A stretch of DNA of 64,000 nucleotides from Klebsormidium nitens (GCA_000708835.1 DF237138.1:1-64000); one strand, 5' to 3'. Shown: positions 1 through 64,000, counted from the first letter of the stretch. The notes: generated by a model from the letters alone, not told the origin. Translations and numbers: made by a program.

Positions 1-258
1 GGCAAGAAGTGTTAGTCTAGAAGCTTCGGTGCTCGGCCGGCCATAAGCTTAGTCTAAAAAGCTTATCGGACGGTTCCCAGGCGCGCGGTGCACGTGGGTC
101 TTTATCGAACGGTCACTCGGTGAAGCAGTAACCTGGACACGTGGCGTGTAGTGATTCAATAAGTCGATAGCGTATAATAACGGACGATGCGCGGCCGCGA
201 GTTCAGCGCGCAGCCGGGAGTCGGTGCGCAGTCGTGCCGTTACAGTTCAAGTCAATAA

Positions 259-3097
259 TTGATTCAGTTAAATTCAGTTAAAAACGAGACTGTGACCTTA
301 AGCGCCTTTCTGAAAGCCTGTGAAGCTCACCCCGACTGGCTGAATCCAATCAGAAGGGAAGTAGTTGCTGAAATAGAGAAATTCTGGACTGCTGAAAAGT
401 GTCTCAGCATCCAGCTGCATTGCAAGGTAGGCCACAGCGAGAAATACCAGCATCTAATCAACCTATCTAGCAAAACCTACAACCCTGTCAAGAAATAGTG
501 GGAAGGAAAAGAACTCTTCCATCCTGGCAGCCAAGTGTTCGTTCCCAAGTTTAGATCCAAGAATGAGGTAGGAGGTCTTCGAACTGAAATCGCAGCGGAA
601 ATTCCTCTCATCCAGGACGAGCAGGGAACTGCTTGCTGGACTGACTTGGAAGCTCTGATTATAGAGACAATCAGGCAAGAAAGAGCAAAAGGGTACTGTC
701 AAAGCAAGCGGCTGATCCAAGAGCTTCAAATCTGGCTGCACTGGGGCGGTGATGCTGCTGGCTGGCTCAGAGGCATTAAGCATTCTAAGTTCGGTTTCAA
801 ACTAGTGGGGGGTGGCAGGGTTTGCAGTCAATCACCCCGGAATCTTAGAACCATCCTGCTCTTTGAGGGCAAGGATAATTACGAGAATTATAATGAATAC
901 ATGCAACCCTTCTTCCCTGTCATGCGCAAGCTGCGCCTGGAGGGACTGATCATTGGCGGAATCCGGTACACATTCAAACAGACAATAGGGGCAGATTACG
1001 TCCTCCTAGCTGAAATCCTAGGTCATGCGGGGCACAGCTGCATACAGGGCTGTGTCTTCTGTCTAATCTTCAAGAAGGATTACGGGCGGCTAATCGACAA
1101 TGGAGGCAAACTTGAACCAGTGCGAGCAGAACCCAGAACCCTTGAGATGGCAGCTCTTGCTGCGCACCGCCCCCTGACCACAGGGCCTGACGTCAAGTGT
1201 AACCACTGCGGCGAGGCCTTCCCTGACCAGGCCGCAGTCCTAGCAAGCAAGGCCCCCGAAAACCCCCAGGCTTACCAGCAAACCCATGCTGGTCAAAAGT
1301 TTGGCTGCCCCCCCCTCTTCGACTTCCAAATCACAGACATCTTGCTGTGCATTCTCCACACCCTCCTCAGACTCTCCGCGGTAGTCTTCAAACGCACGAT
1401 CACAGCAAACTGCGACACCCAAGCCAAGGTTGACGCCATCAACTCCTTCATCAAGGAAGCCCATCTGGGCTGCAAGAAAATCAAACTGAAAAAAAAAGAC
1501 GCCCGCAAGACCAAGGACACCGAGGACATCAACTTTATTGGCAGGTGAGCTCACCTGCTGGTTTGCCTTGCATTGCATTGCCCCCCTTGCATTGCCCCGT
1601 GCATCTGACTACAGCACTTGCATTTTGCAACCCCCCTTTTGCCACTCTGCTTCGTGCATGCCTGCCTGCTTGTTCATCCTGCTGATTCATCCTCTACTGC
1701 GCTGCGCTGTCCTGCTTTGCGCTGCGCTGTCCTGCTTTCCTGCACTCCTGCTCTCCTGCTCTCCTGCAACAAAAACATAAAGAAGTATTAAATCGAATAC
1801 TTTTATGTACACTGCAGGGAGGCCAGGGTGCTCATGCACCCAGACATGTACAACACGCTGCTGACCATCGCCATCGAGGACCCTGGGAAGAGAGCTTTGA
1901 ACGAGAAAGTGTGGGCGGGCCTGAGCACCTACAACTCAGAGCTGCTGAAGCCCATGCTGAACCCGGCAGACGCAGCAGAGCGCTTGGTGAAAAGCGGTGT
2001 TGTTCAGGAGAAGGGAGTGGGTTTCCTGAGAGCATTCTCAGACGTCGCTGGGGTGGAAAACGCAACACTCTACTGTCACATGGCGGTCACCCACCTGCCA
2101 GAGATGGTGCGGGACACGGGGGTGGACCTGTCGGAGGTGTCCCAGCAAGCCCTGGAACACGCTCTGAAGCAGGTCAGGTCCACATCTCAATCTCCTCGTC
2201 CTCCTCCAGCACCTGCAGACAAGAAAGAAGCACTTAGCTTTTCTTTCAATGCAACACCCTGAAGAAAAACCTTTCTCCTTTGAAACTGCTTGCCCCCTGG
2301 CTGGTCAGCGATCCCAAGTCGTTGAGCGGTGACACTTTCTAGAGAGCAACCCCCTAATAGCCGGCCAACGTACGCCCTGGCCCGCACGTTCTGGGGTGCC
2401 CACATCAGAAGTGTCCTATTACAAGATGCAATTCTACTTTGTTGACGATTTGATTCCGAATTTGTTTCTTTTGCAGGGCAAGAGCGACATGCGAGACTTC
2501 TCCAACAAGCAGCTGATAGGCGAGCACATGGGGTTGGGGAGAAATCAGCAGGTGATGGCAAAGGAGCGGGAGAGAGTGCACTTGGAGCAGAGGGTTGAAA
2601 TGCCCCTGTCCCGCAATGTCAGAAGGCAGCTGGGCGACGGGTCGAAGGAGATAGACAAAGCTGTCGAGCGGGCAGAGAAGAAGGGGCTCCTGGTGAGCAA
2701 AAGTCAGCAGCAGGTTGACAAGCTGGTAGCCAAAGGGAAGCAGAAAATGGACGAGTTGGTGGCGGGGGTGTTGGAGGACAGGCTCACCTTGCCCCCTATC
2801 CCAGAGGAGGATGCAGCGCCTGCAGTCCCTGCGCCTGCGCCTGCTGCGCCTGCGGAGATGGAGGCCCCCTTGCCTCTCCCCTTGGCAGCAGCTGAAGGCC
2901 TCGAGGTGCCGGCGATCATCCTCGAGACAGCACCAGGGGACAGCACACTGCCATCCCCCAGCACCATCGGGTGCGGCGGCGATGCTGGGGCGCGCGGGGC
3001 GGGCAGGGGCGGGGCAGCCAGGGGGGCAGCCAGGGGAAGGGCCAGGGGGACGTTCATAGGTGGCCGGAGAGTACCTAAGAATGCGAGAGCATTGTAG
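259..3097 (+). mobile_element. Transib/RAG1-like DDE transposase gene, probably pseudogenised. Exons about 259/535-1544, 1818-2172, 2477-3097; in-frame TAG at 496-498
   Basis: The spliced product (phase-consistent GT-AG introns 1545-1817 and 2173-2476) shows the Transib/RAG1 core motifs in order: IWLHWGGD (D1, cf. KWGxDG), GADYVLLAEILGHAGHSCIQGCVFC (D2 + CxxC), CILHTLLRL (cf. LH), FIG|REARVLM (cf. GNxARxxx), TLYCHMAVTHLPE (cf. YFHKTLAHVPE), LSEVSQQALEHALK (E, cf. SEEAQEARNK). ORFs 259-498 and 535-1548 are in the same frame, separated only by one TAG. TIRs were not found; the left end may lie outside the window. Confidence 0.8.
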
Positions 3098-3187
3098 AAG
3101 TTAGAAAGTAAGAAAGTAGATGGTAAATTAGACAAGAGAAAGTGCTAGGAACTCAACACTCTCGTGCATGACGAACATGAACTGTGT

Positions 3188-4200
3188 TTAAAACCACCAA
3201 TTACCTGGATCACCCCTGTCCTCCCTCCATGACTCATCCTGCCGCTCTTCTGGACGCAATGCGAAGTAACTGTGCTGCATTTCCTCCCTTCTCAACCTGT
3301 CTGCTGTCAGTCTAGCCTGATCTCCATGATAAGTCTCGAGCAACAGCGCCTCTGAATGCTCGACCATGGACTTTGTCAACCGAGAATTTGCCGCAATCAA
3401 AAGCCCCCTTTGCCAAATCCCGGAACTTTGCCTCGACAAAAGGCCAACCCTCTGCTGGTTCTTGCATTGAGTTGGCCCTGTTAATGACCCCCCGGATTGA
3501 CATTGAGATCCAGCCAAAGGTGATGCTAACCCTCGAACCAGCTACTTTGCTCTCTGTATGAACTGCTCGGACGGGGGGCACTACCATGACCATCTCCCCA
3601 CTAGAAAAGATCTTGCATGATGAGTAACCCCTTTCTGATTCAATCCAATGGAAGCAGCAGAGCGTTTCCACCGCAGAACAGGTCTCCAGCAGCCTGATGT
3701 ATGTCTTTACATTGGTGGTCTGCCACTGGCCCTCCTCATACTCAGACTCGAAGATTGAATGGAAGGCATCAAAAGGGACAGGCGGTTCTGACGACCAATT
3801 CACCCCACTGTGCTCTGAAAAGGTCAACCGCCTGAACATGCATTTCCTCCACCACTTCAAGTATTCCCTGTCGTCGATCATGTGGATGTGGTGGTTTTCA
3901 TGATTGAACGCCAGCACTGTGTCAGCCCACTTAGCATTGCACTCCCTACAGCGCAGAGACTTCCCAGAAAGTTTCTGCCCATCCTTAGGACAAAAGCGGA
4001 AAAACTCAGACCCCGCCCCAGCAGTGAGCTTGTAAACCCCCTCAAGTCTCAAAATCTTCTCTTCTTCAAGCTCACGAGACTTAGCTGCAGAGTGCTTGGG
4101 CCGCTTCCTGTCGCAGAACCGGCCAGTCTCCCTCATCTTGCGCTCCCCCCCCGCCATGCAGGTTGCTTTTGCCAAACAAGCAGAGCGCAGAGCGCACAGC
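3188..4200 (-). pseudogene. Transposon-associated second gene convergent with the transposase: zinc-ribbon plus putative JmjC/cupin (DSBH)-like domain; frameshift near 3404-3408; 5' exon(s) uncertain (possibly 4376-4576)
   Basis: ORF 3312-4259 contains FCPKDG..CREC, LAFNHENHHIH..YLKWW and GEMVMVVPPVRAVHTES..SRVSITFGW. Removing one base from the C5 run at 3404-3408 joins it to ORF 3188-3517 (LAKGLLIAANSRLTKSMVEHSEALLL...). The first ~35 codons of the listed ORF derive from a 7-mer tandem repeat and are probably intronic. The domain call is by eye only. Confidence 0.5.
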
Positions 4201-4256
4201 CCACAGCAAGCAGCCCACAGCCCGCAGCCCGCAACCCGCAGCCCGCAGCTCGCACA
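4192..4256. repeat. Short tandem repeat (CAGCCCG/CAGCCCA)n
   Basis: cacagcccacagcaagcagcccacagcccgcagcccgcaacccgcagcccgcagctcg is read directly in the sequence. Confidence 0.85.
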
Positions 4257-5594
4257 CAACAGGCAACTCTAGGCAGCTCTAAGCAGCACACAGAGGCAGA
4301 AAGCGGAAAGCTGAGGTGATAGCAATGAGAGGTGATAAGACAGGCCGACCTTTGACACGAAGCGACCCAAGCTTGCTAGGTGATGTGACATGCACAGGTT
4401 TGCCCTGCTAAGCGCGCCCCTTTCTCGAGGCTTCTGACCTTGCCGAGTGAGCTTTTCTGCTTATTTGGCAAATTCCTGCGATCAAACCATGGGGGACCAT
4501 GTGAAGATGGCGCAGCCAAATCCTTAGAGGCCAATGATTTTTTTTGACCAGATGCAACGGTGCGCCATCTCAGCATGGACCCTGGTGACAGGCCGCCCTT
4601 TCAAGAAAGATTTAGATATTTGCTCGTGCATGCTCCCGCCATAGGTCGATTCAGCACGTGAAATTTTGGACAGCGCTTCGTCAATGACTACCCTTCGTGC
4701 CTGGCGATTTTGACGGCCTACCTTGCGCGCAGGGTAACGTCCTCCCTATAGATTCAAATTTAAAACATGGTGCGCTCCAGGTGTTGTGCGACTACCAAGT
4801 TGCCCTCTGAAGGTGGTCCGCAGGCCGGTGCCTCCTTTTCACCGGATTTTCCCGCAATTATCAAACGGACGGCTCAGATCTCGTGTCTAGGCTGTCTCCG
4901 ATCATCGGACGGTGAGATGTACGGGGACCGGCCGCAGCCTAGGCTGGTTGTGAGTGTGGCACTAGGACTATAATTCCAACATGCCGCCGTCAAATATCAG
5001 ATACGATCAAAAGGACTGGTGTGAAGGGTTCTCTAGTGTGACTAAATGATTGTGCGTACGTGCATGCTTCTCATCCTTTGATTTGCCGAAATCAAACGGG
5101 AGCCTAGGGTGAGCTATTCAATGATCCGCTTATAGGCTGCAAGCCTGGCGCGTTGATATGCGAAGCTAGCTACCTTGCATGATCGAAGCGCGGGCGGCCG
5201 GACGGCAAAAACTACCTGGCACGGCATATGAGTTGGAAGCGGGCGGCGGCTAATTGATCTGCAATGGATGACAATGATCATGTCGAATTGTATATCGTCA
5301 CATAACATTGAAGCCGTTGCTAGCTTATCGACTGGCTTATCCAGCCTATGCATGCATGATCATGGCATCATATGCGTGCGCGGCACATCGCGCGTCCGAT
5401 CAGTAAGGAGTCATTTGCCACGTCATGCATTTGGCGGCCACGTGACCAGGGCCCGACGTGTAGTAAAACTGTTATTCGTACTCCCCTCACTAGGTCTGCG
5501 TGGTGCATCCCCTGCAAAGAATATGACGATGAAATCTCTCATAAAATCTACAATCCGCCCAAATGATATTCGAAGCACAACTAACATGGGGCTA

Positions 5595-8500
5595 CTAGCC
5601 CTGGCCGTGATTGAAGTCGTAAGCAGTAAGTGTGTGATCCGTATGCGCACCCACAATCTTTGTCATCCCAGCTCGCACACACAATAGCGGAGCAGTACGG
5701 CCAACCCCTGCTCCGTCTCCAAGCCCTTTCTTCGCTTCGTCTCCTCCGCTGTGCGACGCATCGACCCAAGCTTCCCTCGGCCTTTTCCGTGGAAATGAAA
5801 GCTGGGCCGTAGAAGCCGAGCTAGTTTCTGAACCGCGCAAACCTCTCTCTCCTCTGTCTACTTTCCCCTCGCTGGACAGAGTCGACAACGTGTCGCCTAC
5901 CTTCTCAAGCTGGGCACTACTTTTTCCCGTTAAAGACCGTAAAGTCCGACCGTTCCCCGCATCAAGTATTTGGATTTCCCCGGCTAGATTGGCGCTCACA
6001 ACCAAGCTGGAACTATACTGGGGGCGGTGCACGCTGGAAACGGCTCGGGCATCTGTTCGCGACCACAGGGGTTTTGCGTACCTGCATCAGGATGCGAGAA
6101 GTGCGGCCGTGAGTCATCTAGGTGTCTTTCAGAACCAGTTCGTCCAGTAAAGAGCGTGCTTGGCGGGAGTGGTAAGCTGGAAACGGCGCACGTCTGCTCT
6201 CGACCAAACAGGTTTAGCGTACCTGCATAAGGATGCGAAAAGACTGCCATAATCATTCTGTCCGTCCGTCGGTTCCAATTTGATCCAGTAAAGAAACAAG
6301 CATGTACTGGCGAGAGTGGTAAACGGGAATGGCTCTCGCGTTTGCACGCGACCAGAGGGGTTTCGCGTACCTGCAGAAGCATACAAATAAGCGGCCGCAA
6401 AACTGTCTGCGGATCCGCCAGTAACCATCTGCTGATTACCACAAGACAGACGCGCTCTAAAGAAAAACCAAAGGAGGACGGACTTGGATCCTCATATCAA
6501 CATTGTCCGCAACACCAGAGCGCAGCAACGGCCGAGCGCAGAGAGAAAAGACGAGAAAAGGAGGCTACATGACCGGAATGCGGAAAAGGTAACACAGCGA
6601 TCCAGGTTGTAGCAGTGCGCAGAAACGAGACACTGAAATTTCTGATAAGGCTTCAACGAGCAATGCACACCGAGGGCTCAGAAAAGGCTGTCGAGGAAAT
6701 CTGAGGACCGACCCAGAACTAAGTTCCGCCCCAAGGGTGACTCGTCTGCAAATCATTGCAAAGTCGCTGCGGAAATCGCTCACCTGACGTCCCAACACGT
6801 TAGCCCTCGGGGTGTTGCAGCAAACACCATGGAGCGGGGAGCGTCGAGATGTGCACATGTCACCTCTGCGCATAGAAGACAGACATCGATGAAAACCTTG
6901 GCCGGAGATAGCAGATTTGCGACGTACTCCTCGAAAAGAAGCACAGGCTGCCGTCCGGATGAGCCACCTTTTCAGCCTTTTCAAGAGACTTAAAGATCTG
7001 TGACCAAAGGGAATATGCAATTTATTTCCACATTCACCTTGGCCAGGCTGCTGTGCAGGCTCCATGGTCGCGAGCCTCCGAGAATGTTCTCACAAACGCA
7101 GGCTGCCATTTGGAACACAAGTATCGTTCCGCAAACTCTGTCGCATGATCCAACGCCAGACAAAGATCCAGACTAGGTCCAGAGAAAGGTAAGCTTGCGC
7201 AGGGTGCTAGGACAGCTGGAGTTGAGATTCCCGAGGCCTTTCCCGAGAGCGTACGCTGGCGCCCAGAACACATACAGCCTAGCGGATTCAGTCAAATTGT
7301 TTTCAAATCATAACTCTAAAGTATAGCGGCCTTGCCTTGTGCGGGATGCTGTGGCAGCAGGTTCGCGCTGCGCTCCCCCGAGGAGGCTGCCGAAAGGCAC
7401 AGGCTGCCGTCCGAGGATCCGGTGAGAAGAAGGTCGTATTCCACGTTCAGGGCCACCGTCGTGAGTGCTGCGCTTGAGTGGGGCCTGCAGGTAAGGCAAG
7501 TTTTGTGTCTTTCGGAAATGGACATATCAAGATGCATCTCAAGATACCAAGTTCGCGGCGACTCTTGTTGCCGAGCTCAGTACGCGTCAGATTGTGTAGG
7601 AGACTGAACTTGTCGCCGAGCATCACAGGCGCCAGAAGGTTCCGGAAATTTTGCCACAGCAGAATCCGGGGCTTAACGAGACGGCAACCTCCACATCAGC
7701 AGGTCGACATGAAAGTCTTCGTAGAGAATCGCCCAACCAGTGGGCATCGACTTCTTTCTTGACTCAGCATAGCTTTTGTTTAAGGTGTCAGCTCCGAAAG
7801 CGACATGGCTTCATGTCCCAGAAGCGCTAGCGCAGTCTTCGGCAGGATGCAAATTTGAATAACAGGTTCGCATCCGCCCCCTTGGAGGAAGGAATACATC
7901 TCGCACTGATCGCAGTACTCGGTATCTTTCAAAGCGACGGTGAACAACCTCCAAACAACCTCAGACGCCGGCGTGATAATGACCAGTGGCCTCCAGTGCT
8001 GGAACATTTCTATGAGAGGGCCTTATGAGGGTTAGAGTGAAACTGGTAACTGTGTTTTCAATCCCCCTTTCGACGAGATCTCGAGGACTCGATGCATGCC
8101 TGATAGGAGTTAAAGCTTCGGCTGGAGACAAAGACCAACGACAGGATTTCTCGCGCTGGATCTGTCAAAGCATGAGGGTTTAACGGCTTGGATGCCTGTC
8201 TCAGAATGCTCAAAACAGAAGGCCGAAGACAACAGCTCTTGCTCAAATTTCCGTTGAGGTGTAAGAGCTTGAAGGGGTGGGCATCTACCTGAAAATGCTG
8301 GAAAACAGACTGCCGGAGACAACAACTCCCATTTCAAAACTAGCAAAGCGTGCCAGCGTGAGGTTTTGTGCCTAGCTGAGAATGCTCAAATAACAAATAC
8401 ATCTAGAATGGCTCTCGCTTGTGCTCTGTTAAAGTTTGCGAGCTTGAGATTTTGTCTGCCTACCTGAGAATGCTGGTGATGCTCCCGCTGAAGAGGTCGT

Positions 8501-11500
8501 ACAGGCGGAGGGTGCCGTCCTGGCAGGCGGCGGCTAGGTCGGTGTCATCGAAGCTGCACGCACGGAGTTCAATGGCAGTTTGACACTTCCTCCGTTCTAA
8601 ACTACGGTAAAGCGGGCAAAAGCCGGAGGAAGCAGGCAACTATCGGAGCCCGATATCCAAACATTCACGAAGTCCGCTTGAGGGGCATCAGGATCGAACT
8701 GAAGCGTCACGACGACGTCAGCTCGAGCGAGATGTCGAAGAAGAGAGCTCACCTTATCGCACGCACCCGCTGACCATGGCCCCCTAGAATGCGGAGGAGG
8801 CGGCACTGTCCAGGTTCCGACAGCCGCTTCCATAGGACCACGTCGGCCCCCGCTGCAGCCGCCACCTGGGTCAAGCAAACCCACATGATGAAGCCGGATG
8901 ATCCAGCTGGTCGGACTACTCGGGGTTCAAAACTGACGGTAACCAATGAGAGCGCCATCTTGAAACAACTTTGGCTCGGCTCACCTCTTCAATAGCGAAA
9001 ATTTGAGTGAGCAAGTTCACGTGTCCGGCAGGTTATGATCATGATGACCCCCCGCAAAGCCAGCGTCTTTGTTTCAACAGCAGCCCGCAGACTCTGCAAG
9101 TTACTGCTACAATGTCACTTCCTATTGAAAAGACACGACACGCGACACGTCCGTTTTAGGGGCTCGTCCTTCGAGTCTTTTACATGGAACATGTTTACGG
9201 AGTTGTCCGCCTAGCTTTTCAATTTCAGGCATCTGTGAAGAAAGGGTCAAAGCTTTCCTTTATCGTCGACATTACAGAACCGCTTTTCAGCAAGTTTTCT
9301 ACTCTGACTCGCCAGTGAAACCTTCGCTTGTTTCAAAGCGGAGCGCGAATTGGCCCACCTTGTGCTGGTCCAATTGCAGGTCAACCACTGGCGAGCGGTT
9401 GGGCGCTTGGAGAGTGCTCAGGCAGCGGCTGCTTGAAAGACTCCACAAGCGCACCGTCTGCAAAAACGGCGAGTGACGTCAAAGTCGTCAAGCCGGATGG
9501 TGTCTGACAGTCACGCCAAGGATTTCTGATCGAATTACGTTCGAGAGAACGTACGGTGTGGCGACTTCATCTGACAATAAAGCTCAGAAAGGGGTTCGGT
9601 GGTTCTGGACTTATGAGATACTGAAACTTACGGGTACACAACAAGCTACTCTAACCTTGATCCACTTGCGACACAGATACCACAGCCACAATGGATCTGG
9701 ATGACCGGACGAGCGAGAGCACACCTCTGGTTACGACCGACGTGGTATGGTCGACGTCAAGGTGGCTTGCGCAGAATTTAGCAAAAGAAACTGGGACGAA
9801 AAGCAACGGTGGAAAAGAAATATTGAAACGTTCCACAGCGAATTAGCACTGGGCCACAGCACAACGGCTATCGAGGAGAGTAATGCAGCCTCGATCAGAT
9901 GCTCTGACCTGTTAAGGAAGTCACGCGCGAATATGTACTTACAAACTGCAGTAGTTGAGATCGACTGCCGTGTGAAAAAACCGTACGGTCCGCTTTATCA
10001 TACTAATCGACAAAGAAGAAGCAGGAACCTTTTTAACGACCTTAACCACGGACTACCTCTCAAATTTAGCTTTTTGTTCCGGGTTGCCAAAATCCTTGCT
10101 TGAATTTCTCAAAAGAAACGCTCCCCAAACATGGTCTAACGGAGATGTTCAGAAGACCAGTCCTCACTGTATCAGAAGATGCGCTGGCCACAATATCCAG
10201 GTCAATCGCGCATGCGTTAACCCTGCACAAAAAAGAAGCAGAGTGGTTTGGACACATTGTATCTGAAAAGATAAGCCAAGCAGACTCGTATTAGTTCTGT
10301 CCAATCGGCTCAGTCGTCCTTTTCGACCTTCCTGATTTTGACCCAGAACAGGCAGGCTGCCTTTGGAAATCCAACCCGGATGCATACAAAGATCGATGCC
10401 AACTGTAAGGTGACGAAGCGGCCAAATCTTAGAGACCACGGCTCTGGTTGCCTGGTATCCCAAGTATGATGCAATACCCTCACGATTTTTGTAGGAGAAG
10501 TAGCTTCGTTTCCGAACCGCAAGATCCTGTGTCTGCCCCAAGAACCGGGACATCAGGACGTTTATTTCGACCAACTTGAAGCAACAGCAAACTGAGAGCC
10601 AAACGGAGCTTCTGAGTCTACTTCTTCACATTCTTGTTTCTGAAAGTTTGATTCTGAAAACGGATCTCTTGAGCGGGCAAGTTTTCTCCAGCTTGGGCTT
10701 TTCGTTGTTCCAATTCTTCCATCACCTTTCGAAATTCGAGAACAGGTGCACTTAATGCCAGAACAACGTCAACCAACATGAGTGATTCTATGTTTGGCTC
10801 CATTGAGAGGCCCAAAACAAACTTCCTCAGGAAACCAAGCAAGAGACATCTGTACCTTTTGGAGTGGCCTTCAAGCGTCCGCAATTGGTAGTCTCCCAAC
10901 AGGAGGCTCTTCCGATGCTCCTTGTCAACAAGGCATGCCTTCCAGTCGGGTGGGTCCGCCATCCCTCTTCTCGGTGGATTCTGAGTCCCACCTGGTCCTC
11001 CGCCATACCTTCCATTGTACAGGGTTTGCCAAAGGCCGGGGGACGCCTGGATAGATGCACGCCTAGGATCACAGAAGTCTCGTGTCAAAAAGAAAATTAG
11101 AACGTGGGGTAAGGCTACAAAAGAATATAGGGGGCAAGTGGCCGACAACATTCCAATCCATGAAGCAAGCAGAAAGTTTTTTCAGGAAATGATACGTTAC
11201 TTTGATGAAGACTTCGAAGGAACTACGCATTGCAAAGTGAGAGCTGCAGAGACCTTGGTACTGTGGGATACAAATGGATTTTTAGGCTTGGAGACGTCAA
11301 AGACACGTCAACAAGACTGATGGTTATGGTTATTTGCCACGTCTTCATGCCCTGGTTCTTTATGCCCTGACAAAAACGTAACTTTTTGTGAAACTTTTCA
11401 TAACAGTTTGGTTTGCAAAGTGGTGGTACAGTCCGCTGGCTTTCTGCAAGTCAGTCTTGATTGCGAATAACTGGAGACAATACCATGAAGATCTGCTTCT

Positions 11501-11963
11501 GAATCATAGCTACATTTTCAGATCAGTCCTCAACTGTACGCTGGGCTGTCACTCTGATACAATCAGAAGCTTGATGTTCAAACTTGCCTGTCCCCCATTG
11601 TAGCAGACCATGCTCCAATTCTGCAGTTAGTTCCTCGACTTTCATCACTTCAACTAACTGTTGCTTTGTGTTTTAAAGCTTCATCTGACGAAGCTTCCCT
11701 GTCAAAGATTGAACTGGAGCAGTAATCCAGCATAACTGATACGAGTGAAGTTTTTTCCGATGTTGTTACTTTGACAGCAATGGGTGGACTGCATGAAAAG
11801 GGAAAAACAGCCGCTTGACAGCAAAGCAATGCCACGACCATGAGAAGCGGCCAGCTCACCAATCACTAGACACCGCAGCGCATGCAGCCACCTGGGTTGC
11901 ACTGAGGCGTTTCAGGATGTGGTCCAGGCAGTCGAGGGGAAGAGCAGACGGCCTCTCCTTCAT
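5595..11963 (-). CDS. F-box/WD40-repeat protein. Supported exons: 11963-11860, 11062-10856, 10222-10168, 9457-9359, 8865-8753, 8553-8464, 7484-7336, further uncertain exon(s) near 7.0-7.1 kb and 5.9-6.0 kb, last exon ending at 5595
   Basis: N-terminal F-box LPLDCLDHILKRLSATQVAACAAVSSDW. WD repeats: LEGHSKRVNACAIDLDIVASASSDTTVRLW, LGGHGQRVRAISFDDTDLAAACQDGTLRLYD, LLLTGSSDGSLCL. C-terminus CVRAGMTKIVGAHTDHTLTAYDF. Phases are consistent for the first seven exons; 3' exon structure is incomplete. Confidence 0.88.
6036..6380. repeat. Degenerate ~145-bp tandem repeat (about 2.5 copies) in an F-box/WD40 intron
   Basis: The motif gaaacggc...cgacca.aggggttt.gcgtacctgcat.aggatgcga...ccagtaaaga...ggcg.gagtggtaa recurs at about 6036, 6180 and 6325. 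Confidence 0.75.
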
Positions 11964-12230
11964 GCTGCAGATGAAGAGTTTCACTGTAGCAGGTCAACAG
12001 CGCTTACAGCTATCCTCAGCCATTGAATGTCTTTCTTTGTCAACACAGCATGATTAATTTATTACCTGTTTAATTACTTTACCATGTACTGTCATGCAGT
12101 GCAGAAGCCGAGTTTTGGCCGGCCCTGGCCGGCGTCAAGAGCTTACAAGAGGCACAGGTATGCACGGTGAGGGAACACCGGGCCAATAAGAAGAACTTCT
12201 AACCAATCAAGGCCGGTAGTGAGTACCGGC

Positions 12231-12788
12231 NNNNNNNNNNNNNNNNNNNNNNNNNNNNNNNNNNNNNNNNNNNNNNNNNNNNNNNNNNNNNNNNNNNNNN
12301 NNNNNNNNNNNNNNNNNNNNNNNNNNNNNNNNNNNNNNNNNNNNNNNNNNNNNNNNNNNNNNNNNNNNNNNNNNNNNNNNNNNNNNNNNNNNNNNNNNNN
12401 NNNNNNNNNNNNNNNNNNNNNNNNNNNNNNNNNNNNNNNNNNNNNNNNNNNNNNNNNNNNNNNNNNNNNNNNNNNNNNNNNNNNNNNNNNNNNNNNNNNN
12501 NNNNNNNNNNNNNNNNNNNNNNNNNNNNNNNNNNNNNNNNNNNNNNNNNNNNNNNNNNNNNNNNNNNNNNNNNNNNNNNNNNNNNNNNNNNNNNNNNNNN
12601 NNNNNNNNNNNNNNNNNNNNNNNNNNNNNNNNNNNNNNNNNNNNNNNNNNNNNNNNNNNNNNNNNNNNNNNNNNNNNNNNNNNNNNNNNNNNNNNNNNNN
12701 NNNNNNNNNNNNNNNNNNNNNNNNNNNNNNNNNNNNNNNNNNNNNNNNNNNNNNNNNNNNNNNNNNNNNNNNNNNNNNNNNNNNNNNN
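12231..12788. other. Assembly gap (558 N)
   Basis: Run of N. The ORFs 12207-12812 and 12219-12800 are artefacts of the gap. Confidence 0.99.
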
Positions 12789-13312
12789 GGAAACCGGTAG
12801 TGAGAATTTCAATCGGTGAACCAGACTCTTATGTAGGTATAACCTCTTGATGGTTGAGCGGATATGAACTGCATTCGGCCGAATTTGAGGCTACCGGAAA
12901 AAGCGACTTCCTTTCTTGTTCTTCAAACTTCAAAGCCTGTAGCCTGTGTAGGCTTCGATGTGAGTCGTGAAGATGCTGATGAGAAGAATGAAGAAATGGG
13001 CGCCTGACCAGGTGGTAACATCGAAAGCTAAGCCTTTCGAAGGCCTCTTGGAATCTAGTGCAAGTTGGATGCTTGCTTCTTGAATAAGCATTGAGCATGC
13101 AACAACTTGTGCGAGGATACGTTCAACCTCTCACCAAGATGGACACCGTTTCAGTAACACTTTCCAATTGTCTTCAATCCTTCTTTGCTCCTAAACGGAA
13201 GCCCCCAAGATAGGTCTCTTCCACACAAAGCGGGAATCTTAAGAAGCTTGAAACTCTACAACCCCAAAGGTTTTACATTCTGACACTTGCAATATCTAGA
13301 GTTCTTTCCGAG

Positions 13313-16300
13313 ATGGGTCAGTTTTGTGGCAAGGCCTCTAAGACGGATGGGGAAGGTGTTCTTTCTTACGATGTGCAGCAGCTTGAGGTTGAGGAGCCTC
13401 CTGTGCAAGTGGTGGGGTCTTGGCAAGTGCCTTCAAAGGGTAAACCCTCCCCGTTGGGTCGGCCGCCGCTGTCACCTCCTCGCGATCCTCCATCGAGCAA
13501 GAAATTGAAAAAGAGCAAGAGCAAAAAGGATAAAGAGAAGAAGGGCTTTAGACAGGTGAGCACATAGCTGCCGTTCGCTTCGCTTGAAATGGGTGCGTTT
13601 GCCAGGATCCTTTCAGATCAGGGTACGTTCTGTGTGAAAGGTCGTCCGTAACTTGATCAAGTTAGCAATATATATTGGTTTGGATACTCAAGAAAATTCT
13701 ATCATGTTCTCGTCTTCGTTTGTGAAGTGCAAGGGGCGTGACATTGTTGGTCTTGGAATCAAGAGTACAGGCTTTCTGATGAATGCTTCGGGAAGGACTA
13801 GTGGTCATGAAACCCTAAGCTTTGGTCTGCTTGTGTTCCTCAAAATGCTTGATTGCTACATTCAACCAGCAGGAAGAGGCGTCAACAGGCGCTTGGATTT
13901 TGCTTTGGCTTCAGTCATACGTGGTCGTGAGCTGTTGGGTTTCTACTAACATCGCACAAGCAGGTCCAGTACATGGAACGCACCAAGTCGCAGGGGGTGG
14001 GATGAGGAGGTCAATGGGGGCTTGTCAATACTTACCTTAGACTTTCAATATTCCACCCAAAAAATCCAATGATGTATCTTTCTGGTTTGTTTATTGGTAA
14101 ATCTTGTATCAGCGCGGCCTCAATGTCAGTGAGAATGAGCGGTCTGAATGAAATAAGCAAGTAGGAGCCATCGTGACTTGCTCCGCAAGCCAGCCCCTTA
14201 CAGCCACTCTTGTCATCGCTTCTTCAGACGCTGGATGCTTGGAGCAGCTTCGGCAGCTTCAATGGGAGCATTAATGAGCGGCAGGGGCGAGAGAAGCGGG
14301 TTGGAATCCTTGGGTTCGAAGTTGCCAACCTGGTAATGAAGATGATGAATCTTCGGTTGGCACTGTTTGAAGACGAGCTGAGCCGGTTCAAGGAGGAAGT
14401 GATTCTATCGGAAGCGTCAAGGAAGCTGATCTCAGAGGACGAGCGGACGCTGTGGACCATAGCTGCGCTGGATAGGCGGTGGGACTCTGCACGACCCTTA
14501 TGTCTCCCCTACTTCAATTCAGCACCGAATTCGTGCTCGTTTGTTTCTCTAATTCATTTGGCTCTTCTTTGAAGGCATTGCAGTTGAGGAATCTGATAGG
14601 CGTCGGACTGACGTTGTACTCGAAGCTCGCTTCTTTGTCTTTCTGAGGGTTCCCCTGAATGCAGTGATGAGGTTCCATATTCGGGTGGAGAGGGAGTGCC
14701 CTGGGAGTTTTTAACATTTGGGGGCTATTTGGGCGCGGGACTTTGCTGGCAGATCGCTTCTTCCAGAGGAAGATTGAAATGTCGACATAGCAATGTACCG
14801 GTACTGAGCTCTGCTGAATAGACACCAATGGCGAAGGGACCATCAACTACTCTTGTTATAGAACGTGATGGGGAATCGGTGTTCGGGCAGAGTCCGTGCT
14901 TTTCTGTGACACCAGGGCAGGTCGGCTGCATTCTTTGTCACTATGTCGTGCATATCTTCAACCCTTTGACCAAGTTTGACCAGCATTGAGGTCAGGTGGT
15001 GGGGACCATTGGGGCAAGCATGGGCATAGTCTGTTCCATTCGGGTTTTTGGGAGTTCTGCTCAGGATTAGCGATGCCCTCCTCTTGCCTCTTTGTGCCTT
15101 GCTACGGCCGTTCTGTGTTGTGCGCCTGCCTGGCAATGGCGGGAGCACTAGTCCATTTCAAGAGTGGTCAAGACTGGTTCTGGTATCGCGCCCGGTTGCT
15201 TTGGCATTCCGCCAAATCGCATTCTTGGCGATACACGATTGAAGAAGTTGCTTACAAGGGTCCGAGATCTCATCTGGTTTCTTGCTGCCTACCACCCCGT
15301 CATTCACATCGAGCCCCTTACTTATGGATACTGAGGGCACGGTTCCGTTCAACAAGTCTCGTAAGGCTCTTCCTTTGACGTTCATTGTTGAGCCCCTCAG
15401 TTATCTCGATGGAAGTCCACCGAGTCAGCATTTTGAATTTTAAGCCTCAATATGCTTGGTCAAGATTTGCGAAACGCTTTCAATGACCCACCTTCTGCTT
15501 CCCCGCTGCAGGCGGGAACTGGCTGGACTCATGATGGACGTGGCCAGACTGGGCAAGCAGAGTGCCGACGCCGAGCTGCAGAAACTTGACAAGAAATTTG
15601 CCAGGTGAGAATCTGCTTCTAGCAAATGGGGACGCACATAGTGTGGGTGTGCGAAAGTTGAGAGGTGGAAGGATCCGCGATAAAGAAAGTAAATATAGGA
15701 GGGGCGGAACGCTGGAAGTTTGGGAGGGATTTCGAGCTTGTCTGCCCTCGAGTTGTGGGACAGGATCCACAGGACCCTCTTTTCATTGCGTACCTCCGAG
15801 CGGAGTTTAACGACCTCGCATGATACCTCCTACCTCCGATCGTGGATAGTGGACCCGCTTTTCAGTCCTCATGGTGAACTTGAGTCCTCTTGCATGTTTG
15901 TAAAGTGTGACGTCCAAGCAAGCGGCTGTCAAATTGCAATCAGATTCAGAGGGGTTCAACAGGGTCTCAGCTTGTTTTGGCGTCACAAGTCATAAACCTC
16001 TTTCTACTGGCCTTGAGTAGGGTCTCAATTGTTAGGGGCATTTGGACGCAACCGAACGCCAGGCAGAGACTCGCCATGTCAAAAACTTGTATCTGACTTC
16101 CTCGGAAACACTAAGGCCTCTTTTTCTGTACCAACTTCTTCCAAACCACTCACTGTTAAATGTTTTCCAGCCAAGTTGAGTCTTTGCTCTCTCGTTTCAC
16201 AGCCTTGGTGCCGAAGGTGAAGTACGGCCGAAGCTGTCGCCGTCCGAGGTGGAGGCAAACATCGAGTGGCTACAGGAGCAAGTCGCTTCTACGGCAGTGA

Positions 16301-19300
16301 GTGCTTTCAATCTTTTTTGCAGAGAACAGTTGTTCGCCTGAAACTGCTTAGCCGGGCTCTGGGATTGTATTGTCAATCTGACCAGAGCTTGCAACCAGTG
16401 AATCGAAATCGTCCCTTCGATTTTCGACTTGCTTCAACATTCCTTGGTCTAGGGAAAGGTCCATTTGGGCCCCGAGCAAGCCGAATCCATTTTTCCAGAT
16501 CTACAGAGAGGGATTGAACGAAGGATCGCATGTGGCTGGAAATGCGGGCTCCTTACCAGCGCTGGGGACAGTGGAGAATGAGTGTCCGTCGGATGTACAT
16601 CAGGGGCGTAGGCGAATGATATCCTTACTACAGTCCAGAAAAGAAGCATGCCAAGCCAGGCTGGGAATGCTTGAGCACACTTCCGCCATAAATTACATTG
16701 CAGGATAGTGAATTGTTTCGTTTCCTCTGCAGGACTTGTATCACGAGCTGCTTGCGTTGGACACGGTGAATGCGAGCCTACGGCGGACCCAGGCGGAGGA
16801 GGAACAGTTCCCGGGAACGCAGAAAGGTGAGATAACGTGCCAGTCGTCTCTTCCCCGAGGTTTGGCAGCTGCTTTTGTTTTTCCAGTTTTGTTGGAGTAT
16901 TCGAGGAAATGCCGATATGTCCCAGTCGATGGGGCTGAGGCAGATCTTCGAATCTGATGGCACATAGAATAATCTTACTGGGGTAACAGAATGGGATACA
17001 AGGTCGTTGGCTTTGTGCGCTTACCTGCAAGAAAATGGACTAGATTGGAGGACGTTCTGCCGGGTGATCGCCCGTTGATCTGCTATACATTCAATGAACC
17101 ACAAATTGAAGCACCCGGCGTGAGAAGGAGAACCATACAGGCTTCCTTATCCGCCTGCAAAGAGCGCGTGCTGAAATAGTCGCCTGCTCATAGAGCCTTT
17201 GCGCTCTTTTTACGGGCGATTGTCTATCTGCTCCGACCCACGCCGTCGTTAGAAACGCCGGTGTGCTGGTCTTAGATGCATTTAGCTTGATACGGCATGG
17301 TACCCGTTGAGAGGGGAATATGAAGACACCTCTGATCGCCTGCAGAGAGTGCGATGGCGATGAAGCAGGGGGCAGAGGATCCATTTGCGGTCGTTCATTC
17401 GGACACTGGACCGGAAACTCGGAAGCACCCTGCCAGTAGATCGGGCATCGTGCTGCTCCAATACTGCACGGAACTTGTGGGAAGGAGAATTGTAACAAGT
17501 TCAGTCTGCAGATTTCGTGGAGTCCCAAAGCAGCCGCCTTTTCAGAGCGCTTCTGCGCCTCTTTCCAGAAGTGTCGACTATTCCTTCGAGTACGCCCGTT
17601 CTTAAAAGCCATATGTAAAGATCGAACTGTATCTGCTTGCAGCGAACGTTACGGTGCTAAAGTAGCAGGCAAAGGAGCAGGCTGGCTTATCGTCAGAGAG
17701 ATTACCAGATTCTTGAGTACATCCTGCCATTAATGTGCGTTGTGTTAAAATATCCAAACAGCCCTAGAATCCGCACGAAATTCGTTCTTCAAAGAGGACT
17801 AAGATCACTCGAAAGAGCCTCTCTCCGAAGGGAAGCTGCGCACTGGCCCTCACTCGTTGTGTAGTCTGGCGAGGCACTGCACTAATGAGATCCCGGACAG
17901 GGAATTGAGTACTTTCTCAATGCCCGCAGAGAGCGTGGGCGTGCTGAAGCAGGAGGCAGGGCGCCTTTGCGGCCTATCTTCAGGTCACCCGACCGGTCTT
18001 TTGTTAACACCCTGCCATTATGTGTGAAGCATTTAATGAATCAAGACCGGTTACCGCAGAGGTTTCAAACTTGCATCTCTCTCCTTGCCCGCAGAGAGCG
18101 TGGGCGTGCTGAAGCAGGAGGCCAAGGAGCAGGAGCGCCTGGTGCGCAGCCTCAAGAAGAAGGGCCTCTGGTCCAAGAAGCTGGACCACATCCTAGAAGT
18201 GCTCGTCGAGCTAGTTTATGCGCTCTACGAACAGCTCATTGACGCCTTCTACCCCGAAGGTAGGCCAGTACCTTCGGTGCTAAAAGTTTCACAAATTGCA
18301 CCTCCTGTTGAACCTCATTGTTCTGTTGCTTAGTTCTATTCCTTCGAATGGGTATCCTCGTCCTTACAAACAGCTCGTTGGGGCGTTCTGTCCCGGAGGC
18401 AGGCTATCCCTTCACGACTTCGTGATGGCGTTTTCGTCGTCCGTCCACGGCCTCGGACGTGTTGTTCGTCGCTGCTTTTGAAACGTCTTTTCGTATCCTC
18501 TTTCAGTGAGCCTTTCATCGCATATGTGCATGTGCTACTCAGTTGTTCGATTTTCTGGCTTGGTGAAAGAGGACGGAGCAAGCAGGAAGTCCTGCTCCTG
18601 CTGCGTACCGTCGGCAACTCTTCAGCGATAATCCGTTCTTGGAACGTGTTCTCAACGTTCAGTCATTGCGTTCCGCTCTGTCCTTTTCTTGACGTTCAGT
18701 GCGCTTATTGACGTAAGTCGGTCGCCCGTGAGTTTTGTTGACTTTATGCGTTTGTTGACTTTAGTGGTTCGGGAGAGGCCTGGCCCTAAGAACTGAACAG
18801 CCTCTACGAGCAGGGATTTTTGCTAGGGAACGAAGTTTTGTGATCTGGAAAAGCATCTTCGACATCTGAGCTTGTTGATACCGTGTTTGCCAGTCATGGA
18901 GGAGACCCTGCGCGCGCACCCCGCAAAAGCGGGCCACGAGAACGAGCTGGGCGTGCAGGGCCTCTCGTTACACTACGCCAACGTCATCTCCGCCATCGAC
19001 AGGATGGTAAGCACCGAGACCCTTTTTAAACAATCAATGGGAATGCTTCAGAGATAAATTTATGGCGAAAGCGTTCGACCAATGCGTATTGGATGGATTA
19101 AGAGTTTGGTATGAAGAGAGGATTCCTTTTGAACCCCGAAGGGGTGGATTGCCAACTGAGACAGACAGTTAGACAGACAGACGGTCGAGAAGTTCAATTC
19201 AGCTTTAGACTAAGTAAATGCTTGTTGGTCGGGGTGTACTAGAGGGTCGCAGCCAGGTTGTTGCTCTTCACAGAAGGCGCTTTTTGTGCACGCCGCTTGA

Positions 19301-22300
19301 AGCGTAGCTGGCCGCAGAGTGGCCGGTCGGAAGTCAAGCAAAAGCTCGAGTTCCTGTGTTTTGGTCAAATTATTCTTTCCCAATTTGTGTCATGTCTGGA
19401 TCGCCACACCCGGCCGGATATTTCCAGAGCCTGATCTCCTTGGCTACGCATTCTGGGCGTCAATCCTGCATCCTGCATCCCTAGCTCTTCATTCAAGCCA
19501 GGCACTGAATGTGGATTCATGAAGCACCGGTACCTAAACTAGGAGATCGAAAGGTGTACAAAGTTCCACTTTTAGAAGAGAGCCCAGAGAGACGATTCGG
19601 GGTCTTATTCTGCTGTTCTTACTTACCTCCAGGTATCGAGGCCCAACTCGGTGTCCCCTGCCTCCCGTGACGCGCTATACCAGATGCTACCCCAGGGAAT
19701 CAAGGCCTCGCTCCGAGACGAGATCAACAAGCCTCTGGAGGACGATTCCGTGGCCGGAATCCGCCGGAACCTGGACGTGATTCTGGACGTTGTGACACCT
19801 GTGGCCGGGAACACCGTCAGGTGAGCTGGGCTCGCATGGAGCTTTTCTGGGCTGCGAACCTTTCTCGAGCTTCCTGATCCGAAAATGCCTTCCTCTTCAA
19901 CAGTCAAATGCTGGGTTGTGTTTCTCTAGGCTCGTCCTAAATTGGCCAGCTGTTTGTTGCAAAATTCGCTCCAACAGTCAAATGCTGGGTTGTGTTTCTC
20001 TAGGCTCGTCCTAAATTGGCCAGCTGTTTGTTGCAAAATTCGCTCGTATTTTGTCGGTAGTATTGTCAACCGGCTCGCTTTCGCTTGTCAGGATCTCCGG
20101 CGGATGGGCTCTTTTCCTCCCGTTGTTTTCCGATTTTCGCCTTGCGCTTTTCCTCAACCTTATGCCGGTTTAGGAGTCGCTCCAAGTGACCTCCTTCGGG
20201 GCGACCCGCCGTGTGCGTCATACCAAATATCCACAATCACTGCAAACTGGTTCCCTCACGCTTTCCTGAGATCCTAAGAAGAAAATTCCAACTTGTAAAC
20301 CCTCACTTTCCAGGTGTTGCTCCGACGGCCGTCTGCAAGGCCACTCAGACCTGTGCCTCAATTTGTACTGACTCTGAACCACGTCATGTTACACATATAC
20401 AACTTTTACAAGGTTTCACCAGAAGCCCGTAAGAACCTGACTGCTGAAAGTCCAGATTATTTCCTCTCGTCAGGTGGTGCTCCGACCGCCGCCTGCAGGG
20501 CCACTCCGACCTGTGCCTCATGCAAACGCTCCACCACGCCGATCGGGCCCGCACCGAGTCCCTGCTCCTCGACCTTGTTGTCAACCTCCACCACCTCATG
20601 TCCCGCGCCAAGAACCCCCTCAACCCCTCGGGGAAGTCCCCGAACCGCACCCCCAGTCGTAGCCCAATCATGACCCCCCCCCGTGCATTTGCCGCGAGTG
20701 GCCCGGATGCTGACGTGGCGGAGGCGCTGGAAGAGATTCCGGTGCATCTGCGGGCGTCCGTCGAGCCGAGCGTGGTGGAACGGGCGGACGCTATTTTGGC
20801 GAAGTTGGATGCACTTCGGACGGTGCACTTGCAGGATAATCGGGCGGCGGGGGTTGCGAGCGGGCGTTTCGTGGAGGTGGGCGGTTCGGAAGCGGGCGGA
20901 ATGAACGGGATGGGCGGAACGAACGGAATGGGTGGAATGGGCGTGCACGATAGTGCTCGGCGGCAGAGCGGTGCAGACGGAACTGAGTTGCGGGATGCGG
21001 CCCGGCGGGAAGAGTCGAAGGGCGGTGCGAGGGCTTTGGGCGCGGTCGAACTAACCGTAACTGTCGACAACCGGGAAGAGGCAGATTCTAGCGAACCGAC
21101 TGCAGGGAACGGGGTGACGTCAGCAAAGAGCCCGCGGATGAGCCCGGGGGGGAGCCCGCGGGGGGTCTCTTTGTGGACGGCGATGGCCGATGATGTGGAA
21201 CGGCGGAAGTCCGAGGACGGCAGTCAGACGCCGGATGCACGAGAAACGGTTCCATCGGATGCGTTCGCTGCGGACACGTTCGATAGCCCCCCGGGGTGGG
21301 GTCTCGGGCTGTTGAGAAAGTCGATGAGTGTTAAGCGAGACGGGGTGAAGGTCGACGGAAATGCTTCGGGGGGGGTGGGCGATCCGCACGGCGGAACGCA
21401 TGTGGGAACTCAGCCTGAGGGGCCGACGAAGCTGCACAGAGCGGGTTCGGGCGGGATTCCGAGACTCGGGGAAGAGGACGTGAAGATTCTGCCGAAAGGC
21501 TGGCATCCGGCGGACCGCATTCTGGAAGGAGAGGACGGGGAGGCCGTTTTTGGGTTCAGGAACCGGTTAGGCAGTAACCATAGCGGTTCCAGCCGTCACT
21601 ACGCCGGGTTGAGAGGGGAGGGGAACTTCAGGTTGAGCGAAGAGGAAGGGCCGTCGACGGATGGGGTTAAGCCGCACAACGGGTTGGTTGGGCCTGACAG
21701 GCTTCGGTTAAACGGTAACCAAGGAGGGTTAGAGGGAGTTGAGGATATGTTCGCACGGGATCACTATGGAGGGCTGCGGGGGGAGAGTTCGTTTGGGTCA
21801 AGCGTCAAGATCGCCGAGTCTAGTGGGGCGGAAAGTCCAGGATTACAAAGCGAGGTCAGCCTAAATGACGGAATCGGTTTAGCTGAGAAGTTCCATTCGG
21901 ATTCCTACATAGATCTCAAGGTCCGAGGTTACAAAATGTCGTCCGATCTGTATCAGCCGACGGGCCTCGGACCAAACGGGACCTCGAACGGGCAATCGGA
22001 CCACGGCTTGACCCACAGCGGGGGTGGGTTAAGGCACGGGTTTGGGTCTGACCTGCAGATCGGAGCAGTCAACGAGTCGGATCGGGTTGGTAACGGAAGT
22101 GCGGACTCAAACCCGTTATCGACGCAGAGGTTTGCGGAAGCAGCTGGCAATGGTGGTGTTACTGACCAGGCTCGGTCTCCGGGTAAGTTGAATGCTCATG
22201 TCAACGCTAACTTTCAGATGTATCGTTCAAGCGGGTCTCCGTTGGCAAAGGAATGTGGCAGCTTGGAGGTCGTCCTGCGTTTGCAAGCATTCTCAGATTG

Positions 22301-23485
22301 TCCACGGAAGAAAAGCTTCGTGCATTATTGACTTCTTCAACACGTCCGAAAGCATTGTGTCGCTCTTGGCAGGGACAAATGCAGAGATTCTCTCAACGTG
22401 TGTGTATGTATCCCACTTTCCTTTCGAGGGACCAATTTTCGCTAAAGCCGTTCTTTTGAAATGCAGCCGTTACTGAAGGAAAGCTGTCAGCTCAAGTCTT
22501 AAAAACTGCTTCGTGAAACCCCGGCTATCAACCACTTTGCATTTACAACCCCTTCACTCAGGACATGGTTGTCAGTACTCTACTCCTCTGGTCTGTTCTG
22601 CCGCTTTGTTCTGATTTCCGGTGAGAGGAGGTTGAGTTGAAAGCTAAGGCTGTAGGTGCAGACCGTAAAGACAGCATTCCAGAGACCTTTCAGCACCTCC
22701 TCTGCTAGTATCCAGCTGACGTTGGTTGACCCTTGGTCCTCAATATTGCTTCCCCACCAACTTGCTGCTAACGAATACTTGTCTGCTTGGCTCAATCTAA
22801 CCTAGATTTTTGGACAAATCAGACGCGGACCCTTTGGCCGATATTCAAACGATGCTGGACGGAAAGTGCGAAGGTTGTCTCCATTTCTCCCTTCTTATGC
22901 AAGTCCTCGGCTTCTGGAATATACGTCACTACCATTTGAAAGCAAAACATTCATAATGCAGATGGACAAGCCCCGGTACAAAGCTACCCGGGCGACTTTG
23001 CCAAGCTCACCCACCGGTCATCCGACCCCGGGGCACTCCCCTCGAGGCCCCACCCACCGTCCCATTCCGCGCGGAGCAACAGCTACAGCGGCCCTCAAGA
23101 CCCTACCGGGGCTCGAAAGTCCCGCTTCAGCGTGCAGGGCTCCTCGCAGGGGAACGACACCCGTAGTTATAGCGAGAATAACCTCCACGGGTTAGGCCAA
23201 CCCCCAACGAGAAAGAGTGGGGAGTTGTGGCACGATGCAAGGAAACTGAGCGGAGAGCTCAGAAAGCATAGCGGGGAGCTTAAGTCCCCGGGGAGTAGTA
23301 AGAGGCTTAGTCATGAGGTGCTCGGGTCGCCGAGGACGCCCCGGCGGTCGAGCCCCAATAGCCGGTCGTTGCATAGAAGGACGGGTTCGATGTCGCGGTC
23401 CCCAGGATCGTCTATGAGCTCGCCCCGGTCGCTTGAGCCGCTCAGTCCGGCGGGCGTCATTGACATCGATTTGATTGATATTTGA
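13313..23485 (+). CDS. DUF3475 + DUF668 domain protein (PSK SIMULATOR/PSI-like), ~1168 aa. Exons 13313-13555, 13964-13996, 14228-14478, 15512-15604, 16203-16296, 16733-16826, 18095-18259, 18894-19006, 19633-19820, 20474-22182, 22962-23485
   Basis: DUF3475-type VGILGFEVANLVMK...SEASRKLISED...AALDRRRELAGLMMDVARLG; DLYHELLALD; LKKKGLWSKKLDHILEVLV. DUF668-type LGVQGLSLHYANVI, RDALYQMLP, PVAGNTVRW, QTLHHADRARTESLLLDLVVNLHHL. All introns are GT-AG and phase-consistent; exon 2 is the least certain. Confidence 0.9.
19898..20045. repeat. Perfect 74-bp tandem duplication in an intron
   Basis: 19898-19971 is identical to 19972-20045 (caacagtcaaatgctggg...aaaattcgctc). Confidence 0.95.
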
Positions 23486-25534
23486 GACGGCCCATAAGGG
23501 CACTGGTTGGCGAGCAGCTCGATATGAGTCATAGTCTAAATGGATCATCCAGAGAGCCATGAACCGCATGGTCATTTGGAAGGCTAAAAGGAGCAACTTC
23601 AGGTCATTGCAGGGCGCAAGAGTCACCAACTCTCGAGGATTGACGCATGCTTCAAGGAGTATGCATCTGTGATTTCACTCCTGAGGTTTTTTGCTAGAGC
23701 TCCATGATGATTTCTGGCAGCGTGTAGTGCGTAGATACTTATAGTCAGGAAGCGTTACAGGCATGAGCCTGAGGTACTGCGAGATACCGTACGGTATGGT
23801 ATGTTCATCTTGCATGTGCGTGGCCAGGACGTGTTGGACGATTGATCTGACATGGACGGTAGTCGGACTCATTACATTAAAATCTGCTGGATTTAGTACT
23901 GCCTACAAATCTTCGATCGATTTGGTACTGGATTGAATATAATAGCGCACACAATGATGGGCAGCATATTCGCTGACACCGGGAGCCTGTTAAAGCGGGC
24001 AATTGTTCCGACGCGCGCCACACAGTGCATTGTTCGTATTGGTACATGACACACACCAGGGTACTTAACATATGGCTCGCAAAAGCAAGGCCTCAACATG
24101 ATCAAAGGCGGCGTGGGCATGCATGCTCGATTAGCGATCGGAGTTCCCATGGCAAGATCGGGACATGGCCGTCTTGATTCGTCGGAGATGGCATGGAGAA
24201 GTTATTGAAGTCGAGACGTTGCGTGTCCACCTGTCAGAGAAAGATTTACTTGCAGGATGAGGTACAAATCGCCGTCGATCGATGTTATCGTCCATGCTGA
24301 CCGTCGATTTCATGTTGGGGGTTGCGCAACCCTAGGCCTTGAACCGTCGCACGGTACCTACTAGTGTCCTCTACGACAACTTCCGGTACTCAAGCGGAAG
24401 TTTTGCGACGGGGGTCCCAGTCAGCCTACAGTAGTAGGCTCATTTTGGCAGGGTAGTATCGAACATTTGGATTCCGATGTTTACGGCGTAGAAGTTTTTG
24501 GCTAGACTTCTCACGCTACCAGGCGGTATTTTAATCCTAGCTTGGAAGTTCTCGGCTGCTGCCCGGTCCAGTTGTTCCTGTCTAAAGGTCTCGCAATGAA
24601 AACTTTCACATGTAGAGGCTTCTGACATGAAGGTACATTTTACCGTACATAAAGTACAAGTGTATTTATGTTTTTCGTACGGTACTGACAACATTTGTAC
24701 CTCGCAAGTCGCGACTCTGACACATTTGGGCTTCGGGGGTACCACCGCGACCCGCGATACACATAACTCCACCACCGACTGAGTACCGGCCCACCCCCTC
24801 CAGCGGCAAGCTCCATCGCACGGTGCAGAATTGGATATTGGAGCATCCACGGTTAATTGTACCTCATCCTGCAACGCAATCTTCTCTGACAGGTGGGGGA
24901 CTTGGATTTCTCTAAAAACGTTAGGGGCATGCTTGCACGCCTCTTCTAGAACGCTATGACAATCAGGCCGGAGAACTTAGAACCAGGACCACGCAAAACT
25001 TAAAATTTTGATGGTACTCGGACATGGGTTACAGTAGTCTAGGTTTATGTGTACGTCGACTTAGTACGTTGAGTTGGGTCATGTGGCTGGGGGATGGGTG
25101 AAATTGGTTTGAGGGTTTAGGCTGGGTACGCGTGCGGAGCATGTTGACTTTTGGTTCAGGTTTGTGTTTCTTTGAGCCCGGGGACTTCATCTAACTCAAC
25201 ATACAATCAACTTGACATATGATCGAGACGTATGCAAATTACTCCAATGCCTTGCGCATGCATTTCATTGACCACCTTAATGGCTGCAAGACGTCGCCAT
25301 ATTGCATGCGGGCATCGGGATTGCTGTTATTGTATCATGCAATGTTCCTACTCTTAGTCGAGATTAGAAGAGCACCTAATTTTAACCTATTCTCGGCTCG
25401 ATATACCTAAGACTCAACGGGGTTATTTCTAACCAATGCAGACTACCTAATCAGCGGCCACGCGCGCGCGCTACTCCATTTTTATGGTTGATCTCAATTG
25501 CACTTAGTCCTTCGCATACCTGACAACTCGCTAC

Positions 25535-27987
25535 TTACTCTGAAGATCCGCTTGCTTTGGAATCCTCGTTTTCCGACTGGGCTTCCCGGATGAGATCGTT
25601 CATCATTTGTTCCGTTGTCTGTACGAAACAAAGGTAATGACGTTTTTACAATGCTTGCAAAGGTAGTGGAGCGCTACATACCACTTTGGGATCAATCCTT
25701 CGATCTGCTCCGGACCAGATCAGTCTGTGGAAAGTAGTCTGACAAGCAGCTTAAGTTCGCATACTAAGTGCCTCCACCACGAACATACTCAATGCAGGCA
25801 TGTCCAGAGCTGCGATCGGATTGCAACACTCAGGTAGGATTGCGCAGTATCCCTGCACTCCAACCGACCAAGAGGCGTACATTGACTGATGCTGAAACTA
25901 GTGGCAGTGCAAAAGTGAAGCTTACAAGCAGGTTAAAACAGCAAATAAGGCGACTTTCAATCTAGACTAATCCAAATCAACCCGAGACAGTTTTCTAGGC
26001 ACAATATGCTGACTATAACATTGAACTCAGGCCTTGGAGGGGGAAGAAAGGTGGCTCGATTAGCGAAGAGCCAGTCAGCTTACGAGGATGCAAAACGTTC
26101 AAGAACAACCAAGTCAAAGACGAGGAGTAGTTACTCAAAGATGGATTAACCATTTAATGCACAGGTGTTCGGATAAAAAGACTCTCACCCCTGGCACCAG
26201 TCGCTTGATCAAGATATCGGAGCCTGGAATGCGAATGCCCAACTGGAAGAGCTGGTCAAGCTTAACCTGCATCAAAGAGCAGCAAAGACAGCAATGACTG
26301 TACTGAAAGCACGTTGAAAAACAAGCTCCTCTTGAAGCTTTTGCCCTTACAGCAAAAGGGGAGCTCAGATTTCTTCGAAAATTCAGGACCAAAGCGCATC
26401 TGTTTGACACAAGAAGACCCCAACGTCAAGTAAACAGAATGCTTTCAAGAGCGAGGGTTACCGTAACCTTTTTGGCTTTCGTTTTCATAGTAAGGCATTG
26501 TATCCTGGTACTCTCGCTCTCTCTCTCGACGAAAACTCTGAATTGGTCCAGACTAGACATTACGATAGGACGTCGAAGTGCCGAGCAAGACTCCCCCTGC
26601 AGAGATGACAACTAGAGTGGGTCGAAAGCGAGTCCGTCACCTACTCTGGCACACTGCCCCCCATTGCAGTCGGCATCCTCAACCTGCCACCGACCATCAA
26701 ACACGCGCATAAAACCTGGGCGCATCAGCTTGAAATACTGCCGCCCCTCCTTTGGATAATTCTCATACAGAAGGCGCGTCGCAACGCTGCCCTTGAACCA
26801 GAGGACACGGTACCACTGATGCCGGTCCATCTCGAACCTGGTGAAGTCTGCGGAGATGAATCACGTCTCAGCAACCGACTGCGATTTATGGAGGTGTTAC
26901 CTCCATTTGGAGAGCAGTAAGTTTAATTGACATCCTCTTGAAGTAATGAACTGTCCCAGCAAAGTTTCAAACTGCAGATCTTTCTACCTTCAGCTGAAAC
27001 AGAGTGATTAATAAGAGGATTTGCAGCATTGTCAAAGTCGCAAGAACACGGAAAGACCTGGAAAGCGTGAAGAAGTGCCGCATTGAGATTGCACTGTAAA
27101 TGGCACTCAAGTAGCAGGGAGCCTTTCTCAAGGCTCAAGTTCACATTCAAGAACATATTGACAATCAACATTGTGAAAATATCTGGGCATCCTGCAAAGT
27201 TCCCCCTTTTTTGCGCAAAGGGCATCTTCTTGCAAGGGGACTGCAGCTTGGATTCTGATGATTAAATTTTACGAGACTCTTCCATACAGATCTCAAAATG
27301 TCAATCTGTTGGCTGATTGCCACGGTCAACTAGCTTCTGTTACTGCCAGTGGTTCGAGCAAGTTTTGCCACCAGATTACTCAAAGAATGGTGGCAAGTGC
27401 CTGTGCATGCATGCAAGGATGGAATGCCAGACGTTTTGCCACGATCTCAACACTGTTCGAGGTCAATTTGTGCGTGAGGAATCAGGCAAAAAGATTCATG
27501 CCAGTACAAAGAGCTGAGGAAGCCTTAGTGTTGGGTAGACGCAAAAAGCCAGACCGTGACATTTCGCAATATGATTGTAAAATCAGTGGCCCAAAAGTAG
27601 CACAAGAGAAGGTCACCAGAAAAACTGCAGTGTCTCTCCAGAATGTGCTAACAGAAGATCTTAAGCACTAGTGTCAGCATTCTAGCACCACCATCACAGT
27701 ATCAAATCCCTGCAATCACTTGTATCAGGTTCCAAAGGATCTCACAACATCTCAAAGAAGCTCAGATACTCACCTTTCTGCTTGTCCTCATCCAGAACTT
27801 CCATATCACTGTACCCCTTGAAGTTGCTGAACACCCTGGTTGATAAATCCGGGTCAGAGATGATTTTAAAGACCCTTTCTTTAGTCAAAGGGACCAGAAA
27901 CTCAATTGAAAGATTCCAGAGATTGGTCTCTTTGTCTTTCCAGATTTCTTTCTTTGGAGGGGGCAACTCAGAGGTGTCAGGTACCAT
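25535..27987 (-). CDS. DUF220-like / SRPBCC (START-fold, polyketide cyclase-like) protein, ~192 aa. Exons 27987-27774, 26847-26645, 26266-26189, 25618-25535
   Basis: VPLTKERVFKIISDPD..RVFSNFK; WYRVLWFKGSVATRLLYE; FKLMRPGFMRVFDGRWQVE; VKLDQLFQLG; TTEQMMNDLIREAQ. These resemble plant DUF220 proteins; the exons are phase-consistent. Confidence 0.78.
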
Positions 27988-28386
27988 GATGAAAGCCGAG
28001 AAGATAAGAGTTCCAAACTAGTGGTGCTTGAGTAGTCGCAACTAACTTCCGTGCATGCAACTGATTGTATTGCTCAAAAGTGACGCCGCACCAAATGCCG
28101 CTGTTGAGCCTGCAATAAATCTTCCAAGAGTCCGTCCTGGGAGAGTTGTGATTCTGAGACCAGATTGGTGAGAGAGATGAAGGGAAGAAAGTTGGATGAA
28201 AGGAAAGTGTAAAGCGCTACCTTGCAGACGCGCCCAGCTCAGCTGAGGCAGCATTAGGGTTTGCATGCAATCTAGGGTTCGTTTTTTGCGCCCCTCTTCT
28301 TTAGCACCGTTCGATAAGCAGAAGGGGAACGCGGACTCATAAGACCCGTCCGATAGCAACGACATTCGACCATGGTTGGTTGCAGC

Positions 28387-28584
28387 ACTCCGATAACTCA
28401 TGTGTGACCTAAGCGCCGTGTGACCTAAGATAGGCACCCGGGGGACGGGTGGGGTTGGTATGGTGGTTAGGGTGGGTTAGGGTGCGGAGCGGGTGATTAA
28501 TTGTGTTAGGTTTTTAGTTTGATGTGCCCGGGTAACTCGTATCTTAGGTCACACGCCCGTTAGGTCACACGAGAGTTACCGCTA
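28387..28584. mobile_element. MITE (~198 bp) with ~45-bp imperfect TIRs and a 9-10-bp flanking direct repeat
   Basis: Left cgataactcatgtgtgacctaagcgccgtgtgacctaagata is inverted to right tatcttaggtcacacgcccgttaggtcacacgagagttaccg. TGGTTGCAGC occurs at 28377-28386 and 28585-28594. Confidence 0.75.
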
Positions 28585-30112
28585 TGGTTGCAGCTAATCT
28601 GCTTTGTCCACGCGGCCAAACCTTCCCGAGGCTTCGCGCGCGGCCGCTACGCGCGGGTATCGAGAACGGAGCGCGGCCGCGCGAACCGCGCCCGGCAGAG
28701 AGCGAGTAAGCGTCTAAGCGCAAACGGAGCTAATCTGTGCAATAGTGTTCTCATGGCTCTCTGGACATCATGTTTCGGAACGTGCATATGCGCTTTGATA
28801 CCCAGCTCGCCGTCAACAAACTCAGAGAGCATTGATCAACGGGCCGTGGACTATTGAAACTAGTCAACAATGTGTCAACAATATGTGCCAGGCCTTAGCT
28901 GCGCACCCATCGACTGACTCACTGCACAACACAAACAGAAACAAATGTACGTACAGCTCTTTGCGTCGAACCTGCTATTGACTCCCAGATAGTCCGAGCG
29001 TAATTCTTAATCATGAAATGTCTGAACATCGTCCGACGACATTGGGAATGGCTCAAGATCATGAAGTGCCGTGCTCGGAAAGTTGGAACCCGATGGCAAA
29101 TCTGACGCAAACGGCTGTAAATGGCGGCAGGGAAGTTATGTGTCCATCAAATTTCAAAATCAGCCTACATCACACAGCGAAGAGCGCTCCAACGAGCTAG
29201 CCAAACCGTCGGGAGCCGAACGCGAAAAGGCACTTTTGAGTCCTCGCAAGTCAATAAGCCTTCTGACCTTCTGGGGACCTTCTGACCTTCCCGCTAGGCG
29301 GATACGCATGCAGACACATCCGTAACCCGTGAAGCATGCTCTAATTTGTCCCGGCCCCTCAGGGTAGATCAATATGGTGCATAGTGTCTCAAGGCTACCG
29401 AGACTACCAGGACATAAAATCTAGGCGAGAGTAACAGATTGAATCGAGTCAGGAAAAACTGCCAGTACGCAGTTTGTAATGTACAGTACTGGTCGACAGT
29501 TACTAGGCTCCTTTGCCAGCACAAAGCCTTCCGTCTGGAGGTCGCTCGCTGGGCACATTGAACTTTCCCCTTGAACGGGGTTGCAGAGATTAGTAAGGTG
29601 GTCATCTTGTCTATATAACCAGTCGTGACATTGGGCACTCACAGTTGGCAAAATCGTTCGTCTCACATACATGACGTACACTCCAAATCTGCAATTTGAC
29701 AGCGGATTGAGACCCATATTGGACCATTCATGTATCGATCTTAAAAGCGCCATTTGAAAACCATTCATGGGTGCCTATGGCACCCAAAGAGTGCGAAGTC
29801 TCTTTCCTACTTTTAGCGTCTCTGCTACTTCCTTCTTGGCGGATAAAATGCCTCCGAATGAGTTGACGCTTCGCCGTCCCTTTTTCCGCTGATCTTTCTA
29901 CACATCATACAGCCTGTTCAATCTCACCGGTAAGTTTCGACCCGATGCTTTGGCTTAATGCATACACTGGGTTTGCGATCCCCTGATAAACCTTCCTCTC
30001 TTCCCACCAGATCTCGCCCGCCACATCTGCGCCTATGCTTTTCGATTCCGAACGACCCACGATTCCGGTGAGACTGTCAAAAAGAAACCCCCAAGATTCC
30101 GCACTGTACATC

Positions 30113-33100
30113 TCACACCACCGGAATGGTCCTCGGCGGCTCCTTCGGCGCCTCCCTGCCCTTGGTCTCCTGCTGCTCGGTCGCCCTCTTTCCGAAGCCC
30201 GCGGGACTTCCGGCGGAAACCCCGGGCGGAAGCACGGAAGTCGGCGACTCGAGGTCTGAAGTCTCTCGGGCGTCCGCTCCCGGCGAGGGCGGAGTCTGGA
30301 CGGAATACCGGTCGGTCACCGGAATGGTGATGACGTCAGGCTTGCGCGGGGTCGGGGGCGGGCGCTTGGGGACGGTAACGTGAAGGACGCCGTCGCTGGA
30401 ACATGGAGGCGGATAGCTTACGAGAGACGAGATAAAAGTACCTTCTGCAATCGGGGAGCGCGGAAAGAGGTGCATACGAGGAAAGGAGACGCCAAAGAGG
30501 CCGCAAGCGATAACTCCGACGAAGCGGAGACGCCGTATCGCGTATGGAAGCCCAAGAACAGTACGAGACGGAAACAAAGCTGGAGCCCAGTAAAGATTTC
30601 AAAGCGATTTGAAGAGATATGCTGACAGGAAGGGAAGTGCATTTAGCCCCACAAATGGTGATGCCCGTTCCCTTCGGAGGACGCTGTCAGGCATGTATTT
30701 GAAAAATCTTCATCTGGAGGACCGAAAGCGCAGATTCGAATCGTGCGCAGAGTCTGCTTGAACCTAGAACTTGCACGGATCCGATACTAATCTCGACCTG
30801 AGGCCCCGTTAATTAACGGCATCCGTGGGCAGCTTGGACTCGAATACAAAGTCGACCGCTAGAGTATCCTCGTGCATGAAACAGAACCGTTCAAAACCTC
30901 TACGAAACATGGTTTTCAAAAACGAAGAGGTTATTCTTGAGTAGAGTTGGGCCCTGTCCTGCTCGACCATCTGAAACATCGAGATGTGAAGCTCGCGGAC
31001 CCCTGGTTTTGGTACTACCAAACCAAAACAAAGGAAAGAAGAGTAAAAATCATACAACAAGCCGAAGAATAAACCTGCAGGTGAAAAAAACTGCGTCCTT
31101 GGGCGCACAAGAGCAGCCTGGGATTTAAAAAGTGGTTGACCAAAAACTCAACTTTCCTAATGCCTACCTACTTCCCGCTCTGACGAACTCCAGCGCTCTA
31201 AACCACTCTCTTAATGCCACGCTAGATCCGTATCCTAAGCAATAACCCTAATCATAACCCTTCTTCTGACAACAGCCCACCTGCAGATGGAGTAGGCCCT
31301 GTTCGGTTCCGCAGGTGCGAATCGTACGAAGTCGCCCCTTGTAGAACCACTTTATCTTAACCCGAGCGATAATCCTACTTTTGCGCCCGCGGGCAGCTTG
31401 AACTTGCGGACAAAAGTGAAGCTCTGGCGCTCATTGTCGAACCACTGGTTACTAAACCATAACCACGATTCTGGTTATTGCAATGCTTGTGAATTTGGGT
31501 TAAGAGCTAACCTGTAGGTGGAGTAGGCCCTGTCCGGCTCCGCGTCCGCGGGCAGCTTGAACTTGCGGACGAAGGTGCCGCTCTGCCGCTCCTTGCGCTT
31601 CACCTTCACGTCGCGCTCCAGCATCAGGCTGTCCGGCAGCTTCACGCCGCTGATCGTCAGGTGCCGCTTCGCCACCTGGAAACGGGTCAAAAACTTGGTT
31701 AGGCACTTTAGTTTTGTTCTCCGCTGCCTTGATAACTTCCGTTGTGGGTGGTTTCGATTACTGTTCTGGCAGCCATGCCGCGAGTGTGAATGTACTCCCC
31801 GCCACTGGTCGTCAGGTGACGCCTCTCCACCTGAAATAAGGTCAAGACAAACGAGATAGAGCTGGGTTGGAGAACTTGCTGACCGGTGGAAACGCCCAGA
31901 ACTCGCTTGACCCTAAGGTTCTGAGACTAGGACTTCAGAAGGGCTCTAGCGTCAGGCTGTTTGGCAGCTTCACGCCGCGAATCGTCAGGTGACGCTTCTC
32001 CACCTGGAATCGGATAAGGGTTATGATATCGACAAAGGGTTTTACGGTCAGGGTAGAGGCTTCAGCAGCAAACGTGGCACTCCTTCATAATCCAACGTTA
32101 ATCACAATCAAAAGTTCTTGGATGAGTAACGAGTCGTAACTATTGTCAAAGTGGGTATCTGGCCTTTTCTTTTGCTGAGTTACGACGGAAAAAACGTGGT
32201 CTGCAGCAAGATCCACAAGGAAAGATGAACAATCTTGACCTTGTTTTTTTCCATCCAACACGAAATTTGAACCCTCATGAAAAGAGTTCAGGTTCGAGTC
32301 GAGAGGTCAAAACTGTGTGGCTATTAGGCCCTGAGAATGATTTCTCGCCACGTAAAACTGAAGACGAGTCACTGAATTTCTCAAAGATCAGAAGGTGCGT
32401 TTCTCCATGAGCACATATACTCAAACGTGATGGGCTCAGCGTTGGACAAGAGATTTGCAATCCGGTGGTCCGGGTCTTCCGAATTCATCGCCCCGCCATT
32501 CCCGTTCTAATACATGACCCCTGTTACGTTTGACGCGCATGATTCGACGACTTATGCACGTCGTGTGCAACTTTACAGATGAAGAAGACAGCCAGAAGAG
32601 TTTCGCAAGTGACGTCGTGTGAACAGCGGGACCGCACCATCTTTGCTTTGCAAGAAGCGGTTCAAACATCGACAGCACGTCGAATGTAAGCCAAGCGTCA
32701 GCTAATTGGCCACGCATGCTTAGCTGAATACGTTTCTTAAAGCAATCTGGCTCAGACAGACGAAGGCTTCAATTGAAGCGGTGCGTCTTTAGAAGCATCA
32801 ACGAGCCTTTTTCGTCTTTGCCCCCGTAACGATCTCAACAGAAAGGCCAGAATTACCAACCCGGTCGTCACACTCAACGCGACAAATCACCCACTTCGCT
32901 GAAGCCTTCCGCAAACATCATTGACTCCAGAAAATTGTCGCCTTCAGTTTCTTTGATGAGACGTGGATTTTGAAGGTCCCACTTTCTACTGCACATCAGA
33001 AACGTTTCAACCATACCAATTCAGATTTCTGTTGTAGCCAGATTGTACGAGCGGCGCTTCGAGACGCGCAGCGCCCGTGAATGATTGACAAGCAGTGGCC

Positions 33101-35337
33101 GGTTGACAAAAATGCACTGCGCACACGCATGGGCTCTGGAACCAGCATCATTTGGTACTGCCGTTCGCTATACGCGATGGCAGCAGTGGTTACCGTCCAT
33201 CTTTGCCAAACATCATCCAATAATCAAACGCAAAGAGGTGCTCCAAATTGACAGATTGAGACCCGACCGTGGCAAGGTACTCAAGTGACGGATGCGTAGA
33301 ATCATAATTTGTCTGTCAGCTTCAGTCTGAATATCGACAACGCACCTCCCGTTGAACGAACAGAAAGTAGGGATAGTCGCTCAGGTTGACCTCCAAGCGC
33401 CATCGGTGCCGGATCCTATGACTGACATCGTAGAATTCCACAGAGGTCCGTCAACCGTACCGACGGCAGTCGCACGTCTGAAAACCATCTCGCTATTGGC
33501 AAATGGTCATGATCAATGGTCTAAGGGACAGGCGCGTTTCATTATTGCTATCACAAAGCCGATTCCATGTTCACACAAACAAGCACGGGGAAATCGGATA
33601 CTGATAGTCCTCATGCTAACTTTGAGCAAGATACGAATAGCTGTGAAATCAGCATTGTCGACTCCAACTGTTGAAGCCTTGCTAACCGGGTTCGATGTCA
33701 CATGTGCGAATAAACTCGCATCTGATCAGCTTACTGGGTCTGCAAAGTTGTCCGTTCTAACGTTCTGGTTAAGAAACATCTTAGTTGACCCTTGCCTCCA
33801 TTCTCGTGGCGTCTCATTTGATCCCCGGCGGCCGGTGAAAACATTTTTGAAGATTCTGCGAATTGGTTTCAAACTTGGTCGAACTTAAACGGTTCCTCAA
33901 TCCCTCACCTCCACTTCCATGGCGTCCCGGTCGATCCCCGGTACGTCCACCGTGAAGTGGCCCGGGTATTCCGTTCTAGTGACGACGAAGATAACCGGGC
34001 CAAATCTGTAAAATCAAGCATCTCAAACCCGGCGAGCTAAAACAGAAATCCTTAACCCTCACCTCCACTTTCATGGCGTCCCGGTCGATCCCCGGGGCGT
34101 CGATCGCGAAGTGCGTCCCCTGGCGCGTCTCGACCACGTCCACCGGGACCCTCACGAACCGGGGCTCCGTGTCGGTCTCGGTTTCGGTCTCCTGCTCCTG
34201 CTCCGACCCGGCCTGCTCCTGCCCGGGGGATCCGTCTTCCGGGCCGGTGTCGAGGGATCCCGCTGGGAAGATGATGACGCCAGCCTCCTGGCTCAAAGGA
34301 ACCTCCTGTCAGGCGAACCAAGAATCGACTTCGATACTTCAAGAGGGGACAGAAATTGTGAGTACAGCTTAGACTTGAAACTCGAGCAGCCCAGGAAGTC
34401 TTTCGGGAGGCTTCACGTCCGTGTTTCGCGACTGGCGTGATTGTCTACACTCTATCATGCATGCCGGTCCACCATATGTACGGACGGAAGGCAATTTATC
34501 GAACCGTCGGTGAGACATCTTTAGATGCTAAATGTTTGTTCAGTCAGAATTCAAGGTTACAACGTAGTCTAGCAGGTCAAAATCCAAACAAGAGACCTGA
34601 ACGACCATCATGTTACCGTTCTGATTCAATCTGACAAAATCAGAAAGGTAGCTAGACTGGACCCCATATGGGCAATCAGAACGTGACACACAATTTGGAT
34701 GTGGAGGGAAAACAAAAGATGAACGCGTTTGCATGCACGAAGCCTTTCCTGGTTTCTATCTGTTTCAAATCTACTGAATCTCCCTCAAAAAGAAGGATAC
34801 ACTGGACGGCATTTTGTAGCCACATGCTGCATGCATTCTCTTGCTAAGCAAGTCCTCCTTGAAACTTGCTTTGAATCTTCTTTGGCCATCTTGTTCCTTC
34901 TTCACATTCTTCCGAATCCAGATAGGATGGAGATTGTATCAACTTTGCTCGACAAAATGTTCCATAATGAAGGAGCATGCTGAACCGATTCGCAAGTCCT
35001 TCAGACCCCAATCTTCAAGACAGACTTTCGCCCCTCAGCTTTACAACCTTGAATGCAGCACCACTAAAGCTCAGAATGACGAGAGCTAGAAGATCTCAAA
35101 GGTCGAAGCACGACTTAGAAGCCTCACGGCTTTGCACCTCCTCACCTCCTGCTTATCCTCCCGCGCGTGCTGCGCGCGCTTCCTCTGCTTCTTGCGCTTC
35201 TTGCGCGTCGGCTGCCCCGCGCCGCGCGCGCTGGGCGCGACGGGGCCGCACGCGCACGTCGGGTCCAGGAACGCGCTCAGCTCCTCCCCGAGCGCGTCGA
35301 GGTCCTCTCCGATCAGGACGTCCAGCAGAGAATCCAT
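30113..35337 (-). CDS. Small heat shock protein (HSP20/alpha-crystallin domain), ~287 aa. Exons 35337-35146, 34287-34063, 31675-31512, 30395-30113
   Basis: ACD motifs VPVDVVET..THFAIDAPGIDRDAMKVEV, LTISG, ERQSGTFVRKFKLPADA, DGVLHVTVPK. GT-AG introns are phase-consistent. Confidence 0.9.
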
Positions 35338-36926
35338 GCGGCCGGTGGGGTCCGCCGGGCACGAGCTTTGCGCGCGCGCGTAGAGCGCAAGGCGGAACGA
35401 ACCTTCAAGCACGCTCTTAAAGCGCCTCAATTTTGAATGCAGCGCCACAGCAAGGGAGATTGGCGAAGCTCAGAAGCTCCTTTGAAGCAGCTTAAAAGCT
35501 CCTCCACGATTTGGTTGTCGTTCTTCGGCGGACCAAGAAGAACGGAGGAAGGAAGAGACTTTAGCACTTGTCACACAGTCAGCCTGCCGCCTCAAAAGTG
35601 ATCTACAGAACAGCGCGGTCTTATGCGGTCGTTCGGCGAACAAAATCGCTGATCCCACTCAGGCGCGCTGCGCCGACCGAAGAATCTGACCCTCGGGCGC
35701 GCTGCACGTATCTCAATTCAGAGTTGTGCATGCTTCCGGCGCGTGTTGCATGTGGGCTGAAGTTTGAACCTCTGTCAACACACGCCTGACCTTTTGTACA
35801 GCGGAATCAGAGATCGCGTGTCCGCAGCATCTCTCGTCCGCTCTGCCCATGTTTCGGCGACTCGCCAGTGACTTCAAACAAGTCATGAATAGAGCCTGGT
35901 GTCCCTCAACGTCCACAGGAGCAAGCACTTCCACAAGCCCAAGCTTCATTGCGTGCAGTGCAGACAAACGCTTCCATTACTTTAGCTGCCGGTGTACTGT
36001 AGAAGTCGGCCGCCCGCATTTCATGCAAAATTGAGACGAAGATTTATTGTTGCCACGCTAACGCAGTGACATGCGAAGGGCAAGAGCATGTTGCATATGT
36101 ACTGGATGCATTGAGCGAGTATTGGACTAAATACGTACCGTGGAGTCCGGGCGCTACAAGGGCCAGCCTTCCAAAATCACCGGTATGCATGTAAGTAGTG
36201 GCCCTGGTTCAGGGACCACAGGCTCGGTGTACACATGGAGCAAATGACTTCAACGCTCCCATACCACGTGGGTCAGCGGAGCACAAATACATCACTTCTG
36301 AGTTCTGACATCCTTTAATCCGTTCGCAGCCCCAGCTAAGAACTTCGGAACTCGGAATGGCTCATGTCTCAACAGCTCTCGAACAATTTGTAAGTCTGCG
36401 TCATATCTAGAGGCTTCCATTGCATGCGCCTTTCAGTCTGCCGTCAGCGACGCTGGCAAAACCCAGACTTCAGAACACGTATATCTTGAAGTCGTTGAAA
36501 GCTTTACGTTATGGAGGTAGTTCGACCAAAATAGTCAACACAGAAGTATACCTTTGTACCTAACAAGCTCGCCGTGCGCGCACACTTAATGACGTAAACC
36601 GTGTCTAGTGATGACCAAACGTCCAATTCAAGCAGCTAATTTATACTGTTAAACAGTCTAGAATCCCTATCCTGGCGGCTATGCAAACTCTCTTGTCGCA
36701 TGGAGGGAAGTCATGGTCCCAACTCCTACAACGAACGAATCAACTCGTCGACGACAACTAATGCAGGTATTTTGGCAAATCAGCACCAAGCTTATGTAAG
36801 ATTCACTCGCTCTGCTTGTAATAAACTCTCCAATGTACAACGCTCGAAGGCCACAACAAATCTAGTAGTTATACCTTTTAAGAGGCCTCACTCCAATCCC
36901 GCAATGCCAAACTAAGTTCAGAGCGT

Positions 36927-39900
36927 TCAGTCGGCCCCTTTCTCTAAGCGCTCTCTCTGCGTCGCGGTAGCACTGGCCGTCACTTCCAAGCGTTCCCCCG
37001 TGGCGTCAGCTTCGACCTCCACCTCGACGTCAGACTCGACGTCAGCGTCCACGTCAGCATCCGCGTCAGCTTCCTCCTCGCTGTCGCTGTCGCTGTCCTT
37101 GCCCACCTGCTCCGCGATCGGGTCTGCCACGTCAGCTGCAAGGTCAGCAACGGCCCCACCGACGGCGCCTTTCACGGCGCCGATCCCGGAGATAGTACCT
37201 AAGGAAAGGATATAGTCACGTCAGGATGAAACAACATTTGCTTTTCAGGATACCGGCGTTGGTCCTGGACGGGTGCACCACAGATTCACACGACAGTCCA
37301 GACCAATCTCCGTGCTTTCGGCTTTTTGAAAGCTAACGGCAGAAAGTTGCAGTCGTTCGTCGCCTTCGGTTCCTGTCCGTGGGAAAGGATGCAGAAGCTG
37401 ACCGTGGTGGCGGTTTGGAGACGAGCGAAAATTGAAAAACGGCTGGAAAAGGCTCCGGTCTAGGCCTATATAGCTAGGAACGACACAAGGAGGGGTTCGA
37501 CACAGAACACCGAAACGTTGATCGATCCAACCTAGGCTCCCAGCTGAACCTCCTAGACCGTACCTGTGTCGCCACTTCTGTCATGACCCTGGTCGCCTCA
37601 AAAAGCGTCTAACCAGCACGCCCGACCGTGCTTGCTTGTCATTACAGACTCCACCGGTACGTACCTGTGGTCGCCATCTCTGTCATGGCCCCAGTCGCCG
37701 CCCCCTTGACCGCCCCCCCCAGCGCGCGCGTCAGCTTGCGGAGCGCCGTCTTCTCGGCCTCCGCCTGCTGCTCCTCCTGCATCGGGTGACGTCATGCTGG
37801 TCAGCAGTCCGCAGGGGGCTGACGTCAGCGAGTCCGACGAGCCCGCTTCACAGGGCTTTGCGGTCCGAAGGCGGTCTTTCTTAGTCAGAAGATTCCTGTT
37901 GTAGCTGGTCAGAAAGAGCTCTGGGATCACGGAGATAAGGAAGGAATGGCGCAAGGCACATGCACTTTCCCGCTCTGTGTGCTGAAGAATGTATGGCGGA
38001 TAGCAGTGCAAGCAGAACAAAGTCCAAACTAAAACACCCAAAGCCAAGTAAACATACCACCTGAATCGCCGCTCTTTGATCGAATCGTGAAGAACTGTCT
38101 TCACTCATATATACTTTCCGTCGTCTCAGGCTGTCGTCTCAGGGTAAGCCTAGTGATGTTCAATTTTCTAATACGTCCCAGATAGTATTTTGCGGGACAA
38201 ACCACAGGGGGCGAATAGAAGGGGGTTATTTCGAAACAAGCCTCACCGTCCAAAACCCTTTCTCTTGCTTCCGCATCTGCACCCCCTTCTCTTTCAGCAG
38301 GCACAGCTGCTCCGAAACCGGGTTATCCACGGCCCCCTCAATCTCTAACCCGACCCCTTCCTCAGCCTCAATCCTCTCTGCCAACTGCGGGTTTTCGATA
38401 ACCACGTCCGAACCCCCAAACCCGGTCTCGAAAACCAGGTCGGAGCTCCAATGACCCCTCTTCACTCGCAGCCCGTCCACGCTCTTCGACTGAGGCCTCG
38501 CGAGCTGCGCCCCGGTCACTTTTCGCCCCTCTTCTTTCACTTTCTGAGTGCCCGGTTCAGAGTCACCGGGCTCTTTAGCACTCTTTCCGCTCTTTTCCTC
38601 ATCACCGTCTGCCCTCTCATCCACGTCAGCAGAACCCGACAGCCCCTGCGGGATAACGTCATCCCCCACCGCCTCCAACCCTGCCTGGAAGCTAGCATCA
38701 ACGGCTGCCAACGTCTCATCCTCCTCCTCGTCATCGGCTGCCACGTCACCCCTCCGCGCCGCAACCTCCAGATCCGCCCCCACTTTCACGGGCCGTTCTG
38801 AACCCTCCAAAACGCTTTCGGCTGTCGGAAACGGCACCTCTTCAGTCTTCCCCCCCTCGCCCACCGTTTTGTACTTTTTCGCAACGACCTGCAACCGCGC
38901 GCCGCTCCTGACGCGAACTTCCCGCCCTCCTCTAGTTGCATTGACCTCCACTACTTCGTCCTCTTTTCTTTTCTCCCCCTCACCCTTGTTCGACTCACCC
39001 CCAGTCTCTACACCCCCTTTTTCTTCAATTTCTGGTCCACCCTCCCCCTCTCTCAAAACCTGCGTTTCGGCAATCTCCTTGGCCCCCTCGACTTTCCTCC
39101 GGATCGTTCCTTTCGGCTTATCTTCTTCCTGTTTCTTCTCTCGCCCGTTGATCAACTCCTGGCTCTTTTGTGCAAGCGGGTCCACTCGCGACGCGATGGT
39201 ATCGCCGAAGGCGCCGCTAATTGCGCCTTTAACGGCGCCATGAGGGATGAAGCCGCTTTTGGACGCCTCTTGCGCGGCGCCTGCAATTACATGAGCGTTG
39301 CTGAGAACAAGGTTGTTGGTTGTGATGAATACAAAAGTTGGTGTGACTTTTCAACCTGCCTGCTGAGAGATAACTACTTCAATCAGTCACCCTCAAAAAA
39401 CAGTAGTTTTAGCCAAGGCGCAATCCGGAATGGCAGTAGCAAAGTGGAACGAATGCGGAGCCATGTCAAACGAGATGCCACAGTAAACACTGAACTAGAC
39501 CCCAAGTATGGGCTTCCCACCCCTGCCCATCCCACCTCCGCCCATCCCACCCCCTTAGGTCAAGAATCACAAGCTTGTCATTCCAAAGCGATAGACCGAC
39601 CACCGCACAATGTTGGTTCCCAATTCTCGAAATGATACGACCGAAACAGAAGGGCAGAGCCAGCAAGAGCTTTTTCTCTTCAAACAACTCCAAGAGTGAC
39701 GCACAGAAACCCTTTCCCTCTCAGTCGTCGAACAACATCTGAATGAAGAAAAGCCAGGCAATCCAACCTACCCCAGATCGCCCCCTTCATCGCGCCAGAC
39801 AGCGCCTTGGTTCCCAGGTCCACCGCATTGCCGACCACCGACACCGCCGTCGTGCTCTGCCGCTCCTCCATTTGCCCCCAAACCATTCCCTCTTCCTTGA

Positions 39901-42120
39901 CCCCTTCCGAAGCCGTCGCATCACTGTGCACATTCACACTCCCCTCGCTTCCGCTCGCCGAATCCGACTTCTTCTCTTTTTCCTTTTTCTCTTCCCCTTC
40001 CTTCTTCTCTTTTTTCGTCTTCCGACCCGCTTCCTTCTTCTTTTCGGTCCCGAGAATCTTCCCCATGCGTCCGTCCGTTGTCTTCTCCCGTTTGATAATC
40101 ACGGTTCCGCCGGACTTGGCACGTAACCGGGCCTCGAGCTCTTCGGCCGCTTGCTCCCCCCGCTCAACAGCGTCCTCGCCAATCTCCTGTGCGGGGGGGT
40201 CGATAAAGAGGGAGACCACGTCTGCGACGGCCCCCGTCAAAGCCCCCCGGAACGCAGCAATTTCGATCTGGCCGCCACCAACTGCGCAACAAGGGGGATA
40301 CAATAGTGAGTTGGAGTGCATTCTGGGGACAAACAAAATTGAAGGAACGACTTGTGTGCCAAATGCTCAAGAGGCACTAGGGGCAAGCGCCATGAGAATA
40401 TTCTCGACTCTTACAACGAACTTGAAGCCGAAGACTTGTAAAGCAAAGTGTGTCTGAATCAAAAACATATCCTAAAAGGGTTCTTCTTTAGAGTGAAGAA
40501 AGTACAACACAAATGCGAGTGTCAAAAGATTACCAAGATTGGCAGGTCACAATCCCAACAACGCTATGCCACACGGTTTGAAATCGGGCCTAATGTCTGG
40601 CAAAAGCTGCTATCCCGCAATGGTATGACAAAAGGAGTCCGTGTCTTGTGTGCCGATCATAGGTTTTTTTCCAGGTGACTCTAAAAGGGAGTTCCTCTTT
40701 CTCTCTAACAGATCTGCACTGTGCTTCCGTCTAGAAATCGTGTTGTTAGGATATGATCTGCTTCAAAAAACTCAGACAGGGCTCTGCATAAGCTGCAAGA
40801 GAACCAAGAAGAAACGAAAAGAACCCAAGAATGTGAAATTGCACAGTGTGTAAGAATTTGGCCCGTACCAGACATTGTCCTCTTTCTTGATCAAACGGGT
40901 TTGGGCCGTTTAATACTTGGGCTCCGCACACTAAATGCCAGGGTCTGCTAAATCGCCGGGGTTTACAACTGTTACAACTCAGCAAATCTAATCCGTTCGA
41001 TCAAGGGTCTGATCAAACGGCCAATTTCATTCGATTGTAAGATATGCCCAAAAGCGTCTTCTCATCTGAGCAACTCCTCACCATGCATCCCAACAGACTC
41101 TGCCATCGACGCGGCCGCCCCGCCTTTCACCGCCCCCGAGAGCCCCTTTGCAATGATCCTTGCAACCGGAACGCCACCGATCCGCCCCTCACCGACTACG
41201 TTTTCCAAAACCTCTGTTAACTTCGTTACAGACTCTGACACCATCCCCTCGCTCGTGCTCTTTACTGCTCTGACAGCCCCGTTCGCTTGCTGAAAACTTT
41301 GACCTACCCTGCTCCGCCTATTTTTGCCCTTCTTCTCTTTGCGTTCATTGTTCCCCTCAGGTGACGCCCCCTCAGTCGCTCCCTCTCTACTTTTCCCAGC
41401 TACTCCATTCTCACCTCCCCTCTTTCTGACTTGCGCTTGATATGATTGGACTTTGCTTTGAGGCTCTGCCTTGCTTGGATCCACCTTCTTCCTTCTCGTC
41501 AATTTGATCCCCGCATCCGAGGGCCCAGATTCCCGGTCTGACTCCGAGTCTGAATCCTGGACTGCCCCATAAGGATCCAAGACAATCTGCTGCTCCCCTA
41601 GCGTCATACTGCCCCGGGGTTTCAGAGGCCTCAACACATTGCTCGTATCACCTTCCACAGAGCTACCCCTGCCGCCAGACTCCCCGGTTCTAGTTGTACC
41701 TTCACCAGTTGCCACCTCTCTCTCAGGGCTGAGAACTGCCGACGGTAGACGCCTTGACCTCACACCGCGCCTCTGGCCTCGCAAGGATGCTTTGTCGAGC
41801 TTGGACCATGGTTGTAAGTCAAGAAGGCCCTGCGCTCCTCTGTTATCAAACAGCCAATTTGCATGCACCCCTCTCCTTTCCTGTGATTGCTGCTGATCTT
41901 TCGCTGTGTTTCGTCTCCAAAAGGACTGACTCCGAAACCCTTGAGCAGGCTGTCTTTTACTACACCGACAGCTGAGATCCAGACTGGAAGACCAGTCCAG
42001 CTTGGCACGGCATCTATAAACTGCTGGCGCTTGATTCTTCCAGCTTCTGACCCTGACCTCTCCGAGCGTAATCCCCCACCCTCCAGCCGCTGTGCCATCA
42101 ATGCTGCTGACGCTTTGCAT
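36927..42120 (-). CDS. Uncharacterised ~988-aa protein with an N-terminal transit-peptide-like region and three Gly/Ala-rich (glycine-zipper-like) modules separated by charged low-complexity linkers. Exons 42120-41082, 40281-39772, 39280-38247, 37776-37665, 37198-36927
   Basis: Long ORFs 41062-42120, 39680-40336, 38226-39185 and 36927-37175 join through phase-consistent GT-AG introns. The motifs GAVKG/GAMKG...GAVAD/GAFGD...DP recur three times. Confidence 0.8.
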
Positions 42121-43685
42121 CTTCCTTTACTCTCTTTCTTTCAGCTCATTAGTTCTTTCTCCAACTACCTTTTCAACACTAATGAAGCTTGAAGCGTATG
42201 TATATACAGGACATGCCGCCTGCAAACATGTAAATCTGGCAATGAATTCCTCCTCAGGCTGTCAATCATACCACCATCAGAACTCCCACCAAAATCGGCC
42301 TTTTTAGAAAGCAAAGCTCTTAGCACTTTTGCTTACTAAAGTTCAGATCTAAGCAACGATTGAAGTTTTACAAGCCACGTAGAAGAACCCCCTTTGAAAA
42401 TTTCACAACCTTTCCTTCAATTGCCCGAACAAGCATTGCAATCACTTCGGCATTCTTCTCAAAAGCGGAATGATCCGACATCCTGCTCTCGTGGGGAAAT
42501 TCCCAAGCTCAAGGGACGAAACAGTTGGCTGAGTTGCTAGAATAGCAGCACTAGCTGAGCACTGAGCTGAGCACTGAGCTTGAGCGTGACAAGGATGCAA
42601 GCACGTGACCTAGTTGGGACAGATCAGCGTCTTTTTCGTTTGGACACGTGGCAGCTTTCAGGGGCCACCCGAGATTCGGATGGTCGGACGATATTAAAGT
42701 TTGGGGGTCGAATTCTGCCGCGCAATCTGCTGTGTTCGGACGTCCGGTGGGACGGCAGCACCAAATTGAAACATGCATGATGGCGGCGCCGCAGCTTTCA
42801 AAGGTGGAAAGAAGAGCTGCGGACAGATCCTCCATTCCAAGCCCTCACAATGTCACATCACACAAGCTAGCAGATGTTGGGCAATTGGGGTGCACAGCAT
42901 TGTGGTGTTCGTTCCCAGTGCTGTAGAACCAAGGAGAGCAGTTGAAACAGGCACGGAAGGAGGTGACCGCATCTAATGTGCCGACATCAGGCGCGACACA
43001 ATCATGCGGTACCTAGAATGCGTGCCTAGGCCAGCAGCAAAGTTCGTCCAACAAACATTGAGTTGCTCGAAGGCGTTTCGGTGCCAGCGAATCGTATTCA
43101 AATCCAGTGGCGGCTCTTTTCCATTCCTTTTACATCAATCCTCGGCTTGTGCAGCACTTACAGCTCAGGTCTTTGCTGTTGGAAGCTGGGAGAGCAATTG
43201 GGGTGGCTTGAGAACTGCCACCTCGGTTAACAGCGGGGTCAATATCAGGTAAGAATGATGTTGATTGTTTCATCGTCGGCAATCTTGTCAGTCCAACGTT
43301 TTACTGAGGCTCAATTTGTCACCAAGCAAAGTTGACATGCTGAATCACAGAAAGCAATTGTCATGAGGAAAAGAGGAATGACAACGCCGTACTTGTCCAC
43401 ACCACCTTTTCTTTAAAGTATTTCGGGACTCTGAGAGAGTTCCACCACCTGAAGCGATTGGCATTTCTGTCGCTGCAAAGAAATCCTACTCCAGCTCAGT
43501 GCGGTCTCATGGTGGTCACTGAGATACTATGTACGTTGCTGCAATAGCATCTTTGATGTATACCAGTCTCTGGATTGCCTTCATACTGCCCTCTCTACGC
43601 ATTGTAGGGGCAGCTCCTTTCGCCGTCGTTGAAGAAAGGCAAGAAGAGAGCGGTTGGCTATAGCTAGGAAGATCAAGCTGATCCA

Positions 43686-46514
43686 ATGCCAAACACTGTA
43701 CATGGCAGCTGGAAAAGCGCTCTTCTGATGTGTTGGCCTGTACACTTGCTGTATCTTGTGCCCTTCCTTGTTGCCGTGCTCAGGTGAGACTGGACTGCTT
43801 ATTCGATGGCGCCTCTCCAAACATTTGCTATCGGACTTCAATCAAACTTCTTGGACTTTGCTAGTAATCGTCTCCTGATGACTCAGGTACCCCCAACGCT
43901 TTTCTCTCAGCTCTTGCTTGTAGGGCTACTCACCATCTGCGGTCACAGATCAAGAACTGTCTACAACTGCCTCTCCTTCTCACAGAAAGCGACTGTTTTT
44001 CTATTGCCAGGCACACAAGCGAAGAGACTCACGACCCTGACTCAGACTCTCCCATGCGCAGGCCCAGCTTTGCAAGAGCTCCAGCAACGGTTAGCTTCTC
44101 GACTGGGGCAGTCAGCATGGCGGGAGGTGCTTCGGAGCCAGGCGCTGCGGAGTATATTGTTGTCTACGTGACCATCTCAAACGTTGAGGAAGGTGCGCCC
44201 GTCAATTCCCCCTCCCTTAAGGCTCCTGGCTAAGGAATGAGGACTCAAGTAAGGATTGGTGTGCTAGTTGGCCGAACTACGAATCAGGACTTAAAAGTGG
44301 AGCAGCAGAGGAAATAGCAGATTATAAGAAGCTTCCAAGCACATGTTGGATATGGGGAATCTCACAAGCTGTGTCATAGAACCCTCTAGGACCGAGTGTG
44401 ATAGCGTGATGCGAGTTGGATGTCTGCGCATTGGTCAGAAAGCTTTTGACAGACTCGATGACATTTCGAAGTTCGCTCACTTCAAACAAAGAGGAAGGCG
44501 TTTCACGTTCGAGGCCTTGTTACTCTTATTCTCACGCCGGGGACCAGCTAGATTTAAACAGAGCATCTCCATGTAATAAAGATCAGGCAGCACTGGGTGA
44601 GGTAAGATGCATCTGGGAGGCCTAGGTTGAGATCCCGTCTCTCGGCTTCCTTGCTGCTGACGCTGTCAAATTTCTCGCAGGTCGCAAGCTCGCAAAGAGC
44701 ATAGTCGAGGCCAAGCTAGCGGCGTGCGTGAATATGGTGCCAGGTCCGTGGAGTTTCAACTGCTTGAATCGTCCGCTCGATTGTGAAGCTACTCGGTTTA
44801 GAAGCTTGTCTTTTCCAGACTCCAGACTTCTTTGTAGGTTATCGATTCGAGCCGTCTTGGGGTTCTGTAAGTCGCAAAAGGTTCATCTATGACATCCTTG
44901 TCGTCAGCCTTACGTCTTCTTCCGGACGCAGGTCTGCTACGGTCGTCACTTTTCTGCTCTAATTGTGATTCAGGCTTCCTGTCGCTTCTGCAGGCGTCGA
45001 GTCGACTTATTGGTGGGAAGGAAAGGTAAGGTCCGGTGGATCATACGCTCTTCTAAGTTGTTTCGTACGTTTGGCACCGCAAAAGATTTAGCCTTTGCAG
45101 GAAAGCAATATCGGTTTATCAACGTTGCCATGACGAGAAGGTGGCAAAAGCTGATAGAACTGAAGTTTGAAAGCCGTTGTGCCATTAGCTGGGACGCCCA
45201 GATTACTCTCCGAGTGCAACACGTCATTGTCTAACTTTACGAAAACGTCAAGCCTGATGGGGACGCTTCGACAACAACTGGACGGTCTGGAAATTCGCAA
45301 TCCTTATGAGCGACTGGCAATCGTACAATCTGTCCAACACGAGACGGCTTTTGAGAGCGCTTGTTATTTTTCGTCGCAAACCGTAAGTAAGTACCTCCCA
45401 ATCATCCCGGAGAGCAAAGAGGGTCGACGGAAGGGATTGTCCTTCATACCCGGGGTCGAGTCAAGTTTGCGCTATCCCTAAAACCGGAGAGCGGTTGAGA
45501 AAACGCTGTCTCTTTCGCGTTGAAAATTTCCAGCGGATGTCCCTGAGAAACCGAATGTGGTTAATACGTAGCATCCCATCTCTGTGCAGATGACAAATGC
45601 TGATCAAGTAGTTTTTATTTAAAATTAAGAAAGCTTCGCGGACGTGGTCATCCCGTATTTGTGCAGGTAACCACCGACTCCGAGGTGCTGCTCATCGCCA
45701 AGACCCGCCAATCCCTACTAGGAGAGCTGACCGCCTTCGTGAAGGCCAATCATCCTTACGAGTGAGCACTATGATTGTTGATGGCAGAAACACTCATTAA
45801 TCCTCATTTCCGCTTTTCGGCAAACGCAGGTTAGTGGCTGCGTTAGCACAGTCGTTTTGCCGCTCGACTCAGCACAGCTGACGAAGTATTGTCCTAGGCT
45901 TAGTCGTAAGCTGATTCGCTCGCTAAAAGAGAATGAACGCGTTCGAGCAGGGTGTGATTCCTGTCACGGAAAACAAGGTCCTGAAATCTGGACGACCTGT
46001 CGTGCTTTCGACCTTACTGCTTTGCTTGGCGGCTCAGGCATCGCACTGGAATGTTTTTTTACTGCGAGACGCTGGCACAGTGGGCATCATCAGACCGCAA
46101 TGCCACTGGGCAGGCACTCATCTTATCTTATGTTCCCAATCTTAGAAAAATTTGCAATGAAAGCCTCGGAGGAGCAGCTGGTTCTCTGAAGGTCTCCTCA
46201 TTGTCAAAGACAACTAGGTTTAGCTTGGTGTCAATTCCAAACCTTTAGTTGACGGAGTCCCGGAGTGCGCTTAGAGTTATGACGTGAACAACGGAGATAT
46301 TTGATCTCTCGAATGCTGCTGCCGCTTCATTTTAAGCTGAGTGGCTCCATGTGAATCTTCTAGCTAAAGTCCGCATCTGGAAGTCTGCATCGACCTTCAT
46401 TGTAAGCGATCCGATCATCTTTGCAGGCTACCGGAGGTTATCAGTTTACCAATCACAGGGGGCAACGACAAGTATATCGAGTGGCTCGGGCAAAGCACCG
46501 AGCGCAAGGGCTAG
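43686..46514 (+). CDS. CutA: CutA divalent-cation tolerance protein with an N-terminal extension, ~168 aa. Exons 43686-43783, 44062-44192, 44681-44743, 44994-45025, 45667-45761, 46427-46514
   Basis: YIVVYVTISNVEEGRKLAKSIVEAKLAACVNMVPGVESTYWWEGKVTTDSEVLLIAKTR..FVKANHPYELPEVISLPITGGNDKYIEWL is the canonical CutA1 sequence. Exon 1 is less certain. Confidence 0.93.
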
Positions 46515-49500
46515 CGAACCCACTTCGCACGTCGTCAGAGACCTGGCTAGGTAAAAGACGAACAAAATCCTGCAGCAATAAACTACGTCAAGCGTCGCAC
46601 TGTGGTCGTAATCAGCTAAAACCTGTTCAGTCCCCTCTCAAGAGACGTCAGCCGGTCGCTTTGTAACAACCGGTCCGTCCCTTATTCATTCTGTGGTGAA
46701 GAGGACACCAGCATCGGATTTTTTAAGGCGTCCAGTCTCAAAACCGAGCCTCTTTGCCTTTTACAACATTGAACGATCCGCTCCGATCGTGGGGTACCTG
46801 CCGGCTGCTGCGCCAAAACTTTTTTCTGCTCTGCATTTGTCCGATGTGGTGTTTAATCACGGGGACCATGGTCAATAGTCCAAGTTTGTCTTAACCTTGC
46901 CTCTAGAGAATCAGCAGAAGGGGTTCATCTACCCCAAACCAGTAGAGACACACGTCCATCTACAACGATATTCTGCTTTCTGCTCGCATGCGAGGTCATT
47001 TCGACGTTTTTGAAACGGCAGTCTGGAGTTTCAAGTGGGCTCCCACTGGTTAGTTGGAAAGACGCGTAGAGGCCAGTGTTGCATTGTTAAGTCGTTGGTT
47101 CGTCGAGAAAGCACCTTCCGACTGAAGGACCCAGTAACGTAGATAAGTTCGTCGCGAAGAGCAGTCACCGAGGCGGTTGACGATTCATCGAAAGTGCGAA
47201 GCAATCTGAAGTGGGCTTTTCCGGCACCCTGTCTCTTTCTCTTGGTGAATCGCTTTCAGCGCTGACCTAGCGGAGCGCTCCCTCGATCTAAAAAGCGGCC
47301 GCCCCTGATTCTATTCAAGGTCAACCTCAACGGATTGTGCCCCAGCTACGTCACCCTTTCAAAGATGATCGGCTTGCGAATCCAATTCGAATGGTGTTCA
47401 TCAGGTCGGGCCTTTTATTCTGTACGTTAAGCGTTTGCCCGCAGACCTGTTGTGCTGGCTGCACTAAGATCTGCCGCCGTGCTTCTGATTGGCCGCTGCT
47501 CAGGTTCAACTAAGTTTTCGCTTGGCAAATTCAGTGTTCTGACTACGGCTTTTTGAGGCTCTCGTAGTTATTTCTCAAGCAAGACCAGTCAGTAAAATGA
47601 CTGGTCCAAATCCAAAAGGACACCAATTGTATCAAGTTTGTGGTCAGCGACGGATGGTAGCCAAGGCACACCCTGACTACTTTTCCCTCAAAGTGCCTAG
47701 TCTTCTTACTCTGTTGATTCTGCTTCGCTGTCACCTCTCCTAGATTGCGAGTCAGGCTGCTGGAATGAATCTTGCCTTACATGCGTGCTGTCAGTTGTAC
47801 CCTTGTACCCTTTGTTAAGACCAGAATCATCAACAACTGGGAGAGCAACTCACGTGATCGATGAACTCTTTCCCTGAGACACTCGCCATTTTGGTTCGAG
47901 GTTGTAGATGATATTCGCTCCAGTCAAAGAACCGACCATGTTGTTTCGCCCGGGCCGGTCTCGTATTGGGCTGCACGATTAGGCAAGTTTAACAGCAAGT
48001 TTCAGGGATGACGTTTCGGTTGCCAGCTGGTGCCTTCTTTCACGTTTGTTCCGCCGCTGGTGGCTGTCTGCTTATCATACGAGCGTGCTCGACAACGAAG
48101 TCATACGACCGACTCAGTCTGGTCTCGGGGCGAGCATTAAATGCCGGCCATCGCCGCAGGCAGTCCGACACTGTCACCGAGTAGTCGAGCAATTATGGAC
48201 CGTGCAACGCCTTTTCTCCGAACGACAACTGGCAAGCGTGACGTTGTTTTGACGTACGTAAGTTGCCAGATGGCAACCTGTCTGCCACGCGTCATCTTTC
48301 GATGGACCCCTATCCGGCGTCACGCACATCGGAAATAAATAGTGACGTTCTGGGAGGTGACGCCTGTTTACCCGAATCGTGGCATTTGCGTCATGACTGT
48401 GCCCTGATTAAACGGCCATGAGGTTCCAAGGATCTAGTCATCGATGATCGTTCATTTGACTGCCAAGAACTTGGACACAGCTTTTACCTGCGAATCAGTG
48501 CTGTGAACTGCATTTTCACATTCAAGAATTTGTCTAATGAAAAAATAGGCGACTGCCCCCAAGTGCCACTGAAGAACTGGAGCTGATGTGCATTGACGTT
48601 GCGCAGCATTTTGACAGGTGGCAAGTAGTGCGTACTGTCAATTACTGTGAGTTTCTGTTGCCAATTAGATTTCTTGCAAGTAAGACCTGGTTCCAGAGAT
48701 CACCTTGTCCACTTTGGAAATGTGATCAAGCTTGCTAGCCCCCATTGGTTTTCAAAAGCGCTTCCTTTGGGGCTGTTGATCATTTTCATATTAAAGCCTG
48801 TCTTGCAGCTTTGGGGCGAGGTTCGCAACCTGGGAGCTCACTTCTTAGAACCTCTTACATAATGTCACTGCACTAGAAGCCTCAGTTCCTGAACTCCTAT
48901 AGTCTGCATTGTTAGTACGTGTCTGGCTCATCGCTTGCGGCAGCTCGTTTGAGCTCTTTGGGACCAAGCAGGTGTGGGAGGGAGTTACAAGAACACCCGT
49001 GACAACCCCACCAGGTAAGTCGTATACATTTCTGAGCTCTGCAAATACGATTGCCTCAGAATATCTGAGAAACAATCTGCGAGTGTTTGGTCCCTAGCTT
49101 TTGCTGCATTGCCATTAGTAAGTAGTGAACGGTACGACGCTGGTCCAAAGGGTTAAGTTAATTTTTTCCAGAATTGTTTTTGACCTTCCTTGAAGCAATC
49201 ATGACCCAATGACCAAGAGACTGCAGACAAGGTGTGTTGTCGCAGAATGCAATTTGAGCTTTCCTCAAAGGCTTAACCTTTCTTGCCTCCTACTTCTCCC
49301 CATAGAAATGCCATTCTGAGTTCCCCCAAAGAAGTGAATGAGAGGGAGACCTTACTGTGAGGCTGTGCCGCAGAAAGGGCATGCCTTTAGCTCTCCTTGA
49401 CAAGGAATATAGTATGGCATTGAGCGATCCCAGTTCAACTTTGAGCCACTCGCAGCTTCGGTTTGATGTTGGCGGTTTCGAGTAGGGTCTTGGCCTGGGG

Positions 49501-49825
49501 ACTCTGGTGTCTTTCCGCTGAGAAATATGAGGAACAAATCTTACTTGCCAGCTTGCAGCTTGTCAATGAGACGACTCTTCGTTTCAACAAGCATGGCAGA
49601 ATCCTCGTTCTTGGTCATAAAGTGTGGCGCGTTAATCCACAAACGCGGCGACCTGGGAAGAGTTATCAAACAGAAATGTCAAGGTTTCGTTACGAAACCC
49701 TTGTTGGGAACCTAGCACATTCGATGCAAGCAAAAATGACAGCACTAAATGGCCAGAAGTCAGGGAAAGCAAAAGCTTACTTGTCATTTGTCCCCACAGG
49801 GGGAGTTCCCTAGCTTGCAGCAGAC

Positions 49826-52800
49826 ATGGCGGCTCAGATCGTGCTGAACAGAAAGCGGAGGGCCAAGGAGGAGCGGAACCGGGCACCCAATGGCAGCCAA
49901 TTCGACAACCCCATGTACTACGCCGAGTCTGACATAACGTCCGAGGACGATGGGGCTGGGGAGCAAATGGGAATGGAAGAGGCGATCAAGGATATTGAGG
50001 AGTGAGTCTTGCATTGTAGTCATGTTCTTGCGTGGATTTGAGACCGACTTCTTGTGTGCACAATTGTGTGGTTGTTGTCACTTGAGGATTGTCTAAAGAC
50101 ACACTTTGCATTGGGTCCCGCCCACGACAACTGGTAAACGCTGATTCGTTCAGAACAGATCGGTTGGACAATGTCTATCAGAATCTTCAGCAGCTTTCTG
50201 AGTTGCTTAAGGTGCAGCTCCGCAGCAATTCTACTTTGAGCTTCTGGGGCCTTCTTTTAAACAACTGCCTCAAACTGCAAGCTAGTCTCAGGCAAGATAA
50301 TTTCTACTTCTACTTGACGGATGAAGAAATCAAGTCCGGCGCTTTACATCAGACTGCTGACGCCCATTCGGCCACTTACAGTATTGTACAAGAACTTGAG
50401 ATTGGAGGTCCGGTCTGATCTTTTACAATCACATTCTCCAGTGACCAGCTTTTCTGATGATGAGATTATTGTCAGCCGAACCTTCTTGGTTTTCATTGAG
50501 CGAACCAACTACGCTGTGTCAGTGTTTCATGATGTGCACTGAATGCAAAAGGTTGACACTTTCATAACATTGACCATCACAGATTGGCGCTTGGGCAGGA
50601 TCGGAAAACACCGGATCCATTTCTCTGTGTCAGTAAAAATGGATATCATTGAGTCTCCTTCCGGCACTGCTTACAAAATCACAATACAAGAGCGCCCAGG
50701 GAGTAAAGCTGAGCGGGATGCGCCGGCTGTGTGTCAACGCTTTGCCTGCTCCGCTAACCGCTCCCTCTTGACACTTGCAGCGACGACCATAAGGTGGTGA
50801 ACGGCGTATATCGCATGATCAAGGAACGAAGCGCGCACAAGACCGCTTATATCGACCTTCTGACGTTTATCCTGTTCACGGCTCTGTATATGACGGTGCT
50901 CTACTTGCAACAAGGCAATGCGCAGCGTTATCAGGTCACACAGTCGATGCAGCCTCTGTTGCCTCAGGTAAGCCTGCGATTGTTGCTTGAAAGGGGAGGT
51001 GAAAATGAGCTACAATCAAGACGGAAGGTCCAAAGTTGAGCAGTGACGCGACAAGAGCATCCGGCTATGATGACATGAACGCTCAGTCGACGACGTACTA
51101 AGCGGAGAAGGGGCTTTGCCGTACTCACATATACCCTATTGACTTATGCTGCAGCTTTTCTTTTCGTATATATGCTACTCCGCGTTTTCCTGGTCCCACA
51201 AGCTCGTTGGGCTTATTGTAGGTACAGTGGAACTAGGGGTTCGTTGCTTCTTCACGCTTCACCGAAAGAGGGCGTGCACCACTCTGAATAGGCATAAACT
51301 ATCTTCGAGTTCAGATGCAGCTTGGGCTGAGTTAACTTTAACGCGCGCATTTGCGTTGGGCCAACCGAGATTCTAACCTGCCTGGTGGACCATAAAACCG
51401 CAGCGTTTTCTCTTTCTTCGGTTCAGAATCCCTCACTCAGCCGAGGGCTCTGCTCACTTATCGAAACAATGCATTCGTCACTACTGCTTTTGAGCAGAAG
51501 CTGGGTGGTCCTAGTGCTAACTATCGGTACAATCTCAGCATAACCCTTTCATAACCCACTGCTACCCGACTTAATAACCCACTTTCTTCAGGACACGAGT
51601 CTCTCACGACCTAAACGAGAGGTTTGTTATTACGATCTCAGCCGAACCTTATCCTAACCCACTGCCAACGTCTTTTCAACCTGCTTTTTTCAGGACACAA
51701 ATCTTACCCAACCGACGGATGTTTTCACGTACCTGAACGAGACGTTCGTTATTACGATCTCAGCCGAACCGTGTCCTAACCCACTGCTAACGTCTTTTCA
51801 ACCTGCGTTTTACAGGACACAAGCCTTACCCAGCCGACGGATGTTTTCACGTACCTGAACGAGACGTTCATCAGTACGCTCTGGGCGGACCCCATCCCAA
51901 CCTTCGACAATCCTGACGGGACGGAAGCAGACGGGAACCTGGGGCGTTACGCGGGGAATCACAACAGGTGAGGCGTTTTCTTGGCCGGGGGCCTGACTTG
52001 ATGCGAAATGTCCGCACAAACCCTCTAAGACTGGTGCGCCCTAATTCGGACGATTTTTATTTCGGACGGGCAAACCCAAAATCTAATTTCGGACTCAGTT
52101 AACCCAGTCTGCGGCTGCTCGTGGACGTCGGTTCTCGAGGTCGCGTTTCAAAATACTTTCAGGAGCGCGCGACACCGTTACACACGCGCGGGTGCGGCCA
52201 CAGACTGGTTCAGATAGTCGGAAACTAAAACCCGTGTTTGCCTGTCCGAACTTGAAATCGTCCGGAATTCGGCGCACCAGTCTTACATAGTTGGCTGGCA
52301 GGAAACGGGGTGAGGTTGTCTCTTTGAACGGATGGCGCCTTTGGATGCCAATCAACATGCGTCCGTCTAGGATCTCGGCTTGATTCGCCCGGCTTCAAGC
52401 GATTGACCGAACTGACAGTCCGCTTTATCTGGATGCGACACCGAACGTCCACTTGGTCTTGTTGCGAAAACGGACTTCCTCGTTGCTCGCTCAAAGTGAC
52501 GTTTTGTTAGAGCGACTAGACTGTCAGTGGTCTGCTCGATGGACGGACGTCCGATATTGTGTTCCGGCCGAGCGGACGTCCGCTTCGTCTGCTCGAAGAC
52601 ATGCAGAGTCCGCTTGATGTGCTCCACGAGACTGACGTCCGCTTGCCCACCTGATTGTACGGACGTCCATTATTGGGTCCATATTGGCTGTTCGCTTGGG
52701 ACGATCGTTCGATGGACGTCCACCGGGCTGTTTGATGAAGGTCTGCCTAAGTGGCGGACGTCCTCATGGTATGAGTGAAAGAGCGGCCGTCCGAATACCG

Positions 52801-55800
52801 GCCATCATGAGCCGACGGACGTCCGCCTGTTTGGCGCTTTGATGAAAGGCGTCCGCGTACTTGGCAATCCCTAACGGATGTTGGAGTATTTCGGCCGAGC
52901 TAGATCCGTGGATGTCAGTCCTTCCGATTACTCTTAAAGACGGAGGGTTAATGAACGGTTTCTCTTGAACAAAAAAGACGTCCGCCGTGCACTGCAGGAT
53001 TCTGGGGGGACTACTCGTTCACCAGGCGCGCTACGGAGGGCGAGTTTGTGCCCGGAAGAGGTAACTGCCTTTCGAACTTCGCTCTTCAGTCTCTGTATGA
53101 GTTGAGAGGGCCCTTCCGGTCCTTGGGGGCATCTCGTTTCTTGGGTATTCAAACCGGTAGGGCATGTGAATTTAATGTCCTCTCTTCAAAAGTGGTCGGA
53201 TGTGCTTCGTAAGTATCCTAACCATCCGGTCTTTGAGTTGGTTCCGAAGTGTGCGCTCGTCACCAGCAGATGTGGGCGTCGGCAGTCAAGCCTCTGACGC
53301 TTTGAATTGGAAAGTACTCCCCTTAAGTGCTCTGAGATGAGTCAAATCAGCATCTTGATCTGCACCGGACCCCAGAGTCGGCTTTGGGCGTCACTAATGC
53401 CCAGATCCAAGTGTCAGCTGGAACCGTTGCGATCCGGGGCTTTACGTTATCAGATTTCGGTCAGGACTGCTTCCTTGTTTCGTTACCTGCATCTGCGTCG
53501 ATTCTAAGCGTGAATCTGTTCTTTAACTCATCTACACAGATTCTCGACTCACTCTGCTTCGCTTGACATTTACTTTTATTGACCCTTCACTTTTTCAAGG
53601 CGTGCAGGTTTCAGAACCTGTTCCAGTACTGCTCCACTAGCAGTACCTCAAAGGAACCGTTTGGCGTTAACCCCATCTACGTCAACACGTCGGTTTTGTA
53701 CAACCCAAACGTGACCGCGACCGACTACTACGCTCCGGCCGAGATCAACAGCGCGGGGATACCCTATGCGCTCTTCTTTCGCAAGATCGAGGTGGGCGAA
53801 CTAAAGTATAACCCCAATTCCGAGCGAGTTCTGGGCGATAAACGAAGTCACGTAAAGCTCAACGCTCATATGGTACTAATTCAGTTATAAGGTTTGCACG
53901 AGTATCCAGTTCTGCGGACGTTCCGGAACCGTGCCAACGTCTGTCGTTTCGTTTCAAGAGCCGCTCAGTCAGCGCTGTATGTAGACCGGGATTGAAGCAT
54001 GGCGTCACGCGGGGCAAATATTTCCCTTCTAAATCCTGATCCGTCATTCACGCAGACTTTAAGGGAAAAAAATCGTGATCGGAATGCAGCCCGGTTCACT
54101 GCAGAAGATACAGGGTTGGAAGGACGAATTCGTGGTCCTATTTCACATCACACTCACTCTGGATGAAATAGAACACGGTTGAGGTCGCAATTGAGGTCGC
54201 AATTTATTGGTCCTAAATGTTGCTTCGCATAACGGTTTTCCTCTAAGTATGCAGGGTTTGAAGGACGGTTTCCCGGTGGTGTTCGACATCAACCTCAGTG
54301 CGGAGAATGCGGCCAACCGGCTCCAGTACCTCGCAGACGCTTTGTACCTGGACAATGCCACGGATATCGTCACCGTCCGCGTCATCACCTACAACGGTAA
54401 GCCGCGCGTGACGTCACTTCTTGGTAGCTCGATGTTACCGTCGCCGGTATCAGTAGTACCTGCAGCAACGAGTGTTAGGAGAATTAGCTATGACTGCTTC
54501 TTGTTGAAGCCGGGTGTGCCTCTGCTAAAGATTCATCTTTGCAGTCTTCTTCTTTGCTGTTGAAAGCGCGCGTGATATTGCCTGTGGGGCCCCGGATGCT
54601 TTATACTCGAGCTCACCCCTTCGAACTAGCTAAAAGCCAAAACTTGTAAACTCTTGCGAAAACCGAAACTATTATCTTAGAGATAGGTGCCCTTGGAAGG
54701 GGCACCCTCGATAAATACTTGCAGATGCGAGCGCCGCAAAGCAAAGTTTTCTAAGAGACTGTAAGCTTGATGCCTTTTTGTTGCCAGAACAATTCGTATC
54801 TCTCAGCTTGCAAGCAGCAAGCTCTTGATTCCTGTCGAAGGGGATGAAACCGTCGCCAACCAAACCACTGACGATTCAGTGCCTCTTTGAGCGATCCTGC
54901 GCATGCATGCACCGCCCAAACGCTTTTGCCCTCTTCCCGACCCGTTCAAACCTCGGCGGGACGCAATTCCAGACAACACCAAAGCTACCCCAAGTATAAG
55001 CGTGAGCCCCCTGAGACGATCGTTGTTCTTGTTTACAGGCGACGCCCATCACTTTGCCCAGCTGCAGGCCTTCTTCACCTTCCAACCGGGGGGGAAGATC
55101 GCGGTGAATACCGACATCAAGGGCCTGAACGTCGAAGTCTACGCCAAGACGCAGGACTGGGTGCGGGCGGGGCTCGAGGCCTTATTGGTCATTGGCATAG
55201 CGTATGGCATCTTCTCCGAGGTCAGGGAGGCTATACACGTGCACAAGTCGAAGGGCTCGGTTCTCAGATACTTCTCGAGCCTGTGGAATTTCATCGACGT
55301 CATTTCACTGGCACTGCTCGTATACGCCGTAATTCACAGGTGGGTCCGTTCTTCTTCTGCTTCTCGAGTACAGTTTCCATCAACCTTTCTCAGATATCGC
55401 TTCGTTTTTTGTTTCTCTCTCCTTTCCATGCTTTTGCTGCTTCTCGTTTCCATCGGTTCTTGCTGTGGTAAAAGTTCGAAGTCTGTTCTGCTGAACCTTC
55501 CAAGCTCGACTTTTGACGGCCTGTGCTTTCAGAAGCCAGGCACACCACACGGGCTGACGTCCTATGAATTTCCACTGCTCTTCAAGGCACGGCCAATGCT
55601 GTCTTTGACGGAGACGGCTTTCAGTTTTCTGCTCTCTAATCATGCTCTGGCTACGCGTACGGTTTTCTTATCCAAGACACTTCTTTCGATGGCCCAATTA
55701 CTTACTTCGCCCAAAGAGAGGCAGTCTCTTAAGAGCTTATCTCGACCACGTTGCGATGCAGCCCTTATATGGGAAATCTGAACCCCGGGACGGCTATTTA

Positions 55801-58800
55801 AATGGTCGACTGGCCAACAGTTAAAGTGGAATTACCGGTTTGAAATTCGGCCCTATACTTCGCCGTTACAGGATCTTCTACGTTGTGATGGCCCAAAGGT
55901 TCACAGCGGACGTCCACTACGACATCTACCAGGATCTGAACAGCCTCGGACGTCCGTGGGGCCTCAAACTGGACGGCTCGCAGTACACCGACTTTGCTGA
56001 CCTGGCGACACGTGTCGCCACGCTGATCGAGTTCCACAATGAGTACGTCACCCTCAACGGCATTAAGTGAGTTCCACGCACCTGTGGTGTCAGCGGAGTC
56101 TGAGAATATGCTTGCTTTTAGTATATTACGAGACTTCGTATCAAGTGGCAATCGGTGCTTGGGTGGATATTGTTGGATTTCATTCACAAGATGCTTGTCT
56201 TGTCGGCTTTGATTGACGAGACCCGTTTGCAATTTGATCCGTACGAGTATCACATCGATTCGCGCAACTACGTTACCACTTTCATGTATTGATTTACATC
56301 TTCCGGCCCGTGAGGCGGCTTTCTTATGTTCCCGCGCGTGGTAACCTAGTCGACTCCGCGGCAGGGGATTCCGGAATTCTTATTTCCGGCCAGGGAGTTT
56401 TTGTTGCTTTGTCTACGGGCGTGCTTTCTAAATTCCAACTCAAGATCGTTTCTGACCACCTAAGAGGATCACTTCCCGTCCAACTTCTGTTATTCAATCC
56501 GCGGTATCAAGTACATAACTCGACGTGAGCCAAGTGTTTCTTCCGACCGCTAAACAAACTTGACCTCCGGTTTTTTGCAGCGTCTTTTTGATGATCCTCC
56601 GCGTGCTGAAGCTGCTCGACTTCCAGCCCCAGATGGGCATTCTCACGCGCGCGCTCGCGGCCGCGGGCGCCGACCTCCTTAACTTCTTCATCCTCTGGGG
56701 GATCATCTTCGTTGCGTACGCCTACATTGGGAATCTCATGTTTGGGGGGAACCTAGACGCGGTAAGTTCACCCCCCGATCTCGTTGAGACTTTTTGGCGC
56801 GATGCGCGATCGAAATTCTTCGTTCTCTGGGGAATATATTCGTCGCATACGCCTTCAAAGGGAGGATTCATGTTCGGAAGGAGCCTGGATGCGGTAAAGA
56901 ATCCCCCCATTTCAACGATCAAGTCTTTTAAGCTCCTAAATCTGTATATCGTGACGGGCTCAACTTCTCCTGATACAAAACCAAGATCATCTGGTTTAGG
57001 TCACACTGAACGCTGTAAGGGAATCTCCAAAAGTTACCTGGCTCAACTTAGATTGACTCCCAGACTTTCGCAACGGCGTTCAATGAGTCCGGTGGAACTG
57101 CCCAACAAAGTAGACCTGAACGTACTACTCTCTTCGTCTTTAAATGCCAAGAGTCTAGACTTTGCGTTAGTCTCCGTCGTCGCCTTTGTTGGGCGAATTG
57201 GTTTTGCAGCTTCCTGAACTTGAAGGTGCAAACGCACACAACCACCGATCTGTCGCTGAGCGTTCCATTCCTCGCTTGACCCGCGCAGTCAGTCTCTTAC
57301 ACGTTCCTTTCTCTTTTTGCAGTTCCGGAGCTTGCAGTACTCCCTAACAACAATGTTCATGTGGGTGCTTGGCGACACGACGGTGAGCAGGCCAGCCCAT
57401 AGTCTCTGGTTTCAGGCAATAGGATCACTCTTCAACGCTGGAAGGAAGAACACAACTCAGCCGTCTTAACATCTTGTCCAGCAACTTGAAGCGCCATCTG
57501 CGGGCTCGTTTCTGCGATAACCTCATCACCACATTAATTGACAGAGGAAAAACATTTTCAAGCGTTATGTGTTTCTTTGGCCGCACGGTTCCGTGCCGGA
57601 GAGGCAGTCGATCTTTTTGGCGGTGGTTCTTGATCTACCTGCTCTCCAAGTCCTCTGCATCATTCCATCGTGTAAGTGAGATCACCAGAACTAATCGGAT
57701 CGTTGATCCGCTGAGATTCGGACGGACAGGAATAATATGGGGATCTTTAGGTTTTGATGGGTACTGCGGTAGGCAAAACCCCGGGCCTGTATTTCTGGCT
57801 TAGGAGGGGCTTCGTCAATATGCATGCTTGACGAAATCTCTCTGGAGAGTTGCCTGTTATAAGGCTCTTACGACTGGCCGCCGTGGGCCTGTAATATTCC
57901 GCAACCCGTGCCAAACAATCCGCCCAGAAATCACCCCAACAATCTGAAGAAGCTCGTACTCCCATGAAGCCCGTCGAGTCCGCTTTTCCAGGCGGAATAC
58001 AGATGCGAGGCAAAGCGCGGGTGGGAGCTGAGGGCGGGCCCCTGTGGTCCATCAATAAGTGAATGGTCGATTTGGCAGGGGGAGGGAGGAAGAGGGAAAG
58101 ACGAAGAAGAACAACTCAAGAAAGTCGTCGAATCCTCTTTTCTAGACGGGTCAACGTTGCTGGCGAAGCGCGGAGTGAGAGCTTTGGGCGGGCCATCGTG
58201 GACCGCAAATAATCAAACAAGCAAAGCGGGGTGGAAGAAAGCTAAGAAAAGAAGGAGAAGAAAGAAACCCGTTGTTTACACCTCTTCAGGTGGAGTACAC
58301 GTTGCTGGCGAAGCGCGGGTGGGAGCTGTGGGCGGGCCAGCTGCTGTTCATCACGTTCCAGGTGTGGATGGTGTTCATCGTCATGCAGTTCCTCATCGCC
58401 ATCGCGGTCGACGCCTTCGTGGACGTCAAGGTGAGCGCCCGCCCTAGTTCTTCTCTCCGTCTTCTTCCATTCACCTTTACCGGGAATGTGTTCTGCCTCG
58501 CACTCGAAGTTTTTGACTCCGGTTTTTGCCTAGCCTGCTCACACCACAGTGGTGCTCCAAAAAGCCAAGAATGTAAACGAAAGGAAGGAGGAAGGAGAAC
58601 CTACTCTCCCAACTACAGTCGCCCAGCATTCTGATGTCAAAGTCGGGTTTCCTACTGAACATAAAGATGTTACAAAGGAGGATGTATCGGTGAGATCAGA
58701 AAGGCTGCGCTTGCCCTTCCAAGGCGCCCCGAGTTTGACACTTGCCTCACTGGTCCATATACGCGGTACCATCCGTTAGGTACCGGACTTCCAAGTCACA

Positions 58801-61800
58801 CGGAAGGGCTTGTATGTGTATCCATCTCGACACCTTTGCTCAAAAGAAGGAAGCACATGGTTTTTGGTCCATCTCGATTCCCCTTCTCGGAAGGAGGAAA
58901 CCCAGGCTGGGTCGCCATCTGCCGACTGCCCAAGTTCCATTTTGAAATATAACGACCGAACCTTTATACCAGCTGTCGGAATGACCGGTTGTTATCCCTT
59001 GTCCATCTTTTGAAGCAACCACTGTAGTGCATTTCGATGATTCAAAAGTAGGCACCAAGTCTATTCCGAAGTCTGAACAGCAAAAAAAGTGACGTATGGT
59101 CCTTCATCGAAAGGGAACCGACGTGCCTCTGGGCTTCGTTTTTCGATCAGAGTGGAGTCTATTCGAAGTGTCGCTTCAACGTGTTGGGCGCACTCTGGCA
59201 CCCTACTCGAACGTGCTTCTTGCATGAACTCTCAATACAACTATACAGAAAGAGTCATACTCCCTGATGAAGGCAAAAAGCTGAGTGAGAGGCCACTGAC
59301 AGGTTCAACGACTCCCCGTGGTTTTTGCAGCTGGCGACGGAAAATGCCCCCGGGATGTTCGAGGAGCTGTACGATTTTGGGAAGGCAGGCATTCTGCGGT
59401 ACCGGTACAAGCGACTGCCCGACAAAGCGCTGCTGCGGCAATTGAAGCAACTGAGGGGAACAAGCGTGACAGATGACGTGAGCAAGGTTTTCTGTCTCTT
59501 CGTCCTTTCGATATAGAGTCAATTAAGCTTGAGGTCTTTTAGGATGTCGGCGGGAATTACTGATTTGCTGTACCGGCACAAGCGCCTGCTCGACAAAGCG
59601 CTACTTGGGCAACTGAAGCTTCCGATGCGGACAGGCGTAACAGCTGATGTAAGACCGTTGTTCTGATTTTGGTCCTGAGGTCTTAGACCCCTGGTCCTTG
59701 GTTCTTTAGGCTGTCGGATCACTGCGGTGCTGTCGCGAGTTCATTTGTGGTTTTGGCACAGAGGCGTCCCGAAAGGGCGGCTGAATTCCTTGTTGGGGAG
59801 CACGAGACGGGATGATATACCATGGTCAAAATTCTGCTCGTGCTTGTTTGGAGTCTTTGTTGGCTCTAGGCGGGGGAGTACCAACATCTGATTGTGATCA
59901 GAAACTCGTTTTGACAGGGTGCGAGTCGCTTAAATAGGAACAAAAATGTGCTGCGCGGCTGAATCTTCAAGTCATGACTGATCCGCCTCAGGGAAACGGG
60001 GGGGAACCGAAAGTTGCGACGAGTGTAAGCCGATGTGATGCGGCTACAGTCGCTGCAAATTGCCCTCGGGTTAGATACAGTGGCGACCGAAGACGCGGCA
60101 CATTCGCTTTCCAGTCGCCGAACCGGCGTTCTCCTTGGGAGGCTCTCTTCTACCGACTTCGGTTCATCAGCATCACGTATTTCTTTTCTCGCAGACGGTA
60201 CGAGATGCGGAAAAGACGGGCGATCTGAGCAGTAAAGACAAGGAGCTGATCGTCAAGGTCGACGGTCAGGACGTTGACACCGAACGGCTGAAAGAGGTCC
60301 TCGAGCGCCGGACGCTGTACGAGGTGGGGCGTTCTTTCGTTCGCCTTTTTCAACCCTGATCAAGTTTTCCTGCGGCCACAAGTTTTCTTGCAGGTATCGA
60401 GCCACTCCTCTAGTCAAGAAGGTCATTCCTCCACGTTTGCTTCTATCAGATTTACAAATGTTGCACTGGAGATTGAGTTACTGCAAACATATGAGTTGGG
60501 AGGACCGACCTTGAGTTATACGCTTTCCGGTCGATGCTGAACTTAAGCTCAACATTCTAAGCGAGGGGAAAAAGCTTACGGTCCTCTTCGAGCGACCAAC
60601 TAGAAGCCAGGATGTCTAAGCACTACAGAAAGCATTTGTACGTCGATTTTCCCAATACTTGCAGCAACATGAAAGCGGGATTCGAAGTGGCAAGTCGCCG
60701 CAAGGACGACGAGGGTTCCCGCTATACTGACACCCTGTTCGCAGTTGTGACGAAGGATGGCGGTCCTCGCACACTGGTTCAGACCTCGTAACGCATTTCT
60801 AACTTCTATGATAAGATCTATGATAATCAACCTCATGGGTCTAAGCAGAAACCCATTTTGCTTCGAACCTCACTGAGACCCCTTGATTGATTCCAGCCGT
60901 TACAAAGTGGTGGAAACGTCATTTCTTGTGCTTAAAGTTCCTCAATCTCGATTCGGATGTAGGTAGCTGACAAGTCGTCAGTCGATCCGACGCGCGTTGC
61001 GGAGCAAGTGATGGCACAGTTTGGGCTGGCGATGGAGAAAGTGGAGAAGATCGCAAAGAAGCCCAAGAAGAACGAGGAACTGCACAAGCTCAAGGTGAGT
61101 AAAGAATATTAATTTCGGGAAACAGTAGAGGTTCTATTTTGTATTTATTGCCAAATCCCGAAAACGATAAGGAGCCAAGGCCGAGCAGTTCGTGCTAAAA
61201 GGTCGCGAAGGAAACCAGGAAATACATACGTTCAAGTTATTCGTGAGCTGCGGCTCAAAAAGAACCTTTGAGTGGGCCTGGTTTGCAGCTGGTCAGTGGT
61301 CGTCCTGCTTTGCACAAAACGTCCGCGTCTGCTGATCTGGTCCCTGAGCTTCCAGTCAAGTCCTTGCTTCTTTGCGGACGAAGTGCTAAGAGAACCCATG
61401 GAAGGAGAACGTGGACTCCAGTTTTCCATTCTGGACCCCCACACCGATCAGAACCCCCTGTACGGAGGCTTGCGGTGCCAGCGTAGCTCCCGGAACCCCA
61501 CACTAACGTAATCCCAGGGTACTCTTGCCTGATCGACCGAGGGCTCAAACGGTAAACCTCTCATGCACACCTGGTACTTTGACCGATCACCAGCGGAAGC
61601 GGTCGGGGACCCAAACAAAGGGAGTCAGTTGAGTTGTGCGCGCACGGGGTTCCGGTCGGTGTGGGGGTCCAGAATGGAAAACTGGAGTCCACGTTCTCCT
61701 TCCACGGGTCCTAAGATATAACGGCGAAATAACCCTTCATTAGAGATGTTCGAAGCATTGCCTGCGCACGAAGCACCGGAACGTGAGAAAACCTTTGGAA

Positions 61801-62391
61801 GCTCAAGCTTTGTCGAATCAGCTGATGACCATTTGAGGCTGGACAGGAAAGTTGGGACAGGATATGGGCAATCAAGACGGGTGCAAAGCAGCGCTGTCTT
61901 CTCACATTATAAGCTGTAAAACAGGTTCCATTGAACACGTGTGGTTTTTCCTCGTGTCTCATCTTTGGATTATAAAGAATGATTTCTTTCTTTCTTTTCC
62001 GTTTATTTTTTTGAAGCGCTGTGTCGAAACAACTTTGCTGTATTTCAAAGCAAAGCTTCTCTCAGCCCGGTTTCCGATTCCCTTTGACAGTAGATTGGTC
62101 ATATGGTCAAACCGGAGCAAGAGTTACGCGGCAACCGCCCTAACCCATCTAAGGTTCGGATATTTCGCTATAATTCGAAAACACATCAACGTCTGGACTC
62201 CGTTCCTTCAAGCCTCATCATCTCTTTCTCGTGTTGTTCTGCAGGAAGCGGTGGACTCGTTCGAGAAGCAGCTCGCAAGTATGAGTGACGTCATTCAGGG
62301 GCGACTGAACGCTATCCACGGCGACATGGCGGTCGCCGGGATGTCGCGTTCGACCATTCCGGAAGAAGGGCACGAGGACTTGGACTCTTAG
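49826..62391 (+). CDS. Polycystin-type cation channel (PKD2/TRPP-like), ~757 aa, 14 exons: 49826-50001, 50781-50967, 51816-51967, 53608-53791, 54255-54396, 55039-55339, 55872-56066, 56581-56761, 57323-57382, 58290-58430, 59331-59477, 60195-60323, 60963-61094, 62245-62391
   Basis: S1 (LLTFILFTALYMTVLY); TOP-domain YLDNATDIVTVRVITYNG; YFSSLWNFIDVIS; S4-S5 RVLKLLDFQPQMGILTRALAAAGADLLNFFILWGIIFVAYAYIGNLMFG; pore FRSLQYSLTTMFMWVLGD; S6 FQVWMVFIVMQFLIAIAVDAF. All exons are phase-consistent. Confidence 0.9.
51592..51870 (+). repeat. Tandem triplication (~102-122 bp units) of the intron 2/exon 3 boundary of the PKD2-like gene
   Basis: cag|gacac... starts at 51592, 51694 and 51816; the middle copy reproduces about 55 nt of the exon almost exactly. 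Confidence 0.9.
52028..52283. mobile_element. MITE (~256 bp), ~90-bp imperfect TIRs, TA-flanked (Tc1/mariner-like)
   Basis: Left agactggtgcgccctaattcggacgattt...cccagtctgcggctgc is inverted to right gcggccacagactgg...aaatcgtccggaattcggcgcaccagtct. TA at 52026-52027 and 52284-52285. Confidence 0.8.
52545..52983. repeat. Cluster of palindromic GGACGTCC motifs in an intron
   Basis: Perfect copies at about 52545, 52574, 52661, 52714, 52756 and 52817, plus variants at about 52633, 52848 and 52976. Confidence 0.85.
61392..61711. mobile_element. MITE (~320 bp) with ~70-bp near-perfect TIRs and a 5-bp TSD (TAAGA)
   Basis: Left gaacccatggaaggagaacgtggactccagttttccattctggacccccacaccgatcagaacccc is inverted to right ggggttccggtcggtgtgggggtccagaatggaaaactggagtccacgttctccttccacgggtcc. 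TAAGA at 61387-61391 and 61712-61716. Confidence 0.88.
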
Positions 62392-64000
62392 CAAGAGCTG
62401 GGTTTGACCGGGTGGGTTAAGTTACTTTGTCTGGTCTTTGCATGAGTGACATCTGCGGAGTGGTCTGCGGGATGTTTCGAGACCTTTTGGGGATTTTGTC
62501 GATGCCATGTCGCGTTCGATCATCCCGGAAGGAAGGACACAAGGATCTGCGTTCTCGACATTAAATCCAGGCTTAACCGAGCAGGTCAAGTTTCTTTGTT
62601 CGGTCCTTGCAAGAGTCGAGTCCGCGGGGGCTTTGCGGGACGTCTTTTGGAGGGCATGTCTCGCTTCGCCCAATTGGATGAGGAGTTGGGTTTTCAGTAA
62701 AACCGGGCTCAACCGAGTGATTTGAGTTTCTTTCTTTAGTCCTTTCAAGGGAAGACCGCCGGGTGTTTCGCTGGATGCGCAGCTTAGGATTCTCGGGCGC
62801 TTTTCAGGGCATTTTGAGACACTGTTTTGAAGGGGACAATCGATGATGCAATCAGTGGTGCGTTTGCAGCCAGACGCAACGATTCTTTGGCCAATGGTTC
62901 TCGTGACAGGGAATGAAGACACTTCAATGACAAGCTTCTCGGTTTGGAAAGGAAAGGAGACGGATTTGTTCGATACGTCGCGCTCTCTTCCTTCTACAAA
63001 TGCAGCATTCGAGAGCCTGCATGTTTCAGTACACAGAGCGGATCCGCGAGATGGGTTTGGAAGCCTTTCCGTACCGCCTCGTACGGTTATTTCCGTACCA
63101 GATAGTTTCAAACAGTCCTGCTGACATCAGCGGACGTGCATCCGCTTAAAAAGCACATGAGTTCCGCCACATCCGGCTGATTCGGGCTACAGGACCCGGT
63201 AATCCGAATTCACGTGCCGTTCCATTCTGGCGCACTCACAGCCGACCTGTGTTTGATTTGCAGATGCTTCAAACAAAATGCCCTGCGTTGCGAGGGCGAT
63301 GACGATGACAGGCTATATGACGAGTTTGAGGAGTAGTAACACGGATTCGATTGCTCTGCCATATGTAGACAAATCTGAAGGTCTTGGCCCGCTCTAGTTG
63401 GGAGGTTTGTGACTTCTTTGCTGCTGAGCCCTGTAAAGACGTATATACTCGGCAGCTCTTTGTTGTGGGTCAAGGGATGGGGCTGAAGCTAAAATTTGTG
63501 GTATTGTGCGTCAGTCCCATAAACTTCTTGGTGATTGCTATGCCGTGCTCGATTGTTCAATAACATAGTTTCAGTGCTAGGTGTGTCGCGGGACCAGTCA
63601 GATAGGGTCTCTTGTGTGGGGCCTGCTGCTTTGTTTGGAGGAGAGTGTCATAAACTTCCAGCACAGGTCGAGCAAGTCGAGAAAGTCAAACACCTGAACG
63701 TGGTGACTTGTACCTCCAAAAAGAAGAAAATTTCAGAGACTATAGACTAAGATACTGATGACGGTTTCAAGAAATTAACTTATAACATTGATCGATGACA
63801 TATTTGGGATCTATTCAGTTTCGTTTGGCATTTTGCTCGTTCTCGAATTTGGAGGTTGGAGCAAAGTCGGCAAACCCGTCAATCTGTGTAATTACGAAGG
63901 AATGAGGACACCTCAAATCGACAAAGATGAGGTTTCTATGAGCCACCGTGCAAACTAGGTCTTACGTCAAGTAGTATGGTGGATGGCAATGGTTGACGTC

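Follow-up and report, generated by a model that had tools for sequence, protein, structure and literature searches.

Layout and decay of the locus

The window analysed here, a 64,000-nucleotide stretch of the Klebsormidium nitens genome (GCA_000708835.1 DF237138.1:1-64000), carries near its start two convergent genes, a plus-strand gene that ends in a TAG at 3095-3097 and a minus-strand gene, hereafter the partner, whose stop codon lies at 3188-3190, exactly 90 bp away. The plus-strand gene is open in four pieces (259-498, 535-1548, 1828-2262 and 2396-3097) and the minus-strand gene in two ORFs (3312-4259 and 3188-3517). These coordinates confirm the convergent arrangement and the spacing of the stop codons given in a preliminary description of this DNA. 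On balance, we regard positions 245-4952 as the dead remains, cut short at the 5' end, of a cut-and-paste DNA transposon with two genes, in which the partner would be a transposition cofactor and not a JmjC/2OG dioxygenase. The features of the locus are as follows.

245-4952, no strand assigned: transposon copy, 5'-truncated and decayed; left end and about 1.3 kb gone, right limit given by the terminus at 4952
259-498, plus strand: pre-core remnant of the transposase gene, ending in an in-frame TAG (496-498); a close relative has G at 496
535-1544, plus strand: transposase exon carrying the two catalytic D residues (751-753 and 994-996), C(2)C at 1051-1062 and a further CxxC at 1198-1209, in conserved alignment columns
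1545-1817, plus strand: intron 1 (GT..AG), whose removal yields KFL_001890010 exactly
1818-2172, plus strand: transposase exon that includes H(4)H at 2077-2094 and the catalytic E at 2155-2157, within the invariant columns Y-C-H..H-x-P and S-Q-Q..E..K-Q
2173-2476, plus strand: intron 2 (GT..AG), missing in loci L001, L004 and L005, which read straight through
2477-3097, plus strand: final exon of the transposase, which covers a helical region and a tail rich in Arg and Gly and runs to the stop at 3095-3097
3188-4157, minus strand: partner gene of about 322 codons, ATG at 4157-4155, stop at 3190-3188, one-base frameshift near 3372
4158-4935, minus strand: non-coding region upstream of the partner, with conserved blocks at about 4519-4568 and 4797-4850 and a CCGTCCGAT block at 4903-4913
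4936-4952, minus strand: right terminal inverted repeat, the minus strand reading 5'-CACAACCAGCCTAGGCT; matching terminus in L001, L004, L006, L007, L010 and L012

On the left, all read contigs (four runs) break at 244/245, and protein homology to full-length relatives starts near 277. The stretch 1-120, which contains ATCGGACGGT, was considered as a left subterminal region and rejected, because it has no blastn match to real left ends and because the read contigs show 1-244 to be a separate high-copy repeat ending at 244. Both genes had been described as decayed, and this was borne out. The transposase has lost about 180 N-terminal residues that are found in relatives and is interrupted by the TAG at 496-498, through which the relatives read, while the partner shifts frame near 3372-3388, where a single frame is kept in all relatives. 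A relative that is 95-99% identical (contigs from runs X1 and X2) has G rather than T at 496 and one base fewer at 3372, so both lesions are recent and private to the window copy.

Joining the exons 535-1544, 1818-2172 and 2477-3097 reproduces the annotated protein exactly, and places D73, D154, C173-x2-C176, H424-x4-H429 and E450 of the spliced transposase in conserved columns; across the family, the transposase is about 850-950 aa long. Its nearest clusters in the ESM Atlas are the RAG1 RNase H/ZnC2/ZnH2 families (score 0.95, 186 shared features), with RAG1 clusters nearest to both halves of the protein and further scores of 0.84-0.86. Together with the D/D/C(2)C/H(4)H/E motifs, this supports the earlier assignment of the transposase to a RAG1-related kind. 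Pfam RAG1 models and PDB RAG1 and Transib chains gave no match to the transposase at E <= 10, whether single sequences or profiles were used. When the transposase profile was run against 5.8 billion proteins at the same threshold, only the Klebsormidium transposon family was returned, and a metagenome scan with this profile found no relative. Matches to DUF1280/DUF1258 (best E 0.0019) were below threshold and were taken only as a hint towards CMC elements.

The partner gene is part of the element

The strings FCPKDG..CREC, FNHENHHIH..KWW and GEMVMVVPPVRAVHTES..VSITFGW, on which the preliminary description of the partner relied, are all present in the ORF 3312-4259. Partners of the family are about 330-370 aa long and combine a basic N-terminus and a zinc ribbon with an alpha+beta core built around an invariant His and a helical, three-helix C-terminal part. 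The zinc ribbon had been foreseen, and its pattern C-x2-[D/H]-x10-C-x2-C is conserved among members (ligands C56, D/H59, C70 and C73), as are the charged residues D95, R104, R110, H116, E164, H200, R244 and D247. A C-type-lectin match to the zinc-ribbon region (E 0.0096) was judged to be due to chance. An exhaustive HMMER search yielded 52 matches for the partner family, and the true homologs whose source was looked up all came from Klebsormidium nitens, JGI/IMG metagenome contigs or Logan assemblies. A search for RNA evidence for the partner found none.

Adjacency in the window alone would allow the partner to be an unrelated host gene that merely lies beside a transposase copy. However, it was found within the terminal inverted repeats (TIRs) of every complete copy, in all 10 of 10 informative loci and at 34-89% identity, and it lies directly downstream of the transposase, in convergent orientation, in the window and in L001, L003, L004, L005, L008, L009, L011, L012 and L013. 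Furthermore, the partner co-diverges with the transposase, as judged from the two identity matrices (Mantel r = 0.87, p = 2e-4), and its dN/dS of about 0.07-0.17, for pairs unsaturated at synonymous sites, indicates purifying selection. Because the partner is inside the element, always present, co-diverging and under purifying selection, it is an element-encoded function and not a neighbouring host gene, the chance of the latter being negligible. The idea of a two-gene transposon, for which co-occurrence in the same orientation within shared TIRs had been suggested as a test, therefore held at all of these loci.

Termini and clade placement

Intact copies of the family in Klebsormidium nitens measure 5.6-7.5 kb. 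Their termini were located by copy-to-copy comparison; an inverted-repeat search for TIRs in the window and four loci gave chance pairs only, such as 132-145/5437-5450. The ends read 5'-CACAACCAGCC...GTG-3', with inverted repeats 5'-CACAACCAGCC...GGCTGGTTGTG-3', and in the comparison of L008 with L009, which are 99.6% identical, homology stops exactly at the terminus ...GGTTGTG. Five complete copies are surrounded by 2-bp target duplications (CT, GC, AG, TT and TC), a count that excludes L008 and L003, which have degenerate left ends and no clean 2-bp repeat in their flanks; the probability of all five arising accidentally is about 1e-6. Duplications of 5, 4 or 3 bp were also considered and discarded, as the flanks of the copies do not match. 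The region at 4158-4935 was taken to be non-coding on the basis of blastn/tblastx similarity between copies in all frames and on both strands.

Members of the CMCT clade (CACTA/Mirage/Chapaev/Transib) are united by the motifs C(2)C and H(3-4)H, by ends of the form CA..TG and by target site duplications (TSDs) of 2-5 bp (PMC12730594); CMC elements are bounded by CAC..GTG and have TSDs of 2 bp (PMC6004678). With its CAC..GTG termini, 2-bp TSDs and D/D/C(2)C/H(4)H/E motifs in conserved columns, the Klebsormidium family fits this clade, some members of which are RAG1-similar, and not Transib proper or ProtoRAG. This placement would be one by described features; the profile search of 5.8 billion proteins gave no sequence-level match to a named member of the clade. 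An obligate convergent orphan partner gene is not among the features listed for the clade in the papers cited here. Lanisha, a proposed cut-and-paste superfamily from the moss Ceratodon purpureus (PMC8245031; Repbase Reports 2020; GenBank MT647524) and so likewise from a streptophyte host, has been characterised as EnSpm-like and assigned to the CMCT clade; it can be likened to the Klebsormidium family by description only.

The element had been presented at first as a Transib- or ProtoRAG-type transposon, here of the green lineage, a reading that we now consider very unlikely. The termini do begin with CAC, the C(2)C and H(4)H motifs follow the RAG1-type order, RAG1 clusters are the nearest by protein-language-model features, and RAGL transposons also carry convergent genes, RAG1-like and RAG2-like, within their TIRs (PMC7204232). 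However, Transib is defined by 5-bp TSDs, by TIRs of the form CACAATG-23-nonamer and by a transposase of roughly 700 aa (PMC1131882), whereas all five well-defined pairs of the Klebsormidium family are of 2 bp with no 5-bp match, its transposase is longer, and only the CAC is held in common with the heptamer-12/23-bp spacer-nonamer arrangement, the A-rich nonamer not being seen. The failure of the RAG1 Pfam and PDB profiles to match may also speak against it. Moreover, the RAGL partner is a RAG2-like kelch propeller with or without a PHD finger, whereas the model of the Klebsormidium partner, an alpha+beta orphan with a zinc ribbon, contains neither a beta-propeller nor a PHD finger.

Fold and candidate role of the partner

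A first AlphaFold model of the partner, made from 11 close homologs, had a pLDDT of 41 and was set aside. The second reached a pLDDT of 83 and a pTM of 0.71, with pLDDT over 90 across most of residues 100-290, and combines the zinc ribbon with an alpha+beta core and a tail of helices; it has seven strands, one long hairpin among them, besides helices. The earlier statement that the partner is not kelch-like agrees with this model, to which kelch chains matched over nothing beyond a single blade-sized stretch. The best fold matches did not rise above noise (VIA Z 6.4, Foldseek E 0.018), and the CYTH/TTM-like chains that recurred among the weak VIA matches (Z 4.2-6.4) were dismissed as lying at the tool's stated noise level. 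We are confident that the predicted fold is of the alpha+beta type and not a double-stranded beta-helix, and that the partner represents a conserved orphan family to which these searches assigned no fold relative.

The partner had previously been likened to a JmjC demethylase or hydroxylase. A local pattern, G-E-x4-P..H followed about nine residues on by [R/K]-V-x-[I/F]-x-F, does resemble the distal His and the Arg-bearing strand seen in 2OG oxygenases, and within it H200 is invariant and R/K209 is found in 40 of 43 members. Nevertheless, a JmjC-like or 2OG-Fe(II) double-stranded beta-helix (DSBH) dioxygenase is highly improbable, since the seven strands and the helices of the confident model do not make up an eight-stranded jelly roll. 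No DSBH chain figures in the model's best 50 matches from Foldseek-PDB, VIA wide, BFVD or the Atlas, and no cupin, JmjC, AlkB, TET or 2OG chain appears in the best 50 from Foldseek-PDB or from VIA against 48,161 chains. Searches at E <= 10, in Pfam with 36 members and in PDB with 11- or 66-sequence profiles, likewise hit none of the JmjC, Cupin, 2OG-FeII_Oxy and Tet_JBP families. The His-rich FNHENHHIH segment, also listed in the preliminary description, is unconserved (H86 in 9/32, H90 in 14/32 and H92 in 16/33 members, or 28-48%). In the 43-member conservation table the HxD/E...H iron triad is absent: H200 is the sole invariant His, with an acidic residue at +2 in 25 of 43 members (58%), H116 is followed by G at +2, and there is no second conserved His and no conserved His downstream. 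The test by AlphaFold and fold search that accompanied the original proposal thus returned a non-DSBH fold, the result that the proposal itself had named as counting against it. An AlkB-like reading, suggested by the R-V-N-I-T-F strand, was likewise ruled out by the second AlphaFold model and the conservation table.

The partner could alternatively be an anti-silencing or host-interaction factor, which would shield the element from epigenetic silencing without being part of the cut-and-paste reaction; VANC in VANDAL elements and the TET/JBP genes that fungal transposons carry would be parallels. Universal retention and purifying selection would be explained by any function that benefits the element, the many conserved charged residues could form an active site, and several CMCT lineages carry accessory chromatin- or DNA-modifying genes (PMC12730594). 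The TET/JBP-carrying fungal elements (KDZ, Plavaka, ESTA and others; PMC12730594) are also DNA transposons with a conserved accessory gene, some of them in the same clade; their cargo, however, is a recognisable 2OG dioxygenase, which the Klebsormidium partner is not. As the partner also shows no similarity to known chromatin- or DNA-modifying enzymes (Pfam, PDB profiles, Foldseek, VIA-align and ESM Atlas) and lacks a conserved 2OG-type metal triad, we consider this role unlikely. Most likely, the partner would be an end-binding or transposase-binding cofactor of transposition: the RAG1-related DDE transposase would presumably cut at the CAC termini and reinsert the element with a 2-bp stagger, and the partner would bind the conserved subterminal DNA, the transposase or both.

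Interest in RAG1-type transposases stems from their place at the root of V(D)J recombination, and dependence on a second subunit, RAG2, is usually regarded as special to the animal RAG lineage. The value of the window itself is modest, as it holds a dead copy of a family in a described clade and the idea of a transposon-borne demethylase was not upheld. In the green-algal family a RAG1-related transposase comes with another kind of partner, one that is inherited together with it and kept by selection, which provides a second natural case for the question of cofactor recruitment, and the partner adds a conserved protein family without recognisable fold relatives. We tentatively raise the possibility that the RAG1-fold transposase depends strictly on this orphan protein as its second subunit, in the way that RAG1 depends on RAG2. 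If so, a two-subunit solution would have been reached independently, with a fold that has no known relative, and the convergent two-gene layout would be recurrent, and perhaps mechanistically favoured, in RAG1-type transposases well outside animals.

The role proposed for the partner resembles that of TnpA in En/Spm and, in a looser sense, that of RAG2 for RAG1. En/Spm, a CACTA element of maize, encodes the TnpD transposase and the end-binding protein TnpA in one orientation, by alternative splicing of a single transcript, and has a 3-bp TSD. A second protein that is needed or carried and subterminal repeats near CAC termini are the likenesses that make En/Spm our favoured working model; the partner would be like TnpA by its proposed role only. 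Near the ends of the Klebsormidium elements lie conserved subterminal blocks and GGACG repeats; the blocks that follow the terminus CACAACCAGCC are GC-rich (CCGGACG, CCGTCCGAT), and the repeats are modest and vary from subfamily to subfamily.

The paired genes of the window copy

The element at 245-4952 of the window is a genuine copy, now dead, of a DNA transposon of the CMCT (CACTA/Mirage/Chapaev/Transib) clade, a known kind of element. Its plus-strand gene encodes the transposase, and a minus-strand gene facing it encodes a second protein, here called the partner.

Features of the window copy
259-498, 535-1548, 1828-2262 and 2396-3097, plus strand: pieces of the transposase open reading frame
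535-1544, 1818-2172 and 2477-3097, plus strand: transposase exons, which joined across two GT..AG introns give KFL_001890010 exactly
3312-4259 and 3188-3517, minus strand: partner open reading frames
4936-4952: partner-side terminus, located by comparison of copies

The region matched the preliminary description, in which the two genes converge with stop codons 90 bp apart; the gap is exactly 90 bp. In a protein search, part of the plus-strand gene matched the annotated protein KFL_001890010 at 100% identity. The decay claimed for both genes was also confirmed. The transposase lacks approximately 180 N-terminal residues present in full-length relatives, with homology beginning only near 277, and carries an in-frame TAG at 496-498 that is read through in relatives; the frame of the partner changes near 3372-3388, where every relative keeps a single frame. 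Contigs of a 95-99% identical relative, present in two sequencing runs, have G at 496 and one base fewer at 3372, which makes both lesions recent. An unrelated repeat cuts the element off at 244/245, where all contigs of four runs break; coverage of 1-244 is far deeper.

The sequence at 1-244 is a separate high-copy repeat, with 3-10 times the depth of the transposon in DNA-like runs and a depth of 50-105 in two runs tentatively taken as RNA. Past 244/245 every contig of this repeat continues differently, the transposon being what is truncated, and the repeat holds ATCGGACGGT-like motifs resembling the transposon's subterminal block.

The window stretch was found in none of the runs recorded as RNA. 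The two tentative RNA runs cover the 1-244 repeat and nothing else, apart from one low-depth contig (depth 2.2) in run X4, which joins 1631-1762 to 2094-2203. The 331 nt that it skips end in CT..AC, which is GT..AG on the minus strand, and this single weak contig hints at a spliced antisense RNA crossing the transposase gene on the partner's strand.

Intron 2 of the window transposase (2173-2476) is missing in three other copies (L001:11105-12028, L004:11828-12808 and L005:12057-13199), where exons 3 and 4 form one ORF with unchanged junction residues, implying intron gain or loss inside the transposon family.

Gene pairing, termini and target duplications

We compared loci encoding homologs of either protein; the sources were scaffolds of K. 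nitens and two JGI samples evidently containing a related alga. In the window and in nine other loci (L001, L003, L004, L005, L008, L009, L011, L012 and L013), the partner follows the transposase directly and is convergent with it; these are all the loci with available, undisrupted sequence downstream of the transposase. Among the loci carrying the pair, copies are 40-80% identical in the compared transposase exon and 34-75% in the partner, which in L012 is an annotated K. nitens gene of 369 residues. Recurrence of the same convergent pair, bounded by terminal inverted repeats (TIRs), bears out the proposal of a two-gene transposon.

Comparison of flanks between copies placed the start of non-coding similarity upstream of the partner at one sharp point, 5'-CACAACCAGCCTAGGCT, and the inverse of this terminus sits upstream of the transposase. 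L008 and L009 share 99.6% identity over 4761 bp, and their similarity stops exactly after ...GGTTGTG, so that the terminus is known to the base. A 2-bp direct repeat flanks each of the five copies whose two ends are well defined, and a 5-bp repeat was found in none of these five; L003 and L008 were excluded from this count for their degenerate left ends.

Well-delimited copies and their flanking direct repeats
L001: element of 5576 bp, CT
L004: element of 6264 bp, GC
L005: element of 7476 bp, AG
L011: element of 6936 bp, TT
L012: element of 7208 bp, TC

The ends carry conserved subterminal blocks. GGACG occurs three times in the 45 bp next to the transposase-side end of one subfamily, and CCGTCCG lies 40-95 bp in from the end on the partner side.

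The nearly identical copies L008:692-5450 and L009:1-4760 lie on different contigs of one JGI sample; such close similarity points to recent transposition in the sampled organism. Both adjoin fragments of Ty3-like retrotransposons, which match each other at 81% and lie in opposite orientation. The sole locus without a visible partner, L010, has a good left terminus and the transposase N-terminus (8006-12209), and neither exon 3, exon 4 nor the partner was found in the 1.5 kb up to the contig end; this copy is probably interrupted or internally deleted. Just upstream of the intact L012 copy (K. nitens DF237217.1), positions 2487-8342 hold a D5_N primase-helicase gene and a gene with a weak match to KDZ transposases, which may be another mobile element. 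The divergent copy L005 contains, in the non-coding gap between its first and second transposase coding blocks (11387-11560), a cluster in which a GCTGACCAGC-like unit recurs in imperfect inverted and tandem copies.

Classification of the transposase

Conserved columns were taken from family alignments and numbered on the spliced window product. The first conserved Asp lies in HWGGDAAG and the second in GADYVL, followed 19 residues later by C-x2-C; a second CxxC, an H-x4-H and a Glu in SQQ..E..KQ are also conserved, the last 296 residues from the second Asp. An ESM-Atlas feature search ranked RAG1 RNase H/ZnC2/ZnH2 clusters at the top when queried with the N-terminal core (score 0.95 with 186 shared features) and placed RAG1-related clusters among the nearest to the C-terminal half. 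Searches of Pfam and PDB with single sequences and four profiles gave no RAG1 or Transib match at E <= 10.

The C(2)C and H(3-4)H motifs are common to CMCT members, as are CA..TG termini and duplications of 2-5 bp, and some members are RAG1-like in HHpred (PMC12730594); a 2-bp duplication together with CAC..GTG ends has been recorded for CMC elements (PMC6004678). The motifs, termini and duplication length of the Klebsormidium family agree with these. Transib proper is defined by duplications of 5 bp, a TIR of the form CACAATG-spacer-nonamer and a transposase of ~700 aa (PMC1131882), none of which fits. In the broad sense, then, the family is RAG1-related, but it is not of the Transib/ProtoRAG type given in the preliminary description; the RAG1 relationship shows in the feature search and the CMCT motifs and not in sequence profiles. 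Of the named elements, Lanisha, proposed from the moss Ceratodon (PMC8245031), is the first candidate for a relative. The family is a two-gene variant of a CMCT transposon, undescribed or at least unnamed.

Selection, predicted fold and possible role of the partner

Pairwise Nei-Gojobori comparisons of the partner gave pN of 0.13-0.20 versus pS of 0.60-0.74, and dN/dS of 0.07-0.17 for pairs unsaturated at synonymous sites. Single stops or frameshifts occur in the copies of the window, L004, L005, L011 and L013, and the copies L002, L009, L012, P0001 and P0002 are intact. Identity matrices of the transposase exon and the partner were correlated across nine loci (Mantel r = 0.87, permutation p = 2e-4), indicating that the two genes have been inherited together since before the subfamily split. 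The partner has been shown to be an obligate, selected part of the element.

No relatives were found in Pfam, PDB or the Atlas by single-sequence and small-profile searches. HMMER, run exhaustively over 1.84 billion cluster representatives, returned 52 matches. Three of these, long proteins in which the match is short and repeated, were set apart; one is a calcium-binding protein from a bacterium. Every other match whose source was looked up comes from K. nitens, a JGI/IMG metagenome contig or an unnamed Logan assembly. A first AlphaFold model from 11 close homologs was useless (pLDDT 41); an alignment of 66 rows gave pLDDT 83 and pTM 0.71, with pLDDT >90 over most of residues 100-290.

Elements of the AlphaFold model of the partner
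24-38: helix
~55-75: short ribbon
96-110: helix of the alpha+beta core
119-122, 140-146, 150-157, 181-183 and 225-227: strands of the core
189-203/207-219: long hairpin of the core
238-292: three C-terminal helices

The partner had been described as zinc-ribbon-like and JmjC-like, with a His-rich segment. The zinc-ribbon ligands are indeed kept in the aligned family (C56 in 31/33, D or H at 59 in 34/34, C70 in 31/33, C73 in 32/32), and the protein also has a basic N-terminus. The His-rich segment is not conserved (H86 9/32, H90 14/32, H92 16/33), which speaks against the JmjC proposal. The one invariant His, H200 (43/43), has an acidic residue at +2 in only 25/43, and the conservation table contains no second conserved His downstream of it. 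The model itself, at pLDDT 83, is an alpha+beta fold and not a double-stranded beta-helix, an outcome named beforehand as refuting the JmjC proposal. Foldseek against PDB found nothing at E <= 0.001 (best, an archaeal-virus anti-CRISPR, E 0.018), and VIA-align against 48,161 PDB representatives reached a best Z of 6.4, which falls under the 7-8 that the tool gives for noise, with several CYTH/TTM-like chains at Z 4-6. ESM Atlas gave no clear match (model-normalised TM <= 0.30) and the viral BFVD nothing at E <= 0.001 (best E 0.0028). Cupin, JmjC, AlkB, TET and kelch chains were absent from the best 50 rows of each of these searches. The demethylase reading is thus not supported, and we consider it highly improbable that the partner is a dioxygenase.

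TnpA of En/Spm, which helps transposition by binding subterminal DNA and/or the transposase, offers a model for another role. The Klebsormidium transposase would cut at the CAC termini and insert with a 2-bp stagger, and the partner would aid transposition through TnpA-like binding, a helper role to which we give about even weight. That the partner is instead an anti-silencing or other host-directed factor seems unlikely.

One annotated K. nitens gene model of 423 aa, P0063 (KFL_011650010), has the C-terminal half of a partner homolog fused behind an unrelated N-terminus, and probably spans a broken copy.
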